A DNA stretch of 64,000 bases from Endomicrobiales bacterium (GTDB lineage: Bacteria > Elusimicrobiota > Endomicrobiia > Endomicrobiales > JALOBY01), in the NCBI GenBank assembly GCA_963796955.1, contig CAWCNJ010000004.1, positions 1-64,000 of the forward strand, written 5' to 3'. The notes beneath the pieces are model-generated. The model searched no databases. It saw only the letters and a program-made list of their open reading frames with translations, and was not told the origin of the DNA. Every line of letters starts with the position of its first letter. Positions within the stretch are counted from its first letter, which is position 1. A program made the translations under genes and the position numbers. Of this stretch, positions 1 to 64,000 are shown in pieces.

Positions 1-407
1 CAATAGGGGACGTTGTCAAGATGTCAAGATAATTGACATTGGGATCGGAGCTTTGATAAAATTTCATCATGCCAAGACATAGACGACTTGAAGTGCCAGG
101 TGCGGTATATCACGTAATTACGCGCGGGATCGAGCGGCGCGATATATTTATGGATAAGGCTGATCGTGAGGAATTTCTTAGACGATTAAAAGAAGGCCTT
201 GAGGATACGGGAAGCAAATGCTATGGTTGGGCACTGATGCCCAATCATTTTCATTTATTGATACAAACGGGCAAGAAACCCTTAAGTGACTTAATGAGGA
301 AGCTGCTGACAGGGTACGCAATGTACTTCAACGCGCACCATAAACGCCGGGGATATGTATACCAAAATCGTTATAAGTCTATACTCTGCCAGGCGGAAAT
401 ATATCTG
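1..407 (+). repeat. Tandem partial duplicate of 412..818 (left end plus 5' part of the RAYT gene)
   Basis: 1..407 aligns to 412..818 at offset 411. I found one difference, G308 vs A719 (synonymous CTG/CTA). The copies are separated by CAGG (408-411). Confidence 0.95.
3..32 (+). repeat. Left terminal inverted repeat, copy 1 (ATAGGGGACGTTGTCAAGATGTCAAGATAA)
   Basis: Exact reverse complement of 1465..1494 and identical to 414..443. Confidence 0.95.
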
Positions 408-443
408 CAGGCAATAGGGGACGTTGTCAAGATGTCAAGATAA
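69..443 (+). pseudogene. Truncated RAYT/Y1 transposase (N-terminal part only)
   Basis: Identical protein to 480..1481 up to ...QAEIYL, then reads into the next copy's left TIR. It lacks the catalytic YIHLNP segment. Confidence 0.85.
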
Positions 444-473
444 TTGACATTGGGATCGGAGCTTTGATAAAAT
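444..473 (+). promoter_or_regulatory. Sigma70-like promoter abutting the left TIR, probably giving a leaderless mRNA (second copy at 33..62)
   Basis: TTGACA-18 bp-TAAAAT, with the ATG 6 nt after the -10 element and no SD sequence. Confidence 0.55.
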
Positions 474-479
474 TTCATC

Positions 480-1481
480 ATGCCAAGACATAGACGACTT
501 GAAGTGCCAGGTGCGGTATATCACGTAATTACGCGCGGGATCGAGCGGCGCGATATATTTATGGATAAGGCTGATCGTGAGGAATTTCTTAGACGATTAA
601 AAGAAGGCCTTGAGGATACGGGAAGCAAATGCTATGGTTGGGCACTGATGCCCAATCATTTTCATTTATTGATACAAACGGGCAAGAAACCCTTAAGTGA
701 CTTAATGAGGAAGCTGCTAACAGGGTACGCAATGTACTTCAACGCGCACCATAAACGCCGGGGATATGTATACCAAAATCGTTATAAGTCTATACTCTGC
801 CAGGCGGAAATATATCTGTTGGAGCTGGTGAGATATATACATCTAAATCCGTTGAGGGCAAAGCTTGTGCCGAACTTTCGGGCGCTTAGAAAATACCCTT
901 GGTGCGGGCACGGTGCATTAATGGGTACCAAAAAAAACGATTGGCAAACGACGGATGATATATTGGAACGTTTTGGAGCATCTCGGAGAGAAGCAAGGTT
1001 TCAATATGAGAAGTTTCTGGAGGAAGCAAAGGATAAGGGCCGGCGTGAAGATCTGACAGGCGGGGGATTGCGAAGAAGCGCTGGCGGTTGGGCTGGAGTT
1101 ATAGCTTTGAGAAAAGAAGGTAGATGGCTGGGAGATGAAAGGGTTTTGGGCGACGGTACCTTTGTTGAAAGCGTATTAAAAGAGTCTGAAGAGGAAATAG
1201 TTCGTCATCAGAAGCTGGAAAAAGCAGGTTGGAATGGCGGTCGTTTGATCATACACGTAAGTAATATGTTGAACATCAAGCCGGAAGAGCTGAAAAAGAA
1301 GGGACATGGAAATAATATTTCAAAGGCGAAAGCTTTGGTAGCGTATTGGGGAAAGAATGATCTAAAGCTTAAAGGGACTGAGCTTGCAGTTCTGCTAGGG
1401 GTAACGAGACAGGCTGTTTCGTTACTAAAAGCCCAGGGAGAAATATACGCCACACAGAATGGCCTTATCTTGACATCTTGA
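480..1481 (+). CDS. REP-associated tyrosine transposase (Y1_Tnp, HUH) with C-terminal HTH-like extension
   Basis: MPRxxR...YHVITRG, LMPNHFHLL (HUH), QNRYKS, RYIHLNP (catalytic Tyr) and YPWCG motifs. Confidence 0.92.
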   Translation: MPRHRRLEVPGAVYHVITRGIERRDIFMDKADREEFLRRLKEGLEDTGSKCYGWALMPNHFHLLIQTGKKPLSDLMRKLLTGYAMYFNAHHKRRGYVYQNRYKSILCQAEIYLLELVRYIHLNPLRAKLVPNFRALRKYPWCGHGALMGTKKNDWQTTDDILERFGASRREARFQYEKFLEEAKDKGRREDLTGGGLRRSAGGWAGVIALRKEGRWLGDERVLGDGTFVESVLKESEEEIVRHQKLEKAGWNGGRLIIHVSNMLNIKPEELKKKGHGNNISKAKALVAYWGKNDLKLKGTELAVLLGVTRQAVSLLKAQGEIYATQNGLILTS

Positions 1482-1494
1482 CAACGTCCCCTAT
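1465..1494 (-). repeat. Right terminal inverted repeat
   Basis: TTATCTTGACATCTTGACAACGTCCCCTAT is the reverse complement of 414..443. Confidence 0.95.
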
Positions 1495-1615
1495 GCTGTT
1501 GGCTATATATTCCAACCTCCTGCGACCCTCAAAAAGCCGCTGAAGGACGGGTTGTAGAACCAATAATTGAGAACGGAATGCGGGGCGTCATAAACGCTTA
1601 ACGTGAGAGGAAATC

Positions 1616-1822
1616 ATGGAGCTATGTAAAAATTTTGCAGGGTGCGGTTTTTTTAAGAAGTATGAGAAATCATATGAGGCGGCAAGTAAGCATTTTATTG
1701 ATGTGTATTGCCGCGGTAGTAAAAAAGATGAATGTAAAAGAAAAGAGTATGCTGCTTTGCAAGGAACCCCCGCCCCGGAAAATATGATGCCTAATGGCGT
1801 CAGCCTGATCGTCAAAGAATAG
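1616..1822 (+). CDS. Small 4-Cys protein, possibly metal-binding
   Basis: SD-like GAGAGG upstream; C-x5-C-x-F...YC-x7-C-x-R...MPNG pattern. Confidence 0.6.
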   Translation: MELCKNFAGCGFFKKYEKSYEAASKHFIDVYCRGSKKDECKRKEYAALQGTPAPENMMPNGVSLIVKE

Positions 1823-1876
1823 TAAGTGGCTTGTGAATCGCTGGGGTCAGGTCTAAACTATTGACATACATAGATA

Positions 1877-2847
1877 ATGGGTAATGGGTGCAACCAAATG
1901 AATCTAAACTCACTTTTGCGGCGGTTGTTGGGCGCGAACGTCCTTTCAGAAGGGCAGTTTGCCGCGCTTTCTGATATCGCGGATGAAAAGACCATTTCAT
2001 TGAGGCCCGAGATCAATACTTTGTTGTATGCGGGTGTCCTTTGTGTCTTGTTCGGCATCAGCATGACGGTTAAGGAATATTTCTCGCATTTGGGGCATAT
2101 GGCTATTATAGCCTCGCTAACCGTGGCCTGGTTGGGATCGTTTTATTACTGCCTGCGTAAGGTGTCGCCATACCGGGCCGAGCAGGTCGTCAGCGCGAAC
2201 GTTTACGTTGATTATGTTTTGTATTTTTCCTGCGTTGTATTTTCTCTTAACGTTGGTTACATAGAAACGCATTTTCATTTGCTGGGGGACTACTGGCAGC
2301 TGTATCTGCTGGGTTCTCTGTGTGTTTGTTCTGGCTTGCGTATTGGTTTGACAACCGTTTTGTGTTGTCGTTGGCGCTGGGTACGCTGGCCGGCTATTTT
2401 GGCGTTACGTTAAACAAGCTGGGCCTGAATACGCCCGAGCAACTGAGGGTTTGCGCACTGGCTTTTGGTTTTACGGCGTTGGGTGCGGGCGGATTGGCGC
2501 AGTATGGGAAAATAAAAACGCATTTTTTTGATATATACCTGAATTTTGCCCTGAACGCCATATTTATTGCTTCGCTTACGGCCGATACGCTTTCCATTTA
2601 CAGCCTGGTTTGGGCGGGGCTGATGGCAGCATGTTTCTTTTACGCGGTCACCACGCGAAAGTTTCTGTATATCGTTTACGCCTTTTTCTATGGATATATC
2701 GGTGTAAGCAAACTTGCCTATGAACTGTTTTGCAAGCCTCTTGGCGTCTCGGTGGGGTATATGCAAATTATTCTTTCTGTGCTCACCATGGTCGCTATTT
2801 ACCGTGTAAAACAGTCGTTCGAGGAAAACCAGAATGCTTTACAGTGA
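1877..2847 (+). pseudogene. DUF2157-like multi-pass membrane protein split by a frameshift near 2315-2325
   Basis: ORFs 1877..2413 and 2320..2847 join into one hydrophobic protein. The shift lies in a TCTCTGTGTG dinucleotide run and may be a sequencing error. Confidence 0.7.
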
Positions 2848-4021
2848 AACCGACCGGGAGAAACGTTATATAAATAATCTTTCCGGGGGCTGGCTGAACT
2901 CGGGGTTGATAAATGCCGGCCAGCAGGAAGTGATAAATACGTATACAAAACTGGATCTACGGGTTTCCAACGGTTTTATGCAGGCATTATTTTTCTTTTT
3001 TACATGCGTGCTGTGCTACGCTTTGGTGTTCATAACAGATACCTTCTTTGGTATATCATCCCACACGGATAACGCGATAATAAGTTTGCTGTATAGTATT
3101 GTGTTTTACATACTAGCGGAGTACCTTGTGAGGGTTTACCGGTTGTTCAATTTTGGCATAGAGAACGCGCTTGTTTTTGTTTCCGTGATGCTGTTCAATA
3201 CCGGCATCGGGGTTGTGCTTAATTTGAACGCTGTAGATATAGAAGCCTTCACTATAATTGTTTGCTTAAGCGTTGCCGCATGTTCGGCGTGGGTGGCCTA
3301 TCGGTTCGGCGGCACGTTCTGGAGCCTGGTGTGTTTGGTGGCTGTCAGCGTAATACCATTTCAATTGTCTCTTTCGCCGATGAACGCGAGGCTGGGGCTG
3401 GGGTCCATATTGCTTCTGGCATTTGCTTACACCTATTATAAGGGGCGGCTGAGCGTCTTCACCTTTAGAAAACACGAGTGGAAAATAGTACAAGGGTGCC
3501 TGCTTACCGCGCTGTATCTTTCGCTGAATCTTCGGCTTTCGAACATGATCACAAATTTTCGGGCATATGGCCCGGCGCTGGCGCCGCACGCGGGTTTTAG
3601 CTGGGTATTTTACTGGGCAACATATTTATTTGTGTGGGCTTTGCCGGCAGCGTTGTTAGTTGTCGGTATAAAAAAGCATAAACGGTTATGTATTGATGTT
3701 GGCATAATAACCTCGGCAATAACACTGATAACCAATAAAGATTACCTTGGGTTTAAGCATTACTCCTGGGACCCGGCTGTCTTCGGCTTTTTATTGGTAG
3801 GTGTTGTTATAGTAACCATGAGGCTGGTAAAGAACTCAGGAAAAGAAAATGGGTATACGGCCGAGAATATGTTGAAGCCGGAACACCACGGCCTGGACGT
3901 TGCCGCCATCGCCATGGGTATTGCCGGCCAGGCCGTTTCCCTGCCGGGTGAAATTAATAAGCCCGACAGCTCCTTCTCCGGCGGCACTGCCGGCGACGCC
4001 GGGACGACCCGGACATACTGA
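2834..4021 (+). CDS. Multi-pass membrane protein, partner of the upstream gene
   Basis: Many TM segments, overlap with the upstream gene, Gly-rich C-terminus FSGGTAGDAG. Confidence 0.75.
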   Translation: MLYSETDREKRYINNLSGGWLNSGLINAGQQEVINTYTKLDLRVSNGFMQALFFFFTCVLCYALVFITDTFFGISSHTDNAIISLLYSIVFYILAEYLVRVYRLFNFGIENALVFVSVMLFNTGIGVVLNLNAVDIEAFTIIVCLSVAACSAWVAYRFGGTFWSLVCLVAVSVIPFQLSLSPMNARLGLGSILLLAFAYTYYKGRLSVFTFRKHEWKIVQGCLLTALYLSLNLRLSNMITNFRAYGPALAPHAGFSWVFYWATYLFVWALPAALLVVGIKKHKRLCIDVGIITSAITLITNKDYLGFKHYSWDPAVFGFLLVGVVIVTMRLVKNSGKENGYTAENMLKPEHHGLDVAAIAMGIAGQAVSLPGEINKPDSSFSGGTAGDAGTTRTY

Positions 4022-4459
4022 AAGTATGCGTGTCGTATTAACTAAAAACTTTTACAAGGATTTATTATGAAATCATCGATCTACTATTTTTCCGGAACAG
4101 GGAACTCTCTGGCGGTGGCGCGGCAGTTGGCGGGCGTGTTGGACTCCTGTGAATTGGTCCCGGTAGCGCAGACAATGGTTGATGAGCGTTTGTTAACGTG
4201 TACCAGCAAAACCGTGGGGTTGGTAGTGCCGTTGTATTACGGCGGCTTGCCGAAGATAGTGGCGGAATTTTTGGGAAAGGTAACTTTTACCGGTGTTGAG
4301 TATGTGTTTGTGGTGATAACTGCGGGGCATGACCTGGGCACCGGCATCGCTGAAGCTAACGGGATCCTTGGCAAGAAGGGCCTGCGGGTATCGTATTGGA
4401 CTTGCCCCGGTTTAGTGGACACAGAAAAGGGTATAATATGAAGACCCTGGAGGTGTCCG

Positions 4460-4798
4460 ATGCAAAAGAGAGACCGGATGCGTTACAATCGGGAGTTCAA
4501 GCTTGAAGCAGTTCGCCGGACGCAGGTAAGCGGCAAAAGTGTTGCCGAAGTAGCCCGCGAGCTTGAGTTGCCCGTACATCATCTTTACAAGTGGCGAACC
4601 GAGGTTGATAAAAAAACCACTGAAGCATTTCCCGGTGTTGGCCACAACACCCCCAACACAGAGCTAGAAGATCTTCGCCGAGAGAACAAACGCTTGCGCG
4701 AAGAGCGGGACGTTTTAAAAAAAAGCCTAATTTACTTTGCCAAGGACGCATTGAACGATTCCGGTTCATCAGGGAACACGAACGGGACTTCAGAATAG
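4460..4798 (+). CDS. IS3 OrfA (HTH)
   Basis: YNREFKLEAV...VAEVARELEL HTH and ELEDLRRENKRLREERDVLKK zipper. Confidence 0.92.
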   Translation: MQKRDRMRYNREFKLEAVRRTQVSGKSVAEVARELELPVHHLYKWRTEVDKKTTEAFPGVGHNTPNTELEDLRRENKRLREERDVLKKSLIYFAKDALNDSGSSGNTNGTSE

Positions 4799-5631
4799 CA
4801 ACAATGTGCGATGTTCTGTCGGTTTCCAGATCCGGATATTATGCATGGAAATCGCGCGGTCAAAGCAAGCATAGCCGGACAGACACCGTATTACTGAGCA
4901 AAATTCGGGGCATTTATGATAAAAACCGGAAAGTATACGGAGCTCCCCGAATTCATGAAGCGCTGAAGTCCGAAGGTTTAAAGCTGGGACGAAAGCGCGT
5001 AGCAAGACTGATGAGAAAGAACGGTATCGTTGCAGCGCCACATCGCCGTATGCGATGGAAACGAGTGTTTAAGACAGCTATAGCAGCTGACAACCTGGTG
5101 CAACAACAGTTCAATGTTCCTGAACCAAACCGGGTCTGGGTCGCAGACATGACGACGTTCTGGACAGGTTCCGGATGGGTTCATCTGGCGGTTGTGCTAG
5201 ACCTTTATTCGCGCAGGGTCGTTGGTTGGGCCATTCACGGCCAGATGACGGAGCGCCTTATAGTGAATGCCCTGGAAATGGCCATTGAGAGTCGCAGACC
5301 GACGGGGCCGTTGATTCATCACTCGGACCAGGGTAGCCAGTATAAGAGCTATGCGTTTCAGGCTAGATTAAAAGAGCATAACATTCAGATGAGCATGAGC
5401 CGCAAAGGAAATTGCTGGGACAACGCTGTTGCAGAGAGCTTCTTCAAGACATTGAAGTACGAATTACAAAACGACGCCAGATTCAATTCTCGCGAAGAAG
5501 CGAGAGCACAGTTGTTTGAGTACATCGAAATATTTTATAATCGCAAGAGAATGCACTCAACGTTGGGGTATCTTAGCCCCACACAGTTCGAGGCAAAATT
5601 ACCCGCTCTTGTGTCCACAAAAACGGGTTAA
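4723..5631 (+). CDS. IS3 OrfB (DDE integrase), fused to OrfA by -1 programmed frameshift
   Basis: A8G slippery run at 4717-4725; the -1 frame is open through to ATG 4804; WVADMT, HSDQGSQY and AESFF form the DDE triad. Confidence 0.92.
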   Translation, partial: KPNLLCQGRIERFRFIREHERDFRIATMCDVLSVSRSGYYAWKSRGQSKHSRTDTVLLSKIRGIYDKNRKVYGAPRIHEALKSEGLKLGRKRVARLMRKNGIVAAPHRRMRWKRVFKTAIAADNLVQQQFNVPEPNRVWVADMTTFWTGSGWVHLAVVLDLYSRRVVGWAIHGQMTERLIVNALEMAIESRRPTGPLIHHSDQGSQYKSYAFQARLKEHNIQMSMSRKGNCWDNAVAESFFKTLKYELQNDARFNSREEARAQLFEYIEIFYNRKRMHSTLGYLSPTQFEAKLPALVSTKTG

Positions 5632-6131
5632 GTCCATATGGCCGTTATGTAGTTATGCCGGATAATTATTTGCCTATGTTCGTGATTACGCCCGATGGCG
5701 CTGCCAAAACGCTGTCCAGGGCGCAGGCGCGTATTGATTCTATAAAAAGCGATATCGCGGCGGCACGCGCGGCTATCTCTGAAAATACTTTTTTGTTAGG
5801 GCCGATCCTTAGAATGTGGCACGCCCACTGGCTTCGCATTGCCCCGGGGCAGGATACTTTCTTTACTGTTGAAGAAAGCTGTACTTCATGCGGCCTCTGC
5901 GCGAAGGTTTGCCCGGTAACGAACATTGTAATGAAGGATGGCCGGCCGCAATGGCAGCACAAGTGCCAGCAGTGTCTTGCCTGCATCCAATTTTGCCCTG
6001 TTGAGTCCATCCAATTCGGCGCTAAAACAAAGACAAAGCCGCGTTACCATCACCCCGCTGCAACAGTTGATGATATTTGCGCGCAAAAGCTATCAACCTG
6101 ACAAAGTACATGTCCTAAAAACGGTGACCTT

Positions 6132-7202
6132 ATGCAACCTACAGATCCATCAATCACCTTTAACAGCGCGATCCGGGAATATTTTTTTACGGTATTTCGG
6201 CGGATGCTTGTTGAACCGAAGCAGGCTGTATTTCTCCTGAAAACGCTGTATCGCCAGAACCGCGCGGCGCGGTTGCGTGGTAGGTTAAAAAAGCAGGGAC
6301 TTACCGTGCCGCCCATGCTTATTATCAGCGTTACCGATCAATGTAATTTTAGCTGCGCGGGCTGCTACCGCAAGGCGCAGGGTGCTAAAAGCCAAGCCGA
6401 GCTTACGACCGCTGAACTGAACGGTGTGTTAGAGCAGGCGCAAGAAATGGGCATTTCGCTGGTGCTTTTTGCCGGAGGCGAGCCGCTGCTGCGCAAAGAC
6501 CTGTTCAGTGTCATCGGCGGTTTCCCTTCTATCATCTTTCCGGTATTTACTAACGGCTCTCTCATAGACAAGGAAAAAATCGAGTGGTTTTCCGCTCACC
6601 CCAACGTAGTACCTGTTATCAGCCTTGAAGGCGGTATGCCGGAGACCGATGCCCGCCGCGGCGAGGGTGTGTTCAATACCCTGATGGACAAATTTTCCGC
6701 CCTGCGCGCGCGCAAAGTGCTTTTTGGTGCTTCTATAACCGCTACTGCCGGGAATTTCGATTCCGTGACCAGCGACACCTTTATTGCGGCTATGACCTTG
6801 GCCGGCTGCAGGCTCTTCTTTTTTGTGGAATATGTCCCAATAGAACCGGGAACCGACGATCTTGTGCTGCGCCCCGAACAGCGCGCTAAACTGCGTGCGC
6901 TTATGACCGATCTGGACGCAAAACACAACGGCACGTTCATCTCATTCCCGGGCGATGAAGAACGTTACGGCGGCTGCCTTGCCGCGGGCAGGGGGTTTAT
7001 ACACATTAACGCCGCCGGCGGTATTGAACCGTGCCCCTTCGCGCCGTTCTCGGATATAACGCTGCGCACCGCCACCCTGCGCGAAGCCCTTTCTTCACCT
7101 CTTATGAAGACCATACGCGAAGAGCATCACCGCCTTAAAGAAACCAGCGGCGGCTGCGCCCTATGGTCCCACCGGGACTGGGTTGCTACCTTGATCAAGT
7201 AA
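6132..7202 (+). CDS. Radical SAM protein with SPASM/twitch-like C-terminus
   Basis: CNFSCAGC, GGEPLL, GCLAAGRG...EPCPF. Confidence 0.88.
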   Translation: MQPTDPSITFNSAIREYFFTVFRRMLVEPKQAVFLLKTLYRQNRAARLRGRLKKQGLTVPPMLIISVTDQCNFSCAGCYRKAQGAKSQAELTTAELNGVLEQAQEMGISLVLFAGGEPLLRKDLFSVIGGFPSIIFPVFTNGSLIDKEKIEWFSAHPNVVPVISLEGGMPETDARRGEGVFNTLMDKFSALRARKVLFGASITATAGNFDSVTSDTFIAAMTLAGCRLFFFVEYVPIEPGTDDLVLRPEQRAKLRALMTDLDAKHNGTFISFPGDEERYGGCLAAGRGFIHINAAGGIEPCPFAPFSDITLRTATLREALSSPLMKTIREEHHRLKETSGGCALWSHRDWVATLIK

Positions 7203-7375
7203 AAAACGAACGGACAAATCCCACCGGCGCCAAACTACCCCGCCCTTAATACCGCGATCCGTCAATGCAATAACGATCCCATTATAATTATTTGAATTGT
7301 ATGAATAATTGTTAAAAGCAAAAATTTCTGCTACAGTTAGTGCGTGACAGATCATATTATAGAATGGGAATTGAC

Positions 7376-9229
7376 ATGAAATTTTCTACGAAGGTTGAGA
7401 TAGTAACCGTTATTGTAGTGATTTTGTTTGGCGTAGGGGTTTCACAGTTGGTTTACTATATGATGGCCAACTCCCTGAATGATGAGATAACCAAAAAGTA
7501 CCGGTTCCAGGCTGAATCAATAGTTCGAGAAGTAGATACCATTCTGCGCACGCCCTACCAGGACGTTCAGCTTCTGGCGGCAGATAAAACGCTCGCCGCG
7601 GCCCCCCTTGATCTCCAATCAGTGTCACAATTACTGAACCAGCGAAAAGACCTTAACACACTTTACGCCTCATTATCATTTTTCAGCCTTAACCGCGTGC
7701 GGTTGTTTGACACGTCTGGGATAGATATCGGTGCACAGCACCCGCTTATAATATATTGGCAGAAATTAACCTCGGGGGAAGACCTGGTCGTTGATGTTTC
7801 GAAATCCGTATCGCTGAAAAAATATGTTCTTCATTTTGCTTCTTTGGTGAAAGACAAACGCGGCGGCCGCAGAGGGTATGTTGTGCTTAGGGTGCCGATA
7901 GAAACGGTTTACGGTTTTATCGAGAAGGCGGGCGGCGACTTGTTGTTCACGAAGAGCCTGAATATCGATGTGATAGACAATAACGGCACTATACTATATT
8001 CAAACTACAATAAAGCCGGAATGATGAAAGAGGCTATGTTGGTGAGTGAGTGGAAAACGATAAGCTCAATACAGGGGACAAGCGGAAATTATATCACCAG
8101 TGATCGCTCCGGCGAAAGAGCGCTGGTCGTATTTGCCCGCGAACAGGGTTACCTTGATTATAAAGGCAACAACTGGATCGTAAGAATAAGCATCCCCACA
8201 AAGATAGCATTCGCGCCGGCTGATAGGGTGCGCAATGCCATTTTTATCGCGCTACTGGTGTTTGGGGCCACCTATATTTTCGCGATCATATTTTTACTGG
8301 AAAAACGTTCAAAGCCTTTGAATCAATTGCAAAATGCGGTCAGGGAAATAGCCAAAGGTAATTTCAATATTCAACTGGAAGCGGTGTCCAATGATGAGGT
8401 CGGGAAGCTGATGAACGCTTTCAACCAAATGGCACGATATTTGCACGATCTTACCGCCGACCTGCGCACCACCAATACCGTGCTGCAAAAAGAGTTCGCT
8501 GAACACAAACGGGCCGATGCTGAGAAAAAGAAGTTGTGGGAAAAACTGGTGCAGTCTGAGAAATTGGCCGCTATCGGGGAGCTAAGCAGTGAAATAGCGC
8601 ACGAGATAAGGAACCCTATCAGTGTGATCTGGGGTTTTGCCCAGGGGCTGATGAGGGATAAAAATGTGACAGACGCGGATTATATTCCGATAAGAGCCAT
8701 TGAGGCTGAAAGCCTCCGCAGCAAAGAGTATCTGGACGGCCTGCTTGCATTTTCCAGAACAGGTAAAATTACAAAAGAAAAATGTGATCTGAACACCGTT
8801 ATTGACAGCGTGAGCATGATGATAGAAACTAAAGCAAAGGGCAAGTCTGTCGAGATAGTAAAAGAATTTTCAGCGGACTTGCCTTGTATACAGGCAAATC
8901 GCACTCAAATGCAGCAATTGGTAGTAAATCTGTGCAATAACGCGATAGATGCCATGCCGGGCGGCGGAATACTTAAGATAAGGACCAGTGCCGTGCTGAG
9001 TAACGGTAAGCCTCATGTGGAGATAGATTTTAAGGATACCGGCATGGGAATTCCCGAGGAGATCGCATCCAGGATATTCGAACCTTTTTATACTACCAAA
9101 GAGGAAGGCAAAGGCACAGGATTGGGGCTTGCCCTGGTAAGTGAGATCGTAAAGAAGCATGAGGGGACCATTAAATTCAAAAGCGAAGTAGGCAAGGGGA
9201 CTAAGTTTACATTACATTTTCCGGCTTAG
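7376..9229 (+). CDS. Membrane sensor histidine kinase (Cache-like, HAMP, HisKA, HATPase)
   Basis: Two TMs, HAMP DEVGKLMNAFNQM, AHEIRNP H-box, NAIDA, DTGMG and GTGLGL boxes; start uncertain (7340-7376). Confidence 0.92.
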   Translation: MKFSTKVEIVTVIVVILFGVGVSQLVYYMMANSLNDEITKKYRFQAESIVREVDTILRTPYQDVQLLAADKTLAAAPLDLQSVSQLLNQRKDLNTLYASLSFFSLNRVRLFDTSGIDIGAQHPLIIYWQKLTSGEDLVVDVSKSVSLKKYVLHFASLVKDKRGGRRGYVVLRVPIETVYGFIEKAGGDLLFTKSLNIDVIDNNGTILYSNYNKAGMMKEAMLVSEWKTISSIQGTSGNYITSDRSGERALVVFAREQGYLDYKGNNWIVRISIPTKIAFAPADRVRNAIFIALLVFGATYIFAIIFLLEKRSKPLNQLQNAVREIAKGNFNIQLEAVSNDEVGKLMNAFNQMARYLHDLTADLRTTNTVLQKEFAEHKRADAEKKKLWEKLVQSEKLAAIGELSSEIAHEIRNPISVIWGFAQGLMRDKNVTDADYIPIRAIEAESLRSKEYLDGLLAFSRTGKITKEKCDLNTVIDSVSMMIETKAKGKSVEIVKEFSADLPCIQANRTQMQQLVVNLCNNAIDAMPGGGILKIRTSAVLSNGKPHVEIDFKDTGMGIPEEIASRIFEPFYTTKEEGKGTGLGLALVSEIVKKHEGTIKFKSEVGKGTKFTLHFPA

Positions 9230-9284
9230 GCAACTAAGAACGGAAGAATGGAGGCTTGGGGGGAACCCGAGCTAAGGAGCGACA

Positions 9285-9695
9285 ATGGCGTTTATTGAGT
9301 GGAACGACGATTTAAGTGTTAATGTTGAGGTGTTTGATGCGCAACACAAAAAGCTTGTCGGGTTGATCAATCATCTGCATGAGTCTATGTCTCTTGGCAA
9401 AGGCAAGGACGTTCTCGGCCAGGTTCTTAACGACCTTATAGAATATACCATCACCCATTTCGCCGACGAAGAAGCCGCGTTGAAAAAATATGGTTTTCAT
9501 GGCTATTCTATACAGCTGGCGGAACACCATTCCCTTACCGCAAAAGTTCTGGACCTGCAGCGTAAACTAAGCAGCGGTGAAGCGGTCTTAAGCATAGACA
9601 TAATGAAATTCCTGAAAGAGTGGCTTACCCACCACATCCTTGAAACAGACAAACAGTACGGCGTTTTCTTCGCATCAAAAGGCATTACGCTTTAA
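9285..9695 (+). CDS. Bacteriohemerythrin
   Basis: WNDDLSV...DAQHKKL, HFADEE, WLTHHILETD; SD AAGGAG. Confidence 0.92.
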   Translation: MAFIEWNDDLSVNVEVFDAQHKKLVGLINHLHESMSLGKGKDVLGQVLNDLIEYTITHFADEEAALKKYGFHGYSIQLAEHHSLTAKVLDLQRKLSSGEAVLSIDIMKFLKEWLTHHILETDKQYGVFFASKGITL

Positions 9696-9741
9696 CGACA
9701 TTATATGGGACATCCTGGCATACCAATCTCAAAGACATCTC

Positions 9742-9802
9742 TTGACGAACGATGGGACATAATGTAGACTTATGTTGTTAATATTGTAGGACATATGTCC
9801 TA
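9742..9802 (+). promoter_or_regulatory. Promoter and palindromic operator of the HTH-Fic gene
   Basis: TTGACG(9742)-17 bp-TAGACT(9765); perfect palindrome TAGGACATATGTCCTA at 9787..9802; extra GGACAT half-sites upstream. Confidence 0.65.
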
Positions 9803-9833
9803 TGGTTATTGCTGGATTTTTTAAGGAAATGTC

Positions 9834-10727
9834 ATGTATCAGGCAAACGACAAAGAGAAGATAGAAGCTATAATCAAGGCTACGGGTATAACCCGGGCTG
9901 AATTGGCGCGCCGTTTGGAGGTTAGCTACAAAACGGTCTATCGCTGGCTGGACACGGGCGGTAAGCCCCATCCCAGGCAGGCTCGGGATATTGACGATCT
10001 TTATAAAGAGTATGTGGATATTTGTTCTGAAGTAAATAAGTTGAAGCGGGCAATGCCAAACCCCTTAACAGTCTTGCGCAAGAACACTGCTGTCCGCGAT
10101 GCTATGTACCTGCAAATGACTTACAACTCAAATGCCATAGAAGGCAGTCGTATGACCATTAAAGATACCGAAATGGCGCTTGCAGGCAAGAACGTGCGCG
10201 GTAAAGAAATTTTCGAGGTATTTGAGGCTGTGAACCACCGTAATGCAATGCACTATGTTATAGATACTGTCTGCGCAGATTTCGAGATCACAAAAGAGTA
10301 CGTTCTTAAACTTCATGAGATCGTATTGTATAATTTTAATGATAAACTTCCGGGTAAATACCGTACCGGCTATGTGAACCTGACCAATACGGATAAAAAA
10401 TTGCCATCCGCCCAGGATGTGCCATTGAAGATGGGAAAACTGATAACAGAGATGAACAGGTACGGCGATGATGTGCTTGGCAGTATAGCCCGTGCTCATT
10501 ACGAGTTTGAAGCTATCCATCCCTTTTTTGACGGTAATGGGCGTGTCGGAAGGTTGCTGATGATGACACAGCTTTTAAGCAACGGGTACGCGCCCGCGGT
10601 CATAAAAATAGATGACCGTTATTCCTACTACATGGCGCTGAGCAAGGGTGACAACGGCGATTTGAAACATATGACCCAGATGGTGTGTGATGCTGTTATA
10701 CTGGGCTACTCACTGTTAGCGCGGTAA
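9834..10727 (+). CDS. XRE-type HTH plus Fic domain protein (class II-type inhibitory motif)
   Basis: TRAELARRLEVSYKTVYRW HTH; SNAIEG inhibitory helix; HPFFDGNGRVGR. Confidence 0.92.
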   Translation: MYQANDKEKIEAIIKATGITRAELARRLEVSYKTVYRWLDTGGKPHPRQARDIDDLYKEYVDICSEVNKLKRAMPNPLTVLRKNTAVRDAMYLQMTYNSNAIEGSRMTIKDTEMALAGKNVRGKEIFEVFEAVNHRNAMHYVIDTVCADFEITKEYVLKLHEIVLYNFNDKLPGKYRTGYVNLTNTDKKLPSAQDVPLKMGKLITEMNRYGDDVLGSIARAHYEFEAIHPFFDGNGRVGRLLMMTQLLSNGYAPAVIKIDDRYSYYMALSKGDNGDLKHMTQMVCDAVILGYSLLAR

Positions 10728-10986
10728 AGAAAAAACCCTGCCCACTGCAACCATCACCATGTCCAGCGGCCCGCAAACCGCCAAAGTGCTTGCCAAACAT
10801 ACATAGCATAACAAGTTTAGACTTTGGTACTATTTTATTGTATAATCAAACTCACAAAGCTAAAGGTCTTCGAATGCAATCAAAAATGTGCCGGGGTGCA
10901 CCCATACGGCGGGCACGGGCTATATTGTGGCTTGCCGGGTATTTGGGTAGATCGCGGTTAAATTTGTGATGAAACAGTATTTACGT

Positions 10987-11071
10987 GCCGGGGTGGTGGA
11001 ATGGCAGACACAACAGACTTAAAATCTGTCGGTCCGCAAGGGCCGTGCGGGTTCAAGTCCCGCCCCCGGCA
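10987..11071 (+). tRNA. tRNA-Leu(TAA)
   Basis: GCCGGGG/CCCCGGC acceptor stem, ACAGA-CTTAAAA-TCTGT anticodon arm, long variable arm, GTTCAAGT T-loop; CCA not encoded. Confidence 0.97.
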
Positions 11072-11126
11072 TGAAGTTTGTTTACAAGTCCCGTCCCGCT
11101 GATACAGGATTCACTAAGGAACGACT

Positions 11127-11978
11127 ATGACCGGACATAATACACTTATAGATTTTGACTCTGTCGAGAAGAACCTGGAGCATGTGCACCAGCGTAATCT
11201 CGGCATACAACAGATCCCGATCGATAAGATCGTCGGCAGCATTGGGCGCTACGCTGATTTTACCGAGGGCTTCCGCTTTCATGAAGACCGGATATCGGCA
11301 AAGTATGAGTGGATCAAAAAGGCGATGCTGGACGGCAGAATATTGCCGCCGATAAAGGTTTACCAGATACTGGATAACTATTTCGTGATAGACGGCCACC
11401 ACCGCGTTACGGTGGCCAAATCACTTATGGGCGCGGTGGAGATAGACGCAGAAGTTATTAAAATAGATTTCAATTTTCAGCTTTCCGCCGACAAACATTA
11501 TAACTACGATACCGAGCAGGCTAAACGGTTCCTGATAAAGCTGGAGGAAGACGCTTTTCAGCGCGAGACCTATATTAAGAACGAAATTGTGGCGCACCCC
11601 ATGAAGGTGACTGATCTGACGAGCTACGGCAAGCTCTACGAAGAGATAAAGGATTTCCGCAAGAATTACAACGCCGGGGAGTTCGCCAAAAAGCACATAA
11701 TATTCGCCAGCTACACCTGGTACGAAACACGTTTTCTGCCGGCGATAAAGATCATGATGGAAGAGCAGGTGCTGCACGGTTTTAAGAACCGCACTTATAC
11801 CGACCTGTACCTGTGGATACAGCAGCACAAGTATTTCCTGAGCCAGCAGGCGGGCCACGACGTAGGTTTTGACTTTACGAAGCACGATTTTATCCAGCGC
11901 TACCGCAAGGTTAAGTTCCTGGATATTTTGCCGGGAGTATTTAAAGATATCGTCCATAAAATAAACCCGAACCAATAA
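11127..11978 (+). CDS. ParB/Srx-like N-terminal domain protein (DUF4032-like)
   Basis: IPIDKIVGSIGRYADF...LPPIKVY...YFVIDGHHRV; C-terminal RTYTDLYLWIQQHKYFLS. Confidence 0.8.
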   Translation: MTGHNTLIDFDSVEKNLEHVHQRNLGIQQIPIDKIVGSIGRYADFTEGFRFHEDRISAKYEWIKKAMLDGRILPPIKVYQILDNYFVIDGHHRVTVAKSLMGAVEIDAEVIKIDFNFQLSADKHYNYDTEQAKRFLIKLEEDAFQRETYIKNEIVAHPMKVTDLTSYGKLYEEIKDFRKNYNAGEFAKKHIIFASYTWYETRFLPAIKIMMEEQVLHGFKNRTYTDLYLWIQQHKYFLSQQAGHDVGFDFTKHDFIQRYRKVKFLDILPGVFKDIVHKINPNQ

Positions 11979-11998
11979 TCTTATTTTCCGAAGGGTGA

Positions 11999-12748
11999 AT
12001 GAACATACTGGCAGTCGCAGATATACCAAGCCGCATACTGGAGGCGATGATACTTCGCACTCCCGAAAGCCTTAAAGGGTTGGATGTTATCATATCCTGC
12101 GGCGACCTTGAAAAAGAATACCTTGAGTTCCTTGTTGACGGCATAAACAGGGAACTTTTTTTTGTCTTCGGCAACCATCAGGGCGAGTGGGACCTGGACG
12201 AAGACATAGACCTTTCGCCCGGCGAGAAAATGCTGGCCAGGGCCCGGCACCTGCAGCAAAAAATAAAGAAACGGATAGCGGGAATAAAAGAGCTGCACGG
12301 CCGCGTTGTTCCCTTCAAAGATTATCTTATGGTGGGCTTCGGCGGCTGCATGTGGTACAACGGCGGCGAGAACCAGTATACTGAAAAAGAGATGGCCAAA
12401 GTGGTCTCGGCCTCCGCATTGAAGATAAACTTACTGCGCCTGAGCGACCGCCTGCTCGGCAGGCCGCAAAAAGAAGTGATCGTTATAACCCATGCGCCGC
12501 CCTTCGGCATACACGACCAACCGGACATTCCCCATACCGGCTTTAAATGCTTTAATTCTTTCCGAAAAGAGATAAAACCGCTGCTGTGGCTGCACGGCCA
12601 CATCCATTTGCTGGAAAGCCACGGAAACCAGGTCACCGTTGAAGGCCATACCACTATACTGAACACCTACAGCCACAAATTCATATCCATAAAGAAAGAC
12701 AAAATAGATATCTCCCAGAGGCCTTCCCTGGAGCCGGCGATACCATAA
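11999..12748 (+). CDS. Calcineurin-like metallophosphoesterase (Icc-related)
   Basis: AVAD, CGDL, GNH, THAPP and HGHIH motifs. Confidence 0.9.
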   Translation: MNILAVADIPSRILEAMILRTPESLKGLDVIISCGDLEKEYLEFLVDGINRELFFVFGNHQGEWDLDEDIDLSPGEKMLARARHLQQKIKKRIAGIKELHGRVVPFKDYLMVGFGGCMWYNGGENQYTEKEMAKVVSASALKINLLRLSDRLLGRPQKEVIVITHAPPFGIHDQPDIPHTGFKCFNSFRKEIKPLLWLHGHIHLLESHGNQVTVEGHTTILNTYSHKFISIKKDKIDISQRPSLEPAIP

Positions 12749-12763
12749 GTTATCAAAGCTTGC

Positions 12764-12792
12764 TTGACACCCGCGCGGCAAAGTGCTAGTAT
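12764..12792 (+). promoter_or_regulatory. Sigma70 promoter for tRNA-fMet
   Basis: TTGACA-17 bp-TAGTAT with an extended TG. Confidence 0.7.
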
Positions 12793-12803
12793 GAACACCT
12801 AAT

Positions 12804-12880
<77 letters not shown>

Positions 12881-12890
12881 TTTACGTCAC

Positions 12891-12922
12891 AAGCGCGTCG
12901 GGGCAACCCTCGGCGCGCTTTT
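12891..12922 (+). terminator. Hairpin/intrinsic terminator after tRNA-fMet
   Basis: AAGCGCGTCG-GG-GCAA-CC-CT-CGGCGCGCTT followed by a short T run. Confidence 0.6.
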
Positions 12923-12957
12923 GATTTAAAACTATTACAAGGCATAAAAAGGACATT

Positions 12958-14559
12958 ATGAACAAGATCAAATTTAACGAATTAACGCTTTCGGCTGAGA
13001 TGCATAAGGCCATCAAGGATCTGGGTTTTGAAGAAGCCACGCCCATTCAGTCTCTGGCAATACCCGCCATGCTTGCCGGCAAGGATATTATCGGCCAGGC
13101 GCAGACGGGCACCGGTAAAACGGCCGCCTTCGGCATTCCCGCTATAGAATTGCTGGAGCCAAAAACCCGCGGCGTGCAGGTGTTAGTTATGTGCCCTACT
13201 CGCGAACTCGCTATTCAGGTCTCGGAACAGGTTGGCCAGCTGGCGAAATACCGCAGGGATATCAGCGCGGTGCCGGTTTACGGCGGTCAGCCCATAGTAC
13301 GCCAGATACAGGCGCTTAAAAAGGGCGCGCAGATAGTTATCGGCACACCCGGCCGCATAATGGACCACCTTGAACGCGGCACGCTGATATTGACCGGTGT
13401 AAAGCTTGTCGTGCTGGATGAAGCCGATGAGATGCTGGATATGGGCTTTCGCGATGATATAGAGACCATTCTTAAGACTGTGCCTACGCAGCGCCAGACA
13501 GTGTTGTTCTCTGCAACCTTCGCCAAACCTATCATGGACCTTGCCAAGCGCTACCAGAAACATCCTGAAACCATCAAGATACCGCACGATAAATTGAATG
13601 TGCCGCGCATAGACCAATCATACTTCGAAGTGCGCGAAGACATGAAAGTGGAAACCCTTTCCCGGGTGCTGGACGTGCACGATATCCACCTTGCCCTTAT
13701 ATTCTGCAATACCAAACGCCGCGTGGACGAACTGGTAGGCCAGCTGCAGGCCCGCGGTTATGCCGCCGACGGCATCCATGGTGACATGGTACAGAGCCAG
13801 AGAGACCGGGTGATGGGTAAATTCCGCAGCGGCACTACTGAAATACTGGTAGCCACCGATGTGGCCGCCCGCGGCATAGACGTGGAAAACGTTGAAGCAG
13901 TGGTAAATTTTGAAGTGCCCGGCGATGAAGAAGCTTACGTGCACCGTATCGGCCGCACCGGCCGCGCGGGCAAAGAAGGCCGCGCTTTCAGTTTTGTTTC
14001 CGGCCGCGAAGTCTATAAGTTGCGCGATATCCAGCGCTTCGCTAAAATAACGATCCGCCGCCAGGCGCCGCCATCACTGGAAGATGTGGCACAGATGCGC
14101 GCCGGCATAATGCTGGACGTAGTAGCCAAACAGCTTGAGGCGGGCGGTCTTGAAAAATACGCCCAGCTGCTGAACCGTTTTGTAGGCGAACAATATTCGT
14201 CTCTGGATGTAGCCGCCGCTCTTTTAAAGGTGCTTATGAAACCGGCGGTCGCCCCCAAAGAAGAAAAGAAATCGCCGACGGGCGCATCTTTTGCCGATAC
14301 CGGCGCGGAAATGGGTTTCGTCAGGCTGTTCCTGAGCCTTGGCCGTTCGCACGGCATTAAGCCCGGCGATATAGTGGGCGCGATAGCCGGCGAGGTAGGC
14401 CTTCCCGGCAAGGCGATAGGCAAGATAAATATTCAGGATCATTGTTCCTTCGTTGACGTTCCAGAGGACCAGGCGACGAAGATAATAGCCGTGATGCGCA
14501 CCAAGCAGATAAAAGGCCGCCGTATCGCCATAGAGCCTGCGAGCGCCACGAAAAGATAA
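12958..14559 (+). CDS. deaD: DEAD-box RNA helicase with DbpA-type RNA-binding C-terminus
   Basis: AQTGTGKT, PTRELA, DEAD, SAT, HRIGRTGRAG; C-terminal GDIVGAI. Confidence 0.92.
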   Translation: MNKIKFNELTLSAEMHKAIKDLGFEEATPIQSLAIPAMLAGKDIIGQAQTGTGKTAAFGIPAIELLEPKTRGVQVLVMCPTRELAIQVSEQVGQLAKYRRDISAVPVYGGQPIVRQIQALKKGAQIVIGTPGRIMDHLERGTLILTGVKLVVLDEADEMLDMGFRDDIETILKTVPTQRQTVLFSATFAKPIMDLAKRYQKHPETIKIPHDKLNVPRIDQSYFEVREDMKVETLSRVLDVHDIHLALIFCNTKRRVDELVGQLQARGYAADGIHGDMVQSQRDRVMGKFRSGTTEILVATDVAARGIDVENVEAVVNFEVPGDEEAYVHRIGRTGRAGKEGRAFSFVSGREVYKLRDIQRFAKITIRRQAPPSLEDVAQMRAGIMLDVVAKQLEAGGLEKYAQLLNRFVGEQYSSLDVAAALLKVLMKPAVAPKEEKKSPTGASFADTGAEMGFVRLFLSLGRSHGIKPGDIVGAIAGEVGLPGKAIGKINIQDHCSFVDVPEDQATKIIAVMRTKQIKGRRIAIEPASATKR

Positions 14560-14583
14560 TAACGCTGTTGACGGAGCATATTG

Positions 14584-14629
14584 TAAGCCGGCCGCGCTTT
14601 GAGATCAAAGCGTGACCGGCTTATTTTTT
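14584..14629 (+). terminator. Intrinsic terminator; also copy 1 of a repeated hairpin
   Basis: TAAGCCGGCCGCGCTTTGA-GA-TCAAAGCGTGACCGGCTTA followed by TTTTTT. Confidence 0.8.
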
Positions 14630-14734
14630 CGTTGCACACTCAGCGTCAGTAAAAGTGGAATCGGGTAAGCGATGCCGGGCCCGGTTTTTGATACAATCAA
14701 TAAGAAGTAAAATAGAATAATAGCGAGGTGTATT

Positions 14735-15424
14735 ATGCAAACTTTCACTAATTTAACTTTGAATTTGATGTTGTTCGCTTCAATGGTTACCGGCATAGCG
14801 CATGCGGATACCAGGGTTATGAAACAGGCCGGAGCTCCCATTCAAGCTAAGGATTTTTCTTACCTGCTTGGCACCGAGGGTTTCAGCGATACCTTGTTGA
14901 AAAACCATTTCAAACTGTATGAGGCGTATGTAAAGAACACTAACACATTGCTGGACGCGCTCAACAAAATGAGCGCCGACAAGACCGACAAAACGCCCCA
15001 GTACGCGGAATTAAAGCGCCGGCTCGGGTGGGAATTCAATGGCGTGTTATTGCATGAATATTATTTTGAGAATATCGGTAAAGGGGAAATACCCGGCGAT
15101 AATAGTCCCTTGAAGAAAAAACTGGCAGAAGCTTTCGGCAGCTTTGATAGCTGGAAGCAGGATTTTACCGCTACCGCCTCCATGCGCGGTATCGGCTGGG
15201 TAGTGCTCTACGTTGAACCACGCACCGGAAAGGTCGTCAACGAATGGATCAACGAACACGACACCGGCCACCTGTGCGGCGCGACGCCATTATTGATACT
15301 GGATGTCTTCGAGCACGCCTATATAACGGACTACCAGCTGGATAAGCCGAAATATATCGAAAATTTCCTGAAGAATATAAATTGGAAGGTGGTGGAAGAG
15401 AGGTTCAATAAACTGAGTCAGTAG
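14735..15424 (+). CDS. Fe/Mn superoxide dismutase (ChrC-like subgroup) with putative signal peptide
   Basis: Metal ligands in NHFKLY, LLHEYYF and DVFEHAY; hydrophobic N-terminus ending AHA; SD GAGGTG. Confidence 0.9.
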   Translation: MQTFTNLTLNLMLFASMVTGIAHADTRVMKQAGAPIQAKDFSYLLGTEGFSDTLLKNHFKLYEAYVKNTNTLLDALNKMSADKTDKTPQYAELKRRLGWEFNGVLLHEYYFENIGKGEIPGDNSPLKKKLAEAFGSFDSWKQDFTATASMRGIGWVVLYVEPRTGKVVNEWINEHDTGHLCGATPLLILDVFEHAYITDYQLDKPKYIENFLKNINWKVVEERFNKLSQ

Positions 15425-15457
15425 CGGTTACATTAAATTCCGGTTTTGCAGCAATAG

Positions 15458-15507
15458 CCTGCCGTGTCTCAGCCGCAAGGTCGTGAGATACGGCAGGTCA
15501 TTTTTTT
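15458..15507 (+). terminator. Intrinsic terminator after sod
   Basis: CCTGCCGTGTCTCA/TGAGATACGGCAGG stem followed by T7. Confidence 0.8.
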
Positions 15508-15624
15508 GTCCGTATGTCGGTATTTTTACCTGTTCTCAAAAAAATTCTGTGACACGGCCGCCAGAAAAATATAGTATATAGAGAATCTTAACACCGATAG
15601 AAGCTTTTGCGATCAAGGATACTC

Positions 15625-18600
15625 ATGAGAATTCCTACAACGCTGTCCTATGCTTTTTTGTTGCTGTGGTTACCAGTCGCCGGGAATTGCGGGATCATAA
15701 CGGGCAGCCCCGACCTGGTGCTCGGCCAGCAGGATATTAATACTTCCGTTGCTAATACCGTCGACGGCAAAGGACTTGATTTGCCCGCTGGCGTAGCGAT
15801 CGATAAGGCGACCGGCAGAATCTATGTGTCCGATACCTATAATAATCGGGTTCTCTGGTGGGATAATGCGGCCGGGCTTGCAAACGGCGCACCGGCCAAC
15901 GGTGTGCTGGGACAGCGGGATATGGTCGGCTGCACGGCGAATGGCGGCGGAACGGTCGATGCCGGCAATTTTTCATCGCCGGCAGGTCTGTGTGTTGATA
16001 GCGGCGGTAATCTCTGGGTAGTGGACACCGGTAATTCGCGCGTGCTGAAATTCGGGCATCCTTATGCAAACGGGGCGAAGGCAGAGCTTGTCCTGGGGCA
16101 ACAGTATTTAGACCGTGTTCAACGGGGGCCTGCTGCTATGTCTTTAAATATCCCGCGAGGTGTCTATGTAGACGGCAATGGTGATGTGTGGGTAACTGAC
16201 GCATACTTTAACCAGATTTTGCGGTTCTCCCGTCCTGAAAGTAATGGCCCCTCAGCTAACCTGATACTAGGACAGGCAATATTGCGCCAGCCTTACGGTA
16301 TAACTGGCGACAATGCAGGCAACATCTGGGTATCTGATTACTACAACAACCGTGTTCTTCATTACGATCTTGCGGTCAGCACCGTGAATGCCGTGTCGGT
16401 GTACGGTCAGCCGGATTTCAACAGTATAAGCATGAATAGAGGAAAAGGCTGGTCCGGTATCGGTGCTGATACGATTTACGCGCCAACCGGAATAGTTTAT
16501 GACGGGGCCGGAGGTCTGTACGTTACCGATTGCGCGGGCGCACGTGTTGTGAAATACTCATTTGCCGCCAGCACCTGCAACGCGGTGTGTGTTTTGGGTC
16601 AGCCCAATTTTACAACCTTAGGTTATGCTGCTGGCGTCGGCTCGAGCACGATAAGCGGCGCTATAGGGCTAAGCGTTGATGCCTCGGCTAATCTCTGGAT
16701 TGCCGATAAAGGGGGTAACCGGGTATTGAGGTTCTCTGCGAACACACTTACCTCAGGCGCAGGTTCCGATAAAGTCATCGGCCAGCCGCTTTTTACGAGC
16801 AACTCTGTAAATTCTGTCAGCAACAAGGGCATGGACGCGCCCTTCGATATAGCCATAGACACGCAAACAGGAAGGATGTACGGCGTTGATCAAAAAAATA
16901 ACCGGGTTCTGTGGTGGAATAACTGCGCTGCTCTTGCTAATGGCGCCCCGGCCGACGGTGTCGTGGGGCAGGCTGATACCATGTCGGGCGCGATAAACGG
17001 CGGCGGTGATTGCGGGCCGGCTACCCTGAACCAACCCATAGGCATATGCGTTGACGGCTCGGGAAATCTCTGGGTTGCCGATGAGAATAATCAGCGCGTG
17101 GTCCGCTTTCCGGCGCCGGTTGTAACAGGCGAGTCGGCTGATATCGTTTTAGGGCAATTTAATTTCACCAGCAACAATCCCGGTTCAGGCACAAAGGGCC
17201 TTACATGCCCGTACGATGTAGCTGTTGACAGTAGCGGCAATGTCTGGGTCTCTGATTCGGTTAATAACCGGCTGCTTAAATACAATTATCCTCAGTCTAA
17301 CTGGGCGCCTGCGGATATGGTGCTTGGTCAGGCCGATTTTACCACATTTTACGCTAATCGCGGGGGGGCGGTTTCCGCGGGCGGCTTGCAATACCCCAGG
17401 CATATTACGATAGATCCTTCAGGCAGGCTGTGGGTTGCAGACGATTGGAACCACCGGGTGCTTTGTTTTAACGCGCCTTCTGCTAACGGCGCTAACGCCG
17501 ACGGTGTGATCGGCCAGCCCGATTTTATAAGCGGTAGCGAAAACAGAGGCCTCGGGGTGTATAATCCCGGCGCGGATTGCCTCAGGGACCCTTTCAGTGT
17601 TACCTTTGACCGTAGAGGCTACCTGTGGGTAAGTGACCGGGGCAACAACCGCGTGTTAGGCTACTCACTGGCTGCAAGTTCTTCGGCGGTTTTCGTGGTT
17701 CCCACGAATATTTTCATCGGCAACGGTGTTGAGGAAGACCCCATGGGATTATGCGCCGATGCGGCGGGCAATATCTGGGTCGCCGACTGCGCTCTGCACC
17801 GGGTGCTGAAATATAACACCCTTGCCTTAACAGCATGCGCACCGTCGGTGGGGAGAAACCATTGTTCCGAAAGGCTGACGCTGCTGGGGCAGGAATTCAC
17901 ACCATCAAGCAGTGTAAAGCTGACAAAGCAGGGAGAGCCTGACATCACCGGCGTTACCCAGGTGCTGGATGCAGGAAGGTTAGGGTTTTCCACCAGTCTG
18001 ATGGGCAAAACAACCGGGACCTGGAATATTGTGGTGAGCACCGGAGGCGCCTATCCGTGCTACTCCGTCACCTATCCGCTGGAGATAATCGCCTCCTCGA
18101 ACGCGGTTGTCGGCGTGGTAAGCGGCGCCGCGGGTGGTAGTTTTTCGTTACCGCTTTACTGGGGAACCGTGACCGTGAATGTGCCGGGCGCAGCTTTTGC
18201 CTCTGATCTGTACATGTCGGTAAGCGAAGCTGCATTGCCTCTGGGGTCGCAGGGAGCGGTAAGGCCCGGCGCGATGGCCTTTGAGATACAGAATAGCCTG
18301 GCTGCTCAGCCGCAGAAAGAAATAAATATCAGCATCGCCTACCTGAACTCAATGATATCACAGGCGCCTGAAAGCAGGTTGTATATAGCCCGTTACGACG
18401 ATACGCGACACACGTGGATATTACTGCCTTCAAGTGTGGACACAGCCCGTTGTGTGGTTACCTGCACGACCGATCATTTGTCAACGTTCGCGCTGGTCCA
18501 GATAGCGGCGCAGAACAACCTTGATGAGTTCAAGGTATACCCCAATCCTTACCGGCCGGGATCCGCGACCGACCACAATGATACTGCGCTGGGCAAAGGG

Positions 18601-18816
18601 ATCGTATTTTCCGGACTTACCGAACGCTCCAGGATCAGGATATTTACCGTGGCGGGCGAGCTGGTGCGCGAAATAAAATCATCCGGCGCCGTTGTGCTGT
18701 GGGACACTAAAAATAACGGCGGCGCGGATGTTGCCTCCGGCGTGTATGTATATATCGTGACGGATCCTGATGATACGTCGCACAAGGCTCACGGCAAGTT
18801 GGCGATCGAGCGATAA
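15625..18816 (+). CDS. Secreted NHL-repeat (beta-propeller) protein with T9SS type-A-like C-terminal domain
   Basis: Signal peptide; many P-x-G-x-x-VD-x-x-GNLWVxD-x-x-N-x-RV-L...LGQ repeats; C-terminus KVYPNP...IFTVAGELVR...WD...ASGVY...GKLAIER. Confidence 0.88.
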   Translation: MRIPTTLSYAFLLLWLPVAGNCGIITGSPDLVLGQQDINTSVANTVDGKGLDLPAGVAIDKATGRIYVSDTYNNRVLWWDNAAGLANGAPANGVLGQRDMVGCTANGGGTVDAGNFSSPAGLCVDSGGNLWVVDTGNSRVLKFGHPYANGAKAELVLGQQYLDRVQRGPAAMSLNIPRGVYVDGNGDVWVTDAYFNQILRFSRPESNGPSANLILGQAILRQPYGITGDNAGNIWVSDYYNNRVLHYDLAVSTVNAVSVYGQPDFNSISMNRGKGWSGIGADTIYAPTGIVYDGAGGLYVTDCAGARVVKYSFAASTCNAVCVLGQPNFTTLGYAAGVGSSTISGAIGLSVDASANLWIADKGGNRVLRFSANTLTSGAGSDKVIGQPLFTSNSVNSVSNKGMDAPFDIAIDTQTGRMYGVDQKNNRVLWWNNCAALANGAPADGVVGQADTMSGAINGGGDCGPATLNQPIGICVDGSGNLWVADENNQRVVRFPAPVVTGESADIVLGQFNFTSNNPGSGTKGLTCPYDVAVDSSGNVWVSDSVNNRLLKYNYPQSNWAPADMVLGQADFTTFYANRGGAVSAGGLQYPRHITIDPSGRLWVADDWNHRVLCFNAPSANGANADGVIGQPDFISGSENRGLGVYNPGADCLRDPFSVTFDRRGYLWVSDRGNNRVLGYSLAASSSAVFVVPTNIFIGNGVEEDPMGLCADAAGNIWVADCALHRVLKYNTLALTACAPSVGRNHCSERLTLLGQEFTPSSSVKLTKQGEPDITGVTQVLDAGRLGFSTSLMGKTTGTWNIVVSTGGAYPCYSVTYPLEIIASSNAVVGVVSGAAGGSFSLPLYWGTVTVNVPGAAFASDLYMSVSEAALPLGSQGAVRPGAMAFEIQNSLAAQPQKEINISIAYLNSMISQAPESRLYIARYDDTRHTWILLPSSVDTARCVVTCTTDHLSTFALVQIAAQNNLDEFKVYPNPYRPGSATDHNDTALGKGIVFSGLTERSRIRIFTVAGELVREIKSSGAVVLWDTKNNGGADVASGVYVYIVTDPDDTSHKAHGKLAIER

Positions 18817-18818
18817 TA

Positions 18819-19754
18819 ATGAAACCTGGAGCCCATGTGAAAAGATCTTGCGCGATCGTGCTGAGTGTGTTGGTGATGAATATCGTTTCGTATGCGGCAT
18901 TTTCAAAAGATGATGCAGGAACCTCAGCCGCCCAGTTCTTGAAGCTGGGCGCCGGCGCCAGGGCGACCGCCATGGGCAACGCCTATGCCGGCCTTGCGGA
19001 TGATTCAACCGCGGTTTATTGGAACCCTGCCGGCCTATTGCGCACCGCCGGCCCCGAACTGTCTTTTATGCATTCCGTGTGGTTCGAAGATATTTCCTAC
19101 GATTGGTTCTCATATTCAAGACCGGTGGGCCCGCTTGGCGCTTTTGGCCTTGGGGTGCAATACCTTTCCTACGGCAGTATCACGCAGACCGATAATACCG
19201 GGCTTGATACGGGTGATTTCAAACCGGCCGACAGCGCGGTGACATTGTCCTACGGCAGAAAAGTGTGCGGCTTTTTAGCCGGTGTAAGCGTCAAATATAT
19301 TTCATCGAAAATAGTTACTACGGCTACCGCCTACGCGCTGGACCTGGGGGTAATGCGCACCCTGCTGAACGATAAGCTCTCCCTCGGCTTTACAGCCCAG
19401 AACATAGGGACCAGGCTGAAGTACTACTCCGAGGAAGAGCAGCTTCCGCTGAGCCTCACGCTGGGCGGCGCATACGTTATTAAAGACGGCTGGTTGGCGT
19501 CCTTAGATCTGAACGCGCCTGTAGATAATGAACCGAATATCGGGGTCGGCACAGAATATTCTTACCACTACTCCACGAAGGTCGCTATCGCTGTCAGGGC
19601 GGGTTACAATACAAAGGCGAAAGATGTCGGTGGCCTTAATGGCGTCAGCGGCGGCATAGGTATAACGTACATGAAGTATTCGCTGGATTATGCCTTCGTC
19701 CCATACGGAGACCTCGGCGACACGCAAAGGATCAGTATTTCCTGCAAATTCTAA
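18819..19754 (+). CDS. PorV/PorQ-like (UPF0164) outer-membrane beta-barrel
   Basis: AQFLKLGAGARATAMGNAY...YWNPAGL; DYAFVPYGDLG; terminal Phe. Confidence 0.85.
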   Translation: MKPGAHVKRSCAIVLSVLVMNIVSYAAFSKDDAGTSAAQFLKLGAGARATAMGNAYAGLADDSTAVYWNPAGLLRTAGPELSFMHSVWFEDISYDWFSYSRPVGPLGAFGLGVQYLSYGSITQTDNTGLDTGDFKPADSAVTLSYGRKVCGFLAGVSVKYISSKIVTTATAYALDLGVMRTLLNDKLSLGFTAQNIGTRLKYYSEEEQLPLSLTLGGAYVIKDGWLASLDLNAPVDNEPNIGVGTEYSYHYSTKVAIAVRAGYNTKAKDVGGLNGVSGGIGITYMKYSLDYAFVPYGDLGDTQRISISCKF

Positions 19755-19812
19755 AACATGACCGTTAACGGCGCTATTGCGCCTGGATAATTCAATACGC
19801 TGTCCATTCCTA

Positions 19813-19848
19813 TAAGCCGGCCGCGCTTTCTTCAAAGTGCGACCGGCT
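19813..19848 (+). repeat. Copy 2 of the hairpin at 14584
   Basis: TAAGCCGGCCGCGCTTT (17/17 identical to 14584) followed by AAAGTGCGACCGGCT. Confidence 0.8.
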
Positions 19849-19958
19849 GCATATTTGTAACATACTTTATGTTAGTAAAAGGCGAAATATGCAATTTGTA
19901 TTTTCCCTTGTGAGTGATAAAATGGAATCAGGTGTAAAATAGATGCCAATGAGGTGCA

Positions 19959-21542
19959 TTGTGCAAAAAAGTATGTTGGCAGATGTATATTAAATTAGGC
20001 TTTGGTAAAATATTCGGGTGGCTTAAAAACTCTCCAATACGCTCTGTCGCATTGGTTTCAATAGTTATTTTCTCTCTGTCTGAAGCGTGCGACAAAATAT
20101 GGCGTTCTACCGGGAATCAGCCGGGACGTCCGAACAACAGTATACAGCTGCCGGTGATCAGCGAGCTTTTCGCGTCCGCCATCACCACTAATAGCGCCTT
20201 GATCATCTGGAAGACGCCAAAGCCTTCGGATTCAACGGTGAATTTCGGTGAAACCACCAGCGCGAACACGCCGGTAACGATACATGTAATGTCGGTGCAG
20301 CACTCTGTCGCTTTGAGTAATTTAAAAGCCGGTACCAAGTATTACTTTATCGCCAGCAGCCGGGATTCTCTGGGAAATGTTAATGTTTCCGCCCAAATGA
20401 GTTTTACGACGGAAAATTTGAGTTCGGACGTTACCGGTCCGGTCATCAGCAATTTGAGCGCCACGCCCACTCCGACTTCCGGGGCGACACTACTGAGCGT
20501 TTCCGCGACGGTCTCGGACGCCGCCACCGGCGGTTCCAACGTCGTGGCTGTTGAGTGTTTCCTCGATGCACAAGGGGCAACGGGTACCGGTACGGCGCTG
20601 AGCGCCCAGGACGGAGTATTTAATTCAGTGACAGAAAATGTAAATGGGACGATAAGTATCGCGGGTCTTCCCGTCGGCCCGCACACCATCTACGCGCACG
20701 GCAGCGACTCCAGGAATAACTGGGGAGCATTTCAGAGCTTCCCCATATCAGTGACTGCAGCGACGTCGGGCGATACGGTGGGACCTCTGACTGCTAGTTT
20801 CAATATAACGCCCAATCCCAGCGCCGGTGCCGCCAGCGGTGCGATCTCCGCCACCATCTCAGATGTGGGTACGGGGAACTCTAATATCAGCGCTGCAGAA
20901 TATTTTGTTGATTCCCAGGGGGCGAACGGTACCGGTATCAGCCTGGCCGCCAAGGACGGTGCCTTTAATTCACCGACGGAAGCCGTATCGGGTACCATTA
21001 ATACGGCCGGTCTTTCCCTGGGAACTCACCGGATATATTTAAACGGCAGGGATTCGCAAAACAATTGGGGCGGCGCCCAATTCGTGGACCTGGTGATAAC
21101 CTCCGCGGTCGGTAAACCCGACGCCTCAAGTCTGACCGTGGTAAGTTACGGCATGGTATCACCGTCGTCCCATTCGACAGAAGCTGTCTGGATAGAAGAC
21201 AGTTTGGGAAATTTTGTCCGCTCGCTTTTTGTGGGCACCTACGCAGATGCCAACACCAATTTCCTTCCGACCTGGGAAACCGTATCAGGCGGGCAAACGA
21301 ACGGTACGACCGGGGCATCAAAGTCCGCCGGGAGCTTTACGGCCACCTGGCAGCCCATGTTCCAGTCGGGCGGTTCTGTCATGGTGATCCAGGGCAATTA
21401 CCGCTACCGGCTGGAGTACCGCCAGGAAGGGAGCGCGCCGGTCGTGTTCACCGGCACCTTATCGGTCGGGAATGCGCCTTCCTCGTCAAGCGGGACGAAT
21501 GGAACACCGGTCAGTTCGTTATCGGCGTCGTATACGCCTTGA
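19959..21542 (+). CDS. Probable lipoprotein: Fn3-like domain, two Ig-like repeats and a C-terminal DUF2271-like flavinylation domain
   Basis: LSEAC lipobox-like sequence; LKAGTKYYF Fn3; two ~110-aa repeats (GP...DG.FNS.TE...D..NNWG); AVWIED.GNFVRSL...W...NGTTGAS; start uncertain. Confidence 0.75.
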   Translation: MCKKVCWQMYIKLGFGKIFGWLKNSPIRSVALVSIVIFSLSEACDKIWRSTGNQPGRPNNSIQLPVISELFASAITTNSALIIWKTPKPSDSTVNFGETTSANTPVTIHVMSVQHSVALSNLKAGTKYYFIASSRDSLGNVNVSAQMSFTTENLSSDVTGPVISNLSATPTPTSGATLLSVSATVSDAATGGSNVVAVECFLDAQGATGTGTALSAQDGVFNSVTENVNGTISIAGLPVGPHTIYAHGSDSRNNWGAFQSFPISVTAATSGDTVGPLTASFNITPNPSAGAASGAISATISDVGTGNSNISAAEYFVDSQGANGTGISLAAKDGAFNSPTEAVSGTINTAGLSLGTHRIYLNGRDSQNNWGGAQFVDLVITSAVGKPDASSLTVVSYGMVSPSSHSTEAVWIEDSLGNFVRSLFVGTYADANTNFLPTWETVSGGQTNGTTGASKSAGSFTATWQPMFQSGGSVMVIQGNYRYRLEYRQEGSAPVVFTGTLSVGNAPSSSSGTNGTPVSSLSASYTP

Positions 21543-21576
21543 AATGGTAACTTCGTATGACCATAAGGAAGGTTTT

Positions 21577-21795
21577 ATGATAAAACGCTGGCTCAAGCTG
21601 ATGCTGATCTGGGGTTTGTTGCCCGTCTGCGGCTGTTCCTCGGTGGCTCCCTGGCAGAAGGGGATCGTCGGCGACAGTACCATGCAGTTCCAGGGAGAAC
21701 AATCGGGTGCGGTTTATGAACAACACATGCTCAACGCACGCGAGGCTTCAAGCGGCGGATATGGCGGTTCCGGCGGAGGCTGCGGGTGCAAATAG
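21577..21795 (+). CDS. DUF4266-family lipoprotein
   Basis: CGCSSVAPWQKG...AREASSGGYGGSGGGCGCK; SD AAGGAAGG. Confidence 0.88.
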   Translation: MIKRWLKLMLIWGLLPVCGCSSVAPWQKGIVGDSTMQFQGEQSGAVYEQHMLNAREASSGGYGGSGGGCGCK

Positions 21796-21818
21796 TAATT
21801 ATCAGTAGGGGGGCAGAT

Positions 21819-22379
21819 ATGTTCATCGTAACGATTAAAAAGCTGGCTATGGTATGTGCGGCGCTGTTAATGCTTTTGTCGTCCGCGTTCGCGGAGTTGA
21901 AGATCGGCGATAAGGCTCCGGATTTTACGATAAAAGATGCTGCAGGCCGCACCGTGTTCACGCTGGGTGAATATAAGGGGAGTAAAATAGTTTATCTGGA
22001 TTTTTTCGCCACCTGGTGCACCAACTGTCAGGAGGAAATGGACCAATTAAAAGCTATTCATTCTCGCTACGGCGGACAGGGTCTTGAGATGATAGCAATT
22101 GACGTGCAGGAAGATGAGGCCAAGATGAAGAAATTTGTGGCCAAATACGGTATTCCCTTCCGGGTATTGCTTGATCCTGATGCGGAAATAGCCCGCAAAT
22201 ACGGTCTCGCCGGCTTCCCGTTCAATCTTATAATCGACGGTAACGGCAAAATAGTTTTCGTGGATTCCGCGCCTCCAAAGGATTTCGGGAAGATATTCGA
22301 GCCCTTGAAGGGAACCATTGCGCAAAAGGAAACGCCCAAAACCAGATCTCCCGGCGCTAAACCCGTAAAGACCAAGTGA
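21819..22379 (+). CDS. TlpA/ResA-like exported thioredoxin
   Basis: Signal peptide ending AFA; APDFT; DFFATWCTNC; cis-Pro motif GFP. Confidence 0.9.
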   Translation: MFIVTIKKLAMVCAALLMLLSSAFAELKIGDKAPDFTIKDAAGRTVFTLGEYKGSKIVYLDFFATWCTNCQEEMDQLKAIHSRYGGQGLEMIAIDVQEDEAKMKKFVAKYGIPFRVLLDPDAEIARKYGLAGFPFNLIIDGNGKIVFVDSAPPKDFGKIFEPLKGTIAQKETPKTRSPGAKPVKTK

Positions 22380-23501
22380 GGAGGAAGGCGATACTTATTG
22401 CGCTGATCCTGATGTGCGCTGCCGGCGCCGGCAGACGGGTATGTCGCGCCACGACAGAAGCCAGCTTGAAATATGTCACCTATGACGACAATGATAAAGC
22501 CGATGTTACCACCGAATCCGTCGATGTTTCTTTCGACGCGGCACGGTGGACGAAGGTTTTGATCTCCGGCACGCTTGATTCCATAACCGGGGCTTCGCGC
22601 AAGATACCTATCATAAACGGCATTACTGCCGCCACGTCCACCAATCAGCTTGAGAGGGTAGAGCAGCGGAAGGAAAAATCCCTGGGTGTAGCCCAGCGGG
22701 TGGGAGGTAATACGTTCACGGTGATCGGCGACAACAGTCTGGAAGATGACTACGAATCAAATTCTTACAATCTTTCCTGGGCAAAGGAATTTAATAACCG
22801 CAATAACGCCGGTGACCGTTTCGTATTCCGGATTTAAAGACAGGCTGTTCCCCTTCGGGGTTTCCTGGACCGATACGAAGGATTCGCAAATTTATGATCT
22901 TTCTTTTACGAGCGTTCTGACTACCAGGTCCCAGATGCGCGCCTCGGCCAGCTACGGCCTTGATGATGGTTACCTTTCCAACCCCTACCACCGCATAAAC
23001 ATCGACGGCTTCTATTTTATGGAACGCCACCCGGTACTGCGCGATAAGCTCGCTTTCGGATTGTTCTATAATCTTGGGTTTTCGGGTGAACGAATATCCT
23101 CTGTGCAGCTTGATTACCGGTATTATGCGGACAGCTGGGAAATAAAGTCGCATACGTTCGGGGTGAAATTCTCCCAACATATAACGGATGCCCTCACGGC
23201 TTCCCTGCGGCAGCGTTATTATGTGCAGTCCGGCGCCTATTTTTTCAAGAACCCGTATACGCAGGAAGAGGAGTTCATGACGGGCGATCCAAAACTCGCG
23301 CCGTTCACTTCCACGCTTTCAGGCATAGGCCTGACGTTGGAGGCGACACGCTGGTTATCTTTCGAACTGCTGTATGAACAGTATCACCAGCGTTCGAGTA
23401 TCAATTATGCCTACATTTATGAATCGGTCGCCAAGGCGGACCTGATCTCCCAGATACTGTTCATAAGCACAAAACTGAAGTTCAATATAACGGGCGAGTG
23501 A
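22376..23501 (+). CDS. DUF3570-family outer-membrane protein, frameshifted near 22800-22806
   Basis: DSITGAS, EDDYES, GYLSNPY, ERHP..R, YRYYADSWEIKSHT, RYYVQSGAYFF and GDPKLAPF motifs across two overlapping ORFs; +1 shift at AATAACCGCAATAACG. Confidence 0.8.
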
Positions 23502-23514
23502 GCCCGGATCCCCT

Positions 23515-23871
23515 ATGAGAACGGTAGACGGTATATTAATAGCGCTGATAGTGGCAGTCTCACTTTTCCTTTTGTACGGGCAATTGTTCTTAACGCCGCG
23601 GGCGGTAACGGCGCGCATCTATGAGAACGGCATAAAGATAGCGGATATCGACCGCGGAAAGGACGCGAGGATCCCGATTATAGGCGGCAAAATGCATATA
23701 GAGGTCAGGGACGGATCGTTAAGGATCGCTGATTCGAATTGTCCGGGACAATGCTGCGTGCGCGGCGGCTGGATCAATAAAAGCGGACAAAGCCTGGTAT
23801 GCGCGCCGAACAGGGTATCGATAGAACTTACCGGCGGGGAGGATTCGGAATATGACGCGCTCACACGGTGA
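23515..23871 (+). CDS. NusG domain II / EetA-like protein
   Basis: N-terminal TM; SNCPGQCCVRGGWI...LVCAPNRV; C-terminal YDAL. Confidence 0.88.
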   Translation: MRTVDGILIALIVAVSLFLLYGQLFLTPRAVTARIYENGIKIADIDRGKDARIPIIGGKMHIEVRDGSLRIADSNCPGQCCVRGGWINKSGQSLVCAPNRVSIELTGGEDSEYDALTR

Positions 23872-24994
23872 TATCTCGCTTATGGCGGCGACGGCAAGCG
23901 TGCTGCAGATAGCGGAGTCCTTTATACCGTTGCCGCTGCCGGGTATAAAATTCGGTTTTGCCAATCTGATAACGCTTGTTGCGCTGGTGCTGTACGGTTT
24001 TCGTGCAGGTCTGGCGGTCGCCCTGCTGCGAGCGCTGATCAGTTCCCTGCTGCTTGGAAGTTTTCTTTCGCCCGGCTTCGTTCTCAGCGTTTCTGGCGCC
24101 GTTTCCAGCGCGCTTATTATGGGGGCCGTCCTTTGTATTGATAGCGAACAAAAGGTGCTGGGACTGGTCGGTATCAGCGTGCTTGGCGCCCTCGCGCACA
24201 ATTTTGCTCAGCTCTTTGTCGTCTCCACCCTTTTTACCGGTTTACGATCCGTTGTATGGTTCGTCCCCTGGATATTGTTGAGCGGGGCCTTGACCGGATA
24301 CTTGACGGGTTCGGCGGCCATACGGCTTCTGCGTCGTTTAAAAAGGCACAGTGCCCGGCATCCCAGCCCCATTATCGTGTCGCCCGGCGAAAAACGTGGT
24401 AGCGCGGGCGTAGCGGCAGCGTCAATGAAATTGATCATTTTTTTTGCGGCGGCCGTGTTCATTATGAGCACGAAAAGTTTGTTAAGTTATGTGCCGCTGC
24501 TCGCGTTGATAGGCGGACTTGCGGTGTATGTCAGGATACCCGCTGATAAGATCTTAAAAAATATGAAGCGCTTGTTATTCGTTTTGCTGTTTTCATTCAT
24601 CGTGAACGCATTTCCCGCATGGCATTGGGGCATTCCGGGCTGGGAGAACCTGCGGCTCGGCTGCATTGTTTGCCTGCGCCTTATAACGCTTACTGCGGCA
24701 GCGCTGCTGGTTATGGAAACAACGAGCGGCCATGAGATCGCCGGAGCGCTTCAGCTGATGATGAAGCCCTTGAGAGCCTTCGGTCTGGACCCGGCCCGCA
24801 TAGCCGGCTATATCGCATCGGCTCTTGAAACAGCGCCGGCCTACGCCGCCCATGTGCGCCGCCGGTTGAGCAGGATATCACCGGCGCGAAAAAGGAGCTT
24901 CAAATATATGTCCGCCTTCGCCCTCTCAGCGTTAACATCCGCTCTCAGGGACAACAACCAGGGGGCCTTTGCGTATGCGCGATCAAAAGTGTAA
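23852..24994 (+). CDS. Gx transporter (EetB-like) fused to an EcfT/CbiQ-like (FmnA-like) membrane domain
   Basis: N-half E..IPLPLPGIKFGFAN...GISVLGALAHNFAQL; C-half LRLITL...METTSGHEIAGALQLMMKPLRAFG, typical of EcfT. Confidence 0.8.
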   Translation: MTRSHGDISLMAATASVLQIAESFIPLPLPGIKFGFANLITLVALVLYGFRAGLAVALLRALISSLLLGSFLSPGFVLSVSGAVSSALIMGAVLCIDSEQKVLGLVGISVLGALAHNFAQLFVVSTLFTGLRSVVWFVPWILLSGALTGYLTGSAAIRLLRRLKRHSARHPSPIIVSPGEKRGSAGVAAASMKLIIFFAAAVFIMSTKSLLSYVPLLALIGGLAVYVRIPADKILKNMKRLLFVLLFSFIVNAFPAWHWGIPGWENLRLGCIVCLRLITLTAAALLVMETTSGHEIAGALQLMMKPLRAFGLDPARIAGYIASALETAPAYAAHVRRRLSRISPARKRSFKYMSAFALSALTSALRDNNQGAFAYARSKV

Positions 24995-25973
24995 GTGGTT
25001 CTTTGCAGCGGTATTAGGCGCGGTCTTGTGCGGCTGCACGCCAAAAGAACCGGTCATTCAAACCCGTTTTCTATTCGATACGGTTTGTAAGATCACTGTT
25101 CCAGCTTCGGAAAATAACGCGGTCTTTGCGGTCAACGAAGCATTCAACAGAGCCCGGGAAATACATGAAAAATTCAACGTGCTCAACAGTTCTTCACCGC
25201 TGTACGCGTTCAATCATTACGGTACGCCGATACGTGACAGTGAAGTGGCAGGTCTGGTCACCACAGCCTTCAAGATCCGTGAAGAAAGCGGCGGCGCTTT
25301 TGACCCTACGGTGTACCCGCTCGTAATGCTCTGGGGTTTTTATTCGGATACGCCGGCACTGCCGGAAAAAAACGCTATCAAAAATGATCTTGCCCTGACA
25401 GGCCCGGATGCGGTGCGTCTCGAAAAGGGGAAGGTTTATGCGTTAAAAAATGGCGCCGGCCTGGACCTGGCGGGCGTGGTGTCCGGCTACGCGGCCGACG
25501 AAGCGCTGAAGGTGCTTAAGAAAAACGGGATAAAGTCCGCGCTGATAGACATGGGGGGCGAGATCTACGCGCTCGGTTCTAACAACGGCAGAAAATGGAA
25601 AGTAGGCCTTAAAGATCCCAGGGGTGAAGGAATAATAGGCATTATCGAGCTTGAAAACGAGGCGGTTGTTACGGGCGGGGATTACGAGAAGTATTTTATG
25701 GTTAACGGGAAGAGATACTGCCATATCCTGGATCCGAAGACCGGCTACCCGGCCGAAGGAATGCAGAGCGTCAGCGTGCTACACCCGTTAACGGTCATTG
25801 CTGACGGCTGGTCTACCGCTTTTTTCGTGCTCGGCGCTGAAAAAGGTTTTGAGATAGTGAACAAAAAAGCGGAATTTAAGGTTTTGGCGGTTACCGGTGA
25901 AGGAAAGCTGATCGGTTCCTTCGGTACAAAAAAACAGTTCACGCTGAAAAAGATCGGGGCGCCGGTTCTGTAA
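24975..25973 (+). CDS. apbE: FAD:protein FMN transferase (lipoprotein)
   Basis: VLCGC lipobox; GAFDPTV, GDYEKY, HILDPKTGYP, ADGWSTA. Confidence 0.93.
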   Translation: MRDQKCKWFFAAVLGAVLCGCTPKEPVIQTRFLFDTVCKITVPASENNAVFAVNEAFNRAREIHEKFNVLNSSSPLYAFNHYGTPIRDSEVAGLVTTAFKIREESGGAFDPTVYPLVMLWGFYSDTPALPEKNAIKNDLALTGPDAVRLEKGKVYALKNGAGLDLAGVVSGYAADEALKVLKKNGIKSALIDMGGEIYALGSNNGRKWKVGLKDPRGEGIIGIIELENEAVVTGGDYEKYFMVNGKRYCHILDPKTGYPAEGMQSVSVLHPLTVIADGWSTAFFVLGAEKGFEIVNKKAEFKVLAVTGEGKLIGSFGTKKQFTLKKIGAPVL

Positions 25974-25992
25974 AAGTATCAAGGGGGGATGT

Positions 25993-26667
25993 ATGCATAT
26001 AGATTTTTCACACCTGAGCATCGGCACATTTTTGGCGGTCTATGCCGCCGGCTTTATCACTTCGCTTACCCCGTGCGTATATCCGATCATCCCCATCGTG
26101 GTAGGTTTTCTCGGTTCACGTTCAGGTGGTTTCGGCTCACGGGCGAAAGGCGCGGTATTATATACGCTCGGGCTTGCGTTCGTCTACACGGCCCTCGGCA
26201 TGGTAGCGGCACTGACGGGAAAGATATTCGGCACGTTGACGGCTAACTCGTACGTATTCGGCGCCTTCGGGCTGCTTATCCTTGTGCTGGGCGGCAATAT
26301 GATGGAGTGGTACATCATACCGATACCGGGCTTTAAGGTAACTATGGAAGGAGAAAAGGAGTCGTTCTTCACGCCGTTCATTGTAGGTATGAGCACCGGG
26401 CTTGTGGCCTCGCCCTGTACGGCTCCGGTGCTTGGGGGCTTGCTCATGTTCGTAGCCGCGACAAAAGCCGTTGTGAAAGGCGGTCTTTTGATGTTCACTT
26501 TTTCCGTTGGCATGAGTACGCTGCTGCTGATCATAGGGTTTTCCGCCAGTTTGATCAGCTTCCTTCCCAAATCCGGACAATGGATGGTCACCGTGAAGAA
26601 AGTCCTGGCCCTGATCCTTATCTGCGCGGGGCTGTACTTTGTTTTCCTTGCCGGTAAACTTTCATAA
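25993..26667 (+). CDS. DsbD/CcdA transmembrane electron-transfer domain
   Basis: SLTPCVYPIIP and ASPCTAP Cys motifs; LPKSGQWM. Confidence 0.92.
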   Translation: MHIDFSHLSIGTFLAVYAAGFITSLTPCVYPIIPIVVGFLGSRSGGFGSRAKGAVLYTLGLAFVYTALGMVAALTGKIFGTLTANSYVFGAFGLLILVLGGNMMEWYIIPIPGFKVTMEGEKESFFTPFIVGMSTGLVASPCTAPVLGGLLMFVAATKAVVKGGLLMFTFSVGMSTLLLIIGFSASLISFLPKSGQWMVTVKKVLALILICAGLYFVFLAGKLS

Positions 26668-26694
26668 CTACTTGTGGTTTTTTCAGGGGCGATA

Positions 26695-26724
26695 TTGACT
26701 TACGGATAAAAAAAGAGTTAGAAT
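26695..26724 (+). promoter_or_regulatory. Sigma70 promoter of the atp operon
   Basis: TTGACT-18 bp-TAGAAT. Confidence 0.6.
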
Positions 26725-26823
26725 TAACTACAACAAAATAAAGATCGCAATGGTGCGACCTGCTAAGCAGTTCAGGTGCGCTATTTTTATTTCTACGCGA
26801 TCTTTGAAGACCGGCGGTAGTGT

Positions 26824-27063
26824 ATGGATAAAAAAAGGTTTTTGGAAGGTATCAGGGAATCCGGCGCTATCGGGCAGCTTGCATCGATCGGTATTTCAAT
26901 TGTCGTCGCGACGTTCATCGGGTTCGGGCTGGGGTATGTGATAGATTCATATTTTGGCACCCGGCCGGTGTTCATGATAGTATTTCTTTTACTCGGTGTC
27001 GCCGCTGGTTTTGTCGGGGCTGTGCGTACGATCAATAATGCGGAAAAGGAAAGGAAAAAATAG
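26824..27063 (+). CDS. AtpZ/AtpI family protein
   Basis: GLGYVIDSYFGTRP...GVAAGF; first gene of the atp operon. Confidence 0.88.
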   Translation: MDKKRFLEGIRESGAIGQLASIGISIVVATFIGFGLGYVIDSYFGTRPVFMIVFLLLGVAAGFVGAVRTINNAEKERKK

Positions 27064-27347
27064 TGTTTTTAAAGGGTTTTGTGATCGGGGTGACCGGAAT
27101 GGCCGCGTATATGGCGGCCTTTCAGTATAGTTTGGGCGCGATAATGCGGAGTAACCCCCGGTTCCCGAAATTACTGTACGCTCTTTCTTACGTAGCCCGT
27201 TACTTCCTGCTGGGTGTCTGTGTGTATTTTTTCCTCAAATATAAGCTCGGCAGTATTTTAGGTCTGCTGGCCGGCATCATAGCCGGTACTCTGGGATACG
27301 CCCAGCTTCATGTGAAAAAAATCAAAGTACTGGAACAAGCTAAATGA
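27063..27347 (+). CDS. atpI: ATP synthase subunit I-like membrane protein
   Basis: Hydrophobic 94 aa directly upstream of atpB. Confidence 0.65.
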   Translation: MFLKGFVIGVTGMAAYMAAFQYSLGAIMRSNPRFPKLLYALSYVARYFLLGVCVYFFLKYKLGSILGLLAGIIAGTLGYAQLHVKKIKVLEQAK

Positions 27348-28069
27348 CCGGCGCATTGCCCGAAGTAGTCGTCTACCATCTGCCCATTAACGATATATTG
27401 GCCATGACCTGGATAGCCGTTGCCGCCCTCGGCGTTCTTTCCCTGGCCGCCGCGAAAAACCCCACGCTGGTGCCTTCCCGGCTGCAAAACTTCTTTGAGA
27501 TATTGTTCGAGTTCATTTATGACATCGTGGACACAGTTATCGGCAGCGAGGCACGGAAATTCTACCCGTTGTTCCTCGGTCTTTTCCTCTTCATCCTGTT
27601 CTGCAATTTCCTGGGCCTTGTCCCGGGGATGATTTCACCTACTTCAAATCTTAATACCACGGTGGCGCTGGCGCTGATCGTATTCTTCAGCACCCATTTT
27701 TACGGCATAAAGAAACACGGCATACTGACGTATCTGAAGAACCTGACCCATGGTGTGCCGTTGTGGCTTGCGCCATTAATGTTCGTTATAGAGATAATCA
27801 GCGAACTGGCGCGCCCCTTGTCGCTCTCCTTTCGTCTTTTCGGCAACATGATGGCCAAAGAGATATTGCTGGTCATCCTTGCCTTCCTTATAATAACTTT
27901 TTTCCCGTCGCACACATACGTTCAGAAGGCTTTAACGATCGTGCCCGCTGTATTGCAGCCCGTCATAATTTTGTTCGGTATGTTCGTAGGCTTTATTCAG
28001 GCATTCATTTTCACGATGTTAGCCGCCTTTTATGTAGGCGGCGCGATAGCTGATCACGAAAAACACTAG
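27344..28069 (+). CDS. atpB: F0 subunit a
   Basis: RPLSLSFRLFGNM; IQAFIFTML. Confidence 0.96.
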   Translation: MTGALPEVVVYHLPINDILAMTWIAVAALGVLSLAAAKNPTLVPSRLQNFFEILFEFIYDIVDTVIGSEARKFYPLFLGLFLFILFCNFLGLVPGMISPTSNLNTTVALALIVFFSTHFYGIKKHGILTYLKNLTHGVPLWLAPLMFVIEIISELARPLSLSFRLFGNMMAKEILLVILAFLIITFFPSHTYVQKALTIVPAVLQPVIILFGMFVGFIQAFIFTMLAAFYVGGAIADHEKH

Positions 28070-28468
<399 letters not shown>

Positions 28469-28483
28469 GTTAAGGAAAAGCTA

Positions 28484-28978
28484 ATGATAGAGATACATTG
28501 GCCATTATTGCTGGCGCAGGGCGCAACGTTCCTGGTAGCCGTGCTGATACTGTGGAAGTTCGCCTGGGGGCCGCTTACCGCTTTTATGGATGCCCGCAAA
28601 CAGGAATTCCAAAAGCAGCTGGATGAACAGCACCGCAAGAAGGAAGAACTTGACGAGCTTGATAAAAAGTACAGCGCCCGCCTGGCAGACCTGAAGCGCG
28701 AAGCCGATGAAGTGCTTCGCAAATCTGCGGAGGAAGGGCGTATCGCCGGGGAAAAGATGCTGGAAACGGCGCATAAAGACGCGAAAAAACTTCTCGACAG
28801 CGCCCAGGCACAAATAACAGAAGAGAAGGACAAGGCGCTGGTGGAAGTGCGCCGCCAATCCGTTGAAATAGCCGTGCAGATAGCTGAAAAGCTGATGCGG
28901 GAAACGGTAGATAAAAAGATGCAGGACAAGCTTGAACACGATTTCTTTAAAGGCTGGGACACCGGGACGAAGAACTAA
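28484..28978 (+). CDS. atpF: F0 subunit b
   Basis: N-terminal TM, LWKFAWGP, coiled coil. Confidence 0.93.
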   Translation: MIEIHWPLLLAQGATFLVAVLILWKFAWGPLTAFMDARKQEFQKQLDEQHRKKEELDELDKKYSARLADLKREADEVLRKSAEEGRIAGEKMLETAHKDAKKLLDSAQAQITEEKDKALVEVRRQSVEIAVQIAEKLMRETVDKKMQDKLEHDFFKGWDTGTKN

Positions 28979-29508
28979 TGAGCGCACAGGAAGAGATCTC
29001 CTATTATTGGGCCAAGGCGCTGTTCGCCGCGGCTAAAAAACATAACGAAGTTGATCAGGTGGACCTTGACCTGAACCTGGTCAATGATGTCGCTAGATCC
29101 GACCGTTCGGCAGGATTGTTCTTTAATCACCCGCTGATATCGGCCGACGACAAAGCTAAAACCATAGACAGCGCCATAAAAAGCCGCTCCGCTAAAGGCT
29201 TGCTGAACATTATGTTCGAGCGTCACCATTTCAGCATCCTGGGCGCGGTGGCCCATAGATACCGCCAGATAGTTAAAACGGCTCGCGGCGAGGTGGATGT
29301 GGAGGTGCGTGTGCCGGCCGCCCTCTCGCAGGAAGCCCTTAAGCGTATGCAGGAAACGGTGTGCCGCGCGGTAGGTGCGAGCGTTAACCTGGTAGTAACG
29401 CTGGATGATTCCATTATCGGCGGCGTCTGGATGAAGGTGGGTACCAAGGTCTACGACGGCACGTTCCGCAAGGACCTGGATCTTTTGAAAGAAAGGCTTC
29501 TCGCGTAA
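28978..29508 (+). CDS. atpH: F1 delta subunit
   Basis: WAKALF; DDSIIGG...VYDGT. Confidence 0.93.
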   Translation: MSAQEEISYYWAKALFAAAKKHNEVDQVDLDLNLVNDVARSDRSAGLFFNHPLISADDKAKTIDSAIKSRSAKGLLNIMFERHHFSILGAVAHRYRQIVKTARGEVDVEVRVPAALSQEALKRMQETVCRAVGASVNLVVTLDDSIIGGVWMKVGTKVYDGTFRKDLDLLKERLLA

Positions 29509-29599
29509 TGCAAGATATCCTATCCCGCCACTGTGAGGCAAACACGCCGTTGGCGGCGGGATTTCACGATACTGCAATGATAAAGGCAAGAGGTATTCA

Positions 29600-31102
29600 A
29601 TGAAGACAGAAGAAATTGTAGGGCTTATTAAGCGGCAGCTGGAAGGGTATGCGGCCTCCGTTAAGATTGACGAAGTCGGCTACGTTATGCAGATCGGCGA
29701 CGGCATCGCAAAGATCTACGGCCTTGATAAGGCTATGGTCGGCGAGCTGGTCAGCTTTCCCAACGAGATATTCGGCATGGTGCTGAACCTGGACCGCGAA
29801 ACCGTCGGTGTCGCCATCCTCGGCTCGGATGCACAGATAAAAGAAGGCGATGAAGTAAAGCGCACAGGAAAAGTGCTTGAAGTGCCGGCAGGCCAGGCTC
29901 TTATCGGCAGGGTGGTAAACCCTCTCGGCCAGCCGCTTGACGGCGGCCCTATTCCACAGACAAAAACTTTCCGTCCCATTGAAGTTATAGCCCCCGGTGT
30001 TATAGAACGCCAGGGCGTAAAACAGCCGCTGCAGACCGGCCTGAAAGCGATCGACGGCATGATCCCCATCGGCCGCGGCCAGCGCGAGCTTATCATCGGC
30101 GACAGGCAAACCGGCAAAACGGCCATTGTTCTTGATGCGATCATCAACCAGAAGGGCCAGGATGTTATTTGTATCTATGTGGCGATCGGGCAGAAACAGT
30201 CGGTCGTCGCGCGCGTCGTGGAAAAATTAAGAAAGTACGGGGCGATGGATTATACCATTGTGGTAAACGCCTCAGCCGACGATTCTGCTCCCCTGCAGTA
30301 TATAGCACCCTACAGCGGCGTCGCCATGGCCGAAGAATTCCTGCATCAGGGTAAACATGTTTTGATAGCCTACGACGATCTTTCGAAGCACGCTGTGGCA
30401 TACAGGCAGATGTCTTTGCTGCTGCGCCGCCCGCCTGGACGTGAAGCATATCCCGGCGACGTTTTTTACCTGCACTCCAGACTTTTGGAGCGCGCCGTGA
30501 AATTGTCTGATGAGAACGGCGGCGGTTCAATAACAGCCCTGCCTATCATTGAAACCCAGGCCGGCGACATATCGGCCTATATACCGACCAACGTTATTTC
30601 TATAACCGACGGTCAGATATACCTTGAGACAAGCCTGTTCCACGGCGGCGTGCGGCCGGCGGTAAACGTTGGTCTTTCGGTCTCTCGCGTAGGCGGTTCC
30701 GCCCAGCTGAAAGCGATGCGCCAAGTTGCTGGCCGGCTGCGCATAGATCTTGCGCAGTACCGCGAGCTTTCAACGTTCGCGCAATTCGGCGCCGAACTGG
30801 ACGCAGCCAGCTCCAGCCAGCTTACCCGCGGCGAGAAACTGGTTGAGATACTTAAGCAGGACGAACAGAAACCCCTGCCCGTGGAAAAACAGGTGGTCGC
30901 CATTTACGCCGGCGTTAACGGACTGCTCGATAACATTCAGACCGACGAAATAAAAGAGCTGCTGGAAAAAATATACGACAACTACGATAAGAACTGTGTT
31001 CACCTTACGGAGCTGATAATAAAAGAAGGCATCAGCGACAAAACGAACGCTGAATTAAAAGAACTTATAGAAAAGTCGAAGCAGGAATATCTGGCACTAT
31101 AA
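29600..31102 (+). CDS. atpA: F1 alpha subunit
   Basis: [29 protein letters not shown]. Confidence 0.98.
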
Positions 31103-31959
31103 TGATAACGATCCGAGAATTGCGCAGGCGCATACGCTCTACCCAAAACATAGAACACATAACCTCCGCTATGCAGAAGGTTTCGGCGGCGCGGCTAAAC
31201 AAGGCGCGCCAGCGTCTTGCCTCGGTACGCCCCTATGCGGAAACGCTTGAGGAAATGGCCCGTGACCTGGTCGCGGAATACAATCTTCGCGATCATCCGC
31301 TTTTCCACTCTAACGGCGGAAAAAAAATATTGGTGGTCGCCATGTCTTCCGATAAAGGCCTTTGCGGCGCCTACAACTCGGCGATAGCCACCCGGCTTGA
31401 CAGTTTCATTAAAGAACAGGTCGGTACACCGGTAGAGGTGCTGGCTATCGGTAAAAAGATACGGGACCATTGCCGGCGCAAAGGTATTGCACTGTTTGAC
31501 GAAAGGCTTAATATCCCGGTTTTCTTCAAATTCCAGTTCGCCAGTATTGTGGCCGACCAGGTAATGGGCGACTTTGAGACCGGCGCATTCTCCAGCGTTT
31601 ATCTGCTCTATACCCGTTTCGTTTCACCCACGCGCCAGGAGACAACTCTCTCGAAGCTGCTGCCCTTCTCTTTTATAGGCTGTAACGAAAGCAGGGTTGC
31701 GATGAATTTTATTTACGAGCCGGGCCCGCAGGATATTATGAGAGGCTTGATACCGTCATCTATCAGGACCAGGATCTGGGAAGCTTTTCTTGAATCCTCC
31801 GCCAGCGAACATTCGATGCGCATGATCATGATGGAGCAGGCCTCTGTCAACGCCGAAAAAATGATAACCGAACTGGTGCAGACCGCCAACAAGCTGCGCC
31901 AGTCTATGATAACGAAAGAACTCTCTGAAATAATCGGGACATCGGAAGCTTTAAAATAA
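31102..31959 (+). CDS. atpG: F1 gamma subunit
   Basis: [22 protein letters not shown]. Confidence 0.97.
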
Positions 31960-31976
31960 GGAATGAGGTATTAATT

Positions 31977-33376
<1,400 letters not shown>

Positions 33377-33637
33377 ATGAAAACCTATAAGCTCAGCATC
33401 ATCACCCCTGAAGAAACCGTTTATGCGGGCACGATACAGAGCCTTATCCTGCCCTCGGTTTCCGGCAAGATGGAAGTGCTGGCGGAACACGCCCCTGCCT
33501 TCATAATGCTGGACAAAGGCGTTATAACGGTCCGCGTAGATGATGCCGCTACAAAGACCTTTAAAGTAGAAAGCGGTTACGTGCAGATAACGCATAATGA
33601 CGTTAAGATATTACCAGAGAACATACTTCAGGCCTAG
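33377..33637 (+). CDS. atpC: F1 epsilon subunit (beta-sandwich only)
   Basis: IITPE...GKMEVLAEHAP; 86 aa with no C-terminal helical hairpin. Confidence 0.92.
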   Translation: MKTYKLSIITPEETVYAGTIQSLILPSVSGKMEVLAEHAPAFIMLDKGVITVRVDDAATKTFKVESGYVQITHNDVKILPENILQA

Positions 33638-33709
33638 ATGTATTCCTTGCCAAACTGGGTGACAATTAGGTACTATGTACCGGCAGCTATTAAACGAAAG
33701 GGGAGATCG

Positions 33710-34138
33710 ATGAGAAAATTAGCCTCGTTGTTCGCAGCAGTAATGCTGTTCGCCGGAGTTTCAGCCTTCGCAGCAGATGTCACGCCGGTAAAGTTGTCGT
33801 TGTTCCCGATGCTCGGCATTCCGCCCGCGCAGATAGTTCACGGCCTTGACCTTGGATTGATCGCGACTAAAGTGGATGAAGTGAAAGGCTGGCAGGCTGG
33901 CTGGATATACGCCGGCACCAGAGACAATATGGTCGGCTTACAGACTGGTTTCGTGACCAGTGCCAAAAAAGTAACCGGCCTTCAGTACGGTTTTGTTAAC
34001 CTTGCCGATAACGCGACCGGCGTTATGCTTGGCTTCGTAAACGTTGCCGATAACATGAAAGGCGTGCAGATAGGCCTTGTTAACGTTATCAAAAGCGGTC
34101 CCGTTCCCGCGATGGTATTGATCAACGCTAATTTCTAA
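33710..34138 (+). CDS. Exported protein with GxQxGxVN surface repeats (LA_2272-like)
   Basis: Signal peptide ending AFA; GLQTGFV/GLQYGFVN/GVQIGLVN repeats; terminal NANF. Confidence 0.8.
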   Translation: MRKLASLFAAVMLFAGVSAFAADVTPVKLSLFPMLGIPPAQIVHGLDLGLIATKVDEVKGWQAGWIYAGTRDNMVGLQTGFVTSAKKVTGLQYGFVNLADNATGVMLGFVNVADNMKGVQIGLVNVIKSGPVPAMVLINANF

Positions 34139-34155
34139 AAGTCACAAAATATTTG

Positions 34156-34192
34156 AAAAGCTCTCGATCTTTACCGACCGGGAGCTTTTTTT
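34156..34192 (+). terminator. Intrinsic terminator
   Basis: AAAAGCTCTCG...CGGGAGCTTTTTTT. Confidence 0.75.
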
Positions 34193-34206
34193 ATTGAGGA
34201 GGAGTT

Positions 34207-34818
34207 ATGAAAAGGACAGCAGCGGTCGCAACAGTTTTGCTGGCTGGCTTGATATTCGGCCAGGGGGTTAATGTCGGTTTATCTACAGAGGGGGGTAAAA
34301 TGAAAGATACGTTTGAAGTGATCAATTCCAGGAAAAGCGTGAGGCATTTTACGGGCAAGGCGGTTGATAAGGCCGACCTTGATAAAATAGTGCGCGCCGG
34401 CATGGCAGCGCCAACAGCGGTGAACATGCAGCCCTGGAGTTTTGTGGTCGTGACTAACCGCGCTGTGATGGATAAGCTCGGAGAGGCTCTGCCGCACGCC
34501 CAGATGATAGCAAAAGCCGGCGCCATTATAGTAGTTTGCACGGAACCCGCCAAAGCCATCAACGCAAGCCAGGATTTTGCGATCATAGACGCCAGCCTTG
34601 CTGGTGAAAACATCCTGCTTGCGACAGAAGCGCTGGGCCTTGGCGCCACCTGGACCGCCGCGTACCCCGACAAAGAAGCGATGCAGTCCGTTCGCGATAT
34701 CCTCGGCATCCCTGGAAGTGTTATCCCGCTTAACGTTACCCCTATTGGATACCCCACCGGAGAAGACAAACCTAAAGATAAATACAAAAAAGAAAAACTC
34801 CATTGGGAGAAGTGGTAA
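34207..34818 (+). CDS. Nitroreductase family protein
   Basis: SRKSVRHF, APTAVNMQPW, ENILLA..ALGLG. Confidence 0.93.
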   Translation: MKRTAAVATVLLAGLIFGQGVNVGLSTEGGKMKDTFEVINSRKSVRHFTGKAVDKADLDKIVRAGMAAPTAVNMQPWSFVVVTNRAVMDKLGEALPHAQMIAKAGAIIVVCTEPAKAINASQDFAIIDASLAGENILLATEALGLGATWTAAYPDKEAMQSVRDILGIPGSVIPLNVTPIGYPTGEDKPKDKYKKEKLHWEKW

Positions 34819-34847
34819 TTTAACGATCAGTTGCTGGAGGGAACGAT

Positions 34848-35324
34848 ATGGGTTTTGCCGGTTTAAGGAATACGATCGCTGCCGTGCTGGTTTTTGCCTC
34901 TGTCTGTGTTTTGCGTGCCGGCGCTATGGAGCTGGATACACTGCGCTGGCACGTGTTCGGCAGGACAATAACTCTCACGGGCACGATTACCGAACACGAG
35001 TCCTATAGATCTCCGGAGGCTCAAAAAATAGACAAATATTATCTGCTGAAACTGGATAAGCCCATAAATATCCGGGACAAAGATATTGCCCGGGTTGAGA
35101 ACGATGTCGCCGAACTTCAGCTGAAAATTAACTGGCATGGCCAAAAAACCGCGCTACCCAGGGGGAATTTCTCAGCCCTGCTCGAAAGAAAAGTCTCCGT
35201 CAGGGGGATTCTGTTCCCCAACACCGCAAGTGAAGCCGCAAAGATCCTGATAAGCGCCCAATCCATAAAACCCTACAAAAAACCCACCCGCAGCCACAAG
35301 AAACACAGGACAACCACGGCTTGA
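34848..35324 (+). CDS. Exported hypothetical protein (possibly DUF4431-like)
   Basis: SD GGAGG; signal peptide; ITLTGTI...YYLLKLDKPI...VSVRGILF. Confidence 0.55.
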   Translation: MGFAGLRNTIAAVLVFASVCVLRAGAMELDTLRWHVFGRTITLTGTITEHESYRSPEAQKIDKYYLLKLDKPINIRDKDIARVENDVAELQLKINWHGQKTALPRGNFSALLERKVSVRGILFPNTASEAAKILISAQSIKPYKKPTRSHKKHRTTTA

Positions 35325-35362
35325 TAGAGGTTTGTTGAATCGACTAACATGTTTCGGTAAAC

Positions 35363-35393
35363 TACTTTAAATATTACTTTAAATATGCTTTAA
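35363..35393 (+). promoter_or_regulatory. Tandem direct repeats upstream of the Fic-wHTH gene (putative operator)
   Basis: TACTTTAAATAT twice, then GCTTTAA. Confidence 0.55.
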
Positions 35394-35400
35394 TGTTGAT

Positions 35401-36420
35401 GTGGAAACAACACCGAAATTCACTATTACATTACATTTATCAAAACTCATTGATGAGATCAGTGCTCTTCGGGAGAAAATATTAGCTTCTCGTGTGCGGA
35501 TCGCCTGGAAACCGCAGATGCAGAGAGAAGCGATAATACGAAATGCGATGGGATCGACCGCTATTGAAGGTTTTATACTGAGTTTGCCGGAAGTTCAGGC
35601 ACTTGCGCAAGGAAAACATGAGCTTCAAACACTAAGTTCCACTGAACGAGCGGTATTTAATTATCTGGCGGCACTGCGTAAACTTCAAAAAGATACGCCC
35701 GACAAACTCAGCAATGAATTTGTTCGTTCATTGCACGCGATAATCGCCGAGGGTGCCTCTCATGGCGGAAAGGTTGGCGAGTACAGGAAAGTTCAGAATT
35801 TTATCGTGAATGGTTACGGCCGGGTTGTATACAGGCCCCCGGCGCCAGCAGTCGTGCCCAAGCTGATGGATCAATTCATTGATTTTGTAAATGCAAGATC
35901 TCAAGATTATCTGCCGGTTATATCATCAGCGATAATTCATTATAAATTTGTTGCGATCCATCCATTTGTTGACGGCAATGGGCGGGTTGGCCGTATACTT
36001 GGTACGTGGGAACTCTTTCGCAGGAAGTTTGATACTGAATATATATTCGCGATCGATGATATTATTTACGAGCATAAAGCGGCTTATTACAAGGCGCTTG
36101 AAGTAGTAAGATCAGAAAAAGGCGATCTAACGCATTGGCTGGAATATTATCTGGAAACGGTCGCCGAATCCCTTTCTAGCGCGTGGAATCGTGTAGTACG
36201 CCTCCCAAAGAATGCTGCGGTGAAGGGACTTTCACTGTCGCCTAGTCAGGAAAAAGCTTTAACTCTTCTAAAAGATGTGGGCGAACTTAGCGTAAGAGAT
36301 TTGGCGGTAACTCTCAAACTCACAGTGCAAGGTGTGCATTTTATCCTGAAGCCGCTTATTGAAGCTGGCGTTGTGGAACGCAGGGGTGGTAAAAAGACCG
36401 GAACCTACGGTCTAGCATAA
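35401..36420 (+). CDS. Fic family protein with C-terminal winged HTH
   Basis: STAIEG; HPFVDGNGRVGR; LSVRDLA...GGKKTGTY. Confidence 0.92.
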   Translation: METTPKFTITLHLSKLIDEISALREKILASRVRIAWKPQMQREAIIRNAMGSTAIEGFILSLPEVQALAQGKHELQTLSSTERAVFNYLAALRKLQKDTPDKLSNEFVRSLHAIIAEGASHGGKVGEYRKVQNFIVNGYGRVVYRPPAPAVVPKLMDQFIDFVNARSQDYLPVISSAIIHYKFVAIHPFVDGNGRVGRILGTWELFRRKFDTEYIFAIDDIIYEHKAAYYKALEVVRSEKGDLTHWLEYYLETVAESLSSAWNRVVRLPKNAAVKGLSLSPSQEKALTLLKDVGELSVRDLAVTLKLTVQGVHFILKPLIEAGVVERRGGKKTGTYGLA

Positions 36421-36511
36421 AACGCAGGACTCTATAAACAGACCCGGGGTCGGGTCTCAAATTGGGAGAAGTGGTAGACTGTTTCCTGTCTGCTGCTACT
36501 GCCAACTGCTG

Positions 36512-36545
36512 TTGAACCGCCAAGTATATTCTGATATACTTGGCG
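36512..36545 (+). promoter_or_regulatory. TA promoter overlapped by a 12-4-12 palindromic operator
   Basis: TTGAAC-17 bp-TATACT; CGCCAAGTATAT-TCTG-ATATACTTGGCG at 36518..36545. Confidence 0.7.
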
Positions 36546-36565
36546 TGTAGCATTGGAGGTTCCAA

Positions 36566-36775
36566 GTGAATTCCAAAGCAATTTTAAAAGAGGCGTTACA
36601 CCTTCATCCCGCCGAAAGGTTGCAGTTAGTAGAATATCTGGTCAATAGTCTTGATAAACCGGATGAAGAAATTGAAAAAGCCTGGTCGGCTGAATCTGAA
36701 AAACGTTTTCAGGCTTATAAGCAGGGTAAGGTTAAAACCTATGACCTAAGGGAAGTCGCAGAAAGGTATAAATAA
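36566..36775 (+). CDS. Addiction-module antitoxin
   Basis: ALHLHPAERLQLVE.L..SLD...AWSAESEKR. Confidence 0.88.
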   Translation: MNSKAILKEALHLHPAERLQLVEYLVNSLDKPDEEIEKAWSAESEKRFQAYKQGKVKTYDLREVAERYK

Positions 36776-37039
36776 ATGAATGTAAAGTTCATTGAGCCTG
36801 CACTGCTTGAATTAGATGATGCGATCAAGTATTATAATGAAGAATTAGATGGCCTTGGTACTAGATTTTACAAAGAAGTGTTAAGTACAATTGAGTTGAT
36901 AAAATTATTTTCAGATTCATGGAATAAATGCTCACCCAATACCAGAAAAGCTATAGTGAAAACCTTCCCTTACAACCTCATATACGCTGTTGACAGCAAA
37001 ACAATACGAAAAAAGAAAGTGATGACGGTTATAACCTAG
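36776..37039 (+). CDS. RelE/ParE-family toxin, C-terminus apparently lost
   Basis: ALLELDDAIKYY...GLGTRF...FPYNLIY; the usual AVAH..R.P..W tail is absent. Confidence 0.8.
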   Translation: MNVKFIEPALLELDDAIKYYNEELDGLGTRFYKEVLSTIELIKLFSDSWNKCSPNTRKAIVKTFPYNLIYAVDSKTIRKKKVMTVIT

Positions 37040-37110
37040 TCTTTAGCTAAGCGTAAGAACGATTGGTGTTTTGTTCGCAAAAGTGGTGGTATTTTGATAG
37101 AATACTGCCT

Positions 37111-38103
37111 ATGACACCGTGGGAAAAATTCATTGAACTTAATAGCAGGTCCGGGCTAGTAAAGGCCGGGGACAGGGTGCTGGTTTCTGTTTCCGGGGGG
37201 CCTGATTCTGTTGCTTTATTACATCTCCTCTGGCGGCTGAAAAAAAACCTTCCTTTTCAACTTTTCGTGCTGACCATGAACCATGGGCTGCGGAAAGTTG
37301 CCTCTAAAGAAATTAAACTTGTTCAGCAACTCGGCGCGAAACTTGGCGTGACCGTTATCACGGAAGTTTTGGCGGTCACAGAACACGCTAAGCGGACAAA
37401 ACAATCTGTGGAAACCGCGGCGCGTGAACTTCGTTACCGTGCATTGGCGAAAGTAGCCAGGGTTTACAAGATCAACAAGATCGCTACCGGCCACACGGCC
37501 TCGGACACGGCTGAAACTATGCTGATGTGGCTTTTACGCGGCACCGGTACGGCAGGCCTTGCCGGTATCCCCGAAAGCAGGCCATTGGACGGCCCCCCCG
37601 CTGTCACTATTATCCGGCCGATCCTTTCCTTAACGCGGCGCGATATTTTGGGTTACTGCGAAAGCCAAAAGCTTACTTTTGCCATTGATGGATCCAATCT
37701 CTCTCTGGATTATACGCGCAACCGTATACGCCACAAGATAATGCCCTTGATGGAGGAACTTAATCCCCGGTTTACGGAACACTGCTATACGCTGTCGCAA
37801 ATTGTGGCGGGGGAGCAGATGTTTTTGAACAAGCTCACCGATGCCGCCTGTGGAGCCTGTATTTCGACGAAAAAAGACAGCGCGATTGTCCTTGATTTGC
37901 GCCGCTATATTCGATATAATGAACAGGTTCGCGCGCGAGTGCTGAAACGGCTTTTGCCCGTGCGAAAAACCGCGCAAACTATCCATGCGTTGACGCGATT
38001 TATTGAAGACAAAAAAGCGCGTACATGGCCGGTCTCGGGAGAATGGACGGCAGTTAAGCGCCCCGGGACGGTAGTGTTTCAGCCTCATCCCAAAAAATCA
38101 TAG
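37111..38103 (+). CDS. tilS: tRNA(Ile)-lysidine synthetase
   Basis: SGGPDS, ARELRY, TGHTASDTAET, RNRIRH. Confidence 0.95.
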   Translation: MTPWEKFIELNSRSGLVKAGDRVLVSVSGGPDSVALLHLLWRLKKNLPFQLFVLTMNHGLRKVASKEIKLVQQLGAKLGVTVITEVLAVTEHAKRTKQSVETAARELRYRALAKVARVYKINKIATGHTASDTAETMLMWLLRGTGTAGLAGIPESRPLDGPPAVTIIRPILSLTRRDILGYCESQKLTFAIDGSNLSLDYTRNRIRHKIMPLMEELNPRFTEHCYTLSQIVAGEQMFLNKLTDAACGACISTKKDSAIVLDLRRYIRYNEQVRARVLKRLLPVRKTAQTIHALTRFIEDKKARTWPVSGEWTAVKRPGTVVFQPHPKKS

Positions 38104-38124
38104 ACGTAAACTATAGGAGATATA

Positions 38125-40026
38125 ATGGACAAAAAAGGCCGCTGGGATCTTATTATCTGGTTCATAGTTTTTCTCTTCCTGCTCTATTTCATCCAGTCGG
38201 CGCGTCAGGCGAATATCGAGCAGGATGTAACGTATTCAACCTTTAAACAATATCTGAAGAACAGCCAGGTCACTAAGGTCACCGTTATGCCGGATTTCAT
38301 AAAAGGCCAGTATAAGGCGGCCGACGGCAAAACCTATAACTTCAAGACCGTTCCGATGGAAGACCCAAAACTTATAGATGAAATGGATGAGTACCACGTC
38401 GCTTCCTACGATGCAAAAAAGGAATCCGGCTGGTTCCTGCCCCTGCTGATGAACTGGGGTCCGGTGATACTGCTGATCGTTTTCTGGCTGTGGATGATAA
38501 AAGGCATGCAGGGCGGCGGCAAACAGATGATGGCCTTCGGCCGCAGCAAGGCCAAAATGCAGGGTGTTAAAAAAACGAAGATAACTTTTGCCGACGTCGC
38601 AGGTTGTGATGAAGCCAAGGAAGAGCTGCAGGAGATCATAGAATTTTTAAAGGATCCGGCGAAATTCCAGAAGCTGGGCGGAAAAATACCCAAGGGCGTG
38701 CTGCTGTATGGCGCACCCGGCACAGGTAAAACGCTTCTTGCCAAAGCAGTCGCGGGTGAGGCTGGCGTGCCGTTCTTCTCTTCCAGCGGTTCAGAATTCG
38801 TTGAAATGTTCGTCGGTGTCGGCGCCAGCCGCGTGCGAGACCTGTTCGATCAGGGCCGCAAGAACGCGCCGTGTTTGCTGTTCGTAGACGAAATAGATGC
38901 CGTCGGGCGCCACCGTTTCGCCGGCATCGGCGGCGGTCATGATGAAAGAGAGCAGACCCTTAACCAACTGCTGGTAGAGATGGACGGCTTTGATACCAAA
39001 GAAGGCGTGATATTGATAGCGGCGACCAACCGCCCCGATGTGCTTGACCCCGCGCTTATGCGCCCTGGCCGTTTTGACCGGCATGTGGGAGTTCCTTCGC
39101 CCGACTTAAAAGGCCGCGAACAGATACTGAAAGTGCATTCGAAAAACGTTAAGACGGCCGATGCCGTGGACCTTACCGTTATAGCACGCCGCACGCCCGG
39201 TTTTGTGGGTGCCGACCTTGCTAATCTGGTCAACGAAGCCGCCTTGCTCGCCGCCCGCAAGAACCGCCCCTCGGTAGAGATGGAAGATCTTGAGGAAGCG
39301 ATAGATCGCGTGATAGCGGGGCCGCAGCGTAAATCGCGCATGATATCCGATGCCGAAAAGAAAATTATAGCGTACCACGAATCGGGCCATACGATCGTCG
39401 CAAAACTCACGCCCGGTTCCGATCCCGTGCATAAAGTCTCCATTGTTTCCAGAGGGCCCGCGCTTGGCTATACTCTGCAGCTGCCGCTGGAAGATAAATA
39501 TCTTACCGGCAGGCAGGAACTGCTGGCCCGCCTGAAAGTATTGCTTGGCGGCAGAGCCGCCGAAGAATTAGTGTTCAAAGAAGTTACTACCGGCGCGCAC
39601 AATGATCTTTCCAAGGCCACTGAGATGGCGCAGCGCATGGTAACGGAATTCGGCATGAGCGACCGCATCGGGCCGCTGTCCCTGCGGACCGGCGAAAGCG
39701 AGATCTTCCTGGGCCGCGATATCGCCAGGGAGCCCAGGTTCTCTAACAAGACCATGGAAATAATTGACGATGAAGTAAGAAAACTGGTAGAAGACGCACG
39801 GACCCACGCCCTTACGCTTCTCGGCGATAATCTGGCCTTCCTTAACACCATGGCGGACGCCCTGGTGGAAAGAGAGAACCTGGACAGTGAAGAAATAGAG
39901 CTTATTATGACCGGAAAACCGCTGCCGCCGATGAAAGTTGTTGTGCCGCCTGCACCCGCAGCGCCGGCTCCCGTTGAGCCGACGCCGCCGGCCGCAGAAG
40001 GAACTACTTCTGAGGGAAAGGCCTAG
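38125..40026 (+). CDS. ftsH: ATP-dependent zinc metalloprotease
   Basis: [20 protein letters not shown]. Confidence 0.98.
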
Positions 40027-40029
40027 TTG

Positions 40030-40587
40030 ATGGACAAAAAAAAGATCGAGAAGGCTGTTGCCGCGCTGCTTGAAGCGATAGGGGAGAACCCGCAGCGTGA
40101 AGGCCTGAAAGGCACCCCGGCGCGCATGGGCGAACTGTATTGCGAGCTGCTGGAAGGGCATAACGACGATCCTAAGAACATTCTGAAAGTTTATTACAGC
40201 GAAGAAGAACATGAAGAAATAGTTCTGGTTAAAGATATTGCGTTTTATTCGATGTGCGAGCACCATCTGCTGCCGTTCTTTGGCAAAGTGCATCTGGCCT
40301 ATATCCCGAAAAAACACCGGTTGCTGGGCCTGTCAAAACTTGTGCGGGTAGTGGAAATGTACGCGCGCCGTCTGCAGTTGCAGGAGCGCATGACCAAACA
40401 GATGGCCGATGCCATTATGGATGTGGCGAAGCCGCACGGCTGCATGGTGGTGATCGAGGCGGAACACCTCTGCATGACCATGCGCGGTGTTAAAAAGCCG
40501 GGTTCAAAAATGGTGACCTCGGCGATGCGCGGCATATTCCTTAAGGACGCCCGCACCAGGGCAGAAGCGCTCTCGTTGATAAAATGA
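40030..40587 (+). CDS. folE: GTP cyclohydrolase I
   Basis: [15 protein letters not shown]. Confidence 0.97.
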
Positions 40588-41798
40588 CCATACGCGTATT
40601 AGATTTATCAACACCGGCGGAAGCGCGCGCGGCTGTAGCGCGGACCGGGGCGGATCCCTATTCTGTGCCGTTGATGGCGGCTAAAGCCATAGTGCGCGCC
40701 GTAGAATTAAAGAATATCGACAACCGGGCCGCGAACCTTCTGAAGCAGGAAATGCTGAGCCTGGGCGGTGAGGCCGCGGTGAGCCACGCTGTTTCCCGTT
40801 TTGAAAAAGGTTCATCAACTGTCTTGCTGCTTGGCACCGTTTCGCAGTTCGGCCGGCTTTTGCCGCGGCTTTCCAGACAGCCGTTCGGTCTGAAAACCAT
40901 TGCGCAGCAGCTTTCCATCGCTCTTTCAAACTACTCGTTACAAAATTTCAAGATAACGTCCCGCAGAAAAACGCTTGCTCTAGGCGACACTCCTGTGCTG
41001 ATGGGCATTCTTAACGTCACGCCCGATTCTTTTTCCGATGGTGGTCGTTATCAAACGCTTGAGGCGGCGGTCGCGCACGGCGTTTCAATGGCCGAAGCGG
41101 GCGCCGCAATAATAGATGTCGGCGGTCAGTCGACCAGACCGGGCGCGAAACCGGTGGGGGCGCACGAAGAAAAGGGCAGAGTCGTAAGCGTTATCCGCGC
41201 TCTTGCAAAAAAAGTCAAGGTTGCGATATCCATAGATACTTTTCAACCGGAAGTTGCACAAGCAGCCCTCGACGCCGGCGCGGGCATCATCAACGACATT
41301 ACCGCCTTACGTTTCAAGGGCGGAAAAATGGCGGCTGTTGCCGCAAGAAGTAAAACGCCGGTGGTGCTGATGCATATGCAGGGTACGCCGGGTACTATGC
41401 AGAAAAATCCGTCATATAAAGATGTCGTCTCTGAAATTCAAGATTTTTTCGTGGAACGCATGGGTTTTGCCGCGGATAAGGGTATAGATCCCGGACGGAT
41501 AATACTAGATCCCGGGTTAGGCTTTGGTAAAACCGCGCAGCATAATCTGGCGATCCTGCGGCGCCTGAAAGAGTTCTCCGTCATTGGCCGGCCGCTGCTG
41601 GTAGGGTTGTCTAACAAATCATTTGTCGGTAAGGTGACCGGTGTAGAAGCTGCACATGACCGGTTGAACGGCAGCATAGGCGCCGCTCTCTGGGCGGCAA
41701 TGAACGGCGCGCGGATATTACGCGTACACGACGTGGCTGCAACGTCCCAGGCTATAAGAATGTTGTCAGCAATAAGGAATTCCGATAATGCTGTATGA
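40584..41798 (+). CDS. folP: Dihydropteroate synthase with N-terminal extension
   Basis: [33 protein letters not shown]. Confidence 0.96.
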
Positions 41799-42579
41799 GA
41801 TCTGGTTCAATTATTTAATACCGGTCGCCGATATACTGCTGATAGCCTACGTTTTTTACCGGGCTCTGCTTCTGATACAGGGTACGCGGGCCGTGCAGAT
41901 AATAATAGGTATCTTAACGCTGGTGGTCATCACCGTTATAGCTGAGGCGGTGCTGCGGCTTAATACGCTCAGCTGGCTGCTGAACAAATTCTGGGTGGCG
42001 GCACCCGTCATTTTGGTGGTGGTCTTTCAGCCCGAAATACGCAGTATGCTCGCGCAGCTGGGCAGCCACCGCTGGAGCCGTATGTTGCTGACGTCCCAAC
42101 AACAGTTCATAGACGAGATAATCGATGCGGTGAAAGATTGTTCCACACGCAACGTAGGCGCTCTTATCGTGCTGGAGCAGGAAATAGGATTGCGCACCCA
42201 GATAGAGACGGGTACGATCATTAACGGCGAAGTAAGCAAAGAGCTTTTGCAATCTATTGTGAACACCAAGTCGCCGCTGCACGACGGCGCGATAATAATA
42301 CAAAATAATCGCCTGATAGCCGCCGGCTGCCTGCTGCCGCTTACCAGCGAGAATGGTATATTGAAGGTGCTGGGCACGCGTCACCGCGCGGCTGTAGGCC
42401 TCAGCGAGATCTCCGACGCGCTGATCATTGTGGTGAGCGAAGAGAGCGGCGGTATTTCGGTTGCCCGCAGCGGGAAACTTGAAACGAATATTGAAGCCGC
42501 GGAATTGCGCGGCCGGCTTAAGGATATGTACGCGCAACGGGCGAGATCGCTGCTGCGCAGGGCCAGGGAGCAGGCATGA
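41788..42579 (+). CDS. cdaA: Diadenylate cyclase
   Basis: Three N-terminal TMs, FQPEIR, LHDGA, GTRHRAA. Confidence 0.96.
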   Translation: MLYEIWFNYLIPVADILLIAYVFYRALLLIQGTRAVQIIIGILTLVVITVIAEAVLRLNTLSWLLNKFWVAAPVILVVVFQPEIRSMLAQLGSHRWSRMLLTSQQQFIDEIIDAVKDCSTRNVGALIVLEQEIGLRTQIETGTIINGEVSKELLQSIVNTKSPLHDGAIIIQNNRLIAAGCLLPLTSENGILKVLGTRHRAAVGLSEISDALIIVVSEESGGISVARSGKLETNIEAAELRGRLKDMYAQRARSLLRRAREQA

Positions 42580-42674
42580 ATATTTTCAGACGGTTCAGGG
42601 AAAATTGGGACCTGAAGCTTATCGCCCTGGCGCTGGCGATAGCATTATGGTACTACGTGAGGTATTTTTCATGA
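42576..42674 (+). CDS. 32-aa single-TM microprotein resembling the CdaR/YbbR membrane anchor
   Basis: [36 protein letters not shown] overlaps with both the cdaA stop and the glmM start; absent from the ORF track. Confidence 0.75.
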   Translation: MNIFRRFRENWDLKLIALALAIALWYYVRYFS

Positions 42675-44017
42675 AACTTTTCGGTACTGACGGCATACGA
42701 GGCGTGGCGGGGGATTATCCGCTGGACAGCGATAATGTAAAAAAGATAGGCGCCGCGGCCGCAGTGGTGTTCGCGAAAGGCACAACGAAACGGCCTTTGA
42801 TAATTATAGGCCGCGATACCCGCCTTTCCGGCGATGGTATAGCCAGGGCGCTTACCGGCGCTCTGACGCGCGGCGGCATTGATGTGTGGGACGTGGGCGT
42901 TATACCCACGCCGGCGGTTGCGTACCTGTGCATTAAATACCCGGTTGCGGCGGGTATCGTTATTTCAGCCTCGCATAACCCCTGGCAGGACAACGGCATA
43001 AAATTCTTCTCGCATAAAGGTACTAAGCTGCCCGACAGCCTTGAAGAGAAGATAGAAAAATTTATTTTTACTCCGAAAATCATCCCCGAAGCGAGGCCGG
43101 GAAGAAAATATTTTAAAAAAGTTCTCGTGAAGGAATACGAACAATTCCTCGCCGGTTCTCTTCCAAAAGGGATGGATCTTAAAGGCCTGTCCATTGTTAT
43201 AGATTGCGCGAACGGTTCCACCTGCGCGGTTGCGGGCAGGGTCATGGAAAAGCTGGGCGCGAAAGTGAAGGCATACAACACAAAGCCCGACGGCAGGAAC
43301 ATTAACGAAGAATGCGGCGCGCTGCACCCTGATAAGATAGCGAAAGAAGTTTTAAAGAACAAAGCTGACATAGGTTTCGCTTTTGACGGCGACGGTGACA
43401 GGGTTATGCCGGTAGACCAGCGCGGCATTGTACGCGACGGCGATTATTATCTGGCCATTATGAGCCGGTACATGAAGGATCGGGGAACGCTTGCGAAAAA
43501 TACGCTGGTAGCGACGGTCATGTCCAATCTGGGGCTATTGAAGGCGATGGAAGCGAATGATATCAAGGTATTACAGACTGCTGTCGGGGATAAAAGCGTT
43601 TCCGAGGGGATGGCAAGATCCGGCGGCATTATCGGCGGCGAGCAGTCCGGCCATATCATTTTAAAGGATCATCTGCCGACGGGTGACGGTATATTGAGCG
43701 CGCTGCAATTGACCGCGGTGATAAAAGGAACGGGTAAATCGCTTGAGGAGCTCTCAAAGATCCTTACAAAATTCCCGCAGGTGCTGCTCAACGAACACGT
43801 CTCGAAAAAAGTTCCCCTTGAACAATTGCCCGCGCTGCGCGCTAAAATAGCGGTTTACGAAAAACAACTGGGTGACAACGGCCGCGTTTTCGTAAGATAT
43901 TCCGGCACGGAAACCATGCTGCGCGTTATGATAGAAGGCCCTGATAAAAAACAAATAGAGACTATGGCAAAAGACCTGGTTGCTATAGCGAAAAAAGAAA
44001 TTGAATCGAAAAAATGA
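42671..44017 (+). CDS. glmM: Phosphoglucosamine mutase
   Basis: [30 protein letters not shown]. Confidence 0.97.
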
Positions 44018-44715
44018 TAAAACTCGGCGTTAATATCGACCATATCGCGACATTGCGCCAGCAGCGTAAGGGTATGTACCCCGATGTTTTGGCAGCCGCT
44101 CTAGCCTGTGAGAAAGCCGGTGCCAACGGCATTACCGTGCACCTGCGCGAGGATAGAAGGCATATCCAGGACAATGATGTCGTGTTGCTGCGCAAGAATA
44201 TCGCGACGCGTTTGAACCTTGAAATGGCCGTCTCTGAAGACATTATCGCGATAGCCTTGAAGGTACGGCCGGATTATGTGTGCCTGGTGCCGGAAAAAAG
44301 GCAGGAACTGACAACCGAAGGGGGCCTGGACGTGGCGGGCTCATTCGATACGGTGAAGGATGCAGTTACCCGTTTAAAGAAAGGCGGGATAAAAGTCAGC
44401 TTGTTCATTGATCCCGAAAGGTCCCAGGTTGATGCCGCCAAAGATGCCGGCGCCGATACTGTGGAGTTACACACAGGGAAATATGCCGAGCATCATACGG
44501 ATGCGGCTGAGTTCGAGCGGGTGCGGATTGCCGGCGCCCGGGCTGTCGCGCAGAACCTTGTTTTAAACGCGGGCCACGGACTTGACTATGAAAATGTCAG
44601 GTTGATAGCCGCCTTGCCGGGCATGAATGAATTGAATATCGGGTTTTCAATAGTTTCCAGGGCGCTCTTCGTAGGTTTAGAACAAGCCGTCCGTGAAATG
44701 AAACAATTACTATAG
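44014..44715 (+). CDS. pdxJ: Pyridoxine 5'-phosphate synthase
   Basis: [26 protein letters not shown]. Confidence 0.97.
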
Positions 44716-44730
44716 GGGGAGAGGAAATAT

Positions 44731-46560
44731 ATGTGCGGAATAGTGGGTTATATAGGGAATAAAGAAGCGAGCACGGTAATACTGGATGGGTTGCGCCGCC
44801 TGGAGTACCGCGGGTATGATTCGGCCGGTATCGCCGCGATAGATAAAGAGATACTGGATCTGCGCCGTTCGGTCGGTAAACTGCATAATTTGCAGGCCCT
44901 GCTGATAAACGCTCCTCTGAAGGGTTGCGTGGGTGTAGGCCACACCCGGTGGGCCACACACGGCAAACCTTCCGAAGAGAATGCCCATCCCCATACGGAT
45001 TGCAGCGGCAAAATAGTGGTGGTGCACAACGGTATCATAGAGAATTACCTTGAGCTTAAGACCGCGCTTAAGGCCGCAGGCCACACGTTCAAGTCTGATA
45101 CCGATACAGAGGTGATCGCGCATACTATCGAAAAGAATTTCAAAGGCGATCTGCTGCAGGCGGTCAAAAAATCCATCTCTGAAATACGGGGGGCATTCGC
45201 CCTTGGGGTGATCTGCAGCGATGATCCGGACCGCATTATCGCGGCCCGTAAAGACGCCCCGCTTATAGTTGGCCTTGGCGACGGCGAGAATTTTATCGCG
45301 TCAGATGTGCCGGCGCTGCTTTCGTATACCCGTAAAATGGTGTTCCTGGAAGATGGCGATATCGTTGAGTTGAAACCGAACACGGTAACCATTTGGGACG
45401 CGACGGGCGCGGAAGTTAGCCGCCCGCATACCATAATCACCTGGGACCCGGTTGCCGCCGAGAAAGGCGGTTTCAAGCACTTCATGCTCAAAGAGATCCA
45501 CGAACAGACCGTCACCATTCAGGATACTATCCGCGGCCGTATTTACCCCGATGAGGGACGTATTTATCTGGAAGAGGTAAAACTAACTGATGAAGACTTG
45601 CGCGGCCTGTCACAGGTGTATATCGTGGCCTGCGGTACCTCGTACCATGCCGGCCTTGTCGGAAAATTCCTGTTGGAAAACCTGGCCAGGATACCTATTG
45701 AAGTTGATATAGCCTCGGAATTCCGTTACCGTAATCCGGTCCTGGGCAAAAACGTTCTGGTGATCGTTATTTCGCAGTCGGGTGAGACCGCTGATACGCT
45801 AGCCGCGCTACGCCTTGCAAAACAGCAGGGCTGCCGCACAATGGCCATATGCAACGTCGTCGGTTCCTCGGTCAGCCGGGAAGCCGAAAGCGTGCTCTAC
45901 ACCCATTGCGGCCCCGAGATCGGCGTTGCCTCGACCAAGGCTTTCACCGGGCAATTAGCCAGCATGTACCTGCTGGCCATAGATTGGGCTTCCCGTCTGA
46001 AAACATTGCCGGCCGGCGAAGTTTCCAGGCTTATTAACGAATTCTGGCGCGTGCCGATGCTGGTAAAAGAAGTGCTGAAAAAAGATAAAGAGATAGAAGC
46101 GCTCGCGCGGTTATACTCTGCTAAAAAGGATTTTCTTTTCCTTGGGCGCAATGTTAATTACCCGATAGCATTGGAAGGCGCCCTTAAATTAAAAGAGATC
46201 TCCTATATTCATGCTGAAGGCTACGCGGCTGGTGAAATGAAACATGGCCCTATCGCCCTGATAGACGAAAACATGCCGGTGATGGTGATAGCCACGAACG
46301 GAAAGGTGTTTGAAAAAATACTTGGCAATATGGAAGAGGTTAAAGCGCGCGGCGGCATAGCGATCGCGATAGGTACGGAAGGTAACAAAGAAGTAGGTTC
46401 CAAAGCGGACAAGGTGGTATTTGTACCGGCCTGCGATGAAATTTTTTCGCCGCTTATCAACGTTATTCCGTTGCAGTTGTTCGCCTATTATACGGCGGTT
46501 ATACTGGGCGCTGATGTGGACCAGCCGAGGAACCTGGCTAAATCCGTAACAGTGGAATAA
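44731..46560 (+). CDS. glmS: Glutamine-fructose-6-phosphate transaminase
   Basis: MCGIVG, GHTRWATHG, PRNLAKSVTVE. Confidence 0.98.
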   Translation: MCGIVGYIGNKEASTVILDGLRRLEYRGYDSAGIAAIDKEILDLRRSVGKLHNLQALLINAPLKGCVGVGHTRWATHGKPSEENAHPHTDCSGKIVVVHNGIIENYLELKTALKAAGHTFKSDTDTEVIAHTIEKNFKGDLLQAVKKSISEIRGAFALGVICSDDPDRIIAARKDAPLIVGLGDGENFIASDVPALLSYTRKMVFLEDGDIVELKPNTVTIWDATGAEVSRPHTIITWDPVAAEKGGFKHFMLKEIHEQTVTIQDTIRGRIYPDEGRIYLEEVKLTDEDLRGLSQVYIVACGTSYHAGLVGKFLLENLARIPIEVDIASEFRYRNPVLGKNVLVIVISQSGETADTLAALRLAKQQGCRTMAICNVVGSSVSREAESVLYTHCGPEIGVASTKAFTGQLASMYLLAIDWASRLKTLPAGEVSRLINEFWRVPMLVKEVLKKDKEIEALARLYSAKKDFLFLGRNVNYPIALEGALKLKEISYIHAEGYAAGEMKHGPIALIDENMPVMVIATNGKVFEKILGNMEEVKARGGIAIAIGTEGNKEVGSKADKVVFVPACDEIFSPLINVIPLQLFAYYTAVILGADVDQPRNLAKSVTVE

Positions 46561-46566
46561 ATTTTA

Positions 46567-46896
46567 ATGAATATCGGTATAGATATTGTTGAAGTCGGCA
46601 GGATAGCAAAACTGATCAAGAACAAAGCCTTTCTTAAGAGGGTTTTTACTGCGCAGGAAATGGCATATTGCTCGGCAAAAAAGAATAAGGCGCAGCATTT
46701 CGCAGTTCGTTTCGCGGCGAAAGAAGCCGTTTATAAAGCGCTTGGACAGGCAGCTCTTGCGCTTACAGATATCGGTGTAAAGAACCAGCCTTCAGGAAAA
46801 CCGGAAGTTTATATTAAGGGGAAGCGTAAGTCGGGTATAGCGATTTCCCTTACTCATACTGATTCATATGCCGCAGCCGTTGCTGTAAAACAATGA
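46567..46896 (+). CDS. acpS: Holo-ACP synthase
   Basis: IGIDIVE, RFAAKEA, SLTH. Confidence 0.96.
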   Translation: MNIGIDIVEVGRIAKLIKNKAFLKRVFTAQEMAYCSAKKNKAQHFAVRFAAKEAVYKALGQAALALTDIGVKNQPSGKPEVYIKGKRKSGIAISLTHTDSYAAAVAVKQ

Positions 46897-46900
46897 TGTT

Positions 46901-47025
46901 CTGTGCACGAAACCGTTTCCGGCCGGATATTTTCAGAGTGTGTCGCCTCTCGAGGCCCACGTTTTGAGACGCAGTCTCAGGGGGCCGTTCTGAAAATAGG
47001 AGGTGGAAATGGTTGAAATGCACAG
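46901..47025. other. ~125-bp rod-like imperfect palindrome (MITE-like element or structured ncRNA)
   Basis: Nested stems CTGTGCA/TGCACAG, AACCGTTTCC/GGAAATGGTT and TATTTTCAGA/TCTGAAAATA. Confidence 0.7.
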
Positions 47026-47044
47026 CACTAACAGGTGTCAAATA

Positions 47045-47917
47045 ATGAAAAAGATAGATCTTGGATTTGTAAAGTCACTGGTCGTTAAGCGCAAAAGATC
47101 CGCCCACAAAGGCGATTTTGGGCATGTGCTTATATTGGCCGGCTCAAGAGGCATGGCGGGAGCGGCGCGCCTTGCCGCGGGCGGCGCATTGCGCGGCGGA
47201 GCGGGCCTGGTGACTGTCGGCGTCGCAAAAAGCCTGTACACTGTTGTGGGCGAATGTTTAAGACCCGAATCCATGTTGTTGCTGCTGCCGGAAAATAAAT
47301 CCGGCGGGATAGCGCAGTCAGCTTTCGCAAAAATAACCGCTTTCGTAAAGAAGCGCGGTGTAACCTGCATCGTTGCCGGCCCCGGCATGGGTAATACCGC
47401 CGATACCGCCGCCCTGATCAAAAAGATCATTGCCGCCTTTGATATTCCCGTCGTTCTGGACGCCGACGCGCTTAATTCCCTGACCGGCAACCTGAAAATA
47501 TTTCAAACTGCCCGCGCCAAAGTTATCGTAACGCCTCACCCCGGCGAGATGTCCCGTCTGGCCGTCATGATGCCGGCGCGCGTGCAGGGGAACCGTGAGT
47601 CCGTTGCCCGCCTGTTCGCGAAAAGACACAAGATCATCTGCGTATTAAAAGGCGCGGGCACCGTTGTCAGTGACGGCGAACGAACATTTATTAACACTTC
47701 CGGCAACCCCGGTATGGCGACCGGCGGCACGGGCGATGTGCTTGCGGGTCTTATCGGCGCGCTTACTATGCAGGTGAAAGAACCGAAAACACTGAACGCT
47801 GCCCTGTCAGGCGTCTTTATACACGGCAGAGCCGGCGATTTAGCCGCACAAGAAAAAACAGAAATGGGCATGTTGGCCGGCGACTTAATTGAATATATAC
47901 CAAAAGCGTTGAAATAG
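47045..47917 (+). CDS. nnrD: NAD(P)H-hydrate dehydratase (YjeF C-domain only)
   Basis: HKGDFG, DADAL, TPHPGE, GGTGDVLAG. Confidence 0.93.
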   Translation: MKKIDLGFVKSLVVKRKRSAHKGDFGHVLILAGSRGMAGAARLAAGGALRGGAGLVTVGVAKSLYTVVGECLRPESMLLLLPENKSGGIAQSAFAKITAFVKKRGVTCIVAGPGMGNTADTAALIKKIIAAFDIPVVLDADALNSLTGNLKIFQTARAKVIVTPHPGEMSRLAVMMPARVQGNRESVARLFAKRHKIICVLKGAGTVVSDGERTFINTSGNPGMATGGTGDVLAGLIGALTMQVKEPKTLNAALSGVFIHGRAGDLAAQEKTEMGMLAGDLIEYIPKALK

Positions 47918-47936
47918 CGACTTTTAAGGATCAGGT

Positions 47937-49991
47937 GTGAACAACAAAATTTCTTTTGCTACGATCATTAACACGGTGATACGGCTGGTCGCGCTGAACG
48001 CGGCTGTGTTGTTGGTGATGACGCTGTGCCGTGTGGTGTTTTTTGTGCACTTCGGCCATTCCATGCAATTTGCCGGCCTTTGGCATTACGTGATCAGGGC
48101 ATTCATGCTCGGCATGCGTTTTGACCTGGTGCAGGTGGCCTGGGTGAACGCGCTGGTGCTGTTATCATTGTTCATAATTTGGGCAATCGGGAGCAGAAAG
48201 GTTTTTGAAGGCTGGCTTGCCGGGCTCACGTGGTATTACACGTTTTTCTTTGTGGTCATATTTACGATCATCGGCGTCGATTTTGGCTTCTATTCGTTCT
48301 TTAACGAGCATATTAATATCCTTGTCTTCGGTTTTTTTGAAGATGACACGAAAGCGCTTTTGTCCACCATGTGGAATAATTACCCTATAATTCGCATGAC
48401 ACTTGGTCTGGCCGCAATGATAGCCGTAGTTTACGCGGTAGTTCGCTTTACAATATCGTCGATAAGAAAAGCACCTGAGACTGTCCGTACGTTTCATGTT
48501 TCAGCCAGGGTGTCAATTATAACATTGTTGCTGTTTGTTAACTTTTTTGCGGTGCGCGGTTCGTTCGGCATGTTCCCGCTGGACATTATGGATAGCGCGA
48601 TATCGCCCAACGAATACATTAATAAACTTTCACTGAACGGGGTTTATACGTTTTATAGGGCCGTTGAATTTAGAATGAAGGATGATAAAGCCTATAATCT
48701 GTTACAGGCGCTCGGCTATAAAGACCGGGTCGGCGATGCTGTCTCTGTCTATCTCGGTAAAACGGTTGCCGTGGATCCCGCCAACCCCCTCGCCGCCCTG
48801 ATCAGGCGCACGCCGCTTAACCCCGCGGCCGCAAAGCTAAAACCGAACGTGGTCGTTTTTCAAATGGAATCCTTTGCGACGCACCTTACCAACTATAATT
48901 CCCCTGATTTTGATATGCTGGGCGATCTTAAAGAGCATATGGCGAAAGACCACGTTTTCTGGCGGTTCGTTTCTTCCGATATTGGGACGATCGGCTCGCT
49001 GGAATCGTTCCTGATGAACACCCCTAAACGGCCGGAATCAAAATATGTTACGCAGTCAAAATATGCTTTCAATTCTTACGCTTCCGGCATGGCGGTGCCC
49101 TACAAGAACGCCGGCTATGAGACGATATTCATCTACGGCGGCAATGTGGGATGGCGCAATATAAATTCCTTCGTCCCGCTGCAAGGGTTCGACCAGTGCC
49201 TGGGAGAGGGTTCCATGGACCTGGCATATGGCCGCAACGAATGGGGTGTGTACGATGAGCATTTGTTCGATTTTACGCTGAAAAAGCTTGCCGAGAACCC
49301 GGATAAACCGAAATTTATTTTCGTGGTCACGACCAGCAACCACCCGCCCTACACACTGCCGGCGGACTATAAGGCGAGACCTATCCATATGCCGCCGGAA
49401 GTTCGTAAATTGATAGCCTCCGACACTGATCTGGTGGACAAGCGCTTGATCGCCTATCAGTACGCGAATCAAAAATTTGCCGAGTTCCTGACCGCCCTTA
49501 AAAGCGGCCCGCTGGGAGGGAAAACCGTTATCGCCGCGAGTGGTGATCATAGTTTTCATTTATTTGATTATGGCAGCGACCGCACCTTCGATGTGCTGGG
49601 CGTACCGTTCTATCTGTACATCCCAAAGGCACTTGAGCCGGCGAAGGTAGATATGACTACCCCCGGTTCTCACGCTGATATAGTGCCGACGGTCTATGAC
49701 CTTACTCTTTCGAATCAGCCCTATCTTGCCATCGGCCGTGACATGCTTGCACCGGGAGACCATATCGGCTACAACACTACCGGGTTGATATTTTCCGATA
49801 AGGCAGTGGCTAAGTACGATTATAAAACAGGCGCAACTGAATACTTCGCCTGGGACCCGGCTAATTACCGGCGTCTTGTCGTTGCGCCGAAGAACGCCGA
49901 GCATGAACGGATCATCAACTATTATAAGGCTTCATTAGCACTGACGGATTATCTGGTGCATAATCCCATGAAACCGGCGGACCTGAAATGA
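47937..49991 (+). CDS. LTA synthase / sulfatase-superfamily membrane protein
   Basis: Five TMs; PNVVVFQMESF, TTSNHPPY, GDH. Confidence 0.9.
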   Translation: MNNKISFATIINTVIRLVALNAAVLLVMTLCRVVFFVHFGHSMQFAGLWHYVIRAFMLGMRFDLVQVAWVNALVLLSLFIIWAIGSRKVFEGWLAGLTWYYTFFFVVIFTIIGVDFGFYSFFNEHINILVFGFFEDDTKALLSTMWNNYPIIRMTLGLAAMIAVVYAVVRFTISSIRKAPETVRTFHVSARVSIITLLLFVNFFAVRGSFGMFPLDIMDSAISPNEYINKLSLNGVYTFYRAVEFRMKDDKAYNLLQALGYKDRVGDAVSVYLGKTVAVDPANPLAALIRRTPLNPAAAKLKPNVVVFQMESFATHLTNYNSPDFDMLGDLKEHMAKDHVFWRFVSSDIGTIGSLESFLMNTPKRPESKYVTQSKYAFNSYASGMAVPYKNAGYETIFIYGGNVGWRNINSFVPLQGFDQCLGEGSMDLAYGRNEWGVYDEHLFDFTLKKLAENPDKPKFIFVVTTSNHPPYTLPADYKARPIHMPPEVRKLIASDTDLVDKRLIAYQYANQKFAEFLTALKSGPLGGKTVIAASGDHSFHLFDYGSDRTFDVLGVPFYLYIPKALEPAKVDMTTPGSHADIVPTVYDLTLSNQPYLAIGRDMLAPGDHIGYNTTGLIFSDKAVAKYDYKTGATEYFAWDPANYRRLVVAPKNAEHERIINYYKASLALTDYLVHNPMKPADLK

Positions 49992-51136
49992 AAGACCTCT
50001 CCACACTGCTGATCTCCATACGCCGGCAGATACATCAGTATCCGGAACTTGGCAATAATGAATTTAAGACCTCGGCTCTTATAGAAAAAACCCTTAAGGC
50101 TCACGGAATAAAAACCCTCCGCCCCGGGAAAACAGGGGTTGTCGGCACTATTAAAGGCACCGCTGCCGGCGCCGACCGGTGTGTGGCCCTGCGCGGTGAT
50201 ATTGACGCCCTGCCTGTGACCGAAGCAACCGGTGTGCCGTTCGCTTCAAAAACAACAGGGGTCATGCACGCCTGCGGCCACGACGCAAATTGTACCATGG
50301 TGCTGGGCGCTGCGCTGCTGCTCGCATCAAGAAAAAATATTTTTTCAGGGACCGTAAAATGCTTATTTCAGCCGAACGAGGAATCCTCTGACGGCGCGAA
50401 AGGCCTTATACGCGCCGGTGTGCTGAAAAACCCCGCTGTAGAAGCGATAGTCGGGATACATGTAAGCCCCTGGCTGAAGGTTGGCGAGCTGGGCTTGAAG
50501 CGCGGGGCTATGATGGCGGCGGTTGATCAGTTCAAGATCGAGATAATCGGTGAAGGCGGCCATGGCGCTTACCCGCATCTTGCGACCGATTCCATCGTTG
50601 CAGCGGCGCAGGTTATCAATGCTCTGCAAACCGTTGTTTCAAGGCAGGTTGACCCGGTGGAGCCGGCGGTGCTCACCATCGGGCAGATAAACGGCGGCGA
50701 ACGCTACAATATTGTGGCGGGCAAAGTTACCATGATAGGCACGGTGCGTACTCTGAACGAAAAAGTACACAGGCAGATGCCGGTTCTTATGGATAAGGTG
50801 ATCAAAAATATTTGCGCGGCCTTCGGGGCGAAGTATTCCTTCAAATATGAAGTGCTGGGCAGCGTATTGGAAAATAACGATGCGGTCCTTGATGTGTGCC
50901 GCCAAACAGGGATGGAAGTATTAGGCGCAGGCAATGTGAAACTGCTTGAAAAACCCTCTATGGGCGGCGAGGATTTCGCCGAGTATCTGCGCACGGTGCC
51001 CGGCTGCTTCCTGTATATCGGCGCGGCCGGTAAAAAGGCGTACCCATGGCATCATGAGAAGTTCAATATAGATGAGAAAGTGTTATCTGCCGGCGCTCAG
51101 CTGATGGCCGCCGCCGCTGAAAAACTATTACTGTAA
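49988..51136 (+). CDS. M20 family amidohydrolase
   Basis: HQYPELG, RGDIDALP, MHACGHD, FQPNEE, GEDF. Confidence 0.93.
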   Translation: MKDLSTLLISIRRQIHQYPELGNNEFKTSALIEKTLKAHGIKTLRPGKTGVVGTIKGTAAGADRCVALRGDIDALPVTEATGVPFASKTTGVMHACGHDANCTMVLGAALLLASRKNIFSGTVKCLFQPNEESSDGAKGLIRAGVLKNPAVEAIVGIHVSPWLKVGELGLKRGAMMAAVDQFKIEIIGEGGHGAYPHLATDSIVAAAQVINALQTVVSRQVDPVEPAVLTIGQINGGERYNIVAGKVTMIGTVRTLNEKVHRQMPVLMDKVIKNICAAFGAKYSFKYEVLGSVLENNDAVLDVCRQTGMEVLGAGNVKLLEKPSMGGEDFAEYLRTVPGCFLYIGAAGKKAYPWHHEKFNIDEKVLSAGAQLMAAAAEKLLL

Positions 51137-51148
51137 TCGGAGGTTGTT

Positions 51149-51373
51149 ATGCTTGCCGTTATCGTTGGTTTGGTTTTCTCTATTTCAGGTATTTGGGGTA
51201 TTGTGGTCTGGTGGCCGGAAATGGTTATGGTCTTTAAAGGCCTTGTGCCCTTCATGATATTTGTCGGCGGCTGCATCTCTATTGTAGCGGGCATTACGTC
51301 TATCCGCGATTCAATGGATGACGCCCGCGACAAAGAAAAAGAAAGAGAGAACGCCAAAACGGAACAGAAATAA
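51149..51373 (+). CDS. Small 2-TM membrane protein
   Basis: SD GGAGG; two hydrophobic helices and a charged tail. Confidence 0.75.
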   Translation: MLAVIVGLVFSISGIWGIVVWWPEMVMVFKGLVPFMIFVGGCISIVAGITSIRDSMDDARDKEKERENAKTEQK

Positions 51374-51382
51374 ATACGCTAC

Positions 51383-52384
51383 ATGAACCTGAAACAGATC
51401 GGCGAATATGGTTTGGTAGAACGCATTAAACGGCAGATCAAAACGACCGGCAATACCCTGTTGCTGGGACCGGGTGATGACTGTTTCGCGGCGCACGTGC
51501 CCGCCGGTTGCGCTGTGCTTGGCACCACGGACATGCTTATCGAAAACCGGCACTTTCGCAGGCGCTGGATAACTCCGCAGGATCTTGGCTATAAAGCGAT
51601 GGCTGTTAATATCAGCGACCTCGCCGCGATGGGTGGTTGTAAAACAGCTCAGGCAATGGTTTCAGTAGGTTTGCCAAAAAACACCCCTGTGAGCTTTGTG
51701 GATAACCTGTACAAAGGTATGCACAAGTGCGCTAAAAAGTATAATATGACCATGGCCGGCGGCGACACAGTGTCAAGTGATAAAGACATTGTAATTTCAA
51801 TAAGTTTAATAGGTTACTCTCTTCCTAAAAATATTGTTAAAAGGTCCGGTGCACAGATTGGGGATATCATATGTGTAACGGGTACATTTGGGGATGCTTT
51901 TGCCGGCCTTTCCTTGCTTGAAAAATCCAAAAAACAACTCAAAAATAAGGCCGATTGGATGTGTAAACTTATCCACAGCCAGTTATTGCCCGAGCCAAGG
52001 ATGTATGAGGCGCTCACGCTTTCAAGCCGACATCTTGCAACCGCTATGATAGATTCGTCTGATGGCCTGGCCGCCTCTGTTGGCTTTATTGCTAAAGAAA
52101 GCGGGAAGGGCGCGATAATAAATTTGCAGGATGTTCCCGTGTCAGATGCCTTCGCCAGCTGGGCGACGCTTGGTAAACGCGGCGATTGCTGCGAGGCCGC
52201 GCTTTTCGGCGGGGAAGAATATGAGCTGGTCTTTACAGTAAACCCTGAAAATCTTAAGGCAGTCCAAAAACTTATTCCCGATATTTCTGTAGTCGGCGCT
52301 ATAAAGGCTGGCCGGGGTGTAAAATATTTGGATAATGGCCGCCCCGTTGTTCTGCCCGCAAATACTTTTGAACACTTCGCATGA
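51383..52384 (+). CDS. thiL: Thiamine-phosphate kinase
   Basis: GDDC, NISDLAAMG, GGDT, DSSDGL, GGEEYEL. Confidence 0.96.
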   Translation: MNLKQIGEYGLVERIKRQIKTTGNTLLLGPGDDCFAAHVPAGCAVLGTTDMLIENRHFRRRWITPQDLGYKAMAVNISDLAAMGGCKTAQAMVSVGLPKNTPVSFVDNLYKGMHKCAKKYNMTMAGGDTVSSDKDIVISISLIGYSLPKNIVKRSGAQIGDIICVTGTFGDAFAGLSLLEKSKKQLKNKADWMCKLIHSQLLPEPRMYEALTLSSRHLATAMIDSSDGLAASVGFIAKESGKGAIINLQDVPVSDAFASWATLGKRGDCCEAALFGGEEYELVFTVNPENLKAVQKLIPDISVVGAIKAGRGVKYLDNGRPVVLPANTFEHFA

Positions 52385-52809
52385 AACTTAAAAAAAGTTA
52401 CACAACTTCATCTCCCGTGGAAACTAAAACCATCGCACGGGATTTCGCCGCCCATTGCGGCCCTGGAACAATAGTATGCCTGCACGGCGACCTGGGCGCG
52501 GGTAAAACAACCTTCGTAAAAGGCATGGCCGCCGGCTTGAAGCTTAAGGACACCGTTAAAAGCCCGAGCTTTACGCTGATAAATGAGTACGGCACCGGCG
52601 CTAAAAAACTGTATCATATGGACCTCTACCGGTTGGCAAGCGCCGACCTGCACGACCTTGGCCTGGAAGATTATTTGGGCGGTGACGGCATTTGTGTTAT
52701 AGAATGGGCAGAACGCCTCTCTCACGTTCCCGGCAACGTTTGGAACATAACGATAAAACGCATCTCAGACAGAGAGCGGCGCATAGGCATAAGCCAGGTG
52801 AAACAATGA
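52381..52809 (+). CDS. tsaE: t6A biosynthesis ATPase
   Basis: GDLGAGKT, SPSF, HMDLYR, IEWA. Confidence 0.96.
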   Translation: MKLKKSYTTSSPVETKTIARDFAAHCGPGTIVCLHGDLGAGKTTFVKGMAAGLKLKDTVKSPSFTLINEYGTGAKKLYHMDLYRLASADLHDLGLEDYLGGDGICVIEWAERLSHVPGNVWNITIKRISDRERRIGISQVKQ

Positions 52810-53450
52810 AGATCCTGGCGATAGAGACATCAGGCAAAACACTGGGCCTTGCGCTGGCGGACGGCGGTAACGTAGTTGGAGAGATCTTTTTAGAAGCAGG
52901 TCATACGCATTCGGAAAGGATCCTGCCTGAACTTGAAAAACTCTTAAAGAAAGCCCGTGTTCAGCTGGCCGATATAGATAAAATAGCCGTAAGTGTAGGC
53001 CCCGGCAGCTTTACCGGCATACGCATCGGTCTTGTCTGCGCCCGGGTATTAGCGCAAGAACTTAAAATTCCATTAGTGGGCGTTGATACATTAACTATTC
53101 TGGAATCCGCCGTTAAAACCCCGGGCGTTAAGGCTGTTGCCGCCATCGATGCCCTGCGCAATGAAGTTTATGTTCGCACTACAAAAAGCATAGAGATCCA
53201 GACCGCTGAAAAATTTTTCGAAGCTCTGGCAAAGCGAAAAACACCCGCAGTAGTTGCGGGTAATGCCGCCATAGTCCACGCCGAATTCCTTAAAAATCTG
53301 AAGCTAACAACCGCAGGTCCCGACCACATGTACCCCCGCGCCGGCACCCTCGCCCTCCTCGCCGAAAAACTAAAAGGCCAAAAATACGACAAAGTTCTCC
53401 CGGTCTATGTAAGAAAATCCTGGGCCGAAGAGTCCAGAAAAACAAAATAA
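52806..53450 (+). CDS. tsaB: t6A biosynthesis protein
   Basis: ILAIETS, HSE, GPGSFTGIRIG. Confidence 0.96.
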   Translation: MKILAIETSGKTLGLALADGGNVVGEIFLEAGHTHSERILPELEKLLKKARVQLADIDKIAVSVGPGSFTGIRIGLVCARVLAQELKIPLVGVDTLTILESAVKTPGVKAVAAIDALRNEVYVRTTKSIEIQTAEKFFEALAKRKTPAVVAGNAAIVHAEFLKNLKLTTAGPDHMYPRAGTLALLAEKLKGQKYDKVLPVYVRKSWAEESRKTK

Positions 53451-53454
53451 TCGT

Positions 53455-53790
53455 ATGGATCACGTTAACCTTACTTTCGGTGTAACGTACATAGCGCTCG
53501 GGTTGGTTTCAATAATAGTCTCAGTCCCGCTGGTAATGCGCAAGATAAAAATGAACCGCTGGTACGGTATCCGTTTGCCGAAGGCCTTTAAATCCGATGA
53601 GAACTGGTACAAAATAAATGAATACGGCGGCAAACAGTTAATTTTATGGTCAGTGGTGCCGATCGCAGCAGGTATCATGGTATTGCTCATGCCGCCTTTG
53701 CTGCCGCAATACGTGGCAGTGCTTGGCATAGTCCCGCTCCTATTGTTCTTACCCCTGATAAAGATCCTGATCTTTTCGAAAAAACTTTAA
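53455..53790 (+). CDS. SdpI/YhfL family membrane protein
   Basis: NRWYGIRLPKAFKSDENWYKINEYGGK. Confidence 0.88.
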   Translation: MDHVNLTFGVTYIALGLVSIIVSVPLVMRKIKMNRWYGIRLPKAFKSDENWYKINEYGGKQLILWSVVPIAAGIMVLLMPPLLPQYVAVLGIVPLLLFLPLIKILIFSKKL

Positions 53791-53807
53791 CCAAACGAGG
53801 GGTGCCT

Positions 53808-54393
53808 ATGAAAAAGAATATCCTGATCATTTCCGGTAGTCCTAAGAGAGATGGGAATACGGGTACGCTTATTCAATGGTTCTGCGACGGGGTGCAGGGT
53901 CAGGAACGTTGAGATCAGTTTGGCTAATGCCGCTTCTTTAAAGCTTAAGGCAACGGGTTGTACTTCTTGCCGGGTTTGTCAGAAGGCAGTTGAGTACGGC
54001 TGTGTTATTAAGGATGAGGCCTCGGATGTGATACGCCAGATGATCGGAGCCGATGTTATTGTAATGGCCACGCCGCTTTACTTTTTTTCCGCCAGCGCTC
54101 ACCTGAAAGTAATAATGGACCGTATGTTCTCTCTGTATAAATGGGACAATGCGGCTAATATAATGCAGACGGTGTTGAAAGGTAAAAAACTGGTATTGAT
54201 AGCGAGCGCCTATGAAGATATCGGCCTTGAAGACCTGGAGAAACCATTTAAGCTGACAGCGGATTATTCCGGTATGACATACGACTCCCTACTTGTACCG
54301 AATGCGGGTGTGTCCGGTGAGATTACAAAAATTGCAGGGCTTAAGGAAAGAACCATTGAGTTCGGCAAATCTGTTTTTGGGTTCAGGGGGTAA
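53808..54393 (+). CDS. Flavodoxin-like iron-sulfur flavoprotein / FMN reductase, frameshifted near 53903
   Basis: GSPKRDGNT in one frame; CTSCRVC...C and ATPLYF in the +1 frame; removing one G at CAGGAAC joins them. Confidence 0.82.
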
Positions 54394-54395
54394 GT

Positions 54396-54815
54396 ATGAA
54401 ACATTTTCGTAAAGAGCTGTTTTTTGAAGTACCCAAACGCATGGGGTTCGTAAATATCACTGATTCCGTAGAAAAAGCATTAGCCGAAAGCGGCGTTCGC
54501 GAAGGCCTGTGCCTGGTAAACGCCATGCATATCACAGCCAGCGTATTTATAAACGATAACGAACCCGGCCTGCATCAGGATTACGCCAAATGGCTGGAAC
54601 AACTGGCCCCGCACAAGCCCGTAAGCCAGTATCAACACAACCGCACCGGCGAAGACAACGGCGACGCCCACCTCAAGCGCCAGATCATGGGCCGCGAGGT
54701 AGTGGTAGCAATCACCAAAGGCGAACTGGATTTCGGCCCCTGGGAACAAATTTTCTACGGCGAATTCGACGGCCTCCGTCGCAAACGCGTCCTGATCAAG
54801 ATCATCGGTGAATAG
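54396..54815 (+). CDS. yjbQ: YjbQ / UPF0047 family protein
   Basis: HITAS...[24 protein letters not shown]. Confidence 0.93.
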
Positions 54816-54852
54816 CCGACATAATCTATAAATCAACCAAATCTGGGGGGAA

Positions 54853-55137
54853 ATGAAAAGAATAATAAAGACCGGGTGTTGCGGGTTTCCGGTTGCACGA
54901 TTGAAATATTATAAAGATTTTGGGTGTATTGAGATAAATGCTACTTTTTACCGGCTGCCGGAGCTGGCGGTGGCTCGCAAGTGGCGGGCGGAGGTCAGTT
55001 TCAATACAAAAGAACTTAAGAAAATACTTTCCTACTGCGATAAACCCGAAAACTACACTATGTTCGACCACTTCAAAATGTATAACGACGCTCTGGAACT
55101 GCGCACGTTGGCCAACCCTGATACCAAGATCGTCTAA
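54853..55137 (+). pseudogene. DUF72 family remnant with an in-frame internal deletion
   Basis: N-terminal GCCGF...EINATFYRLP...KWR joined directly to a C-terminal-like YTMF...MYNDA; only 94 aa. Confidence 0.65.
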
Positions 55138-55150
55138 CTGCTTTTCATCA

Positions 55151-55702
55151 TTATTTCTTCAATAACTCATTAAGGTAAACAAGTTTTGCGGCATTCTCTG
55201 TTACGGATGCATACATGGAAGCTTCCTCGATGGTTTTGCCAACCGAAAATACGCCGTGGCCTCGGACCATTACGGATTTGAATGATTTGAAGAGTTCGGG
55301 CAGGTATTTGGCTACTTCGTCTGAGCTGATGGTTTGGGCGGCGGAAAGAACGGGAATGCTTGGCAGGTAGTAAAGGCCTTCGGAATCTATTGGTACTATC
55401 GCGTCTCGGGTCAGCGAAAGGACGATGGCGTGCGGGGCATGGGCGTGAGCTATCGCGTTTATTTCGGGGCAGGCCTGGTAGATGGCGCGGTGCACTTTTA
55501 CTTCTATGGACGCTTCTTTGTCACGGTCGGTATCTGATAAGTTCACTTTTACTATGTCGCTGGCGGTAATATCGCAAAGCCTGGCGCCGTGGCGGGTTAT
55601 AAAAATGTTGAAGTTCTGCCGGAAGCTCATGTTCCCGGAATGTGAGTTATTTAAACCCTGATCGAACAATATCCTTCCGTATTTTGTAAAGTCATTAAAC
55701 AT
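55151..55702 (-). CDS. Class II aldolase/adducin family protein
   Basis: SGNMS, ASIEVKVH, HAH, RGHG. Confidence 0.92.
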   Translation of the reverse strand: MFNDFTKYGRILFDQGLNNSHSGNMSFRQNFNIFITRHGARLCDITASDIVKVNLSDTDRDKEASIEVKVHRAIYQACPEINAIAHAHAPHAIVLSLTRDAIVPIDSEGLYYLPSIPVLSAAQTISSDEVAKYLPELFKSFKSVMVRGHGVFSVGKTIEEASMYASVTENAAKLVYLNELLKK

Positions 55703-55718
55703 TTCTTTCTCCCTTACT

Positions 55719-55758
55719 GATCGGTCAGATCTGTCCGATCTGGCGGATCCGTCTGATC
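55719..55758. repeat. Five GATC at exact 9-bp period
   Basis: GATCGGTCA GATCTGTCC GATCTGGCG GATCCGTCT GATC. Confidence 0.85.
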
Positions 55759-56594
55759 TACCAACTATCCGACCCTTCCAGAATATAAACCGTCACACGT
55801 TTGTGCATGTAGGGTTTTTCTTCTTGTTTGTTATTTACTCCCAGATCCACCCGTTTACCTTTGATCATATTCCCGGTATCACCTGCATAACCGTAGCCGT
55901 AACCCGGTACGTAGAGCCTGGTGTGCAGCGGTATCACTTTAGGGTCAACGGCGATAATGCCGCGCTGCATCTTCTGGCCAAGAAAGGTTACTGTGCCGTC
56001 TCCCCAGGCAAGCGGGTCGCCGGGGTAATAGGCTGTGGCTATCATACGCATTTTTTTGCATTTGCTCAGGTCGTAGGTCTTTTCGGTCTTTCCGTCCTTG
56101 CCGATCAGGGCCAGCTGGAAGACGGTTTTTTTAACGGTATGTGTTTTTAAAGGGTTTTGGCCGAAAACAACGCCGTCGTGGTAGGTGGTAAAGCACTCGG
56201 AGATCTTTCTTTTCCGTATCTCTTTTTGCAGCTCTATAGGACGCAAATTGGCGGTATATTGGTTTCGCCATATCAGTTCTGAGGGCAGGTCTTCCTCAAG
56301 ATGTTCTTTTACGCCGCGCACCCGGATAACCCGTACCATACCGCGGCGCGGAAGCGGTCCCATAAGGTCCGGCTCTACGATATCGTCATCTCCCAGATCT
56401 ATCTTCAGCTCTTTTAAAAGATCGCTTACATTTACCGCTTTTGACCGGACGAACAGTTGCTTGCCGTCAACCATTACCAGATGCTGCTGCTGGTAGTACA
56501 GGTAACCTTCCCAGCCGCCTATCAGTGCGAGCAGTATAAGCCCCATTACGGTTATACGGCGTGCCGAAAATATGTTACTTAGTTTCGTAAACAT
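55758..56594 (-). CDS. 3D-domain lytic transglycosylase-like protein with DUF348/G5-like stalk (YabE-like)
   Basis: N-terminal TM; ATAY, IAVDPKVIPL, AGDTG..IKGKRVD. Confidence 0.88.
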   Translation of the reverse strand: MFTKLSNIFSARRITVMGLILLALIGGWEGYLYYQQQHLVMVDGKQLFVRSKAVNVSDLLKELKIDLGDDDIVEPDLMGPLPRRGMVRVIRVRGVKEHLEEDLPSELIWRNQYTANLRPIELQKEIRKRKISECFTTYHDGVVFGQNPLKTHTVKKTVFQLALIGKDGKTEKTYDLSKCKKMRMIATAYYPGDPLAWGDGTVTFLGQKMQRGIIAVDPKVIPLHTRLYVPGYGYGYAGDTGNMIKGKRVDLGVNNKQEEKPYMHKRVTVYILEGSDSW

Positions 56595-57183
56595 TCAGGT
56601 AAGGACGTTCCCGGTAGAGAACACCAAGCTTTTTAGCTATCAACGGGCACTTTGAAATATCAAGGCCGGGCAGCGGTATGCAGGTTATGGTAACCTCGGG
56701 GATATATTTTTTGCATTGGCGTATAAAGGCCAGCACGCCGCGGTAAGATCTTGCGCCGAACTGCGGCCTCTGGATACGCAGATAATCTTTGGTGTTGCCC
56801 GCGTTAAGGCTTACGGATATCGCGTCCACCAGGCCTTTAAGTTCGGGTACGATATTACGGTCGTAGAACAGGTTCGCAAGGCCGGTTGTATTCACGCGCA
56901 CTTTCCCGCCATTTTTCTTGACCCAGGCGGCCACTTCCTTAAGTACTTCTGCGCGTAGAGTAGGCTCGCCGTAACCGCAAAACACGATCTCCGGGCATTT
57001 TTTCGGGTTGCCAATAGCTTTTATAACTTCCTGCGCGGTAGGTTCATGTTTCAGCCGCAGGTCTTTGCCGCGGTATTTCCAGTCCCATTTCTGTTTTATA
57101 CAAAAAGAACAGGCGCTGGCACAGCGGTTGGTAAGGTTAACGTAAAGATTTCCGTGATAGGTGTAAGTAATTGTGGCGCTCAT
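56575..57183 (-). CDS. TatD-associated radical SAM protein
   Basis: YVNLTNRCASACSFC; EIVFCGYGEPT; adjacent to tatD. Confidence 0.9.
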   Translation of the reverse strand: MSATITYTYHGNLYVNLTNRCASACSFCIKQKWDWKYRGKDLRLKHEPTAQEVIKAIGNPKKCPEIVFCGYGEPTLRAEVLKEVAAWVKKNGGKVRVNTTGLANLFYDRNIVPELKGLVDAISVSLNAGNTKDYLRIQRPQFGARSYRGVLAFIRQCKKYIPEVTITCIPLPGLDISKCPLIAKKLGVLYRERPYLNVYETK

Positions 57184-57947
57184 GATGGTATCCTAAATAA
57201 AGTCTGTGCGTTCTTTGTAGTAATGCGGCCTACTTCTTCAGCGGCTATGTCCTTAAGCTCGGCGATCTTTGCCGCGATCTGGGGCAGATAAGCCGGCTCA
57301 TTGCGTTGGCCTCGATACTGTTGCGGGGGCAGGTACGGACAGTCTGTTTCCAAAAGCAGCCTCTCCAGCGGCACTGAGCGAACCACATCGCACAGCGTTT
57401 GTGATTTCGGGTATGTAACCGGCCCGTCAATGCCCAGATACCAGCCCGCCTTAGTTAATTGCTCGGCCTCTGCCAAGCCGCCTGAAAAACAGTGTATCAC
57501 GCCGCGAACGGAGCTTCCTAAACCCTCGAGCAGAGGGAACATATCTTGATAAGCTTCCCGGCAATGAACTATCAACGGTTTATTCAGCGCTTGTGCTAGT
57601 TCCGCGTGGCGCACAAAGGCCGTCTTTTGCGCCTCTGTTCGGCTGCGGTCGTAATGGTAATCCAAACCTGTCTCGCCTATCGCTACCACTTTGGCATCTC
57701 TTGCAAGCGTTGCCAGTGTTGCCCATTGTTCTTCACTTACATCATACACATCGTTCGGATGAATGCCAAGCGCGCAATAAATATTTTTGTGTTCGCGGCA
57801 TAATGCCAGTGTTCCTTCCCATTGGGTTGGGTCGCAGCCAACGTCAATGAGTGTTGAAACACCGGACACCTTCGCTCGCGCCAGCATCGCTTCGCGGTCG
57901 GAATCAAACTTAGTGTCTCTTAAATGGGTGTGGGTATCTATATACAT
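57180..57947 (-). CDS. tatD: TatD family hydrolase
   Basis: DTHTH, GETGLD, HCF, ETDCP. Confidence 0.93.
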   Translation of the reverse strand: MYIDTHTHLRDTKFDSDREAMLARAKVSGVSTLIDVGCDPTQWEGTLALCREHKNIYCALGIHPNDVYDVSEEQWATLATLARDAKVVAIGETGLDYHYDRSRTEAQKTAFVRHAELAQALNKPLIVHCREAYQDMFPLLEGLGSSVRGVIHCFSGGLAEAEQLTKAGWYLGIDGPVTYPKSQTLCDVVRSVPLERLLLETDCPYLPPQQYRGQRNEPAYLPQIAAKIAELKDIAAEEVGRITTKNAQTLFRIPS

Positions 57948-57970
57948 TTTTACTCAGTTCGTGCACAGCC

Positions 57971-59497
57971 CTACTTCGGAGCAACTATCCGAGGGAAAAG
58001 AGGTGTCCCCTTGTCAGTTAAGGTCTCAGGGACAGGTGCTGTTAAAATACCATCATTAAAGAAAGCCTGAGATTCTTTCTCTATAGATTGTCCTTCACCT
58101 ATAGCCTGCCATATTTTCGCGCATATGCCCGGCATAACAGGATAAAGCGCGACAGTTGTTGTCTTTATCATGCCAACAAGTTCCCATAGCACGGTTGTCA
58201 ACTCGGGATTATTCTCTTTCGCCATTTTCCATGGCGCGGAGGTTTCTATGAATTGATTGGCAAAATTGATATGTTTCTGAATGGCCTCAAAATAGAAATT
58301 GAAATGAAGGTCGTCCAAATAACTATTTATTTGAGAAACATTCAATGTTTCTTTTGTCGCCGGGCTGGATGCCGGTTGCGGTATCTTGCCGCCGTAATAT
58401 TTCTCTATCATTGTCAGTGTTCTGGAGACCAGGTTGCCAAGGTTATTGGCCAGGTCGGTGTTGAACTTATTGTTCAGCGCCTCCCATGAAATATCGCCGT
58501 CCGTGCCGAACGGGAAAAGTGAAAGGGTGAGGTATCTGGCTCCGTCAACGCCGTATTTCTCTATCATCTCAGCGGGCGCTATAACATTACCAAGCGTCTT
58601 GCTCATTTTGTTGCCGTTTATAGTAAAGAAGCCATGAGCGAATACTTTTTTAGGCAGGGGAAGATCTGCGGCCAGCAGCATCGCGGGCCATATGACCGAG
58701 TGGAACCACAAAATATCTTTCGCCATCAGGTGCACTTCGGCCGGCCACAGCTTTTTAAACTGCTCAGTCTCGCTGTCGTAGCCTATCGCGGAAATATAAT
58801 TTATAAGTGCGTCTACCCATACGTATGCCGTCTGTGTCTTATCGAACGGCAGCGGTATACCCCAGGCAAGGTTCGCTCTGGAGATGCTGATGTCTTCCAG
58901 ACCCAGTTTCAGCTTGCCCAGTATCTCGTTGCGGCGTTCTTTGGGGAGTATCTTTATGTGTTGAGGGTGGTTTTCATCTGACAGTATTGCAAGCAGCTTT
59001 TCCTGATACTGAGAAAGTTTAAAAAAGTAATTTTCTTCCGAATGCGGTGTTGGCTTTTGTTTATGGTCGGGGCAGCAGCTGTCGACCAGGTCCGCCTCTG
59101 AAAGGAATTTTTCGCAGTGCACGCAATAGAGGCCTTCATATTTGCCTTTAGCTATCGCGCCTTTCTCAAATAGCTGTGTAAGGAACTTCGATACGGCTTT
59201 CTCATGAAGTTCATCGGTGGTGCGCACAAAATAATCATTGGTAATATTCAGCTTCTGCCACGCTTCCCGGAACTGCTGGGAAATAATGTCGCAAAATTCC
59301 TTAGGTGTTTTAACGGCTTTTTCCGCGGCTTGGCAGATCTTGGCGCCGTGTTCGTCCGTGCCCGTCAGGAAAAATGTTTCGCTGCCGCGAATACGCTGCC
59401 AGCGCGCGAGAACATCGGCGGCGATGGTTGTGTAAGCGTGGCCGATATGGGGAGAATCATTTACGTAGTAAATAGGCGTCGTAATGTAATATTTCAT
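57971..59497 (-). CDS. metG: Methionyl-tRNA synthetase (no C-terminal OB domain)
   Basis: HIGH, GTDEHG, KMSKT. Confidence 0.97.
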   Translation of the reverse strand: MKYYITTPIYYVNDSPHIGHAYTTIAADVLARWQRIRGSETFFLTGTDEHGAKICQAAEKAVKTPKEFCDIISQQFREAWQKLNITNDYFVRTTDELHEKAVSKFLTQLFEKGAIAKGKYEGLYCVHCEKFLSEADLVDSCCPDHKQKPTPHSEENYFFKLSQYQEKLLAILSDENHPQHIKILPKERRNEILGKLKLGLEDISISRANLAWGIPLPFDKTQTAYVWVDALINYISAIGYDSETEQFKKLWPAEVHLMAKDILWFHSVIWPAMLLAADLPLPKKVFAHGFFTINGNKMSKTLGNVIAPAEMIEKYGVDGARYLTLSLFPFGTDGDISWEALNNKFNTDLANNLGNLVSRTLTMIEKYYGGKIPQPASSPATKETLNVSQINSYLDDLHFNFYFEAIQKHINFANQFIETSAPWKMAKENNPELTTVLWELVGMIKTTTVALYPVMPGICAKIWQAIGEGQSIEKESQAFFNDGILTAPVPETLTDKGTPLFPRIVAPK

Positions 59498-60325
59498 TTA
59501 TAATCCCATTTTATCGAGTAAGTTGCTGGAAACCTTGCTGACGTGGAATGTTTTACGCACCTTGTCGCCGGCCTTGTCCGGAGCCAGCTCAACAACTACT
59601 TCTTCGCGCAGGCAGTGGGCGCCTACCACCGTTCCCGGGCCATTAGGCGTGGTTACTTTTTCGCCGTAGCGGGGCAGTTTTTTTCTGGCTTTTACATAGA
59701 AATTATGCTCATAGCCCAGGCAGCACATAAGCCTGCCGCAGAGTCCTGAAAGTTTGGCGGTGTTGAGCGGGATGTCTTGTTCTTTTGCCATATCTATGGT
59801 CACGGAAGAGAAATCTTTCAGCCATTCCTGGCAGCATAATCTTCTGCCGCAGTGGCCCACGCCGCCGATCATCTTGGCTTCATCGCGCACGCCTATCTGC
59901 ACCATCTGGATGCGGGTTTTAAGTATGTGGCCCAGATCTTTTATCAGTTCGCGGAAATCTATGCGGTTGTCGGCCGTATAATAAATGAAAAGCTTAGAGC
60001 GGTCGAACGTGTACTGCGCGCACGTAAGCTTCATCTGCAATTCGTGGTCCAGTATTTTGTTAAGTACTATTTTGTGGGCCTGATCGTTCTTTTTCTCGTT
60101 CTCCGCGTCGCGTTTCAGATCGTCCGGCGTTGCCTTGCGCAGCACCTTGCTGACCGGTGTTTTCGGCTTTTCCACGTTCTTCTCGCGTTCGAACACCGTC
60201 GCGATCTCGGTGCCGTGTTCCGTTTCAGTTATAACTTTATCTCCAATATTCAGGTCCAGGTGACCCGCGTCGCCAAGCGATTTTTCTTTCATTCGCCGCA
60301 TCATTAAACCAACGACCATAGGCAT
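59498..60325 (-). CDS. yaaT: PSP1 / RicT (YaaT) family protein
   Basis: RIDFREL, GHCGRRLCC, SGLCGRLMCCLGYE. Confidence 0.92.
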   Translation of the reverse strand: MPMVVGLMMRRMKEKSLGDAGHLDLNIGDKVITETEHGTEIATVFEREKNVEKPKTPVSKVLRKATPDDLKRDAENEKKNDQAHKIVLNKILDHELQMKLTCAQYTFDRSKLFIYYTADNRIDFRELIKDLGHILKTRIQMVQIGVRDEAKMIGGVGHCGRRLCCQEWLKDFSSVTIDMAKEQDIPLNTAKLSGLCGRLMCCLGYEHNFYVKARKKLPRYGEKVTTPNGPGTVVGAHCLREEVVVELAPDKAGDKVRKTFHVSKVSSNLLDKMGL

Positions 60326-60341
60326 ATATAAACTCCTTTTT

Positions 60342-60381
60342 GATCAGACGGATCTGTCTGATCCGACTGATCTGTCGGATC
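60342..60381. repeat. Five GATC at exact 9-bp period (second array)
   Basis: GATCAGACG GATCTGTCT GATCCGACT GATCTGTCG GATC. Confidence 0.85.
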
Positions 60382-61312
60382 GAGAGGCTAACTTCAACAA
60401 CAACGCGTCCAATAGTATCTGAGCGTTAACGTTGCGCACCAGCATTGCCCGCGCGGCGTTCGTTTGTTCCAGCGCGTCGGCGAAAGCTGCCGGGTCGCGA
60501 CGAAAATCATTTTTTATCTGTATTAATAGATCTTCTAAAAAGGTTTCCACTTCGTCTGCGTTTTCCGCGCTTGCGGCGAGCAGCTGGGCGACCGAGGCTT
60601 TTTGCGACCGTATAAGCTGCCAGGCTGCTTCAGCGGTGTTGCCCGGCTTTGCGATTATCTCCATAGCCCTGGAAAGAGAGCCTTCCGCGAGCGCCGCTAT
60701 TCGTGCGGCAGCCCCCGGTTCCTGGGCGCATTTGTCCTGCAGAAAGCGCGATACCGCCGTCTCGGGAACCGGCTGAAAACGGACTATTTGTACGCGGGAA
60801 ACTATGGTTGCCGGCAAATTCTCCCTGTGCCGTGACAACAGGATGATCACGGTGTTCGGCGGCGGCTCTTCCAGCGTTTTCAACAGGCAATTCGCGGCTT
60901 CCGTCGTTATTTTCTCCGCCGGCTCTATCAGATACACCTTCCAGCGTGCCTCAATTGTTTTCAGGGTTATATCTTTCTGCAGGCTGCGTATCGTTTCTAT
61001 TTTCAGGGAGCGCTGCTTTTCAAGTTCCTGATCCAGCAGCAGCGCCTGCCAGTTAAAATCAACGGTCTTGATATCCGGATGTATGCCGTTATTGATCTTG
61101 TTGCAAGACTGGCAGTTGTCGCACGGCTCAGCGGTGGTCCGGTAATCATTGGTCTGGCAGTTAAGCGCTTTGGCCAGCTCGAGCGCGGTTTTACGGCGGC
61201 CGATACCGTTCATGCCGATGAAAAGATATCCGTGCGAAACCCTGCCGGACCGCAACTGGCTCTGAATGATCTCTTTTGCCTGCTGTTGATCGAGTATCTC
61301 GTTAAAGCTCAT
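60344..61312 (-). CDS. holB: DNA polymerase III delta' subunit
   Basis: PCDNCQSC, HPD, AANCLLKTLEEPP, TIVSR. Confidence 0.93.
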   Translation of the reverse strand: MSFNEILDQQQAKEIIQSQLRSGRVSHGYLFIGMNGIGRRKTALELAKALNCQTNDYRTTAEPCDNCQSCNKINNGIHPDIKTVDFNWQALLLDQELEKQRSLKIETIRSLQKDITLKTIEARWKVYLIEPAEKITTEAANCLLKTLEEPPPNTVIILLSRHRENLPATIVSRVQIVRFQPVPETAVSRFLQDKCAQEPGAAARIAALAEGSLSRAMEIIAKPGNTAEAAWQLIRSQKASVAQLLAASAENADEVETFLEDLLIQIKNDFRRDPAAFADALEQTNAARAMLVRNVNAQILLDALLLKLASRSDRSVGSDRSV

Positions 61313-61950
61313 CTGAATCTCTTTTCGACGATCTTGACTATCTGGTCGTGAACACTGTCGATATCCTGCAGGGCGTCTATAACGGCGATCCGTTTGGGTT
61401 GTTTCTTCGCCAGGGCTCGAAAACCTGCCCTCACTTTTTTATGGAAAATGATATTTTCCTGTTCTATGCGGTCGCCGGCAAAACCTTCTTTCTGTAATTT
61501 CCGGGCCCGTGCAAGACCGATCTCGGCGGGGATATCCAGCAGCACGGTAAGCGCCGGCATGATACCCATGGTCGCGGCTTCGTTAAGCCGTTCAACGGTT
61601 TTAATATGTATGCCGCGGCCGTAGCTCTGGTAAGCCAGCGTTGAATCCGTGAACCGGTCGCACAGCACCACTTTCCCGCTGTTGAGCGACGGTATTATTA
61701 ATTCCGCCATAAGCTGAGCGCGGCTGGCCTCGTATAAAAAAAGCTCCGCCATCGGCTGAATATGGTTTGCCGGGTTCAGTAATAAAGCACGAATATTCTC
61801 GGAGAACGAACTGCCGCCCGGCTCTCTGGTCATCAGCACCCTGCCGTCAAAGCCGTGCCGGTCCATGTGCCGCGCCAAAAGCTGTATCTGCGTGCTTTTT
61901 CCGCACCCTTCCGGTCCTTCGAATGTGATAAAAATACCTTTCTTCTTCAT
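61309..61950 (-). CDS. tmk: Thymidylate kinase
   Basis: EGPEGCGKST, REPGG, DRFTDSTLAYQ. Confidence 0.97.
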   Translation of the reverse strand: MKKKGIFITFEGPEGCGKSTQIQLLARHMDRHGFDGRVLMTREPGGSSFSENIRALLLNPANHIQPMAELFLYEASRAQLMAELIIPSLNSGKVVLCDRFTDSTLAYQSYGRGIHIKTVERLNEAATMGIMPALTVLLDIPAEIGLARARKLQKEGFAGDRIEQENIIFHKKVRAGFRALAKKQPKRIAVIDALQDIDSVHDQIVKIVEKRFR

Positions 61951-62034
61951 AAATCAGTCTAAATTCTACCAAAATATACCCCGATTGGCAATGAATGTGT
62001 ATAATGTTCAGTGTAGACTGATCACGGAGGGAAT

Positions 62035-62355
62035 ATGATACGAGCTAAGATCATTAACGCTATGAAAACGTACCCGAAGTTCTATCAGAAGGTTTGGACC
62101 GAATGCGCCAATATTCCGAGGGGCACTACGATCTCTTACAGCGAGCTTGCCCGGCGTATCGGCTCTCCACGCGCCGCCCGTGCCGTGGGTCTCGCCCTTG
62201 CCCGTAACCCTTTCGCGCCTGAGATCCCCTGCCACCGCGTCATACGGGCGGACGGCAAAATGGGCGGTTACTCGGGGCCTTGCGGCGTCGCCAGAAAAAT
62301 AGAACTGCTCAAAGCGGAAGCAAGACGGCGGAAAGTGGCAAAGGGACCGCGGTGA
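62035..62355 (+). CDS. O6-methylguanine-DNA methyltransferase family protein (DNA-binding domain only)
   Basis: SYSELA...ARAVG...PCHRV; start may be 62062. Confidence 0.9.
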   Translation: MIRAKIINAMKTYPKFYQKVWTECANIPRGTTISYSELARRIGSPRAARAVGLALARNPFAPEIPCHRVIRADGKMGGYSGPCGVARKIELLKAEARRRKVAKGPR

Positions 62356-62397
62356 AAACGGTGAATGTATTATAATGACTGATGGGGGACAATATCT

Positions 62398-62829
62398 ATG
62401 AACGAAACGAACACCGTTGACCATATTCAACAGGAACTTTCCCTTGCGGAAAACCTGGGCGTAGCGATAATGAACCTGATAAGCCTTGAGGAACATATGT
62501 TCTTCAGCGCGAACAAGACGGGGAAAGACCGCTATTACGGCATGCTTAACGAGGTCCGTGAAATGCGCAAGGAAATGCTCAAAAATATATTGGTAACTTA
62601 TGAAGGGGAGGGCTGGTGCATAGGTAAACATCTGCTCGCTTCATCTATGCGCCTTTTGGAAGTCGGGACAAAAGCCTTGAAAAACGGCGGTACCGCCGAG
62701 GCGAAGCCGTACTTCGCTAAATCCTACAGATTGTTCCAAATGTTCTGGGAGCTGGCCCCCCGGCAAAAAGCGCCTGCTGCCGGGGCACCGGTGTGCGCTG
62801 TAGCTGAAATGAATTGTTGCAAAGAATAA
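62398..62829 (+). CDS. Hypothetical helical protein
   Basis: Clean ORF with GGGGG SD; LEEH, WCIGKH and C-terminal CC. Confidence 0.7.
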   Translation: MNETNTVDHIQQELSLAENLGVAIMNLISLEEHMFFSANKTGKDRYYGMLNEVREMRKEMLKNILVTYEGEGWCIGKHLLASSMRLLEVGTKALKNGGTAEAKPYFAKSYRLFQMFWELAPRQKAPAAGAPVCAVAEMNCCKE

Positions 62830-62918
62830 AAAAATATTTGAAGAATATGAAGATTTTCATTGTAGAATATCCTGTAATCAAGTACAATAGCACTTCATGC
62901 CCGTGCGGATGAACATTT

Positions 62919-64000
62919 ATGGATAACAAACCTTTTAAAGAATTGAAGATAGGTGATCTGACGGCCACACTGCCTGTGATACAGGGCGGGATGGGTGTGT
63001 GCGTTTCGCTTTCGGGCCTGGCCGCCGCCGTTGCCAATGAAGGCGGCATCGGCGTGATCGCGACCGCCGTTATCGGCATGTCGGAGCCGGACTACCACAA
63101 AGACCTGGTTGCCGCCGATATCACCGCGCTGCGCCGTGAAATAAGAAAGGCCAGAAGCCTTACTAACGGTATACTGGGTGTCAATATAATGGTAGCCATC
63201 ACCAATTACGCTGCTTTCGTCTGGACCGCCATCGAAGAAGGCATAGATATAATATTTTCGGGCGGGGGCCTGCCGCTGAGCCTGCCTAAGTATGTTACCA
63301 GTTCAACCAAGGTCAAGCTTGTGCCTATAGTCTCTTCTGCAAGAGCAGCCGGTCTTATTGCCCGCCAATGGACGGAAAAATATAACCGCATCCCGGATGC
63401 TGTGGTTGTAGAAGGGCCGCTTGCAGGTGGACACCTCGGCTTTAAGCTTGAAGAGATAGATAACCCGGATTTTGCGCTTGAAAAGCTCGTCCCGGAAGTT
63501 ATCGCCGAGATGAAAAAAGTAAAGCAGGAAGTAGGTCACCATATACCGGTTATCGCCGCCGGCGGCATATATAGCGGCGCTGATATTTACAAATATATGG
63601 ACCAGATCGGCGCTGACGGCGTACAGATGGCGACCAGATTTGTTACCACGGATGAGTGTGATGCCGCGCCTGAGTTTAAACAAGCCTACATCAACGCGAA
63701 AAAAGATGATGTTATGATAATTAAAAGTCCCGTCGGCATGCCCGGGCGCGCAATAAAAGGCGAGTTCCTGGACGATGTATCCAAAGGCATTAAAAAACCC
63801 TTCAAATGCCCCTACCACTGCATTAAAACCTGCGACGTCGTTAACGCCCCCTACTGCATAGGCATGGCCCTGATAAATGCGAAGCGCGGCAAGCTGAAAG
63901 ACGGTTTTGCCTTCGCCGGAGCCAATGTCTACAAAACAGACAAAATAATCCCCGTTAAACAGCTGGTCGCCGCCCTCAAAGAAGAATATACCCAGGCCGC
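62919..64000 (+). CDS. Nitronate monooxygenase / FabK-FabX family flavoprotein (runs off the window)
   Basis: Manual translation: LPVIQGGMG, EGPLAGGHLG, VIAAGGI, GVQMATRF, CPYHCIKTC...YCI. Confidence 0.9.
   Translation, partial: MDNKPFKELKIGDLTATLPVIQGGMGVCVSLSGLAAAVANEGGIGVIATAVIGMSEPDYHKDLVAADITALRREIRKARSLTNGILGVNIMVAITNYAAFVWTAIEEGIDIIFSGGGLPLSLPKYVTSSTKVKLVPIVSSARAAGLIARQWTEKYNRIPDAVVVEGPLAGGHLGFKLEEIDNPDFALEKLVPEVIAEMKKVKQEVGHHIPVIAAGGIYSGADIYKYMDQIGADGVQMATRFVTTDECDAAPEFKQAYINAKKDDVMIIKSPVGMPGRAIKGEFLDDVSKGIKKPFKCPYHCIKTCDVVNAPYCIGMALINAKRGKLKDGFAFAGANVYKTDKIIPVKQLVAALKEEYTQA

Follow-up and report, generated by a model that had tools for sequence, protein, structure and literature searches.

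The window (the whole 64,000-nucleotide stretch of Endomicrobiales DNA that was analysed, from a genome that is 81% complete) carries eight co-oriented genes on the + strand at positions 19959..26667, all of which were confirmed as real. The genes and their features are as follows.

19959..21542, + strand: stalked DUF2271 lipoprotein (Pfam fn3 and DUF2271; orthologs above the DUF2271 cut-off)
21300..21320, + strand: NGTTGAS of the DUF2271 domain, a candidate FMN site (motif at this position, kept in orthologs)
21577..21795, + strand: DUF4266 lipoprotein, 72 aa (Pfam E 8e-15; Gly-rich tail, CxC at 21781-21789)
21819..22379, + strand: TlpA/ResA-like thioredoxin-fold protein (signal peptide; CTNC at 22017-22028)
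22376..23501, + strand: gene of the predicted DUF3570 outer-membrane barrel, split (Pfam matches in both halves; alignment with intact orthologs)
22577..22597, + strand: candidate FMN site 1, DSITGAS, in DUF3570 (modelled at the end of strand 3)
22616..22636, + strand: degenerate candidate FMN site 2, NGITAAT, in DUF3570 (on the long loop that joins strands 3 and 4)
23515..23871, + strand: EetA-like NusG domain II protein (NusG_II Pfam E 3e-20; N-terminal membrane anchor)
23852..24994, + strand: EetB (ECF-S, PF07456)-EcfT fusion, EcfT C-terminally shortened (PF07456 E 3e-37; structure matches)
24969..25973, + strand: ApbE flavin transferase, lipoprotein type (Pfam ApbE E 1e-77; ATG at 24975)
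25993..26667, + strand: CcdA-type DsbD transmembrane protein (DsbD_TM E 7e-35; Cys28, Cys142)

The gaps between the genes are, 5' to 3', 34, 23, -4, 13, -20, about -26 and 19 bases, and gaps of 204 and 156 bases separate the operon from the flanking genes, in agreement with the initial annotation, which described eight tightly spaced genes in one orientation. Its domain calls also hold under a Pfam/HMM check, the DUF2271 call being weak in the window copy but strong in orthologs. Promoter and terminator scans of the locus gave chance-level results (7 versus 6.0 and 10 versus 8.9, respectively), and an Rfam scan of the window returned two tRNAs only, both away from the operon. The flanking porV/NHL and atp genes were rejected as members of the system because they are not conserved next to the related loci in genomes G004 and G008. 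The eight-gene combination occurs at one locus in 3 of 301 Elusimicrobiota genomes; G004 (97% complete) has the identical gene order and G085 the same set reshuffled, so that a neighbourhood search, proposed earlier as a check, does find loci with both the DUF3570-type and the EetA/EetB-type module elsewhere.

The first gene encodes a lipoprotein with a conserved Cys44, an FN3 domain at about residues 70-150, Ig-like repeats and a C-terminal DUF2271 domain, and the ATG at 19986 is its more likely start, over a TTG. There are two Ig-like repeats of about 114 aa each in the window protein (residues 154-267 and 269-382), two in G008, three in P0168 and seven in G004; the atlas scores are 0.95 for the Ig-like part and 0.86 for DUF2271. 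Against the DUF2271 profile, the window protein reaches 23.6 bits as a whole and 25.4 bits as the domain alone, versus 49-55 bits for its three orthologs, which lie above the cut-off of 27.3. The lipobox is canonical in the orthologs and atypical in the window copy. The stalked protein was found in 4 of the 301 genomes, always immediately 5' of DUF4266-TlpA-DUF3570; a DUF2271 match in L103 was dropped as a FlgD-Ig protein. No published description was found of a DUF2271 domain on an Ig stalk of two to seven repeats.

The full ApbE target motif is D-x-x-[ST]-G-A-[ST] (PMC12052999). All three target-like motifs of the initial annotation lie exactly where it placed them, but only DSITGAS fits the full consensus, whereas NGTTGAS is without the Asp and NGITAAT fails at both the Asp and the Gly. 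NGTTGAS is kept across the three orthologs, with the Asp form in P0168, and NGITAAT, despite its two deviations, aligns with the second motif of the orthologs. At motif 1 of DUF3570, the Asp is found in 147 of 150 proteins and the strict motif in 107. Since shuffling also yields a strict [ST]GA[ST] in 28% of cases for the 527-aa stalk protein, 10% for its C-terminal domain and 3% for the DUF3570 N-half, the motifs are credible by positional conservation and not by rarity. Flavinylation of DUF3570 and DUF2271 homologs has been shown, covalent FMN on the motifs being demonstrated only for the Chlorobium and Amantichitinum homologs (PMC8238504). The window's genome encodes RibF, and neither FMN_bind nor a motif-bearing RnfD was found in it at 81% completeness, leaving DUF3570 and DUF2271 of the operon as the only evident ApbE clients there.

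Because the window copy of DUF3570 is split as assembled, the G004 locus is the better object of study. The AlphaFold2 (AF2) model of its intact DUF3570 (pLDDT 92.3, pTM 0.86) has 16 long strands, with long loops alternating with short turns, in support of the earlier claim of a barrel. The closest structures are outer-membrane barrels (PgaA-type 4y25, Z 20.3, rmsd 3.5, 262 aligned), while the Mtr barrel gives a generic match only (Z 15.4, rmsd 8.1); PDB sequence searches with the DUF3570 and DUF4266 profiles returned no solved relative of either chain. DUF3570 is predicted to be a 16-strand outer-membrane barrel, and DUF4266 is predicted to plug its lumen. The complex model of the two G004 proteins, whose prediction had been suggested as a check, scored an ipSAE of 0.75 versus 0.01 for the best control; of the solved pairs 116 of 157 attain the mark applied, as do 2 of 215 mismatched ones, figures that hold only roughly for our own alignments. 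Runs shared at least 77% of their contacts (179-212 contacts), with a partner pLDDT of at least 68. DUF4266 contacts alternating polar residues on 14 of the 16 strands, with hydrophobic residues between them, a pattern that puts it inside the lumen in the model. Its residues 38-43 contact short turns (239-241, 265-267, 273) and its residues 57-66 the far strand ends (191, 225, 281, 283, 311), so that the modelled C-terminus points toward the motif-bearing face; the CxC residues themselves (74 and 76 in G004) lie outside the confidently placed set. DUF4266 ends in CGC, and both cysteines of this ending are present in all 94 homologs aligned, a set selected for terminal CxC. DUF4266 adjoins DUF3570 in 138 of 148 loci, and the pair occurs widely, with 4,033 clusters when grouped at 50% identity.

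The TlpA-like protein matches AhpC-TSA/Redoxin (PF00578, PF08534 and PF13905), and its WCxxCxEE is invariant in seven of seven aligned sequences. The last gene product has 224 aa and no periplasmic DsbD domains and is therefore of the CcdA type; its Cys28 and Cys142, each in a Pro-Cys motif, are likewise invariant (7/7). CcdA was counted in 17 and ApbE in 84 of the 148 DUF3570 loci, counts lowered by short contigs and narrow HMMs, and neither is thus an obligate neighbour of DUF3570. A role of the CcdA-TlpA pair in cytochrome c maturation is not favoured, as ccsA is located elsewhere, together with another ccdA-tlpA pair outside the operon.

ApbE has a hydrophobic stretch followed by a Cys and is of the lipoprotein type. 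The EetB-EcfT fusion is likely an FAD exporter, with FAD specificity suggested by homology. Its EcfT-like half matches 4HUQ_T in profile comparison (E 3e-34), and the fusion model aligns with RibU (TM 0.71) and EcfT (TM 0.55-0.62 over the target); a Foldseek search with the whole model gave no match at E <0.001, and the S and T matches were taken from rows of probability 1.00. In the coupling helices of EcfT, C-terminal arginines dock the ATPases (PMC4820897). The fusion family profile aligns to positions 16-224 of the 280 of 4HUQ_T with the first Arg motif falling in a gap, and on an EcfT model of 216 positions the 17 fused matches end at 129-198 and 18 stand-alone T proteins at 206-214. In contrast to the EetB-FmnA-EcfAA' exporter with its full EcfT docking helices, the T half in the window is therefore without the first docking Arg motif and stops short of the end of the second helix. 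No ECF ATPase was found in the window's genome (81% complete), where the best match reached 155 bits versus 188-254 bits for the true ECF ATPases of seven relatives, and those single-domain ABC ATPases that were inspected fall into other systems. Scores of only 147-153 bits were reached by two ATPases encoded next to stand-alone T genes. The TIGR04520 cut-off was rejected as a test because 0 of 25 pass it although true ECF ATPases are present in these genomes, and the assignment relied on gene neighbours and stand-alone T genes. No stand-alone EcfT was found in G004 (97% complete) either. Of the FAD exporter proposed in the initial annotation, a PF07456 S-component with an ECF-S fold beside eetA and apbE stands, but the docking end is absent and no ECF ATPase was found at 81% genome completeness.

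The fusion is present in all four genomes with a lipoprotein ApbE in the stalk locus (adjacent in three), whereas in the six remaining DUF3570 genomes ApbE is signal-less and PF07456 has no match, a correlation drawn from only 10 related genomes. Outside the phylum, 29 of 80 ApbEs scored as signal-bearing, and such ApbEs exist without an adjacent eetB; at 5 of 15 other Elusimicrobiota fusion loci, neither eetA nor apbE is near.

We propose, with a probability of about 0.5, that the operon is a DsbD/DUF3570 flavinylation system of an Elusimicrobiota subtype, which has its own maturation kit and relays electrons outward from thiols to FMN. Cytoplasmic thioredoxin would reduce the cysteine pair of CcdA, as in established CcdA/DsbD chemistry, and CcdA would pass electrons to periplasmic TlpA and further to the CxC tail of DUF4266, a protein that in the model sits inside the barrel lumen. 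The next carriers would be one or two FMNs on strand 3 and loop 2 at the outer mouth, their flavinylation being taken from homologs, their position from the model and their outer side from the barrel topology. Electrons may then move to the FMN on the DUF2271 domain of the variable Ig stalk, or directly to an outside acceptor. For maturation, the lipoprotein ApbE would need periplasmic FAD, which the EetB-EcfT fusion and EetA may supply, the fusion most likely working without ECF ATPases. The whole would form a heme-free, low-flux counterpart of the porin-cytochrome conduit and would supply the cell surface with biosynthetic reducing power, and such a heme-free outer-membrane conduit is plausible. 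Of the complete heme-free wire claimed initially, models support the barrel and the DUF3570-DUF4266 complex, but the gene is split as assembled, no motor was found for the exporter, the CxC is unplaced, and no acceptor or terminal enzyme is encoded in the operon. It is hard to see how TlpA, in the periplasm, would reach the CxC if this lies at the outer mouth.

Alternatively, though less probably, the operon may be a reductive uptake gate, in which an external metal or chelate (Fe, Cu) is bound by the CxC in the plugged barrel and reduced by FMN, and CcdA and TlpA only keep the cysteines reduced or help assembly. The flux through CcdA is biosynthetic and too low for respiration, which would suit such a gate, as would the Rrf2 regulator encoded within the G008 locus and the multicopper-oxidase-like gene close to that of G004. 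DUF2271 is usual in iron-linked PepSY clusters, and 25 published clusters contain a VIT1 iron transporter, for which iron assimilation was suggested (PMC8238504). However, the ORF lists of the window locus and its three sister loci contain no metal transporter, and the plug appears, from its contacts in the model, to fill the lumen.

The DUF3570 gene had been taken as a single ORF, but its N-half (22376-22837) and C-half (22746-23501), both matching PF12094, lie in different frames, and comparison with two intact orthologs places a +1 frameshift of one extra base at about 22807-22812. Were this lesion real, the locus could be inactive here, replaced by the intact second DUF4266-DUF3570-ApbE-TlpA locus on contig C5 of the same genome, and the atypical lipobox of the stalk protein would agree with such a loss. 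We regard this as improbable: both halves are free of further lesions at 41-46% identity to orthologs, the catalytic cysteines and ApbE residues are all intact, and housekeeping genes are split in like manner. A smaller first frameshift control (1/55) had DUF3570 itself as its sole case; the enlarged control gave 7 of 154, which leaves 6 of 153 genes besides DUF3570, and the true count may be lower because one antisense ORF and one divergent sensor are among them. A frameshift also affects atpD of the window. The names of the frameshifted secD-like and lepA-like genes were read from their N-termini. The DUF3570 frameshift is probably a sequencing or assembly error.

It is less likely still that flow is inward or confined to the periplasm, with the stalk shuttling electrons between FMN on the barrel and partners in the inner membrane or periplasm to harvest or sense the outside redox state and the thiol pair serving maturation only: lipoproteins default to the periplasmic face, two to seven Ig repeats are within range of a periplasm-spanning tether, and a PAS/Cache sensor gene precedes the DUF3570 loci on C5 and in G004, but a periplasmic stalk would hardly reach the outer-loop motifs of a plugged barrel, its variable length suits a surface stalk equally, and the locus encodes no quinone-linked membrane partner.

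If the outward thiol-to-FMN relay is true, diderms have an electron route across the outer membrane in which thiols and covalently bound flavin take the place of hemes. No mechanism has been offered for the DsbD/DUF3570 system since 2021, and the barrel-and-plug model makes specific tests possible. The locus also suggests a reason for the presence of an FAD exporter in some clusters, namely those with an exported and not a signal-less ApbE, and is a natural test of ECF export without ATPases. More tentatively, and with less confidence than in the subtype itself, DUF3570-DUF4266 may be a widespread undescribed heme-free conduit (flavinylated barrel, CxC plug and CcdA-TlpA relay), to which this Elusimicrobiota subtype would have added a surface FMN stalk and an ATP-independent single-chain ECF exporter. 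The value of the finding lies mostly in the DUF3570-DUF4266 family and less in the window copy.

In MtrAB conduits and LptDE pairs, a redox or plug protein sits inside an outer-membrane barrel. The predicted DUF3570-DUF4266 complex resembles them in this arrangement and differs in its 16 strands, its 50-residue CxC plug and the FMN predicted to be covalently bound to the barrel. The MtrAB conduit holds a multiheme cytochrome, whereas the predicted lumen partner here is a 72-aa CxC lipoprotein; CxxCH is absent from the operon, and no locus protein is among the multi-CxxCH proteins of the genome.

The Listeria flavin EET locus comprises Ndh2, DmkA/B, PplA, FmnB, EetA/B and FmnA. The window shares EetA, EetB and FmnA-like and FmnB-like genes with it, so that the Listeria-type components of the initial annotation are present, but they do not form an EET module: Ndh, prenyltransferases and FMN_bind are missing from the eight genes and their flanks (no PplA-type FMN_bind lipoprotein in the cluster, and 0 matches in the genome at 81% completeness), the organism is a diderm, and thiols would take the place of quinone as the electron source. 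The fusion is like the Listeria EetB-FmnA-EcfA/EcfA' exporter in its S-component fold, its EcfT partner and its eetA and apbE neighbours. Published loci already include EetA, EetB and EetB-EcfT fusions next to apbE, and eetB also occurs outside Firmicutes; the accessible text associates eetB with systems of the Rnf, EET, MsrQ-like and NapH-like kinds, DsbD/DUF3570 not being among them, and DUF3570/PF12094 has 0 matches among the 13,709 Data Set S1 rows listed (PMC9973259).

DUF2271 has been tied to PepSY clusters (PMC8238504), whose PF03929 or PF16357 genes have no match among the genes of this cluster. The closest relative is the DsbD system of ApbE, DUF3570, a thioredoxin-like protein, DUF4266 and DsbD, reported as 285 clusters in 275 genomes and defined by a PF02683 gene at most five genes from apbE, DUF3570 or DUF2271 (PMC8238504). 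Here ccdA directly follows apbE (PF02683, E 6.5e-35), and ApbE, a thioredoxin-like protein, a DUF4266 with C-terminal CxC and an exported target are all present; the operon contains all five components, with the CxC on DUF4266 and motif 1 on DUF3570. The paper names PF13899 as the thioredoxin, whereas the window TlpA matches other families of the fold noted above, and against its DUF3570 with two [S/T]GA[S/T] motifs the window gene is split, with PF12094 matches in both halves, a strict motif 1 and a degenerate motif 2. As 'barrel' and 'lipoprotein' have 0 occurrences in its main text, that paper describes neither the barrel nor the plug there; DsbD, barrel and thioredoxin likewise have 0 occurrences in the accessible text of PMC11334425. 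Neither the combination nor an outer-membrane-barrel model of DUF3570 with DUF4266 in its lumen was found in print in the accessible flavinylation, DUF3570, DUF4266 and EetB literature, whose supplementary tables may hold such clusters. The earlier view that the combination is undescribed stands to this extent, but its five-gene DsbD part and its eetA/eetB/apbE part are published. With its stalked DUF2271 lipoprotein and eetA/eetB-ecfT cassette, the operon is an apparently new combination that extends the published DsbD/DUF3570 system in three of the 301 Elusimicrobiota genomes.

The eight genes of the locus (positions 19959-26667) exist, share one orientation and are closely spaced, as the initial annotation had described. 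Pfam searches confirmed seven of its domain calls; the eighth, DUF2271, was weak and below cut-off in the window, and its match was well above cut-off in three orthologs.

Pfam assignments in the locus
19959-21542, +, FN3 and weak DUF2271
21577-21795, +, DUF4266
21819-22379, +, TlpA-like thioredoxin fold
22376-22837 and 22746-23501, +, DUF3570 in two ORFs
remaining genes of the locus, +, NusG_II, PF07456, ApbE and DsbD_TM

The last gene product is of the CcdA type (224 aa) and contains both Pro-Cys motifs. The three candidate ApbE target motifs lie where they had been placed, but only DSITGAS, not NGTTGAS or NGITAAT, fits the full consensus of PMC12052999, which reports that losing the Asp has little effect and that a Gly-to-Ala change halves flavinylation. 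At the sequence level, the gene set, the cysteine pairs, the motifs, the lipoprotein-type ApbE and the shortened T half are established. Upstream (14735-19754) lie genes for an Fe/Mn superoxide dismutase with a signal-like N-terminal extension, for an NHL propeller protein of 1069 aa whose C-terminal domain is T9SS-like, and for a barrel of the PorV family; these are not kept beside sister loci.

The nearest homologs carry source names that assign the lineage to Elusimicrobiota. Among 301 Elusimicrobiota genomes, DUF3570 was above cut-off in 10 and PF07456 in 26. All 28 PF07456 matches (14 aligned) belong to open frames 346-425 aa long, indicating that the EetB-EcfT fusion is the rule in Elusimicrobiota. 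The stalked DUF2271 protein, with 2 to 7 Ig repeats, occurs in four of the 301 genomes, each time as the first gene of the cluster. A neighbourhood search showed that the two modules also co-occur outside the window's genome, adjoining in three genomes in all: the window's own assembly (G000), G004, which has the same eight-gene order and an intact barrel gene, and G085, in which apbE has moved and the contig ends. In a fourth genome, G008, the DUF cluster is present and eetB-ecfT is located elsewhere. In wider collections, HMM searches near 148 DUF3570 loci (80 kept of 337 genome matches, plus 68 metagenome matches) found DUF4266 at 138, TlpA at 88, ApbE at 84, CcdA at 17 and EetB at 2 (L034 and L114), the last two with their genes arranged as in the Elusimicrobiota loci and probably not independent of them. 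The neighbours of 15 other Elusimicrobiota eetB-ecfT loci include eetA (9), apbE (9), FMN_bind (4) and DUF3570 (2). These counts indicate that the cassette is a general ApbE supply unit that joined the DUF3570 cluster in one lineage. An Ignavibacteria record (L042:7204-10786) carries TlpA, DUF4266, DUF3570, a NusG-II protein whose N-terminus is Tat-like, and ApbE, with no eetB seen, suggesting that EetA can join the DUF3570 cluster alone.

All four genomes of the window's subtype encode EetB-EcfT, and the ApbE of their locus is of the lipoprotein type. The phylum's six remaining DUF3570 genomes, which are 97-100% complete, lack any PF07456 match, and their ApbE carries no signal peptide. Presumably, an exported ApbE requires periplasmic FAD and a signal-less one acts in the cytoplasm. 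However, because the genomes are kin and the ApbEs scored as signal-bearing outside the phylum (29 of 80) mostly lack an adjacent eetB, this correlation is a lineage pattern rather than a law. Four Elusimicrobiota loci (L020:7148-11727, L022:171-4929, L030:7540-12685 and L032:2247-9176) combine the eetA, eetB-ecfT, apbE cassette with an FMN_bind gene and with one or two genes for proteins of ~400 aa that match no Pfam family and end like outer-membrane barrels. One of these proteins has a TGAT motif, and one locus adjoins NrfD and a 4Fe-4S protein. They represent a candidate second flavin/outer-membrane system. A second eetB-ecfT clade (L021, L023, L025, L026 and L027), near nadC/birA/rex-like genes and without eetA or apbE, may have a different substrate.

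The EetB-EcfT model (pLDDT 80.9) has an S-T fold, its S-component half resembling RibU (TM 0.71) and its EcfT half scoring TM 0.55-0.62. The family profile aligns to residues 16-224 of 280 of L. brevis EcfT with a gap across the first Arg motif, and matches to the 216-position CbiQ model end at 129-198 in 17 fused proteins and at 206-214 in 18 stand-alone T proteins. Helix-end arginines of EcfT bind the ATPases, according to PMC4820897 and PMC3971661. Searches of G000 (81% complete) detected neither an ECF-type ATPase nor a stand-alone T, and stand-alone T is absent in 8 of 25 other fusion-bearing genomes, including G004. FAD release may be ATP-independent, running downhill with trapping by ApbE.

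A structure prediction for the intact DUF3570 of G004, made from an alignment with 150 homologs, reached pLDDT 92.3. It has 16 long strands, joined by short turns at one face and by long loops at the opposite one, and its structural neighbours are outer-membrane barrels. Both termini of such barrels are periplasmic, which would put the motifs, where strand 3 ends and within disordered loop 2, on the outer side. In the predicted complex of the G004 orthologs, a check that the initial annotation had suggested, DUF3570 and DUF4266 scored 0.75 against 0.01 for the best control; 116 of 157 solved pairs and 2 of 215 mismatched ones attain the mark, counts that are rough for our own alignments. At least 77% of contacts are common to the runs, and partner pLDDT is at least 68. 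The DUF3570 contact residues are polar and alternate along strands with hydrophobic neighbours, suggesting that DUF4266 sits in the barrel lumen as a plug. Its N-terminal part touches the short turns, and its residues 57-66 lie against the strand ends on the opposite side, so that the Gly-rich CxC tail would be directed to the motif-bearing face, with the CxC itself unplaced. No solved relative of either protein was found by sequence. The complex model, built on G004 orthologs rather than the window's split gene, is support for binding rather than proof of it.

We favour, with a probability of about 0.5, an outward thiol-to-flavin conduit across the outer membrane. TlpA would reduce the CxC of DUF4266, which would reduce the barrel FMN, and the DUF2271 stalk would carry electrons onward; flavinylation of DUF3570 and DUF2271 by ApbE and FAD binding and export by EetB are assumed from published homologs. 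The weak link is the access of periplasmic TlpA to a tail close to the outer opening of the barrel. Being flexible and 13 residues long, the tail may move through the lumen to meet TlpA, or the thiol relay may act during assembly only. A reductive metal-uptake gate is a less probable use of the same proteins.

It is somewhat more doubtful still that the locus is inactive. DUF3570, annotated as a single gene, is in fact broken by one extra base (~22807-22812) relative to the intact G004 and G008 orthologs; the lesion could be real, and contig C5 of G000 carries a second, intact DUF4266-DUF3570-ApbE-TlpA locus (L010:7169-11380). However, the break is more likely to stem from an assembly error. 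Of 154 G000 genes compared with homologs from related genomes, 7 show a frame change, DUF3570 included (1 of 55 in a smaller initial test). In atpD (ATP synthase beta, 31977-33376) the reading frame changes at a short run of C near 32180, with both pieces matching Pfam, likely also an assembly error. The C5 ApbE has no signal peptide, and a Cache/PAS sensor gene precedes that locus, as its homolog does the G004 cluster. Inward or periplasmic flow is improbable.

Elsewhere in the window, two tandem IS200-like transposase ORFs (69-1481; first 60 residues identical, first ORF truncated) are a duplication or misassembly where the contig begins, and at 4067-5631 a flavodoxin-like ORF ends, judged by eye, at an IS3-like two-ORF element. 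G000 also encodes an RnfC-like and RnfD-like pair after rex (C8:382088-384315), with no flavinylation motif and no other rnf genes nearby, and very long ORFs (C6:114890-141340, 8817 aa; C2:2-15154, at least 5051 aa).

Both building blocks are already published. The study of Méheust et al. 2021 (PMC8238504) describes a 'DsbD system' of ApbE, DUF3570, a thioredoxin-like protein, DUF4266 and DsbD in 285 clusters, terms it a hybrid thioredoxin/flavinylation system, leaves its function open and shows that homologs of DUF3570 and DUF2271 carry attached FMN; that of Rivera-Lugo et al. 2023 (PMC9973259) reports that an EetB homolog binds and exports FAD, and describes EetA, EetB and EetB-EcfT fusions beside apbE. 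The literature searched mentions neither the combination nor the stalk, the plug or the apparently ATPase-less fusion, although its supplementary cluster tables may list such clusters. With no Ndh and no FMN_bind, the locus is not a Listeria EET system; it would function like a porin-cytochrome conduit but is not one, and by operational definition it belongs to the DsbD-like system of Méheust et al.
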